In this document: piece by piece, positions 1 through 31,853 of the stretch
How the letters are laid out: each line of letters begins with the position of its first letter
Position numbering within the stretch: the first letter of the stretch is position 1
From: a virus
Taxonomy: Duplodnaviria; Caudoviricetes
Strand: one strand, 5' to 3'
DNA length: 31,853 bases
Virus record (IMG/VR): IMGVR_UViG_3300017785_001313
Coordinates: 1 to 31,853 of that record
Notes under the pieces: generated by a model
The model's input: the letters and a program-made list of their open reading frames with translations, nothing else
What the model was told of the DNA's origin: nothing
Databases searched by the model: none
Position numbers and translations under genes: made by a program

Positions 1-70
1 AATGGTATCATGTTCAAAAATTGGTTTCGGATGTCATGGTCGTGGCAATATTATAACAAGAGTTAGATAA
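1..70 (+). CDS. 3' end of a small hypothetical protein (partial)
   Basis: Frame 2 reads ..MVSCSKIGFGCHGRGNIITRVR* with TAA at 68-70; frame choice uncertain. Confidence 0.35.
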   Translation, partial: MVSCSKIGFGCHGRGNIITRVR

Positions 71-90
71 ACCTTAAGAATTTAATAAAC

Positions 91-312
91 ATGAGAAGTT
101 TAATCTTAATGCTGATATTTACAGCAACATTTATGGGTATGTTTTTCTTAATGTCCTTAATAGGACTATTATGGTATGATAGCTATTATTCTATTGTATC
201 AAACCATTCATGGTTTATGATGTATAGTATATTCTTTGGATGGTGGTTAGCAATGTTTCCTACAAGGGAATACTATATGCATCATGAGAATTATTTTTCT
301 GAATATTTATAA
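91..312 (+). CDS. small membrane protein
   Basis: 73 aa, two hydrophobic segments, A-rich upstream region. Confidence 0.7.
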   Translation: MRSLILMLIFTATFMGMFFLMSLIGLLWYDSYYSIVSNHSWFMMYSIFFGWWLAMFPTREYYMHHENYFSEYL

Positions 313-378
313 ACTAACATTGTGTGTGAAGCCTGGAGATTATATCAAAGGGCTCACATACATATAAAACTTAATCAA

Positions 379-726
379 ATGAGTAGAGCAAATATGAATG
401 CTAAAGAAGAGTTTTTATCTTCTATTAGTACAAGACCGGTAAAATGTGCTGAAGTAGTGTACACAGCATGTAGTTTATGGGCTATGAATGAAGAAGATGG
501 TCCACCACCTAAGAAACTAATTCTTAAGGTAGGATATAATGAAACTGCTTGGGAAGAGTTTCTTAAAGAGCTTGACTTTGAATATGATGCAGGGTATGGT
601 GGTCAAGAATTGTTCGGTACTATATGGTTCAGTGCCAGTGATGAATGGATGGTTAGAAGAGAATATGATGGTTCAGAATGGTGGGAACTATATTGTAAAC
701 CACGAATAACTGATGAATTTTATTAA
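379..726 (+). CDS. conserved phage hypothetical protein (YDAGYGGQELFGTIW / EYDGSEWW motifs)
   Basis: ORF 322-726; start moved to ATG 379 because the GTG extension lies within a hairpin at about 321-362. Confidence 0.7.
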   Translation: MSRANMNAKEEFLSSISTRPVKCAEVVYTACSLWAMNEEDGPPPKKLILKVGYNETAWEEFLKELDFEYDAGYGGQELFGTIWFSASDEWMVRREYDGSEWWELYCKPRITDEFY

Positions 727-730
727 AAAT

Positions 731-950
731 ACAAGGCAGATAGTTACTGCCTAGTGTGCCTTACACGATAGAAACAGAGTGACATCTGTATATGGTTTGC
801 TGATATGACAATGTTATATCCAGGATGGCATCCTGACTGCAGAGGTAAAATGTCTACCTAACTCACCTAGAAAATATAGCAAGAGAGCACTGAGTGTTCT
901 TGTGAGGACAGCCACGGCACCTATAAGTTGGGAAGAACAGGGTGTATCTT
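731..950 (+). ncRNA. candidate structured non-coding RNA 1 (family unknown)
   Basis: ORF-free, GC-richer; stems AGGCAG/CTGCCT (734-752), GATATGAC/GTTATATC (802-820), CAGGAT/ATCCTG (821-835), AGGTA/TACCT, and CTCAC/GTGAG (862-906) enclosing GAGCAC/GTGTTC; strand assumed from context. Confidence 0.55.
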
Positions 951-976
951 TTATTCACACACATTAAAAAATTAAA

Positions 977-1231
977 ATGGAAAATAAACCATCAAAATCA
1001 GGACTATTTGTTTTACTAGCAATGTTGCTAGGTTTGGCTTTTGTTTTTTACTATTTAAATAACAAGAAATCAAACAAAAAGAATCATAGACTACACCAAT
1101 ATGATTACATAATGGAAGTTAATGGAGATAGCATTCCAACTTATAACATCTATGATCAATATCACAATATGATAGCCAAAGAAATATTGGCTTCACAATT
1201 AGACAGTGTAATTATATCTGATAACGAATAA
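977..1231 (+). CDS. membrane-anchored hypothetical protein
   Basis: N-terminal TM helix followed by a basic patch. Confidence 0.7.
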   Translation: MENKPSKSGLFVLLAMLLGLAFVFYYLNNKKSNKKNHRLHQYDYIMEVNGDSIPTYNIYDQYHNMIAKEILASQLDSVIISDNE

Positions 1232-1241
1232 ATTTATACAA

Positions 1242-2354
1242 ATGGAAAATGTAATTCTAACTCCTGTACAACAGGAATACACAGATTTTATGAATCTGCC
1301 AATGGGTGTTTATAAGAACATCCAATATTACAATCAAATTTCTGGAAGAAGTTTCTTTGAATCTAACCTTTGCAAAAAGGAAGGCTGTACGTATTATAGT
1401 CATGTAGTATTTAGAATTAAGAAATCTAAAAATGGTTACTATCGTCAAAATGTAACTAAAAATGGTTTCACTCTTAACGAAAAGGGTAAGTTAAGTATTT
1501 GGTATAATAAAAACATCTTTGAAATACCTGGTATATCTGGTGTATTTGCACATCTTAAAATGAACTGGCTTAGTGAAAAGGTTATGCCTTATGTTACTAA
1601 AACCATAGCAGAAAAAATGATTGCTGGTAAAATAACCAACAATGTAGATATTGTTAAGGCTTATATAAAGGTGATGAGATTACAATGTAGTCCAAGACTT
1701 TTGTTTCATGTAATTAAAACCAATATGTACAATAAGCCACATCTATTACAGATGATGAGTGTTGCTAAAGACCAAGATCATTTTCTACAGAAATGTTTAG
1801 ATGATGTCAACCATAAAGATGAGGATGGGTATAGAGCTGAATTTCATGGTATTAATGATTTAGTTAAGCAAGCACAAATTCTTGGAAGATCTGTAGACTA
1901 CACTTGGTCTATTAATAGAATGAAAGAAGAGCATGCTCAATGGACTAAGGAAATTATGGAGATAGAAATTAAAGATATGCAAGATGTTACAGCAACTTGT
2001 GTTCTTCCATATCTTAAGTTTACATATCCAGGATTTAAACTTTTAACTACCAAGAAAGAAATATTTGCAGAAGGTAAAGAGATGAGACATTGTGTATACA
2101 CTAACTATTGGAGTAGTGTAAACAATGGTCATTATCTTGTATACCAAGTAGATTTCTTTGGTGAAAGGGCTACGCTTGGTCTTAATCTATACGAAGGTAA
2201 ACTAACATATAACCAATGTTATAGAGAAAGTAATAAAGTAGTTAGTGATGGTTTAAGAAACAACATAACCATATTCATAAAAGAATTAAACAATTGGTCT
2301 AAACAAAACAATATTTTTAAACAAGAAAACCTACAATTTAACAATGGCAATTAA
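1242..2354 (+). CDS. PcfJ-like domain protein
   Basis: C-terminal EGKEMRHCV..Y motif followed by RATLGL..Q, typical of PcfJ-like phage proteins. Confidence 0.7.
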   Translation: MENVILTPVQQEYTDFMNLPMGVYKNIQYYNQISGRSFFESNLCKKEGCTYYSHVVFRIKKSKNGYYRQNVTKNGFTLNEKGKLSIWYNKNIFEIPGISGVFAHLKMNWLSEKVMPYVTKTIAEKMIAGKITNNVDIVKAYIKVMRLQCSPRLLFHVIKTNMYNKPHLLQMMSVAKDQDHFLQKCLDDVNHKDEDGYRAEFHGINDLVKQAQILGRSVDYTWSINRMKEEHAQWTKEIMEIEIKDMQDVTATCVLPYLKFTYPGFKLLTTKKEIFAEGKEMRHCVYTNYWSSVNNGHYLVYQVDFFGERATLGLNLYEGKLTYNQCYRESNKVVSDGLRNNITIFIKELNNWSKQNNIFKQENLQFNNGN

Positions 2355-2553
2355 TCTATCAAAAAATGACGTAAAGTCAAAAGATGTACATCCTAATGTA
2401 CAAGTTCTTATTAAGAACAATGAACTATTTCCTCCAGCAGAGGAATTAGATTTAACAACAGGTAATGGTATGTGGACAATCAAAGGCTATAAAATATGGG
2501 CCAAAGATTATTTAACAGCTTGTCAGCATTTAGAAATGATTGAAAAATTTTAA
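2344..2553 (+). CDS. hypothetical protein
   Basis: 69 aa ORF overlapping the upstream stop. Confidence 0.65.
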   Translation: MAINLSKNDVKSKDVHPNVQVLIKNNELFPPAEELDLTTGNGMWTIKGYKIWAKDYLTACQHLEMIEKF

Positions 2554-2573
2554 TTCACACATAAAAAAACAAA

Positions 2574-2837
2574 ATGAAAGAAGTACTAATTACATTAGCA
2601 AGTTTAATGTCAGAAGAAGATGTATTAACACGTCTTAAAGAAGCAATTTCAGAATTTGAAGAAGCAAAGCTTCTTGGTGATGAAGAAAAGATAGATAGGT
2701 ATAAACACCATCTTATGCTTTCTTGTCATCTTGTTACAATGAATCATGTTACTAGAGAAGATGGTACACTTGAAACAATTGAAAGAGTTAAGAAGCTAGA
2801 AGCCAGTATTAACTTGTTTAAAGACAAACAAAACTAA
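2574..2837 (+). CDS. hypothetical protein
   Basis: 87 aa ORF, A-rich leader. Confidence 0.7.
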   Translation: MKEVLITLASLMSEEDVLTRLKEAISEFEEAKLLGDEEKIDRYKHHLMLSCHLVTMNHVTREDGTLETIERVKKLEASINLFKDKQN

Positions 2838-2838
2838 A

Positions 2839-3018
2839 ATGAAACCGATCATGGAATTAATTAAAAAATTAATTTTTGGTACTAGACGTGAGCCAGTGGA
2901 TGTAATATCCACTGGTTTACGTACTATTGAACCAGAAAATCAACCATCATTCGAAGAATGGTGTAAAGAATTCAAAGTAGGCATGCTCCACGATAGAAAA
3001 ACAATTCACATTAATTAA
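2839..3018 (+). CDS. small hypothetical protein (59 aa, not in ORF track)
   Basis: MKPIMELIKKLIFG...PSFEEWCKEFKVG...IHIN*; fills the gap between neighbours. Confidence 0.6.
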   Translation: MKPIMELIKKLIFGTRREPVDVISTGLRTIEPENQPSFEEWCKEFKVGMLHDRKTIHIN

Positions 3019-3036
3019 ACCTTTAAATTCAGTAAA

Positions 3037-3816
3037 ATGAAAAAAACAAAAAAATCAGTGGTTAACAACTTGTATAAAGATGCACTGAAGAACATGAAAT
3101 GGTTATCTACAACAAGTACTATAAAATTTAACTATTTAGCTGGTATTAACAGACCTATTAATCCAGGACAAGTTAGTAAACTAGCAAAGTCATTAGAAAA
3201 AATGGGTTCTTTAAGACCTGTTGTAATCGGAGAAGTTTCTTTTATTACAGGAAAAGTTGACAAGTATATTATAGATGGTCAACATAGTTTCAATGCTCAC
3301 ATGAGATTGGGCTGGGAAATTCCTTATGTTATTATTCAAGTAGATAGTAAACATGATCTTGTAGAAAAGATAGCATTACTTAATGCTAGTTCTAAAACAT
3401 GGACTATGCAAGATTATATCATGGCTTGGTCTAGTTTAAAACCTGATTATGTAAAACTTAATCATTACTTTCAAGTTTATGATTTAGAAATTACAGAGTT
3501 AGCATCTGTATTAATGGGTAATTCAAAAGCAGGAGCAAATGTTACAAAAGCTATTAAGTCTGGAGAATTTACTATTATGAATGAAGAAAAGAATGTAAAC
3601 ATACTAAACCATGTTACAGATATGCTTAAAATTATTCCACGTATGAATAGATTTGAAAATAAATACACAGTAAAAGAATATGTTAAGTTCTTAAGATCTA
3701 CTTCTAAATATGATCATAAAGAATTTTTAGCAAAGCTTCAAAAAAACAAAGAGAAGTTTATTCTTGCTACACAAGAAGAGGGTAAACTATCTGAGTTATT
3801 TGAAAAACTTGCTTAA
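3037..3816 (+). CDS. ParB/Srx-like N-terminal domain protein
   Basis: NRPIN, LRPVVI, YIIDGQH and ALLN..SKTW motifs of phage ParB-like proteins. Confidence 0.7.
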   Translation: MKKTKKSVVNNLYKDALKNMKWLSTTSTIKFNYLAGINRPINPGQVSKLAKSLEKMGSLRPVVIGEVSFITGKVDKYIIDGQHSFNAHMRLGWEIPYVIIQVDSKHDLVEKIALLNASSKTWTMQDYIMAWSSLKPDYVKLNHYFQVYDLEITELASVLMGNSKAGANVTKAIKSGEFTIMNEEKNVNILNHVTDMLKIIPRMNRFENKYTVKEYVKFLRSTSKYDHKEFLAKLQKNKEKFILATQEEGKLSELFEKLA

Positions 3817-3818
3817 GA

Positions 3819-4100
3819 AGGTGAGGCTAACATCTAGTTAGCACCTACATTTGTTTGTAGGATTTAGGGGCACATCCTTGCCCTAACCTAGTGGACTCAG
3901 GATACTGATCAACCAGGGATGTGTGTGTAGACAAGAATCTATACTAATCAGGGATGAAAACATAACCTGTAGTGGTTAGTAACCAAAACCCCCAATGTTG
4001 GGCCGGCCTTTTGGCCATACACTACCTTATGTAGAGTTATTGCAACTGCTACAAAGACTAGTCTACTGACGTCATACAGGGTGGGTTAAGCCCTGTTTTG
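3819..4100 (+). ncRNA. candidate structured non-coding RNA 2 with possible pseudoknot
   Basis: About 10 consecutive stems (GCTAAC/GTTAGC, CCTACA/TGTAGG, TTAGGG.GCA/TGCCCTAA, GTGTAGA/TCTATAC, CCCAA/TTGGG, GGCC/GGCC, GTAGTG/CACTAC); CACATCCTT 3871-3879 complements AGGGATGTG 3915-3923; ends in CAGGG..CCCTG-TTTT. Confidence 0.6.
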
Positions 4101-4122
4101 TTAATCTTTTAATTAAACAAAT

Positions 4123-4632
4123 ATGATAAAAGAAATCTTGAATTTCAAACATGAATCTGACAACATTCCTACAGCGTTAGGATTATCAGAAAGTATTGAC
4201 AATAGATGCAGAGAAATTATACACTTTGCTGCATTTACTAGCTATTTTATTAAGAATGACTTCTTTGATGATGGTAATGAAACTCCAAGTAATTTAACTA
4301 CCATCACAGGTGTATTAGAAAAAGCATTGAACATTTGTAAAACTAAAGAAGAAGAATTGTATACAATATTTGTATTTAGAAATGTTCATGATCATTGTTC
4401 ACAAGCTATTGGTGCTTACAAAACATTTGAAGAAGAAACAGATGTTAAAGAAAGAAAGAAAATGGAGATGTTAATGCATCTTGTAGAACTTAAAGCTCTT
4501 TCCGATGATGATGATGAGAGAGATTCTTTAATTACACCAAAAGATATGTTTAAAAAAATTAAAGTTGCTAAAGAAAACATGTATAATTTTGAGAACTATT
4601 ATAGTGTAATTATCAATGAGCCAAAGAATTAA
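4123..4632 (+). CDS. hypothetical protein
   Basis: 169 aa ORF. Confidence 0.75.
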   Translation: MIKEILNFKHESDNIPTALGLSESIDNRCREIIHFAAFTSYFIKNDFFDDGNETPSNLTTITGVLEKALNICKTKEEELYTIFVFRNVHDHCSQAIGAYKTFEEETDVKERKKMEMLMHLVELKALSDDDDERDSLITPKDMFKKIKVAKENMYNFENYYSVIINEPKN

Positions 4633-4894
4633 ATTAGGGTTTGGACAAGTGAGTAATACAGTGCTTAGAGATCCTGAATATAGTTTAGGTGAAAAAGCAC
4701 TGTATTCTTATCTTTGTACATATGCCCATGCAACTACAGATGAACTATTTGTTAGTGTAAATAGAATAGCAGCAGAACTAGGAATAGGACAGTCTACAGT
4801 GAAGAGACATTTGTTTACATTAGAAAACAAAGGAGTGATTGGTAGAATAAAACGTGGAAATGGTATGAGTAGTATTACAAAGTTATTAAAATAA
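4616..4894 (+). CDS. winged helix-turn-helix DNA-binding protein (HTH_36-like)
   Basis: LGEKALYSYL...SVNRIAAELGIGQSTVKRHLFTLENKGVI pattern. Confidence 0.75.
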   Translation: MSQRIKLGFGQVSNTVLRDPEYSLGEKALYSYLCTYAHATTDELFVSVNRIAAELGIGQSTVKRHLFTLENKGVIGRIKRGNGMSSITKLLK

Positions 4895-5063
4895 TTGTCT
4901 GATCTAGGGAGCCATAGGAGTATAGAAGTGAGATCTAAGCATGTACGGTGAACACAGTAGTATCAACCCGCATGACGTATAGGGCCTGGGAACTGAGAAT
5001 ATGTAAGTAATTATGAGATCAACAGTATCTCTAAATTAGAAACTGTGTCCCTTGGATAGGCAA
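4895..5063 (+). ncRNA. candidate structured non-coding RNA 3
   Basis: Ends pair (TTGTCT.ATCTAGGGA 4895-4910 with TCCC.TTGGAT.AGGCAA 5048-5063); inner CATG..CGG/CCG.CATG stem whose loop ACACAGT (4952-4958) complements ACTGTGT (5042-5048). Confidence 0.55.
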
Positions 5064-5065
5064 AA

Positions 5066-5124
5066 TGTATGATATAACCATCATTAATGACACATTATGC
5101 CCTTAATGTTGGTTATATTGTGCA
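5066..5124. repeat. long imperfect palindrome A
   Basis: TGTATGATATAACCA/TGGTTATATTGTGCA plus CATTAA/TTAATG; spacer contains TGACACAT. Confidence 0.7.
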
Positions 5125-5160
5125 AAAACAGCATTATTGTAGATAATAAACAAAAAATTT

Positions 5161-5457
5161 ATGAATAGTATAGAATGGTTAGCTTCTCAATTGGGAGAAC
5201 ATATTATTTGGGAAGAAAAAATTATAAATTTAGTAGAACAAGCCAAACTCTTACACAAGCAAGAGATTGTAAAAGCATTTGATGATGCTCAAATGTTAGA
5301 TTCACAACTTTTCCAACAAGAAATATCAGATGAAGAAATAGAGAAAGCAGCAAGAGATTATGATAACAGTGTTATTTATGGACCACCATTACTGCATTTT
5401 GAACAAGGTGCATTTTGGTATAGAGAACAAATCAGTTTAAAAGCTGACAAAAAATAA
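5161..5457 (+). CDS. phage hypothetical protein
   Basis: 98 aa; SIEWL..EQAK..HKQEI and ISDEEIEKAA..F.QGA.WYREQ motifs. Confidence 0.7.
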   Translation: MNSIEWLASQLGEHIIWEEKIINLVEQAKLLHKQEIVKAFDDAQMLDSQLFQQEISDEEIEKAARDYDNSVIYGPPLLHFEQGAFWYREQISLKADKK

Positions 5458-5479
5458 AAATTGTAAAGCTATAGACTGA
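5432..5479. repeat. imperfect palindrome B
   Basis: TCAGTTTA..AGCT.ACAA / TTGT..AGCT.TAGACTGA spanning the stop of 5161-5457. Confidence 0.55.
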
Positions 5480-5482
5480 CAA

Positions 5483-5569
5483 ATGAAACAAATAATTATT
5501 GTAATAATCATATGGGAAACAGTTAAATGGTTAGTAAGAAAACTTTGGGATAAAATAGTAAACGAATGA
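5483..5569 (+). CDS. 28 aa hydrophobic micropeptide
   Basis: MKQIIIVIIIWETVKWLVRKLWDKIVNE*, ATGA overlap with the next gene. Confidence 0.55.
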   Translation: MKQIIIVIIIWETVKWLVRKLWDKIVNE

Positions 5570-5826
5570 AACTACAATACAAATTACTAATAGTTTTTGT
5601 TACAGCATTAGCACTAGAACTTAACAGCATAGCTGGGTTTTACTATCTTATGCATAAGAATTGGATAGGTATGTTTCTAATGGCATTTGTTAATCCATTA
5701 CTAACTTTACCAATGAACCATTTTAATATAGAATCTAAAACATTTAAAGATAGATTATACATAGCTTTAGCCTTTGCATTAGGTTTTGGTGTAGGTGTAA
5801 TAACTATTAGACCATTTATAATATAA
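5566..5826 (+). CDS. small multi-TM membrane protein
   Basis: 86 aa, about three hydrophobic segments. Confidence 0.7.
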   Translation: MKLQYKLLIVFVTALALELNSIAGFYYLMHKNWIGMFLMAFVNPLLTLPMNHFNIESKTFKDRLYIALAFALGFGVGVITIRPFII

Positions 5827-5831
5827 AACTT

Positions 5832-5981
5832 ATGATAGAATTTCTACAATGGTTAGAAGATAACCAATGGCACAGATATAAAGATGGTACATGGTACACA
5901 ACACAAGAACGTCCTTATGTTAAAGGATCTTCTAGAAAGTATTACACTAAACAAGAGTTAATAGAAAAATTTAAATCATGA
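5832..5981 (+). CDS. small hypothetical protein (49 aa)
   Basis: MIEFLQWLEDNQW...YTKQELIEKFKS*, ATGA overlap with 5978. Confidence 0.6.
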   Translation: MIEFLQWLEDNQWHRYKDGTWYTTQERPYVKGSSRKYYTKQELIEKFKS

Positions 5982-6175
5982 CAGCAAAGGAAGAAGCACA
6001 AAACTTATATAAAAAATTTATGCATATTCTACCTTTAGAAGTGGATAAAAGAGAAATTCAAGAATGTGCATTGGTTGTAGTAAATGTAATACTATCAAGA
6101 TGTATAGATGAGGAAGAACAGTATAGAGCATATAAATATTGGGAAGAAATAAAACAAGAAATAGAAAAATTATAA
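5978..6175 (+). CDS. phage hypothetical protein
   Basis: MTAKEEA..ECAL..V..I...YWEEIKQEIEKL pattern. Confidence 0.7.
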   Translation: MTAKEEAQNLYKKFMHILPLEVDKREIQECALVVVNVILSRCIDEEEQYRAYKYWEEIKQEIEKL

Positions 6176-6178
6176 ACT

Positions 6179-6376
6179 ATGGCAACAATGATAGACCCAC
6201 CATCAGGATGGAAGTATAGTTTTCCTAAAGAAATACCAAAAGATAGAATGCAAGACTATACCACTTGGCTTGTAGAACAGGGTTATCCACAAGAAGAAAT
6301 AGATGCTTTAGGTAAGTATTTCTACTGCAGATTTTGGGAACAACCAGATCAAAAAAGTCAAGTTTTTGACACATAA
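6179..6376 (+). CDS. phage hypothetical protein
   Basis: IDPPSGWKY.FPK...WLVEQGYP motif. Confidence 0.7.
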   Translation: MATMIDPPSGWKYSFPKEIPKDRMQDYTTWLVEQGYPQEEIDALGKYFYCRFWEQPDQKSQVFDT

Positions 6377-6384
6377 AACTTGAC
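6357..6384. repeat. perfect 10-bp inverted repeat C
   Basis: GTCAAGTTTT-tgacacat-AAAACTTGAC. Confidence 0.8.
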
Positions 6385-6387
6385 AAA

Positions 6388-6441
6388 AATGTGTTATAAA
6401 AAGTACAAAAACTGCAATTTTTATGTCTTATATAACACGTT
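6388..6441. repeat. imperfect palindrome D
   Basis: AATGTGTTATA...TATAACACGTT with partly paired interior. Confidence 0.65.
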
Positions 6442-6458
6442 ACTATTAAATAAAGTTT

Positions 6459-6466
6459 TATATTTG
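6459..6466 (+). promoter_or_regulatory. Bacteroidota-type -7 promoter element
   Basis: TATATTTG matches TAnnTTTG; intergenic, 4 nt before the tRNA-like gene. Confidence 0.6.
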
Positions 6467-6470
6467 CTTT

Positions 6471-6544
6471 AGTTAAGTAGCTCCAACATTTAGAGCCCCA
6501 TCATTGTAGGTGGGAGGTTATGGGTGAAAATCCCATCTTGACTA
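6471..6544 (+). tRNA. atypical tRNA or tRNA-like RNA, nominal anticodon TGT (Thr)
   Basis: Acceptor AGTTAAG/CTTGACT, D-stem GCTC/GAGC, T-stem ATGGG/CCCAT with loop TGAAAAT, canonical spacing; the anticodon stem pairs fully only in a shifted register; no encoded CCA. Confidence 0.65.
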
Positions 6545-6561
6545 ATTTTAAACTTTATGTT

Positions 6562-6870
6562 ATGGTAGAATGTATCTGTATTAATGACAAGAACAGACCT
6601 AAAGAAATTCCTGCTAACAAATGGGTCAAACAAGGTGAGCCTTACACAGTGATTTACACTGTCACTGTATTACCACAGAAGCAATTAGCATTTCATTTAG
6701 CAGAAATAGACTTAGACGAGTCTAATCTTCCCTATGAATACTTCTTGGCAAACAGATTTGCATTTACAGAAGAGAATTTATTAAAACTAATAGAACTTAT
6801 TAAAGACTGCAATGATACAGACTTTAGTATGGACGAATTGTTAAAACAAACAGAATTAGAACAAGCTTAA
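6562..6870 (+). CDS. phage hypothetical protein
   Basis: ORF 6520-6870; start moved to ATG 6562 (MVECICIND..) because 6520 lies in the tRNA T-arm. Confidence 0.75.
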   Translation: MVECICINDKNRPKEIPANKWVKQGEPYTVIYTVTVLPQKQLAFHLAEIDLDESNLPYEYFLANRFAFTEENLLKLIELIKDCNDTDFSMDELLKQTELEQA

Positions 6871-6890
6871 TCATTTAAAACCAAATTAAA

Positions 6891-7223
6891 ATGAAAATTT
6901 ACAGAGTAATGAACACCTTTCCAGGTGAAGAAAACGGAAGACATGAATATGATATTCGTGTACAAGAAACTAACAGAGGTACCAAGTATTCTCTTGTTAG
7001 ATCTCAAGCAGGCCATTGGTCAGATTGTGTTAAAGGACATACAGTGTGTGCTGTAATAGATGATGGTGATGGATTCAAATTATCTAAGCATGTAACCAGA
7101 TATATGGATTATGCTATAATGGCTGAGATATTTATTCTAATGTCATTTATTAACAAAGAAACTTTTCCAAATTCTTTGTTCATGGGAACTATTGAAGAAA
7201 TAAACTTAATAACTGAAATATGA
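6891..7223 (+). CDS. hypothetical protein
   Basis: 110 aa ORF. Confidence 0.7.
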   Translation: MKIYRVMNTFPGEENGRHEYDIRVQETNRGTKYSLVRSQAGHWSDCVKGHTVCAVIDDGDGFKLSKHVTRYMDYAIMAEIFILMSFINKETFPNSLFMGTIEEINLITEI

Positions 7224-7765
7224 TGGACGAAAAAGTAATGGAAACATACATAGATCATATAAAAAAGTATGTTTCTCAAACAGGTGGGTTATTTCCTCAC
7301 GTAACAGTGTTTGCTAACAGTATAGAAAAAGAAGAAGAAAAAGAAACTAATCTATCTATTATACACATACCTGTACCAGATGAATTTATGTCTGATAGTG
7401 GTAAAGATACATTTGTAGATGAAGTGATGCCAGAAGTGTACAAAGAAATTAAAAAGAAGTTTGTTCCTTTTGGTATAGCATGGGCTTCAGAAGCTTGGCT
7501 TAGAGAAGCTGATCCTAATTTTGATGTAACTAAAGAAAATTGGAAAAAACTTCCTATAAGAAAAGAAGTTGTGTTTATAACTATAGAAGATGAAAACTTA
7601 TGTAAGACACAAGTGTATGAACTTAAAAGAGTTGGTAAACAAGTGAGTGGAGATGGTGATTTAGTTGACAAAGTAGAATTAGAAATACTTCAAGATTTAG
7701 TAAACCCCATAAAAACAGAGGGGAGATTTTCAGGACTTTATAAAAAATTAAATAAAGATGTTTAA
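7220..7765 (+). CDS. hypothetical protein
   Basis: 181 aa, ATGA-coupled, SEAW motif. Confidence 0.75.
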   Translation: MMDEKVMETYIDHIKKYVSQTGGLFPHVTVFANSIEKEEEKETNLSIIHIPVPDEFMSDSGKDTFVDEVMPEVYKEIKKKFVPFGIAWASEAWLREADPNFDVTKENWKKLPIRKEVVFITIEDENLCKTQVYELKRVGKQVSGDGDLVDKVELEILQDLVNPIKTEGRFSGLYKKLNKDV

Positions 7766-7931
7766 ACTATTTGGAAACGATAAAGAAAAAAAGCTAGAAG
7801 AAGAAAACAAACAGTTAAAAGAACAACTTAAAGAATGTGGCCAAAGACTTATAGAAAAACAAGAACACATCAATAAGACCAATGCTTACTATAAAAAGAA
7901 GCTTAGGGAAAGAGCACCTAATAAATCATAG
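7758..7931 (+). CDS. small coiled-coil protein (57 aa)
   Basis: MFKLFGNDKEKKLEEENKQLKEQL...INKTNAYYKKK..*. Confidence 0.6.
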   Translation: MFKLFGNDKEKKLEEENKQLKEQLKECGQRLIEKQEHINKTNAYYKKKLRERAPNKS

Positions 7932-8012
7932 CTCTATAATCCAATCTAAATATATATAAAGCTTTGATTTATAATTTTATATTGTTAGTTTTATAACAAT
8001 AAATTATATGTT

Positions 8013-8276
8013 ATGCTTTATCAATTGCCAAACGGAAAAGTAATAGAAATGACTACAGAGCAATTTGTAGAAATGTCTGATGAAGAATTAGAGTATTTAA
8101 TAGCATTTAACTACGGTGATTCTTTAGAAAATCCATGGTTCGGATCTGTTCTTACGAAAGGTCCAAGGTCTACCACTGTTGAAATAGATGAAAATATTCC
8201 TGACCTAACAGACTTATCATGTGATGAAAAACTTTTAGATCTTGATTTAGACAAGGATGTATTTGAAAATGAATAG
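8013..8276 (+). CDS. acidic phage hypothetical protein
   Basis: MLYQLPNGKVI..., acidic tail. Confidence 0.75.
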   Translation: MLYQLPNGKVIEMTTEQFVEMSDEELEYLIAFNYGDSLENPWFGSVLTKGPRSTTVEIDENIPDLTDLSCDEKLLDLDLDKDVFENE

Positions 8277-8305
8277 TTTTTTTTATAATTTAAATTCAAA
8301 ACAAA

Positions 8306-8803
8306 ATGTCAAAGGTTGTAGTAACAGCAGACAAAAAAGGAAACATTATTAGTGTTTCAGAAAACAACCCAGAGTTTGGGAGTGTTAGGGTGGAACAAAC
8401 CACTACAGAAATCAATGAAAAAGGCTGGTTGCGTAATGCAAAGAGATCAGCTTTTATCAGAGGTAAAGTACAAGATCTTATAGAAATGGATTTTGAAGAA
8501 GGCCAAGAAATTCCAGGTAGAATTGTTGTAAAGGAGTCTCTAACTCCTTTTAACACAGAAGAACCGGATAGAGATTTAAAAATAGCAGGTGATTCAGGTA
8601 TTATCTGCCGTATAGATGACGAACCTATTTATAGACAAACATTTTATTCTCCAAAGAAAGATGCTGAAGATGTATTTATTCAGCATAATAACAGTACAGA
8701 GATTAAAGATGTTATGAAAGCCCAGAAGGAGTTAAGATCGTTTTCAAATTTGAAAAACATAAAGATCAAAACTACGAAAGGAAAAGTGGATGTAGACCTT
8801 TAA
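8306..8803 (+). CDS. conserved phage protein (beta-rich)
   Basis: 165 aa followed by a strong terminator; PGRIVVKESLTPF and PIYRQTFY motifs. Confidence 0.75.
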   Translation: MSKVVVTADKKGNIISVSENNPEFGSVRVEQTTTEINEKGWLRNAKRSAFIRGKVQDLIEMDFEEGQEIPGRIVVKESLTPFNTEEPDRDLKIAGDSGIICRIDDEPIYRQTFYSPKKDAEDVFIQHNNSTEIKDVMKAQKELRSFSNLKNIKIKTTKGKVDVDL

Positions 8804-8822
8804 GAACAAAGTAGTCTATTAA

Positions 8823-8860
8823 AAGAAAGCCTAGAAGAAACTCTAGGCTTTCTTATTTTT
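8823..8860 (+). terminator. intrinsic terminator
   Basis: AAGAAAGCCTAGA-agaaac-TCTAGGCTTTCTT followed by ATTTTT. Confidence 0.8.
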
Positions 8861-8883
8861 ATATAAATTAAAACCACAATTAT

Positions 8884-9393
8884 ATGTACAATCCAAACAA
8901 AACAATCTCGGTAAACAGTAAAGGCTTAGTAATTAGCTTCACTGACAACAACAAACATCAGTTTGTAAAATTCGAAAGAAAGAATGCCCTTAGAGACATT
9001 CCAACAAGGTACCAAGAAATTGAGCATCCTGTACTAAATGACAGGCAACAGAAAATGTATTCTGAAGCACTGTATGGATTAAGTGTTTATTCTGATGAAC
9101 AAATAAAAAAGATGCCAAATCATGTAGTTATTAAAATAATGGCTAGATGTAAAAGTGCACAGATTATTGTAAACAGATGGAAACAAGAAATCTCAAATGA
9201 AAAAGTAGATAATTTTCTAATTAAACTTTTTCCTAATTCCCCTATTATAAAGCAAATGCTTATGATAAAAGGCTCTGACGACAGTATTAAAAATGACATG
9301 TCATTTAAAGATGTTGATCTCACACAAGAAAAAATAGCAAATAAATTGGTGGAGTGTGGCCTACTTCCACAAAACTTTTTTAATTTAGTTTAA
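8884..9393 (+). CDS. phage hypothetical protein
   Basis: 169 aa ending in GLLPQNFFNL. Confidence 0.75.
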   Translation: MYNPNKTISVNSKGLVISFTDNNKHQFVKFERKNALRDIPTRYQEIEHPVLNDRQQKMYSEALYGLSVYSDEQIKKMPNHVVIKIMARCKSAQIIVNRWKQEISNEKVDNFLIKLFPNSPIIKQMLMIKGSDDSIKNDMSFKDVDLTQEKIANKLVECGLLPQNFFNLV

Positions 9394-9785
9394 TGATTCA
9401 AGCAAAACTTAAAAAGTGTGCAGGCTGTTCTCAGCTTAAGCACATATGGAAATCTGAAAAGAAAGATAAGTATTGCAAAGAATGTTGGTATACCATTGAA
9501 AAACCCAAGTCTATTTCCCCTGTCTCTAAAAAGAGGCAGGTGGAGATGGATGAATATTCTAAGCGTAGACTTGCATTCTTAGCATTACATACAAGCTGTC
9601 AAGCAAAACTTGTTAGCTGTACAGGTAAGGCTACAGATGTACACCACAAAGCTGGTCGTGTAGGAGATGATTATCTTAACATGAACAAATGGTTAGCTGT
9701 ATGTAGATCATGCCATGGTTGGATAGAAATTAATCCTGTAGAAGCTAAAGAACTTGGCTTTTCAGAATCACGTTTAAATGATTAA
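9393..9785 (+). CDS. Zn-binding HNH-like endonuclease
   Basis: N-terminal CxxC..CxxC, then CQAK..C...DVHHKAGR...WLAVCRSCH.WI. Confidence 0.65.
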   Translation: MIQAKLKKCAGCSQLKHIWKSEKKDKYCKECWYTIEKPKSISPVSKKRQVEMDEYSKRRLAFLALHTSCQAKLVSCTGKATDVHHKAGRVGDDYLNMNKWLAVCRSCHGWIEINPVEAKELGFSESRLND

Positions 9786-9788
9786 ATT

Positions 9789-10127
9789 ATGAGTGAGGAT
9801 AAAGAAACATATTCTTTAGCTAAAGCTTTACACCATCTAAATATTGCTAAGCAATACTTTGAAGATGTGAAGATGGGCTGCACAGGAGATGTAAAGAACA
9901 TGTTTAATGGGTATATAAACAAGTGTGATTGGATACTAAACAATGTATTTGATAAGCTTGACAATACTAAACGTAAAATATATAAAGAAGAATTATCTGA
10001 CTCATTAGGACTAGATGCTATTAATGATCATCTTATGATGTTAGATAATGCTCAAAGGAGAGAAATAGAAGAAATGCTAGATGCAATTCTAAAAGGTAAA
10101 AAAGTAACCATAAAAATAGATGAATAA
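9789..10127 (+). CDS. hypothetical protein
   Basis: 112 aa helical ORF. Confidence 0.7.
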   Translation: MSEDKETYSLAKALHHLNIAKQYFEDVKMGCTGDVKNMFNGYINKCDWILNNVFDKLDNTKRKIYKEELSDSLGLDAINDHLMMLDNAQRREIEEMLDAILKGKKVTIKIDE

Positions 10128-10618
10128 TGAAAAAACTAATTATCATGTTGTTGATGTCACCACTATGTTCATCAGCACAAAACTTTGAAGGAAACTATAT
10201 TAAAGTAAATGGAAATGGTGGTACACCTCCTTACACCTATTCAATAAATGGTGGTGTTTATCAAGTGAAAGATACTTTCTTTAATCTTGTTCCAGGACAG
10301 TATACAATTAATATTAAAGACTCGTATGATTGTATAAAAACATCAGTGTGTACATTGTATAGTCCTGTTACTATGAAATTACTTGTATGGAATGGTCTAA
10401 AGTATATACCTATTGAAGAATATGTTCCAACGTCTAATTTATTCCTATCTATACAATTAGAAGCAAATGGTGGTTTACCTCCTTATAGATTCAGCAGAAA
10501 TTCTACTACAAACTATGTAAATAAAGTTTTTTGGAATGGACTACAAAGAAATACTCCTTATATATTTAGAGTTAAGGATGCATTAGGATATATCTATTCT
10601 ATAAACATAACATTATAA
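10127..10618 (+). CDS. secreted protein with two SprB-like repeats
   Basis: Signal peptide (..SSAQ); GGTPPYTYS..F.NL.PG.YTI.IKD..C and GGLPPYRFS..W.GL....Y.F.VKDA.G. Confidence 0.65.
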   Translation: MKKLIIMLLMSPLCSSAQNFEGNYIKVNGNGGTPPYTYSINGGVYQVKDTFFNLVPGQYTINIKDSYDCIKTSVCTLYSPVTMKLLVWNGLKYIPIEEYVPTSNLFLSIQLEANGGLPPYRFSRNSTTNYVNKVFWNGLQRNTPYIFRVKDALGYIYSINITL

Positions 10619-10620
10619 AT

Positions 10621-10821
10621 ATGGAAAGAGCTATTGTAAAATTTAACAATGGAAATTTAGCTGTTTTATGTTCTTATTGTCATAAGATACTTAAAACAGG
10701 AGCAGACTTAACCAATGATGAACTATTTTTAGTATTATCATCAGATAAAAATCATCTTCCAGCACAATATTGTGAAACTTGTAAACCAAAAGAAAATGGA
10801 ACAACCAATACCCCCACTTGA
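10621..10821 (+). CDS. small Zn-ribbon protein
   Basis: KFNNGNLAVLCSYC...YCETC. Confidence 0.7.
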   Translation: MERAIVKFNNGNLAVLCSYCHKILKTGADLTNDELFLVLSSDKNHLPAQYCETCKPKENGTTNTPT

Positions 10822-10939
10822 TCCAAGAGATGTAGCATTTGAAGCTCTTAGAACTTTAATATCAGAAGCTCCGTTGGAACCCGAGTATAAAATTAAAATA
10901 ATAAATGCATTAATTGCATATGTACAAACATTAAACTAA
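10796..10939 (+). CDS. small hypothetical protein (47 aa)
   Basis: MEQPIPPLDPRDVAFEALR...YVQTLN*; fills the gap. Confidence 0.5.
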   Translation: MEQPIPPLDPRDVAFEALRTLISEAPLEPEYKIKIINALIAYVQTLN

Positions 10940-10941
10940 TT

Positions 10942-11205
10942 ATGGAAACAGAAATGACAATTAAAACTAATGTTACAGAAGCAGAAGAAATCTTTTGCTT
11001 TTATAAATTAGGTAAAGAAGGCTCATTTATGACCTCTCTTATAGAAACTATCTTCAAAGGAGACGACAGGAACCAAGCTAAGATTGCTAAAGGTTATCCT
11101 GAACTTGTAGGAGTAATCCAAAGATATGGTGGTGAAAAAGGTTACTGGAAAGATTTAGTAAAAAGATGGAACAAAGAGTATCCAATGTTAAAACTTTATG
11201 CATGA
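10942..11205 (+). CDS. hypothetical protein
   Basis: GSFMTSL..I.K.D..NQAKI.KGYPE motif. Confidence 0.7.
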   Translation: METEMTIKTNVTEAEEIFCFYKLGKEGSFMTSLIETIFKGDDRNQAKIAKGYPELVGVIQRYGGEKGYWKDLVKRWNKEYPMLKLYA

Positions 11206-11585
11206 GTCATCCATATCACCACAGCATTTCCTCTGCTAAGAAGCATGGAGGTAAATGGGAAGATTATATAAAAATACATAACTGGTTTGATGAGACAAAA
11301 GCTCATTACCCAGACATGAGACATAGAGCCCTCAGACACCATGCTGAGGGTATTTTTTGGTGTGAACAGCAGTTTGGTGTTGTTATAGAAAACTCTGATG
11401 GTAAACTAGTTCCTACTAGAACTATAGCAGAACAACATCTTATGGAAGACATAGGACGTATACCAACTATCAAAGACTATCTAGACTGTATGTCACAAGA
11501 AGGATGGATGTATAAACCTGGAGAAGGTAGAAAAATGCTAAGAGAAATAGCAGATGAAAAATTAGATTACACAAAACACCTTTAA
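11202..11585 (+). CDS. DUF6915-like His-rich protein
   Basis: HPYHHSISSAKKHGG..EDY..IH.WFD.TK...RHRALRHH..GIF..EQH..ED; start at the ATGA overlap 11202. Confidence 0.75.
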   Translation: MSHPYHHSISSAKKHGGKWEDYIKIHNWFDETKAHYPDMRHRALRHHAEGIFWCEQQFGVVIENSDGKLVPTRTIAEQHLMEDIGRIPTIKDYLDCMSQEGWMYKPGEGRKMLREIADEKLDYTKHL

Positions 11586-11587
11586 TT

Positions 11588-11755
11588 ATGAAAAGATTAA
11601 TATCCAAAATAAGACAAGAGTTTGATCTAAGTGATATGAAAGGAGATCCACTAGAAGATTTAGCTAGGTTTTTTAATTTCATATTTGTACTAGTAGGACT
11701 AGGAATAATAACATTAGTAATTGAAATAATAATTTGGATAATAAATAAAATTTAA
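11588..11755 (+). CDS. small membrane protein (55 aa)
   Basis: C-terminal hydrophobic stretch FFNFIFVLVGLGIITLVIEIIIWII. Confidence 0.6.
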   Translation: MKRLISKIRQEFDLSDMKGDPLEDLARFFNFIFVLVGLGIITLVIEIIIWIINKI

Positions 11756-11757
11756 AC

Positions 11758-12453
11758 ATGGAAAACAAATCAATTGTACAATGGTGTAAAGACTTGCATG
11801 AAGCAGGTAATGAACTCACTATGAAATGGGAAGGTGGAGGAGATAGTGGATGGATATACTTTGAAATAGATGGTGAAACAACAGACAATGAGTATACAAG
11901 AGCTCTTATAGATGTAATGGATGATATTCTTGACTACGGAAGCTGGGCTGGTGAATTTAATGCTAGTGGTACAGCTGTCTATGATCCAAAAATTAATGGT
12001 TTTGTAGGTACAGATTTCTATGGTGAAGATGAAAGTGAAGTGTTAAATGCAAACTTTACTATAAGAATTCCTAAAAGTTTTTGGTTTACTACATTCCATG
12101 TAGAAGTAGAATGTAACTATGATGAAGGATCAAATGTAGCTGCAAGTTTTCTTGTAAAAAATGGCTTTTTAATTGATAAACATTCAGATTTTTGTACTAA
12201 CTTAGAGCAAGATTTAGCAAAAGATTTTGATGATTTGTTTAATAGTTATGATTCTAATAATGATTATGTTTTCAGAAGTTCTACAGATAGTTGGATACTA
12301 GAAAGAAATGAAGCTGTAGAAGACGGTGATGATTTAGTATTTGAAATAGAGAAAGTGCAAATTCAAGTTACCACTGAAGATGAAAAAGCTATAACACTAG
12401 AATTAGATGAAGAAACAGCAAAATCTATTGATGAACTTTTAAATTATGAATAA
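11758..12453 (+). CDS. acidic DUF6878-like protein
   Basis: WEGGGDSG motif and SW.GE..A.G; neighbour of the DUF6915-like gene. Confidence 0.55.
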   Translation: MENKSIVQWCKDLHEAGNELTMKWEGGGDSGWIYFEIDGETTDNEYTRALIDVMDDILDYGSWAGEFNASGTAVYDPKINGFVGTDFYGEDESEVLNANFTIRIPKSFWFTTFHVEVECNYDEGSNVAASFLVKNGFLIDKHSDFCTNLEQDLAKDFDDLFNSYDSNNDYVFRSSTDSWILERNEAVEDGDDLVFEIEKVQIQVTTEDEKAITLELDEETAKSIDELLNYE

Positions 12454-13211
12454 TGGATTATTCTAAACAAGATTATATAGTTAATAATAGAAGTGGTTGG
12501 GACTTAACTACAGCTCTTAGATTGTGGAAGACCAAATACCAAAATGATTATAGAGATTTCCAAAAGGAAGTTATAGTACATGAAAATTTAAATGATTTTG
12601 ATCAGTTTGTACAAGAATGCTGGGACAAAATAGAACCAGTGACAGTGGAAGAAGCTCTTCAGTTAGAGAACACAGAAGAAAGACGTACATATTTTGATGC
12701 TATTGGTATAGAAAAGTTGTTCAACACTTTAGAACCTAAACTTTTAGATAGACAAGTGTTAAATAAAAAGAGACAACGTTGGGATGATGAGTTTAATGAG
12801 TATACACATGAGTTTGAAGATGTCTATGAGCTTTATGAAATGGATGCTACTAAGATGTTTAAGACTGATAGATGGGGTAATCCACCTAGAGAACACATCT
12901 ATGCTGTAAGATGTTGGTGTACCACAACTAATAGAGAATATTGGTTGTATGTACCAAAAGAAGCTGCATTAGGTAGACAATGGTGGAATGTAGATGGAGA
13001 AGGTCCAGAAGATAATAAACCAGATGCTATCAGAGCTATAGCTTGGACAGTAAGACTAGATGTTCCTATTGGACATGTAGAAAAAGTATACAGACAAGGT
13101 GATATTATAGTGGCTAAGATTAAAGCTGAGATTACTCCTGATACACTATCAGCACTACCATATCATTTGTCTAAAGAAGATTATTTACAATTAATGTATT
13201 CAGAAACCTAA
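12453..13211 (+). CDS. DUF6745-like protein
   Basis: ENTEERR....IG.E, YELY, VRCWCTTTNREYWLYVP and AIRAIAWT motifs. Confidence 0.7.
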   Translation: MDYSKQDYIVNNRSGWDLTTALRLWKTKYQNDYRDFQKEVIVHENLNDFDQFVQECWDKIEPVTVEEALQLENTEERRTYFDAIGIEKLFNTLEPKLLDRQVLNKKRQRWDDEFNEYTHEFEDVYELYEMDATKMFKTDRWGNPPREHIYAVRCWCTTTNREYWLYVPKEAALGRQWWNVDGEGPEDNKPDAIRAIAWTVRLDVPIGHVEKVYRQGDIIVAKIKAEITPDTLSALPYHLSKEDYLQLMYSET

Positions 13212-13223
13212 AAAATAAAAATT

Positions 13224-13559
13224 ATGCCACAAAGAGGTAGACCAAAAAAACAAAAAGAAATTGTACCATTTATGGAACAAGCAGACTATGTTAAATTAGT
13301 AAAAGACTTTGATGAAGAAAGAAAACTTCAGATGACAGAGTTATATAAAGATTTAGCTAAGATTAAAGACAAAGTAAATTATGCTTTAAGACACGTTGGT
13401 ATGATGGACGAATGTGGAACTATAGCAGAAGCTGCATTTAAAGCAGGTAGAGTATATGGTCCATTAGATGAAGTTAATGACCAACTTGAGACTATGTTAG
13501 AAAATTTATATGAGAACAATGATTTTGAACATTGGGATGACTTAACAACATGCTGTTAA
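13224..13559 (+). CDS. hypothetical protein with N-terminal AT-hook-like RGRPKK
   Basis: 111 aa ORF. Confidence 0.65.
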   Translation: MPQRGRPKKQKEIVPFMEQADYVKLVKDFDEERKLQMTELYKDLAKIKDKVNYALRHVGMMDECGTIAEAAFKAGRVYGPLDEVNDQLETMLENLYENNDFEHWDDLTTCC

Positions 13560-13561
13560 TT

Positions 13562-13666
13562 ATGGAAACACTATTAACAATTGTAGGAGTATCAATAGTA
13601 GCATTATTTGCTGTTTGTGTATACGCAATTATAGATTTTATCAACCAAATAAATAACATAAAATGA
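13562..13666 (+). CDS. 34 aa membrane micropeptide
   Basis: METLLTIVGVSIVALFAVCVYAIIDF..*, ATGA overlap. Confidence 0.55.
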   Translation: METLLTIVGVSIVALFAVCVYAIIDFINQINNIK

Positions 13667-13908
13667 ATAAAGCAAAAAGAATTGTGTTAGGTGAGGGAGA
13701 AATCATCGGACACAAGCATATTCTAGAGTCTAAGAAAGACATGGAATATACACAGACTACAGACAGCATTACATTTATGCTAAATGACATGGGTATCCTT
13801 ACTCATGACGAGCATGATAAGATGGTGTTCCCTAAAGGTAAATATAGATCTTATAATCAAGTGGAGTTTAATCCATTTGACAACACAGTACAAAGAGTAT
13901 TTGACTAA
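13663..13908 (+). CDS. small His-motif protein (usual DUF6745 partner)
   Basis: LGEGEIIGHKH...LTHDEH..FPKGKY..NQVEFNP...RVFD. Confidence 0.7.
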   Translation: MNKAKRIVLGEGEIIGHKHILESKKDMEYTQTTDSITFMLNDMGILTHDEHDKMVFPKGKYRSYNQVEFNPFDNTVQRVFD

Positions 13909-13910
13909 TT

Positions 13911-14246
13911 ATGCCTTTAGACAGTATATCTATAGAAACATTAAGAAAACATCTTGATGAGGAAACATACATTACTATTGCTAAAGAAGAAGCATTAAAA
14001 AAAGCTTCTGTATTTAAATATAGATTAAATGTACATAAAGATACAAGAGATGAAAATAAATTTTATCTTCAGTTAAAAGGAACAATAGGGTATGATAATA
14101 AGAAAAAGCTTTGGGTTAGCTATTCAGTAGGTTCTATATATTATGATGAACTTAAAATATTGGATAAAGAAAATCTAGTTTTAAAATATAAAACTATAAT
14201 GCAACAAAAAGCTAATCTTGCTATTCTAAACCAATTTTTAAAATGA
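13911..14246 (+). CDS. hypothetical protein
   Basis: 111 aa ORF. Confidence 0.6.
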   Translation: MPLDSISIETLRKHLDEETYITIAKEEALKKASVFKYRLNVHKDTRDENKFYLQLKGTIGYDNKKKLWVSYSVGSIYYDELKILDKENLVLKYKTIMQQKANLAILNQFLK

Positions 14247-15346
14247 CTAAAAGAGAACAAGTCCAGCAAGATGCTTTGGACATAGCAATTAAACACAAAC
14301 GTTGTGGAATGGGCATCAGCATGGGTGTTGGTAAAACTCTTATAGGGTTAAGATATCTTGATTATTACAGGGGGTTGGATAAGAAAGTAAGGGTGCTCAT
14401 AGTAGCACCCAAGCTTTCTATTTTTGATTCTTGGAAATCTGATGCTGAAAAGTTCAATATAGATATAAACAACGTAGAATTTACTACATATCTTTCTTTA
14501 CACAAGAAAGACCCTAATGATTATGATGTATTAGTATTAGATGAGTGTCATAGTTTATTACATTCTCATCATGCATTTTTAGGAATGTTCACTGGTAGAA
14601 TACTTGGACTAACAGGTACACCACCACGACATCATAAATCAGAAAAAGGAGAAATGGTTAGTAAATATTGTCCTATAATGTTTAGTTATATAACTGATGA
14701 TGCTGTAGAAGATGATATTCTTAATGACTATAAAATTATTGTACATAAGATGAGTCTTGGTACAGGTAACAATATACCTGTAAAACTAAAAGATAAAACA
14801 TTCTATACATCAGAGTTTAAAAACTATTCTTATTGGTCACAACGTATAATGGATGCTAGCACTAAGAAACAAGAACAGATAGCTTCTATCATGCGTATGA
14901 AAGCTCTTATGGGATTTAGCACTAAAGAACAGTATGTAAAAAATCTAATGCTTGATATAGATGAGAAGTGTATTATATTTTGTAATACACAAGATCAAGC
15001 AAATAGAATGTGTAAGCATTCATATCATTCAAGTAATCCTGATAGTGAAGATAACCTTCAGGATTTTAAAAATGGTAAGATAGAATATCTTAGTTGTGTC
15101 TTGCAGCTTAATGAAGGTATAAACATTCCTGATTTAAGAGTGGGTATAATTATGCATGCTTATGGTAATGAACGTAAAGCTAGCCAAAGAATAGGTAGAC
15201 TTCTTAGACTTAATCCTACAGAAACAGCCGTTGTACACATCCTATGTTATAAAAACACTGTAGACGAAAGATGGGTGGGAGAAGCACTAAAAGACTTTGA
15301 TCAATCTAAAATTAAATATTTTGACGTAGATGATACTCTCAGGTAA
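14243..15346 (+). CDS. superfamily 2 helicase
   Basis: MGVGKT (I), LDECH (II), LTGT (III), LNEGINIP (V), QRIGRLLR (VI). Confidence 0.9.
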   Translation: MTKREQVQQDALDIAIKHKRCGMGISMGVGKTLIGLRYLDYYRGLDKKVRVLIVAPKLSIFDSWKSDAEKFNIDINNVEFTTYLSLHKKDPNDYDVLVLDECHSLLHSHHAFLGMFTGRILGLTGTPPRHHKSEKGEMVSKYCPIMFSYITDDAVEDDILNDYKIIVHKMSLGTGNNIPVKLKDKTFYTSEFKNYSYWSQRIMDASTKKQEQIASIMRMKALMGFSTKEQYVKNLMLDIDEKCIIFCNTQDQANRMCKHSYHSSNPDSEDNLQDFKNGKIEYLSCVLQLNEGINIPDLRVGIIMHAYGNERKASQRIGRLLRLNPTETAVVHILCYKNTVDERWVGEALKDFDQSKIKYFDVDDTLR

Positions 15347-15719
15347 ATATAAAAAAGAAAGAGGCTTGCTAAAGCCCGTAACGTTAGGAGAAGCTAAGCA
15401 ATATGAAAAGTTTGTATCTCATCTCCCAGAAGGTGCTATTGTAGAATTTTTCTATGAGATGCAGCATGATGATGGTACACTACCGCAATTAGCTAAGCTT
15501 CATGTAATGATTAAACAGTTGGCTACACATATTGGTGAGACAGCCGAGAATATGAAACTACTTATTAAAGACAGAGCAGGTCTTTGCATAGCAAGAGAAG
15601 TTTCAGGCAAAGAATATTTCTTAGCCAAAAGCTTTGGAGAATGTTCTAGAGATGAACTATCTCTTGCAATACAAGCAGCAATAGAAATTGGAGAAGATGT
15701 TAGCTGTTATCTTCAATAG
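15330..15719 (+). CDS. NinB/Orf-like recombination accessory protein
   Basis: TLPQLAKLH..I..LA..IGE..E.MK..IK...KSF..CS..ELS.AI resembles the NinB/YbcN family. Confidence 0.45.
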   Translation: MILSGKYKKERGLLKPVTLGEAKQYEKFVSHLPEGAIVEFFYEMQHDDGTLPQLAKLHVMIKQLATHIGETAENMKLLIKDRAGLCIAREVSGKEYFLAKSFGECSRDELSLAIQAAIEIGEDVSCYLQ

Positions 15720-15999
15720 ACTCTTCTAAGTCCTGTTCATAAGTAAATCCTTGAGCTATTAATGCTTTTTCTATTTCAGCAATAAGCTTAGTAATGATGT
15801 ATATATTTTCCATCCATTGTTCAGGAAAGTCTTCACCTTCTTGCTCTTGTTTTCCTATAGCTTCAGCTAGAAGAAGTACTTCTTCATCTGTTCTAGAGTT
15901 AATTAGATCAAGTAATACTATTTGAAGTTGCTCTAGAAATCCAGAACCAATTTCAATTTTTACAGTGGCATCTGGTTTAATCATTGTTATTTTGGTCAT
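15700..15999 (-). CDS. acidic hypothetical protein (lone antisense gene)
   Basis: 99 aa, fills the + strand gap, has its own promoter-like motif. Confidence 0.7.
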   Translation of the reverse strand: MTKITMIKPDATVKIEIGSGFLEQLQIVLLDLINSRTDEEVLLLAEAIGKQEQEGEDFPEQWMENIYIITKLIAEIEKALIAQGFTYEQDLEESIEDNS

Positions 16000-16016
16000 A
16001 GCTAATTATTTTGTAA

Positions 16017-16024
16017 CAAATTTA
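16017..16024 (-). promoter_or_regulatory. Bacteroidota-type -7 promoter element
   Basis: Reverse complement TAAATTTG, 17 nt upstream of the ATG at 15999. Confidence 0.55.
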
Positions 16025-16034
16025 ATGTAAAATT

Positions 16035-16757
16035 GTGACACAACAAGTTAATTTACAAGAAGTAAAAGACAAACTTATAGAAAAGTTACAGCCAGCAGGC
16101 TGGGCTCATCTGCTTAGAGGATTTATTCAAAGCTCAGACTTTGATAAAATCTTAGACACACTATATAAATTAAGAGAAGATGGTAAAAGATTTACCCCTC
16201 CTCTTAAGTATGTATTTAATGCATTTGAAAAATGTCCTTTAAAAGATTTAAAGGTTGTTATTATAGGACAAGACCCCTATCCTTATATAAATGTGGCTGA
16301 TGGTCTTGCATTCTCATGCAGTATAACAGGAAAACCACAACCAAGTCTAAAGTTTATTCATCATTCTATTACACAAACCGTGTATGACAATAATGAAACT
16401 CTTCAGCACAATCCAGATCTTACACATTGGGCAGAACAAGGCGTACTCCTTCTTAATTCTGCTCTTACATGTGAAATAGATAAAGTGGGAAGTCACTATA
16501 ATATATGGAAAGAGTTTATAGCTTATGTAATAGATATGGTAAACTTTACAGAGTCAGGATTAGTTTTTATACTGCTTGGTAAACAAGCACAAGAACTAGA
16601 AGCTTTGGTAGGACCCAATCATTATATTTTAAAAGCTCCTCATCCAGCATCTGCAGCTCACAATGGTACAAATATTTGGGACTGTAAGGATATATGGAAT
16701 GAAACTAACAGAATAATAGAAGGAAACAACGGATCAACATTTAAAATCACCTGGTAA
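16035..16757 (+). CDS. ung: uracil-DNA glycosylase, family 1
   Basis: KVVIIGQDPY, ADGLAFS, PSL, WAEQGVLLLN, VFILLG and HP motifs; GTG start. Confidence 0.9.
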   Translation: MTQQVNLQEVKDKLIEKLQPAGWAHLLRGFIQSSDFDKILDTLYKLREDGKRFTPPLKYVFNAFEKCPLKDLKVVIIGQDPYPYINVADGLAFSCSITGKPQPSLKFIHHSITQTVYDNNETLQHNPDLTHWAEQGVLLLNSALTCEIDKVGSHYNIWKEFIAYVIDMVNFTESGLVFILLGKQAQELEALVGPNHYILKAPHPASAAHNGTNIWDCKDIWNETNRIIEGNNGSTFKITW

Positions 16758-16772
16758 ATTAAAACCCCTTAT

Positions 16773-17138
16773 ATGGCAGTAAAAGAAGTAGACTTAATGG
16801 TCTCACAATTAATCAATGACCTGAACTCAGGTATGACATGGCTTAAGAAAGATGACTTAGGTTATGGAAGTATAGAAACAAAGTATGGTGCAATGCCTGC
16901 TCAGATAGCAGCAATTAGAAAACATCCTTCTCTGAAAGATGCAGAGACTACAATCACCATCTTTAACATTATAGACGATACTAAGAATGAAAGCATTTCA
17001 AAAACCCAAGAATCCATTTTTACAAGGGCAAGTGCAAGTGTTCAACAACCTACCTTGGATATGGTCGGTAGTAAAAAAGAAGTGGATACCATACCAGCAA
17101 CTACAATGGATTCAGCAGACATCTTTGCCAACCTATAA
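16773..17138 (+). CDS. phage hypothetical protein
   Basis: 121 aa; G.TW......YGSI..KY...HP.LK core with a low-complexity tail. Confidence 0.7.
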   Translation: MAVKEVDLMVSQLINDLNSGMTWLKKDDLGYGSIETKYGAMPAQIAAIRKHPSLKDAETTITIFNIIDDTKNESISKTQESIFTRASASVQQPTLDMVGSKKEVDTIPATTMDSADIFANL

Positions 17139-17157
17139 TAATGACCCTCTTAGAATT

Positions 17158-18486
17158 ATGAGTACAAGACAACTAAATAGACCTAGTCCTTCTGCTAGTG
17201 CTACATCATTTGCTGTAGGTACTAGACTAGTAGGTAATGATGGTAGAATGTGGCAGATAACTGCTAACAGTGCAGGTGTCCAAAGATGGGTACCTGCAGG
17301 TGGTCCACAACAACAACCAAGTATACAACAACCAATAACAACAAAACCCATTAACATGGCAAAGTCAACCAAGACTATTACAAAAAAGACTACTCAAGAA
17401 GTACGTCAAATTGAAACTTCTTTGATCAACAAAGAAGAAGTATTTAAAATGCTAGCATTGGCAGAAGCCACTGGATTACCATTATTACTAGTAGGTGAAC
17501 CAGGTGTAGCAAAGACAAAAACTATTATAGATTACGCAAAAGCATGGTTGAACAAGGATGGTAAGATGACCAGCCAAGATTTTATGAACAAGATTTATGT
17601 ACTAGAGACTGACGAAGGCACTAAAGCTTCAGAGATTAAAGGTATGCCAGATCTTGAGAAGTTGTTTACAGATAATAAATATGAGCTTAACACTCCTATT
17701 GCTGATGCTGACATAGTAATCATCAACGAGGTAGATAAAGCTAGTTCTGCAATTAGAAATGCAATGTTGGGTGTAATGAACGAGAAGTTCTTATTTAACG
17801 GTAAGCACAAGATTCCATGTAAATGGAAATTGTTTGTAGCTACTTGTAATGAAATTCCTAAAGATGAGAAAGACTCTCCATTCTGGGATAGATTTATTCT
17901 TAAGATGGAAGTTGGTCGTGTATCTGCAGGTGAGATGAGTAAGTATTACAGCAAAGGTGCTAGAGACTACCGTGAGAAATTTGCTATTGGTATCCCTAGT
18001 AAAGCAGAGATGTCCACTGTAGAAGTACCAGCTAAGAAATTAGATAAGTATTTAGAAGTGGGCTACACTCAAAGTTCAGATCGTACCTTAACTTTTGTAC
18101 CTAATCTTGCTAAAGCAGTGAGCTATGTATGGGATATTTCTGTAGATAAAGCTCTTGTAAAGACAGCACAAATCATGATTGGTCAAACAGCTGGTTCAGA
18201 ACTTCAGAATAAACTGATGTCTGCAGAAGTTAAGGCTGTCATGAGCAAAGTAGAGATGTTACATTCTCATAGTAGCAATGAACAACTAGAGCTTGCTGTA
18301 GCAGAGATAGAAAGTTTGATTAATGCATACACTACTAGAGGTGTACTTGATGAAGGTCAAGTGGAAGAGATAGAAATGTCTATGCAGTATATCATTCAGA
18401 ACCATCCTGCTCGTAGAGATTACCAAACTTCAGAAGAGTTTGATCAAATGATTGAAGAAGTAGAAAGTAATAACCTCCCTTTCTAG
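17158..18486 (+). CDS. MoxR/RavA-family AAA+ ATPase with N-terminal accessory domain
   Basis: Walker A GEPGVAKT, Walker B-like IIINEVDKA, RNAML.VMNEK, ATCN, FWDRF, SDRT; start uncertain (16987, 17158 or 17356). Confidence 0.85.
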   Translation: MSTRQLNRPSPSASATSFAVGTRLVGNDGRMWQITANSAGVQRWVPAGGPQQQPSIQQPITTKPINMAKSTKTITKKTTQEVRQIETSLINKEEVFKMLALAEATGLPLLLVGEPGVAKTKTIIDYAKAWLNKDGKMTSQDFMNKIYVLETDEGTKASEIKGMPDLEKLFTDNKYELNTPIADADIVIINEVDKASSAIRNAMLGVMNEKFLFNGKHKIPCKWKLFVATCNEIPKDEKDSPFWDRFILKMEVGRVSAGEMSKYYSKGARDYREKFAIGIPSKAEMSTVEVPAKKLDKYLEVGYTQSSDRTLTFVPNLAKAVSYVWDISVDKALVKTAQIMIGQTAGSELQNKLMSAEVKAVMSKVEMLHSHSSNEQLELAVAEIESLINAYTTRGVLDEGQVEEIEMSMQYIIQNHPARRDYQTSEEFDQMIEEVESNNLPF

Positions 18487-18506
18487 GAAAGGATTTTCTT
18501 AAGCCA

Positions 18507-18617
18507 ATGAACCCAGGAAGTGTAGATCCACTTCCTGGTATTTCATTAGAAGATCTTTTTAAAGAGGCTGAAAAATATGCTGATAATATTTTAAATAAAA
18601 ATAAAGATGGCAAGTAA
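18507..18617 (+). CDS. 36 aa ORF, or -1 frameshift extension of the ATPase
   Basis: MNPGSVDPLPGISLEDLFKEAEKYADNILNKNKDGK*; frame open from before the ATPase stop. Confidence 0.4.
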   Translation: MNPGSVDPLPGISLEDLFKEAEKYADNILNKNKDGK

Positions 18618-20130
18618 TAAAAACTACAAGAATGTATATACCATTCTAGAGAAAGTAAAGAAAGGTGAGATTAAGTCTCACTATAATGAACAAGGTGGTG
18701 GTTTATTTGGTAAGATTAACTTCTACAAGAAACCAGACCTTGTAAAACCACACATGCATTATCTAGATGAAAGCAGAATAGATAACATCATGGATAAATA
18801 TATTCATGATTCTAAAGTAATTAAAGATATCTATGAAAGATTTAGTAAGTCTGCAGATTTTAGGGATAAGATTCCCAATGATAAGAAACCAGACTTGCAT
18901 AAGTTCTCTGATAAAGTAAGAGAAAATTACAAGAAGTTTCCTAAGCATATTGTAAAAGATGTCTTTAAGATGTATAACAATAAGATGGAAAGACTGGCAT
19001 TTGAAGAACGTACAGATGCTAATTATTCTAAGTTTAAATTCTTAGAGAGAGCTAATAATCCTGTATCTAAGATTATGTCTGAAGGTTCTAATCTAAAGTC
19101 AGCCATCTTTGCTAGAAACATTGTAGGTCACTATATCACCAGGCTTGCTATAATGGATTATATAGATGTAGATGCATCTGATAAGATTAAACAAAGTATG
19201 CAAGGTAGTGGTTCTGACTTTGATGATACTGATGCTGTAGATGATGCAATGAATAAAATGTTAGATAGCACACAGGGTAAGAATGGTTTAGAGAAAGCTA
19301 TGAAAGATGCTACAGATTTATGTAAGCAAATGGATGATGCTATAGATGGAGATATTCAAGAGAAAATGTTTGATAATGCTACAGAACCTGGAGCAGATAA
19401 CACTGCTGGTCAGTTAAGTCCTGATTACATCAGACAAGTGGCACAAAAACTTTCTAGGATTACACTTTCTATGGGTTCTCTTAAAGAGAAGATTAAAAAA
19501 CTTCTAGATAAATCTGTTAGTTATTTTAGTGCTAGACAAGAAGTCGAGTTTGAAGACTTGTTTAATTCAGACAACATAGCTGGCCTGGAAGACTATGAGC
19601 TTCTACATCCTAAACTTAGAAAACTTTTTGCAGAAGATATCTATGTAAAAAATACTAAGAGCGTAGGTAAGATAGATCTTTATGTAGATATATCAGGATC
19701 TATGTCTTCTGGTTGTGGGGTAAATGATGTTAGTGGAAATTATGTTAGCAGAATAGATTTCTGTAAAGCGTTTGCAGCTAAGCTTGTGGAACTAAATATG
19801 CTTAATAACATCTATCTATTTGATAATAAGGTTAAGAAGTATAAGACAGACTTGATTAGTATTTCTATGATGGACTGTGGAGGTGGTACAACTATCAATG
19901 CTGCTGTAAAAAGCATAGAACAAAACGGAGTGAATGCTTTGGTTCTTACAGATGCAGAAGATGGATGTAACATCTATTCAGAAAAAGCATTCTTTATTGG
20001 TCTAAAAGGAGCTAACTTTTCTCATTTTAATGATGAAACTATAGCTCAGTATTCTAATAAAGATCAAGTGGTTATTTTTGATGGTAGCTCTATCAAAAAA
20101 GTAAATAATGAAGGGTATGTGGTTAAATAA
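18607..20130 (+). CDS. von Willebrand factor A (ViaA-like) domain protein
   Basis: MIDAS YVDISGSMS, GGGT, VLTD; adjacent to the MoxR-type ATPase. Confidence 0.85.
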   Translation: MASNKNYKNVYTILEKVKKGEIKSHYNEQGGGLFGKINFYKKPDLVKPHMHYLDESRIDNIMDKYIHDSKVIKDIYERFSKSADFRDKIPNDKKPDLHKFSDKVRENYKKFPKHIVKDVFKMYNNKMERLAFEERTDANYSKFKFLERANNPVSKIMSEGSNLKSAIFARNIVGHYITRLAIMDYIDVDASDKIKQSMQGSGSDFDDTDAVDDAMNKMLDSTQGKNGLEKAMKDATDLCKQMDDAIDGDIQEKMFDNATEPGADNTAGQLSPDYIRQVAQKLSRITLSMGSLKEKIKKLLDKSVSYFSARQEVEFEDLFNSDNIAGLEDYELLHPKLRKLFAEDIYVKNTKSVGKIDLYVDISGSMSSGCGVNDVSGNYVSRIDFCKAFAAKLVELNMLNNIYLFDNKVKKYKTDLISISMMDCGGGTTINAAVKSIEQNGVNALVLTDAEDGCNIYSEKAFFIGLKGANFSHFNDETIAQYSNKDQVVIFDGSSIKKVNNEGYVVK

Positions 20131-20168
20131 AAGAAAGCCCCTGTAGAAATACAGGGGCATTATCTTTC
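20131..20168. terminator. terminator between convergent modules (probably bidirectional)
   Basis: GCCCCTGTA-GAAA-TACAGGGGC (20137-20158); strong U-tract on the - strand. Confidence 0.8.
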
Positions 20169-20219
20169 TAGTTAGATGTGTAGGGGCACACCAAGAAACT
20201 AGAGTTGTATATAGAGGGA

Positions 20220-20342
20220 TTAGCGTCCTTGTCCTACGTACTTCTTAGGTCTAGGTGTATGTTTATTAAAGCTTTTCTTAGCAGATCCTGATTTACGTCT
20301 ACCAAATGTCACTTTTCTAATTTCTCCTGATGATTTTGCCAT
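20220..20342 (-). CDS. 40 aa highly basic peptide
   Basis: MAKSSGEIRKVTFGRRKSGSAKKSFNKHTPRPKKYVGQGR*; KKYxGQG ending seen in small phage basic proteins. Confidence 0.7.
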   Translation of the reverse strand: MAKSSGEIRKVTFGRRKSGSAKKSFNKHTPRPKKYVGQGR

Positions 20343-20347
20343 TATGT

Positions 20348-21331
20348 TTATAAAATACTTTGAAACTGTACTGTTAAGTCTGTCCACACTGGACTATCTG
20401 TAGAGTTATATTTCTTAAAAGAATTAACATCTACATATGCATTATATCCATCATCTGCATTGATAAATGTACCACTGCAATAGAATACATCTACATTAGC
20501 TCCTACGTTAGCTGCTATTATACCTGATGCTCCTGTTAAGAATGTATCACCTGCTATTCTAATTTGTTCTGTACAATATTTCATAGAAGCTCCATATAAA
20601 GAAGGGGTTGCTACAAAATTATAAGATGCTAGAATAGTAGCTCTATTAGCAAATAATATAGAAGAAAGTTTAAAGTGCTGATCATTATTAGCAAACACTC
20701 CTGTATTATAAACCGGAGCAACTGCACTACCTATAACCCATGTAGCAGCTGTTGCTACAGCACCACATGTATTATCTGTTAAAGATTCAGCTTGAGTTTT
20801 ACCTTTTCTCCACATACGTCCTACATTACCAGCTTGTGATATACCTATATGAGGTGTGTTAATTAAAAACAAAGCTCCATTAGCTGTAATGTGAGAAGCC
20901 CAAGCTTGTAATCCTAATACACCTGTATGAGGATAACCAGCTAATCCTGCACCAAAGAATGGTCCAAGAAAACCTGACTGTTGTGCTGAAGTTTGTCCAA
21001 GATTACCAACACTTTCAACAGCATTGACATCATCCGAACATACATCTGTACTAAGAAGTACATCTTTATAATTATATCCTTGAGTTTTAATAAACTCTTT
21101 AGCAGCTTCAGCAAATCTTAAAGCTGATACAGCACCTTCATACTGATCTCTAACAGTAGCTGTATATGATCCTGGATTGGGTGGATAGATAGAAGTTGTG
21201 CAACATAAGTCTGCTGGAACTTCATTCCATGTAGATGGTCCTTGAGGAAAGCTTCCTGCTGTTAGGATTAAACTACCAGGTACAATTTTTCCTTGTTTGC
21301 TGTACCTTACAAATGCTCTTTTCTTTGGCAT
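20348..21331 (-). CDS. LCIB/LCIC-family (theta-type) carbonic anhydrase domain fused to a short N-terminal phage module
   Basis: DVCSDD, F..AGLAGYPHTG..GL.A..SH, PHIGIS..G.VG...RKG and TCGA match the LCIB pattern, with Cys-His-Cys Zn ligands present. Confidence 0.8.
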   Translation of the reverse strand: MPKKRAFVRYSKQGKIVPGSLILTAGSFPQGPSTWNEVPADLCCTTSIYPPNPGSYTATVRDQYEGAVSALRFAEAAKEFIKTQGYNYKDVLLSTDVCSDDVNAVESVGNLGQTSAQQSGFLGPFFGAGLAGYPHTGVLGLQAWASHITANGALFLINTPHIGISQAGNVGRMWRKGKTQAESLTDNTCGAVATAATWVIGSAVAPVYNTGVFANNDQHFKLSSILFANRATILASYNFVATPSLYGASMKYCTEQIRIAGDTFLTGASGIIAANVGANVDVFYCSGTFINADDGYNAYVDVNSFKKYNSTDSPVWTDLTVQFQSIL

Positions 21332-21337
21332 GTTATT

Positions 21338-21409
21338 TTATTTTTTGGGTTTAGAAATAGGCTTTGGTTTACCACAACCACAGCCGTAGTTATAAATATT
21401 TTTTATCAT
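21338..21409 (-). CDS. 23 aa micropeptide with GCGCGK motif
   Basis: MIKNIYNYGCGCGKPKPISKPKK*; fills the gap between endolysin and carbonic anhydrase. Confidence 0.55.
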   Translation of the reverse strand: MIKNIYNYGCGCGKPKPISKPKK

Positions 21410-21411
21410 TA

Positions 21412-21831
21412 TTATATAGTTTTAAGTTGAAAGTGCATACCATCTGGCTTTCTCCATGTACCACCCCAATCAAATCCATTGTCTGTAAAACATTTTACAA
21501 ACCCTGGAGAAAGTTTAGGAATACATCCAAAGCAATTAGCATAAGCATTAAGATCCACTGCTACACCCCATGAGTGTAAAGACATTGTAGAACCACCACG
21601 TTTCTTTCTAATATTAAAACAACCATCCCAAGTTTTAAGTTCTTTTACATGACCTGTTCTTATTAGTTCTTGGAAAGCTTTAGACAAAGGCTGTACTAAA
21701 TCTCTATTACAATATATTCTTTTAGGTATCATACCTATCTCTAAGAAACCGGGTACATCCCATATAATCATATGAGGATTGCTGTCACTAGGTGATCCGT
21801 ATTTTCTAAGACATTGTTGACTTGTAAGCAT
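21412..21831 (-). CDS. endolysin, peptidase M15 family
   Basis: FNIRKKRG..SLHSWGVAVDLN...WGG.W..PDGMHFQ Zn-peptidase motifs. Confidence 0.88.
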   Translation of the reverse strand: MLTSQQCLRKYGSPSDSNPHMIIWDVPGFLEIGMIPKRIYCNRDLVQPLSKAFQELIRTGHVKELKTWDGCFNIRKKRGGSTMSLHSWGVAVDLNAYANCFGCIPKLSPGFVKCFTDNGFDWGGTWRKPDGMHFQLKTI

Positions 21832-22280
21832 TAGTTTTTAACTTTTAAATAGATTAGTGTACCTGTTAATACAGATGTAGCTCCTATAAAAAGTATATCT
21901 GTAAATGATTTCTTTATCTTATAACGTTTAAATGTTTTCTCTAAAGCACTATAGTTCTTCTCACTGGTTTGATATAACGAAACATAATATTCTTTCTGGA
22001 ATTTTTCATTTCTCACTTGCTCTAAAAGATTAATCTCTTTCATCCTTCCATTAAGAATCAAACTGTCTTTATAAGATAGCTTTTGTTTTGTAAGGTCAAG
22101 CTCAAATTCTGTAAGAGATAACATGGCTTTAGCTGAATCACCTATAACTAGGTCAGCTGCCACTTGTCTTGCAACTTCTACAGGCATACACACTGAGTTA
22201 GTATCCACTGCCACTTTAGAGGATTGAGCATAAGACATCATAGACAAAAACAAACCGATGATTAGAATTAAATATTTCAT
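21831..22280 (-). CDS. spanin-like protein (signal peptide, coiled coil, C-terminal TM)
   Basis: Topology and position next to the endolysin. Confidence 0.55.
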   Translation of the reverse strand: MKYLILIIGLFLSMMSYAQSSKVAVDTNSVCMPVEVARQVAADLVIGDSAKAMLSLTEFELDLTKQKLSYKDSLILNGRMKEINLLEQVRNEKFQKEYYVSLYQTSEKNYSALEKTFKRYKIKKSFTDILFIGATSVLTGTLIYLKVKN

Positions 22281-22281
22281 A

Positions 22282-22686
22282 TTAATAATTATAACGTTTT
22301 TTAAAAAAGCTATCCACTTGTTTAGGACTGTAGTTAGCTGGTTCCTTCACTCTATCATGGTAGTATTCTTTAATAATAGTTTTGTCACGTCCTACATTCT
22401 GAACCTTCCAGTCAAGATCTAATATAGCATCTTCATAAGTTTTAGATGCACTATCTAAAGCTTGATGTTTAGCTTGTAGTTCAACATTAGCCTTAGCTAA
22501 ACTATCTACCTGCTTTTTTATAAAGTCAGTAGGTTCTTCTTTCTTAGCTGGTACCTTTATAAACATAATTACAAATAGTATGATAGCAATTACCACTCCT
22601 AAGATTATAAGAAGTGTTTTATTATCTAATCCCTTTTTAAATTTTGGGTAATAAATATCTGGTATTGGTTCTTTATTTTCTTCCAT
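22282..22686 (-). CDS. i-spanin-like protein
   Basis: One N-terminal TM followed by a coiled coil, in the lysis cluster. Confidence 0.55.
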   Translation of the reverse strand: MEENKEPIPDIYYPKFKKGLDNKTLLIILGVVIAIILFVIMFIKVPAKKEEPTDFIKKQVDSLAKANVELQAKHQALDSASKTYEDAILDLDWKVQNVGRDKTIIKEYYHDRVKEPANYSPKQVDSFFKKRYNY

Positions 22687-22687
22687 A

Positions 22688-22963
22688 TTAATCAGATTGT
22701 GTTTCTCCTTCTTGAATATATACTGGTTCTTCAGTAAAGAAATTACTTAACACCTTACCTACGACACCTATGATAAGAGATGTAATAGCCAAAGTTTTGT
22801 TATCCATTATCATACTAGACATAGATGTAATAGAAAATATCCCAAGCAAACTATCTCCAATCTTTCTCATCTTATTAGGCGTAGGTGCCCAATAAGACTT
22901 CATACTAAATGTAGTCTTACGTTTAACAGGTTGTTTTCTTTTATATTTCCTTTTAGCTACCAT
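22688..22963 (-). CDS. holin-like membrane protein
   Basis: Basic N-terminus, YWAPTP.KMRKIGD, two TM segments. Confidence 0.55.
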   Translation of the reverse strand: MVAKRKYKRKQPVKRKTTFSMKSYWAPTPNKMRKIGDSLLGIFSITSMSSMIMDNKTLAITSLIIGVVGKVLSNFFTEEPVYIQEGETQSD

Positions 22964-22965
22964 AA

Positions 22966-23628
22966 TTATACTACTATAAGTGTTACAGTGTTATTTGTTT
23001 GTAAGTCAATTATATTTGGATCTGTAACTAAAGCAGCTGGTAATGTTACTGTAATAGTTAAACCACTTATACCTTGAAATACATTAACTGCAACACTCAT
23101 TGTATTACATTTATTAATGTTAAGAGTCTCTAAAGAAGTGCATCCATTGAAACATTCAGTTTCTATATCTGTTACACTTGGTAGATTTGCATATCTTAAA
23201 GCAGCACAAAATCTAAAGTTTTTAGTACCAAGTAATTGAGATTTTGGTAGATTTATATACTGTAAACTTGTACATATACCAAAATTTACACCTGTTTGTG
23301 TAACTATTCCACCAATATCATTTATACTTAGTATATCAGTATAATCTACATTAATATTATTACCAAGTGTTAATATAAAATTAGAACCACCATAGAATCT
23401 TTGTGTGTTTCCAAGAGTGATCATTGATGTAAAGCTTGAACTCATGTCAGTATTTGCATCAGAAATTGTAGGCCAAGCAGAAGCAATGTTAGCCCATACC
23501 ACTTCAAAGTATGGTGGATTGTTTATAGCTTCTTGAGCAATAGCTTGTGTATTTTTATCTACAGCACAACAAAGTCTTTTCACTCTTGTAGTAAGCCAGT
23601 TTATCTGATCCCATAATCCGTATGCCAT
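22966..23628 (-). CDS. BspA/LRR_5-type leucine-rich repeat protein
   Basis: Repeats CTSLQYINLP, F.FCAALRYANLPSVTDI and CFNGCTSLETLNI. Confidence 0.7.
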   Translation of the reverse strand: MAYGLWDQINWLTTRVKRLCCAVDKNTQAIAQEAINNPPYFEVVWANIASAWPTISDANTDMSSSFTSMITLGNTQRFYGGSNFILTLGNNINVDYTDILSINDIGGIVTQTGVNFGICTSLQYINLPKSQLLGTKNFRFCAALRYANLPSVTDIETECFNGCTSLETLNINKCNTMSVAVNVFQGISGLTITVTLPAALVTDPNIIDLQTNNTVTLIVV

Positions 23629-23629
23629 A

Positions 23630-23968
23630 TTATTTAGTTTTATTAGGTAATTGTTTTCTTACATAGAAGTATTCATCTTTATTCAGAACAGCATATGAAT
23701 GAAACATATTTGAATTATTATCATCAGTAGGTTCTGGGTTATTACCAGCTGTCTTAGGCATTTTAAATACAGCTTGGTTAAGGAGCTGCACTTGCTTTTC
23801 AAGGATTTCTACCTTGGCTTTGTTAGAGTTAGACTCAGCCAAAAGCTGTTTAACGTCAGACCTTAGTTCATTTACATCACGCCAAATCATCATGGCTAAA
23901 ATTGTTACAATAGAAGGAAATAAAAAATTCTTCACCTTGTTAATAACAGAATCTTGTTTTTGTACCAT
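23630..23968 (-). CDS. membrane-anchored coiled-coil protein
   Basis: Single TM (FLFPSIVTILAMMIW) then a coiled coil; first gene of the - strand module. Confidence 0.65.
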   Translation of the reverse strand: MVQKQDSVINKVKNFLFPSIVTILAMMIWRDVNELRSDVKQLLAESNSNKAKVEILEKQVQLLNQAVFKMPKTAGNNPEPTDDNNSNMFHSYAVLNKDEYFYVRKQLPNKTK

Positions 23969-24003
23969 TTTATCAAGATTTAATACTTTGATTTACAATT
24001 AGT

Positions 24004-24079
24004 TATATTTGTTGGTTTGGAATATCATTCAATCTACAATATAATATACTGATTTTTTCCCAAAACTTATTTATATTTA
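24004..24079. promoter_or_regulatory. divergent promoter region
   Basis: + strand TATATTTG (24004-24011) and TATATTTA (24072-24079); - strand TATATTATATTGTAG (24034-24048) upstream of the lysis module. Confidence 0.5.
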
Positions 24080-24097
24080 TGGCCTAAATTAAATTAC

Positions 24098-24598
24098 ATG
24101 CAATCAGAAAAAGTAAAAATGATTCAGGAATTTCAAGAAAAGTTCAATCAAAAGTTTGGTTACTTCCCAATAGTAATTGCTACTAAAAAGAAGGAGTCTG
24201 CTCACATCATGAGCCTAGAAGAACTAGAAACTTATTTTGAACCTTTTCTTCCTAAGAGATTTAACAAAACCCTATCTATAAAAGATAGAGGAAGATATAG
24301 AGAGCTGGTAGATTTAAGATTTATATTTGGATACTTAGCTCGTGCTATGGGTTACCCACTTGTGACAATAGGAGAATACACTGAAAAGCATCATAGTAGT
24401 ATCATTCATCATATAGAAGCTTTTAAAAATATGATGGAGACATCAGACTCTTTCAGATATTTATATATAAAAGTATTCAATCACATTAAAGAAAAATATA
24501 TCCCTTATGACGAGTTATCAGCTATGGCATACTTTAATAAAGTATGGAATGAGTCCCAACCAAGCGTACTACCTAGATTGTTTAATGAACAAAATTAA
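24098..24598 (+). CDS. DnaA domain IV-like (Bac_DnaA_C) HTH protein
   Basis: RYRELVDLRFIFGYLAR.MGYPL..IG....KHHSSIIH matches the DnaA C-terminal R..V..R....YL......L..IG....DHTTV.H. Confidence 0.7.
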   Translation: MQSEKVKMIQEFQEKFNQKFGYFPIVIATKKKESAHIMSLEELETYFEPFLPKRFNKTLSIKDRGRYRELVDLRFIFGYLARAMGYPLVTIGEYTEKHHSSIIHHIEAFKNMMETSDSFRYLYIKVFNHIKEKYIPYDELSAMAYFNKVWNESQPSVLPRLFNEQN

Positions 24599-25085
24599 AC
24601 CTAGTAGTAATATAGACGCAGACTTTGAAGAGAAAGTTGCACAAAAGAATAATTATGTAGATGACAATGGACACATTACAGAAAGGTCTATTAGAATTTT
24701 AGAAGAGTTTCACACTTTCACAGTTAAGAAAAAGAAAGAAGTGGTTAAAGAAGTTCTTGGAGAAGACTTCTTAAACAATGTAAACAAGTATAGAGAACAG
24801 TTTCCTGCTAAAAGACTACCTACTAAAGAGTATGGTAGACAATCAGTAGAAGAGTTGAAAGACAAGTTTGTCTGGTTCTTTAAGACATACCCTCAGTATA
24901 CATGGGAACTTGTTATAGATGCTGCAAACTATTATGTTTATCTTAAATCTCAGCAGGGAGTTCCCTATGAGTATATGATGAACAGTAGTTATTTTATAAA
25001 GAAAACAAACACTGTAACCAAAGAAGTGAGATCAGCATTAGCAGATGCTTGTCAAGAACTTCTAGATAATCCACAGCTATTATGA
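24507..25085 (+). CDS. phage replication-associated hypothetical protein
   Basis: 192 aa directly upstream of DnaB; YREQFP..LP, F.WFF..YP.Y.W and YM..S.YFI.K motifs. Confidence 0.7.
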   Translation: MTSYQLWHTLIKYGMSPNQAYYLDCLMNKIKPSSNIDADFEEKVAQKNNYVDDNGHITERSIRILEEFHTFTVKKKKEVVKEVLGEDFLNNVNKYREQFPAKRLPTKEYGRQSVEELKDKFVWFFKTYPQYTWELVIDAANYYVYLKSQQGVPYEYMMNSSYFIKKTNTVTKEVRSALADACQELLDNPQLL

Positions 25086-26158
25086 AAAAGATTAGTCATT
25101 TACATGGAGGCAGGTTATACTCAGATGTACTAGGTGAAGGTCTGAAGTATATAGAAGACAGGATGAACGGAAGGATTAAATCTTTTAAAGTTCCCTGGTT
25201 AGGTTTAAACCGTGCAGGTGTAGGAGGTTTAGAATGGGGCAGTATGCTAACCATAGGAGCCAGACCAGGTTCAGGTAAGACTCTTGTAGTATCACAGATC
25301 CTTAGGGAATCTCGTGCTCTTAACTCTACACAGGATTTTAATATTCTAGAATTTCAGTTTGAGATGGGAGGAAAACAATCAGCAGCTAGAGCATTTGCAG
25401 CAGAGACAGCTTTAGACTATAACATTGTTCTTTCTACAGACAAACAACTAGATAAGTTTTCTCATGAGATGATGGAGAAATACAGAGAAGATACTAGAAT
25501 ATTCGAAGAGGTGGGAATATACCGGGTGATGATAAATGAATCTCTAACTCATAAAGAAATAAGAGATACTATAATTCATTACTACAATGAGCTAGGAGGT
25601 AAACCTTTGGTTGTTAGTATAGATCACAGCTGGCTAATTAAAAAGTCATCTGATGAAAAAGAAAAGATAGCCACTTTGTATAATACTACAGAAATGATTA
25701 TGCAACTTAAGAACCAGCTTCCTATATGTGTAATAATGATTACACAATTAAACCGTAGTATAGAAGAACCAAATAGAAAAGTACAAGGTGTAATAGCAAA
25801 CTATCCAACTAGCTCAGACATATTTGGTGGTGATGCTCTTATGCAAGGTTCAGACATGGTGGTTGCTCTTAGTAGACCATTCACCGTAAACATTCCATTC
25901 TATGGACCAAAGGGTTACATAGTTTCTCCAGATGATGTATTTATGCATCTTCTAAAGATTAGGAATGGTTCTGATAATGTAAACATGCTTTTTATGAAAG
26001 CAGAATTTAAAAGACAAAGAATGATAGAAGTGGGTGAACCACAAGCAAGTAATCAAGGATCTGGTAGAGCAGGTGGTGGATACGTAAGACTATCCCAAAG
26101 AATCACCAATGCAGGAGGACCTTCCTCACCAGATGACATAGATATTGATGACATTTAA
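25082..26158 (+). CDS. dnaB: DnaB-like replicative helicase (C-terminal RecA-fold only)
   Basis: IGARPGSGKT, FEM, IDH, ITQLNR, P..SD....D...Q.SD.V and KIRNG motifs. Confidence 0.88.
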   Translation: MKKISHLHGGRLYSDVLGEGLKYIEDRMNGRIKSFKVPWLGLNRAGVGGLEWGSMLTIGARPGSGKTLVVSQILRESRALNSTQDFNILEFQFEMGGKQSAARAFAAETALDYNIVLSTDKQLDKFSHEMMEKYREDTRIFEEVGIYRVMINESLTHKEIRDTIIHYYNELGGKPLVVSIDHSWLIKKSSDEKEKIATLYNTTEMIMQLKNQLPICVIMITQLNRSIEEPNRKVQGVIANYPTSSDIFGGDALMQGSDMVVALSRPFTVNIPFYGPKGYIVSPDDVFMHLLKIRNGSDNVNMLFMKAEFKRQRMIEVGEPQASNQGSGRAGGGYVRLSQRITNAGGPSSPDDIDIDDI

Positions 26159-26168
26159 AATTTTTAGT

Positions 26169-26714
26169 ATGAATGACATAGACATTAAAAAATGGAAAAA
26201 AGAAAAACTAGATGCTATAAGAGAGCATCACAAAGATCTGATAGCAGATCTTGGAATTTCCCTATCAGATTTTAATATGAAAAAATCTTTTAGAGACAAG
26301 TATGGTAGAGAAGTGGTAGGTATTTTCTCTTCAGAGTTTGAAAGAAGCAAAGGCTTTTTCTTTGAGTTAATTACCAGTGACTTGGATCCAGATGATCCAG
26401 AACGTAAAGTGTACAGAGTACCACCAAATCCAAACTATGAAGAAGAGTATGAGATTAATCAAAAGAATTCTTACAATGTTCCGTTAGAAGAACTAAGAGT
26501 GATTAACCCATATTCAGCAGCCATTAGCAAGTTTTCTTCTGTTGTAACACCAGAAAAAAATAAAGAAAAAACTTTGAATATTCAAAGAATCACTGTATCT
26601 TTGGAAGATGCTCCCTATAGTGAAATGACTATCAGGGATTATATAGCAATTCAAACAGGAAAACCAGTAAGCCTTAAACCATGGCTGAATGAATTAGTAA
26701 AATCTTCAAAGTAA
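26169..26714 (+). CDS. phage hypothetical protein
   Basis: C-terminal DAPYSEMTIRDYIAI..GKPVS.K.WLNELV; start moved to ATG 26169. Confidence 0.75.
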   Translation: MNDIDIKKWKKEKLDAIREHHKDLIADLGISLSDFNMKKSFRDKYGREVVGIFSSEFERSKGFFFELITSDLDPDDPERKVYRVPPNPNYEEEYEINQKNSYNVPLEELRVINPYSAAISKFSSVVTPEKNKEKTLNIQRITVSLEDAPYSEMTIRDYIAIQTGKPVSLKPWLNELVKSSK

Positions 26715-26715
26715 T

Positions 26716-27399
26716 ATGGCACAGAGTATTTTAATTATTGCAGAGTCAGGCACGGGTAAATCTACCTCTATAGAAAGCCTAGACTCAAAAGAAACATTCA
26801 TTGTTAATGTAGCAAACAAACCTCTTCCTTTCAAAGGATGGAAAAAAAAGTACACTCTATGGAGTAAAGACAATCCTGCAGGCAACATGTATGACAAAGC
26901 AGGTGTAGCAAACATTGAGGCATGTATCAAGTATGTAAATGACAAGAGACCTGAAATAAAGACTCTTGTTATAGATGACTTTCAATACATGAGTTCATTT
27001 GAATTCTTTGATAGGTCAGATGAGAAAGGCTACGAAAAGTTTACACAGATAGGTGCAGGGTTAGCACGTATAGCTAGAATGCCTAAAGACTTAAGAGAAG
27101 ATCTTATGGTGTTCTTTCTTACACATGCAGAAGAAGCCACTGACATGGAAGGTAAACGTAAGTTCAAAGCCAAGACTATTGGCAGAATGGTAGATGAGAA
27201 ACTAACCTTAGAAGGTTTGTTTTCTATTGTTCTCTTTGGTAAGGCAAAGAAGAACAAAGACGGAGAAATCAGATATGTATTTGAAACATCTAACAATGGT
27301 GAGAATACATGCAAAAGTCCAAAGGGAATGTTTCCAACCTTTGAGATTATCAATGACTTACAATATGTAAGGGAAGCAATTATTAACTACGAAAATTAA
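26716..27399 (+). CDS. AAA_24/Sak4-like ATPase (recombinase)
   Basis: AESGTGKSTS, KPLPF, VIDDFQY, LTH, KTIG.M.D...EGLF and KSP.GMF. Confidence 0.8.
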   Translation: MAQSILIIAESGTGKSTSIESLDSKETFIVNVANKPLPFKGWKKKYTLWSKDNPAGNMYDKAGVANIEACIKYVNDKRPEIKTLVIDDFQYMSSFEFFDRSDEKGYEKFTQIGAGLARIARMPKDLREDLMVFFLTHAEEATDMEGKRKFKAKTIGRMVDEKLTLEGLFSIVLFGKAKKNKDGEIRYVFETSNNGENTCKSPKGMFPTFEIINDLQYVREAIINYEN

Positions 27400-27422
27400 C
27401 TTTCATTTTAAATTTTAAAAAC

Positions 27423-28031
27423 ATGTTTAACACAAAAGGACAGGAAATTAAAACAGGAGGAACAACTTCTAAATCATTTCAACCAGGCGTAGTTTACGCA
27501 CACATTTATGCAGGCCAAGTTAAGTCTTCCAAAACTGGTAAAAAAGCATTAGAACTTACATTGGAAGGTCCAGCTTTGGACAACTTTGAAGGATGGTCAA
27601 TAGATAAAAATGATCAAGACGGTAAAAAGTTTCAAGGTCAATCTGCTAGAGTTATTTGTACATCATGGACTGAAGATTTTGCTTCTGATAATCCAGCAAA
27701 GAATGAAATCATTTACAAACTTTTGTTCATTGCATCTGAGCTAGGTCTAAGAGATGAAGCTGATGATATTACAGGTAACACCATTGAAGAATGGGCAGAT
27801 AAGATGATTAATCTTCTTAAGAATAAAAGCCTTTATTTATTTCTAAAAGGTACAGAAGAAGAATACAACGGTAAAGTTGTTACTAAATTATCTTTACCTA
27901 AATATAAATTTGCTTCTTCCACAGAAGACGGTTTAGAAAAGTTTGACAAAAATAATAAGTATCATTTTAAGCCATTACAAAACAAACCTTTAACAGGGTT
28001 TGAACCAGCTACAGATGATTTTGATATGTAA
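27423..28031 (+). CDS. putative single-stranded DNA-binding protein
   Basis: Follows the Sak4-like gene, beta-rich, acidic C-terminus (ATDDFDM). Confidence 0.5.
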   Translation: MFNTKGQEIKTGGTTSKSFQPGVVYAHIYAGQVKSSKTGKKALELTLEGPALDNFEGWSIDKNDQDGKKFQGQSARVICTSWTEDFASDNPAKNEIIYKLLFIASELGLRDEADDITGNTIEEWADKMINLLKNKSLYLFLKGTEEEYNGKVVTKLSLPKYKFASSTEDGLEKFDKNNKYHFKPLQNKPLTGFEPATDDFDM

Positions 28032-28052
28032 TTTTCGTTAGGTAATACAATC

Positions 28053-28078
28053 GGGGGTGTTTCTACACCCCCTTTTTT
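28053..28078 (+). terminator. intrinsic terminator
   Basis: GGGGGTGT-ttct-ACACCCCC followed by TTTTTT. Confidence 0.88.
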
Positions 28079-28082
28079 ATTT

Positions 28083-28090
28083 TATATTTG
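28083..28090 (+). promoter_or_regulatory. Bacteroidota-type -7 promoter element
   Basis: TATATTTG right after the terminator, 7 nt before the primase ATG. Confidence 0.6.
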
Positions 28091-28097
28091 TAATGTT

Positions 28098-29069
28098 ATG
28101 ATTAAAGTAAAAAACTTAGTACATGATATAAAAGACGTTCCCGTTACATGGATATTTGAGAAGTATTGTAAGCTTGATCAAAAGTTATTTGGAGAAGATG
28201 TAAAGATTAAATCTTTATTCAACCCTAAAGAACGTACACCTAGTATGTGTATATATTTAGATAAAGACAAAAAATATAAGTTCAAAGATTTCTCTACAGG
28301 TAAAGGAGGAGGTCCTATAGAATTAGTAAAATTAATATACAGCTTAACATATCACCAAGCTTGCCAGCTTATTGTAGAACATTATAATGATTTTGTTTTG
28401 CATAATAATGGTGGCTATGATATAAAAGAGTTTAAGCAATCAAGTAAATACAAGGTAGTATCATATAGTGAAAGGAAATGGTCCACTCAAGATCAGTATT
28501 TCTGGACTCAATTTAATATTGGATCCAAGCTGTTAGAAGCTCACTATGTTAAACCATTAGATAGTTATTGTATGAGCAAAGATGGTAATAGTCTTTGTAT
28601 AAAAGGTCTCTATCTTTATGGTTACTTTAAATCAGATGGCACTCTATATAAAATCTATCAGCCCAAAACACTAGATAAAAAGTTTATTAAGGTGACAGAT
28701 TACATTCAGGCATGGGATCAATTACAAAAATGTAATCACTTAGTAATTACATCCAGTCTTAAAGATGTTATGTCTATTAAGTCATTCAAACTTGATATAG
28801 ATGTCATAGCACCTGATAGTGAGAACACTATGATCAAACAAGATGTAATGGAAGAACTTAGAGATAAGTATGAAAAAATTATAGTGTTGTTTGATTATGA
28901 TGATGCAGGTATAAAAGCTATGCAAGCCTACAAAGAAAAGTATCCCTTTATAGAAATTACACTACTCCCTATGAGTAAGGATGTATCCGATAGTATAAAA
29001 GATTATGGAGCTAAGGAGGTTAGAAACAGATTAGTTCCTATCTTAGCTAAAAAATTAAACAATGGCTAA
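28098..29069 (+). CDS. DNA primase (Toprim)
   Basis: S.FNP.ERTPSM, FKDFSTG.GG, KIYQP, ITSSLKDVM, APDSE and FDYDDAG (Toprim DxD). Confidence 0.8.
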   Translation: MIKVKNLVHDIKDVPVTWIFEKYCKLDQKLFGEDVKIKSLFNPKERTPSMCIYLDKDKKYKFKDFSTGKGGGPIELVKLIYSLTYHQACQLIVEHYNDFVLHNNGGYDIKEFKQSSKYKVVSYSERKWSTQDQYFWTQFNIGSKLLEAHYVKPLDSYCMSKDGNSLCIKGLYLYGYFKSDGTLYKIYQPKTLDKKFIKVTDYIQAWDQLQKCNHLVITSSLKDVMSIKSFKLDIDVIAPDSENTMIKQDVMEELRDKYEKIIVLFDYDDAGIKAMQAYKEKYPFIEITLLPMSKDVSDSIKDYGAKEVRNRLVPILAKKLNNG

Positions 29070-29460
29070 AAAGAAAACAGCAAAACCTAGAAAAGGTGCA
29101 GCACCAAAAACTAGGAATGCAGGTACTATGACAGATGCTGCCTTCTGGAGTTTTATAAGAAGTGCACTACGACAGAAGTCTAGATGGTGGAAACCTATTG
29201 GTCAGGCTAAAGCAAAAGCTAAAAGATCTTATAAGGGTCCACTAAAGAGACAAAAGTTTGAGTATCAGTGTGCAGAGTGTTCTCAGTGGTTTCCTGATAA
29301 GCTAATTAACGTAGACCACATTATACCTGCTGGTACTTTAAGATGTGCTAACGACCTACCAGGCTTTGTAGAGAGACTATTCTGTGAAGTAGATAATCTA
29401 CAGGTGCTCTGTGAAACATGCCATAATAAAAAAACACAAGATGAAAAGTCCAAAAAGTAA
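29062..29460 (+). CDS. HNH endonuclease
   Basis: CAEC...VDHIIP...NLQVLCETCHNKKT. Confidence 0.85.
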   Translation: MAKKKTAKPRKGAAPKTRNAGTMTDAAFWSFIRSALRQKSRWWKPIGQAKAKAKRSYKGPLKRQKFEYQCAECSQWFPDKLINVDHIIPAGTLRCANDLPGFVERLFCEVDNLQVLCETCHNKKTQDEKSKK

Positions 29461-29623
29461 ACAGGACCTTATAGAAAAAGTAGTGGAACAAATTAAAGAA
29501 GATGTCCACTGTGGTTATTATGAATCTTTAGAAGGAATACTTAGACTAATAGCTTCAGAAGATTTAATAGAATATTTACCAGAAGAAGACTGGAAACAAT
29601 TTAAACATTTAAGAGATGCCTGA
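29441..29623 (+). CDS. hypothetical protein
   Basis: Start moved to ATG 29441; V.EQIK.D...E.L....LIEYLPEE. Confidence 0.65.
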   Translation: MKSPKSKQDLIEKVVEQIKEDVHCGYYESLEGILRLIASEDLIEYLPEEDWKQFKHLRDA

Positions 29624-29825
29624 ACTACATGAGACCCTTATGGGTAAAAAACTTATAGAAAGTACATTACCAGAAATAGCTTTACAATTAAAACGTATAG
29701 CAGATGTATTAGAAAATAAATATGATCCTGCTGATCAAATAGCTTCAGCATTTCAAACTTTTATTAAAAGCAATCTTAATGATGAAGATTTAGGTAAACA
29801 AATAAGACACTTATATGGAAAATGA
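29616..29825 (+). CDS. hypothetical protein
   Basis: LHETLMGKKL.E..LP.I...L.RIA..LE motif. Confidence 0.7.
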   Translation: MPELHETLMGKKLIESTLPEIALQLKRIADVLENKYDPADQIASAFQTFIKSNLNDEDLGKQIRHLYGK

Positions 29826-29988
29826 TCAATTAAAAAGTCAGGACAAATTAACTAGTGAAGTTAATCAAGACAGAATAAATGTCCACCAACTTATAGAATT
29901 CCTTGAGTATGAGGAAGCTCTTACTAAAGACAGAGAAACAGCAACAAGAATTAGAATATTATTAACACAATTAGGAATATGGAATTAG
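29815..29988 (+). CDS. small hypothetical protein (57 aa)
   Basis: MENDQLK...LIEFLEYEEALTKD...LGIWN*; overlaps both neighbours by a few bases. Confidence 0.6.
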   Translation: MENDQLKSQDKLTSEVNQDRINVHQLIEFLEYEEALTKDRETATRIRILLTQLGIWN

Positions 29989-31031
29989 AAGATTTAATGA
30001 ATGACTCTATAGAAAAATTAGAAGGAAATTTTTACAGTAAGAAATTTTATTTTAGCTATAGCAGCTTAAATAAATTAATGTGGAGCCCAGCAGTGTTTCA
30101 CCAGCTGTATGTATTAGGAATTAAAGAAGAAAGACAAGATGCACATCTTGTACAGGGAAAGATTATACACGCCCTGTTGTTAGAACCAGAGAAGTTTAAT
30201 GATAACTTTATAATAAGTCCTGATAACTTACCAACAGGTAATACAAAAACAGTTGTAGACAGAGTGTTTAGTCATCATAAAGAACTTGCTGATAATGGTG
30301 ATACTAGAACAAGTCTTGTAGAATTTACAGATGCTATTATAGATATTCTTAAAGATATGAATGTTCATCAAAGTTTAGTTGATGATAAGAAAACTGGAGT
30401 TACAGGAGATCAAAAAAGATTAGATAAAATACTTACAGCAGAAGCTGAAAACTATTGGAACTTTCTTAGAAATAGAGGTAATAAAACTCTTATAGATCAG
30501 CAGAGTTATGACTTCTGTTTAAATGCAGTTGACATGATTAAGACTGATAGCAAGCTTTGTACATTGTTAGGACATGACTTAAATGATTTTAGTAATAAAG
30601 AAGTTTTTAATGAGTTAACCCTAATGGTAGACATGGCAGATAAAAGTTTTGGTCTTAAGGGTATTGTTGATAACTTAGTTATAGACCATGACAAAAAAAT
30701 TTTGTATATTAATGATGTAAAGACTACCAGCAAAGATCTAAAAGACTTTCCTGAAACAGTTGAGTTCTACTCTTACTGGATGCAAGCTGTCATTTATTCT
30801 ACACTTGTTAGTATAAACTTTTCTAATCTACGAGAAGCAGGTTATGAATTAAAGTTTCACTTTGTAGTGATAGATAAAATGTTTCAGACATATGCATTTC
30901 CTGTACAAGAATCAACTTTAGCATCATGGCTAGATAGACTTACAGAAACACTTAAGAAAGCAGAATGGCATTATAATAATAAAAGCTATGATCTTCCTTA
31001 TGAATTTGCAAACTCTTTAGTAACTTTATAA
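29979..31031 (+). CDS. PD-(D/E)XK exonuclease (RecE/DUF3799-like)
   Basis: SYSSL, G..IH.LLLEP, E......KGIVD.......INDVKTT and Y.YWMQA.IY. Confidence 0.8.
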   Translation: MELEDLMNDSIEKLEGNFYSKKFYFSYSSLNKLMWSPAVFHQLYVLGIKEERQDAHLVQGKIIHALLLEPEKFNDNFIISPDNLPTGNTKTVVDRVFSHHKELADNGDTRTSLVEFTDAIIDILKDMNVHQSLVDDKKTGVTGDQKRLDKILTAEAENYWNFLRNRGNKTLIDQQSYDFCLNAVDMIKTDSKLCTLLGHDLNDFSNKEVFNELTLMVDMADKSFGLKGIVDNLVIDHDKKILYINDVKTTSKDLKDFPETVEFYSYWMQAVIYSTLVSINFSNLREAGYELKFHFVVIDKMFQTYAFPVQESTLASWLDRLTETLKKAEWHYNNKSYDLPYEFANSLVTL

Positions 31032-31032
31032 T

Positions 31033-31602
31033 ATGACAACTATGCTCAAAAGTTTATATAGCAAGTACTTTCAAAAATCAAAGTCGTTCCTATATCCAGC
31101 TCTTGGGACTAGAAAAACAGATCCATTTGCACCCACTGGTACCTATATATCTATAGAAGGATATATAGGGCCAGAGGATGTAAAGCTCATCTGCACATTT
31201 GAAAAGAATGACTCAGATGAATTTAAAGATTTTGAAAAACAGATATTAGTTGAGAACCCTTTATATGAAAATAAGTTTGAGATAGAAAACTATTATGTAT
31301 ATGTTTTTGACTTTCAGATATATGAAGAAGACTGGTATTCTTTTTTACTTGGCAAGTATTCTAAGTTTTCAACAATGCTAAAGAAAGGTATAAGACAATA
31401 CTATGGGAAGTCATCTCAAGAGTATAAGTTTATTGAAACCTATTTGTTTCCGGAAGAGTACTTTGAAAGCTATTCAAAAATACTTGATGTAGATATAGAA
31501 GACCTAAAAGAAATAGGTGAATTATGCAACCCCTATAATGAAAATAAAGAAACTTTAAAAATTCCAAAAGAATATTTGGAAAAATTAAAAACTTTAATTT
31601 AA
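31033..31602 (+). CDS. phage hypothetical protein
   Basis: YFQKS..FLYP.L, GKYSK, YLFPE.YF..Y..L and GELC. Confidence 0.75.
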   Translation: MTTMLKSLYSKYFQKSKSFLYPALGTRKTDPFAPTGTYISIEGYIGPEDVKLICTFEKNDSDEFKDFEKQILVENPLYENKFEIENYYVYVFDFQIYEEDWYSFLLGKYSKFSTMLKKGIRQYYGKSSQEYKFIETYLFPEEYFESYSKILDVDIEDLKEIGELCNPYNENKETLKIPKEYLEKLKTLI

Positions 31603-31621
31603 CTTTACAAAAAACCAAATT

Positions 31622-31853
31622 ATGAATAATACAATGATGTTAATTACGTCTAGCTGGGGACCAGCTAAGACATTTAAATTAATCCCTATTACAAAAGAGT
31701 GTCCTTATAACGAGTGTATCTTTGATGTACAACAAAAAGTGTTAGCAATAATCTCTAAAGAAAGCAAAGAGTCTTTCCACATGATGCCTAAATTAAATGA
31801 ACTAGGTGATATCCAACGCCTTAAGATGGGTAAGAAAGAGAATGGTAAAGACT
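31622..31853 (+). CDS. hypothetical protein (partial, runs off the window)
   Basis: MNNTMMLITSSWG..TFKLIP....CPYNECIFD... open to the window end. Confidence 0.7.
   Translation, partial: MNNTMMLITSSWGPAKTFKLIPITKECPYNECIFDVQQKVLAIISKESKESFHMMPKLNELGDIQRLKMGKKENGKD

Follow-up and report, generated by a model that had tools for sequence, protein, structure and literature searches.

An uncatalogued phage RNA family with two pseudoknots and a proposed lock in its terminator loop

Introduction

What is encoded in the gap that follows the ParB-like gene of the phage record studied here? The window, the whole stretch of 31,853 nt that was analyzed, is a virus record about 25% complete and carries the phage replication genes DnaB, primase, Sak4, SSB, and exonuclease. 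An initial annotation of positions 3819-4100 proposed a structured non-coding RNA with a pseudoknot, alternative pairings, and a terminator-like 3′ hairpin, acting as a ribozyme, a switch, or a stand-alone RNA. Few structured RNAs of 200-300 nt are known to combine two pseudoknots with an invariant core. Most of those worked out so far proved to be ribozymes, riboswitches, or the cores of RNA-protein machines.

Phage RNA motifs outside the catalogues are plentiful, with 8,495 candidates from IMG/VR reported in PMC10690425. A fragment of the present element may be among the 29-151-nt candidates of that collection. No published description of the family was found, and the element does not occur in the searched part of the supplement of that paper.

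Distribution of the element

The element, here termed E2, begins slightly before the previously assigned start at 3819. Its conserved unit opens at an AA dinucleotide (3815-3816) that overlaps the stop codon of the ParB-like gene. E2 and its neighbors in the window are as follows.

3815-4099, + strand: whole structured non-coding RNA element (E2), with the invariant AA at its start and the U-tract at its end; 27 distinct homologues
3037-3816, + strand: upstream neighbor, a ParB-like ORF of 259 aa (phrog_12305, E 3e-17; ParB_N below cut-off)
4123-4894, + strand: downstream neighbors, a 169-aa hypothetical ORF (4123-4632) and a 92-aa HTH_36 ORF (context)

The motifs that first drew attention to the region lie where they had been placed: CACATCCTT at 3871-3879, AGGGATGTG at 3915-3923, and a hairpin at 4076-4096 plus a T-tract. 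CACATCCTT and AGGGATGTG form eight Watson-Crick pairs and one G-U pair. A 9-nt complement proves little in a single sequence, because perfect 7-bp complements arise in 94% of 2000 shuffles. Compared with shuffled sequences, the region has the more stable predicted fold on the + strand (z -2.95, 0/200 as low), with a z of -2.41 on the minus strand. Frequent G-U pairs and the 3′ U-tract point to the + strand as that of E2. The minimum free energy z scores of the 27 copies are uneven, ranging from -4.1 to +0.7, with 15 at -2 or lower. G+C content is about 45% in E2 versus about 32% in the genome.

The E2 family comprises 27 distinct full copies of 183-320 nt, all from viral or metagenome contigs. 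The first three homologues came from loci fetched with the ParB protein, in which E2 lies directly behind the ParB stop codon. Pattern scans of IMG/VR, one of them covering 52 of 64 parts, were combined with a profile HMM filter and gave 21 distinct full sequences, later 27. Six of the eight loci from the first pattern scan were chance matches, as were most loci of later scans, which the HMM score eliminated (E>1e-4 or 1e-5); one truncated copy (L023) was also left out. Remote members can be missed because the pattern scans require exact words. The first 21 copies, which are 47-78% identical to the window copy, split into 11 window-like sequences and 10 shorter "B-type" ones. Both ends are kept in all 27 full copies and the middle varies in length, down to the 183 nt of the smallest natural version (L225). 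Such fixed ends around a variable middle resemble the core-plus-periphery pattern of large structured RNAs. The longest ORF inside E2 spans 15-47 codons in the 27 copies and is not common to them.

Searches outside these contigs were negative. A blastn search of 50,697 GenBank phages with the window copy and one B-type copy returned three short chance hits and no E2 match, and a pattern scan of 185,579 GTDB species genomes gave 10 matches, none of them a convincing member. Covariance model R1 found no match in 151 genomes of the class of G016 and four others, a result that says little, as only part of the candidates were scored and no positive control was included. The weak R1 matches of G002 and G014 resemble coding sequence and were rejected.

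The carrier relatives are records of 108-130 kb, and all five carrier genomes searched hold a single copy of E2. The host is likely a member of the Bacteroidota, because TATATTTG boxes precede the tRNA and tmRNA genes of the relatives and DnaB has distant matches to crAss-like phages. TATATTTG fits the Bacteroidota-type promoter consensus. A crAss-like label was not confirmed, as DnaB matches those phages at only 29% and a second protein matched nothing.

Other features of the window were recorded alongside E2. A phage gene at 20348-21331 (-) matches the LCIB/C beta-carbonic anhydrase family (PF18599, E 2.6e-23), and a MoxR-type AAA ATPase gene followed by a 507-aa ORF (16987-20130, +) is common to all five carrier genomes. 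A second conserved non-coding family, E3 (4899-5062, +), lies directly 3′ of the HTH_36 gene; it starts with GTCTGATCT..GAGCC and ends with GTCCCT..ATAG(A/G)C, and its ends can pair. E3 occurs in most relatives, including those without E2, and has no Rfam match; part of it may loosely resemble domain 5 of a group II intron. E1 (about 730-960, +), the third of these elements, is also conserved and free of ORFs; it is matched in L003/L027, L025/L026, and L029 and likewise lacks an Rfam match.

Covariation in the 5′ domain

Comparison of the copies supports the proposal of a structured non-coding RNA with a pseudoknot and a terminator-like 3′ hairpin, both of which show covariation across the 27 sequences. 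On this basis, E2 is almost certainly a real structured RNA. Its 5′ part contains the following features.

3815-3816, + strand: invariant AA (A/A in 27/27 copies), 5 and 4 nt before P1, here within the ParB-like stop codon
3820-3888, + strand: three-way junction of P1 (3820-3822/3886-3888), P2 (3826-3831/3837-3842), and P3 (3868-3871/3880-3883); covariation
3844-3861, + strand: optional hairpin P2b, the region of the proposed switch; absent in 13/21 copies and much longer in 2
3874-3920, + strand: pseudoknot 1 (pk1), P3 loop 3874-3877 (AUCC) with 3917-3920 (GGAU); covariation
3906-3914, + strand: near-invariant UGAUCAACC, no covarying partner found; UGAUCA self-complementary

The junction is paired almost throughout. 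In P1 (GGU 3820-3822 with ACC 3886-3888), 63 of 63 cells are paired in 21 copies, and in three of these the middle pair changes from G-C to C-G (GGU/ACC to GCU/AGC). Paired cells amount to 96.7% in P2 and 98.8% in P3. An alternative P1 formed by GGUGA and UCAACC is otherwise fully paired but was rejected, as it is the ACC/AGC partner alone that compensates the G-to-C change of the three copies. RNAalifold also suggested a long TCAACCATGA/TCAGGGATGA helix, which was set aside because it shows no double change.

The 9-nt pseudoknot of the initial annotation is retained in its center. The middle four pairs (3874-3877/3917-3920) are conserved with compensatory changes, and the outer pairs are largely a feature of the 11 window-like copies, with one position reading U-U in 15 of 21. 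Across 21 sequences, 82 of 84 pk1 cells are paired, with double changes at three of four pairs; shuffles average 69.5 paired cells and none of 20,000 reached 82. The strands read GCUC/GAGC (8 copies), GUUC/GAAC (6), AUCC/GGAU, GUAC/GUAC, and UCUC/GAGA. When P1, P2, P3, pk1, and the final hairpin P10 are taken together in the untouched MAFFT alignment of 21 copies, 98.1% of 477 cells are paired and 13 of 23 pairs show double changes. For the same helix set, 0/500 shuffles scored as high and slid partners were 26-47% paired. These shuffle tests ignore the relatedness of the copies, and the six copies found afterwards are a cleaner test of covariation for that reason. They pair in 23 of 24 pk1 cells and in P1 in six of six copies, and one of them brings pair types new to the set (ACAC/GUGU in pk1, GCU/AGC in P1).

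A switch with mutually exclusive helices around 3843-3849, another part of the initial annotation, is not borne out: the pairings concerned are private to the window copy or fall inside the optional insert. The hairpin at 3844-3861 is missing in 13 of 21 copies and therefore cannot be a conserved switch.

Some of the most conserved bases of the domain are unpaired in this model. UGAUCA (3906-3911) is invariant in 21 of 21 copies, self-complementary, and without a covarying intramolecular partner, as would be expected if E2 were a homo-oligomerizing structural RNA akin to ROOL, GOLLD, and OLE, joined through palindromes such as UGAUCA or the ACGU of the B-type loop. Palindromic bridges are described for OLE and GOLLD in PMC12286853, but the similar-sized raiA RNA is a monomer according to the same source. 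No switch from one palindrome to another was seen among the E2 copies, so covariation lends this reading no support, and we regard it as very improbable. A conserved antisense target of UGAUCAAC was not evident in nine genomes.

The AA dinucleotide is invariant also in copies where it falls outside any stop codon, and conservation begins abruptly at the AA/GGU boundary. Together with a compact junction, a pseudoknot, and many invariant bases, this is what a new class of ribozyme might look like, in which a 5′ domain of about 100 nt would cut near the AA before P1, free the RNA, and define the end of the upstream mRNA. Several observations weigh against it. No Rfam ribozyme matches E2 at E<=10, the topology differs from those of HDV-like and twister RNAs, and the CUGAUCA motif comes without the C3-G8 pair and GAAA of the hammerhead. 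In addition, the 5′ domain never occurs without the 3′ hairpin in the 27 full copies. Published precedent points both ways: phage HDV-like theta ribozymes process transcripts from a cleavage site at their own 5′ edge (PMC10879173), but ten comparable candidate motifs showed no cleavage in PMC10085705. On balance, a ribozyme of this kind is rather improbable.

The 3′ domain and final hairpin

The remainder of E2 consists of peripheral hairpins, a multi-branch domain, and a final hairpin whose loop takes part in a second pseudoknot.

3928-3969, + strand: hairpins 3928-3931/3938-3941 and 3949-3952/3966-3969, only in window-like copies; the second by eye from alignment A4
3974-3993, + strand: hairpin P6 (3974-3977/3987-3990), then CCC 3991-3993, the 5′ strand of pseudoknot 2 (pk2); covariation
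3997-4070, + strand: 3′ multi-branch domain, in which P7 (3997-4001/4066-4070) encloses P8 (4005-4008/4013-4016) and P9 (4030-4034/4049-4053)
4076-4099, + strand: final hairpin P10 (4076-4081/4091-4096), loop GU-NNG-UN-AAGC, followed by a U-tract; covariation and terminator-like match

In the window-like set, the helices from P6 to P10 covary, with double changes at 33 of 69 RNAalifold pairs. P6 shows double changes at four of five pairs, and the P7-P9 domain, which was obtained with RNAalifold, carries compensatory changes in the 11 window-like copies. P10 is paired in 98.4% of cells, with double changes at five of six pairs, and is followed in all 27 copies by at least five T in the next 7-8 nt. 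Its loop contains an invariant AAGC without a covarying partner.

Two long-range pairings had been put forward for this part of the RNA, and neither is kept by the family. In the 11 window-like copies, GTAGTG (3969-3974) and CACTAC (4020-4025) are paired in 43 of 66 cells, and GTGTGTG (3921-3927) and CATACAC (4016-4022) in 33 of 77, counts that depend on alignment A4. A different contact, pk2, was absent from the initial annotation. The triplet after P6 (3991-3993) pairs with the NNG at 4083-4085 in the P10 loop in 63 of 63 cells, a 3-bp helix whose register was set by hand, with two copies probably one base off in a C-run, and whose support amounts to about two or three independent changes. 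The strands read CCC/GGG in 10 copies (four of these with wobble), CGU/ACG in 10, and CGG/CCG in one, where the change sits at the homologous offset.

The ribozyme reading can be extended to this domain. E2 would then be a two-domain, double-pseudoknot ribozyme that excises itself from an operon transcript at the AA overlapping the upstream stop codon, with the terminator loop as a folding lock, and that acts only after transcription ends; as a model, this is slightly less probable again.

Genomic context

The genes around E2 are not constant. The link to the ParB-like gene is incidental, since E2 follows ParB in only 6 of 21 copies; the nearest upstream ORFs of these copies belong to six families, and the first downstream ORFs to five unrelated ones. 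A gene of the HTH_36 family lies within three genes downstream in 17 of 21. In five copies, among the part that was scanned, tmRNA genes lie 0.7-1.6 kb downstream.

These phage tmRNA genes (L021 3529-4018, L016 920-1313, L259 1095-1578, L273 3532-4021, L257 4269-4952) merit separate mention. Some are unusually long (484-684 nt by Rfam), one lies directly behind a tRNA-Ile gene, and their tag peptides end in ELELA. The window itself is without a tmRNA gene.

The 5′ edge is tightly placed. P1 starts 3-9 nt past a stop codon in 18 of 21 copies; in one copy the stop lies inside E2, and two have no real adjacent ORF. As a side observation, the upstream frames of L126, L388, and L380 stop at a TGA inside the first helix strand of E2, so that ORF and RNA overlap, the frame of L380 being only 15 codons long. 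Upstream of 1625 (-) in L123, the gene end matches the L196/L223 family and the open frame covers only 32 codons, which suggests a frameshift or assembly error. A stop-codon read-through signal was considered and rejected, as an in-frame stop follows seven codons later in the window.

This placement is one argument for a cis-acting element: E2 could be a structured 3′ UTR protecting the upstream mRNA from decay, or else a sensor by which read-through at P10 into the ORF169 and HTH genes is adjusted. It is joined by two others: E2 takes the position of a plain terminator, and it lacks a promoter box of its own while nearby tRNA and tmRNA genes have TATATTTG upstream. A TAnnTTTG box at a fixed distance upstream of E2 was not found. 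However, neighbors vary on both sides, and in close relatives a plain terminator accompanies the same two genes. In L268, E2 follows a hairpin and T-run, 59 nt from the upstream ORF. Regulation by alternative folding also finds little footing, with no covarying antiterminator found, the alternative helices of the initial annotation not conserved, and an ACUGA/UCAGU alternative in B-type copies broken, by eye, in several of them. We therefore judge a cis-acting role unlikely.

Some close relatives lack E2 altogether. The flanks of the window and L026 are 77-81% identical, and L026 has a plain hairpin in place of E2. Likewise, L001, the empty counterpart of L271, keeps the CAGGG/CCCUG stem of L271, but the 11 nt of its loop are unrelated in sequence. 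Empty sites retain the stem of P10 and the T-tract without the sequence of the loop. Presence changes five times on a 24-row HTH tree (19 rows with E2 and 5 without, not clustered), with weak branch support.

Such patchiness among close relatives, seen in both pairs and on the tree, is what a selfish or mobile element would produce, or an orphan guide-RNA scaffold (like an omega-RNA, retron RNA, or bridge RNA) serving a nuclease or reverse transcriptase. Against this, E2 is single-copy in five of five genomes and always in the same neighborhood, and these genomes contain neither a TnpB-type zinc ribbon (PF07282) nor a reverse transcriptase (PF00078), with positive controls for both. Nor do the copies show an obvious guide segment that varies at a fixed length. 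Deletion also fits better than insertion because the empty sites retain the P10 stem, and repeated deletion is the simpler reading of the patchy presence. There is accordingly only a very small probability that E2 is mobile or a guide scaffold. In relatives with an empty site, E2 may have been relocated, their records being partial (14-50% where known).

Gene content was also searched for a protein partner. Thirty-five clusters track E2, but the search is confounded because all four near-complete genomes that lack E2 belong to a sister clade of their own, sharing 70-82 clusters among themselves and 18-37 with carriers.

Proposed role

The copies of E2 define a real family of structured phage RNAs that is missing from the catalogues. 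Two pseudoknots shape its fold, and the terminator loop would act as an unusual lock. We tentatively favor, at somewhat below an even chance, a stand-alone structured phage RNA that derives from the end of an operon transcript and serves as a scaffold or decoy for a bound partner. This reading is preferred because E2 is kept whole, is indifferent to its neighbors and non-coding, ends in a terminator-like hairpin with its loop integrated into the fold, and displays invariant unpaired bases.

In the proposed mechanism, E2 would be transcribed as the tail of the upstream operon, which is suggested because no host-type promoter box is found at its 5′ end. The transcript would be ended by the element's own last hairpin, P10, and pk2 would lock the finished 3′ end into the fold. 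Putative trimming near the invariant AA would generate the 5′ end. Once freed, E2 may serve, as a compact and stable RNA, as scaffold or decoy for a bound partner from the host or the phage. The invariant bases without a covarying partner (AA, UGAUCAA, and the loop AAGC) are likely its contact surface. The abutment of E2 to an upstream stop codon also fits a role as a 3′ UTR.

A freshwater metatranscriptome provides a weak hint of expression. One of its contigs (169 nt, depth 4.5) is identical to 3834-4002 and lies wholly inside E2, and a second (depth 3.9) corresponds to 1539-1773, over an ORF. The former is compatible with transcription of E2; strand, ends, and level cannot be derived from one record, and stretches of the window that no such contig covers carry no information.

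The family is well suited to experiment. With a covariation-backed model, a minimal version of 183 nt (L225), and natural deletion alleles, cleavage assays, structure probing, and cryo-EM are directly feasible. In addition, the phage region is rich in RNA, combining E2 with two more uncatalogued conserved non-coding elements and, in the clade, with tRNA and tmRNA genes.

Comparison with known RNAs

The ribozyme-like character first suggested for the RNA has no counterpart in Rfam: the scan yielded no family that matches E2 and no known ribozyme among its matches. Rfam 15 gave no match in the window at the gathering threshold and nothing meaningful over E2 at E<=10. Four homologous loci gave no meaningful match either, and 14 further carrier loci only tmRNA or tRNA beside E2. 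The U-tract and AAGCC account for a truncated minus-strand match to an RNase P 3′-end fragment (10.8 bits, E 0.94). E2 is recognized as tmRNA or tRNA by neither ARAGORN nor Rfam, and true tmRNAs are separate and nearby in relatives. Resemblances to TPP, cobalamin, T-box, pistol, group I, and group II motifs did not hold across copies.

Guide RNAs offer no closer parallel. For the IscB omega-RNA (HEARO), PF14239 was found in none of five carrier genomes (a search without a control match), the HEARO model gave no match, and the neighbors are not IscB-like. For TnpB omega-RNAs and retrons, the five genomes lack a cognate PF07282 or PF00078 protein, and a host-encoded partner is conceivable. Riboswitches with a terminator platform differ in that E2 has no conserved alternative helix and is followed by five unrelated first downstream genes.

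Among ribozymes, twister has an L4 loop reading U-NNN-AAGC, T1 and T2 pseudoknots, and an NAA cleavage strand. The P10 loop of E2 is similar but contains two extra bases, the flanking elements are missing, and Rfam gives no match. The nested double pseudoknot of HDV-like ribozymes, with a catalytic C in J4/2, does not fit the helix order of E2. As in the theta ribozymes described in PMC10879173, E2 is phage-intergenic and pseudoknotted, with a 5′ edge that abuts an upstream feature. That feature is an ORF stop rather than a tRNA 3′ end, and E2 is several times longer and without an Rfam match.

ROOL and GOLLD are likewise phage-encoded, pseudoknotted RNAs of unknown function, often near tRNA islands (PMC12286853), and tmRNA or tRNA genes lie downstream of E2 in several carriers. 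E2 measures 183-320 nt compared with >800 nt for many GOLLD RNAs and matches neither model. Nor does it give evidence for nanocages.

The raiA motif RNA (ModT) is of a similar size class, with a 205-nt example in PMC12286853. It shares with E2 two pseudoknots, a conserved core, variable peripheral stems, and an unknown function (PMC12968392). The raiA RNA is bacterial, in over 2700 species, whereas E2 occurs only in phage-like contigs. A conserved P1 closes raiA, whereas the 3-bp P1 of E2 closes only the 5′ domain, and the order of helices differs. The last hairpin of E2 also looks like a terminator and joins a pseudoknot, and no raiA match was found with Rfam.

With intrinsic (Rho-independent) terminators, finally, E2 shares a G+C-rich hairpin (P10) followed by a U-tract, and relatives carry a plain terminator at the same site. 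What sets it apart is the conservation of the P10 loop, the covariation of this loop with a triplet upstream, and the 150-290 nt of conserved structure that precede the hairpin. With its loop as part of the tertiary fold, a terminator-like hairpin would tie folding to the point at which transcription ends.
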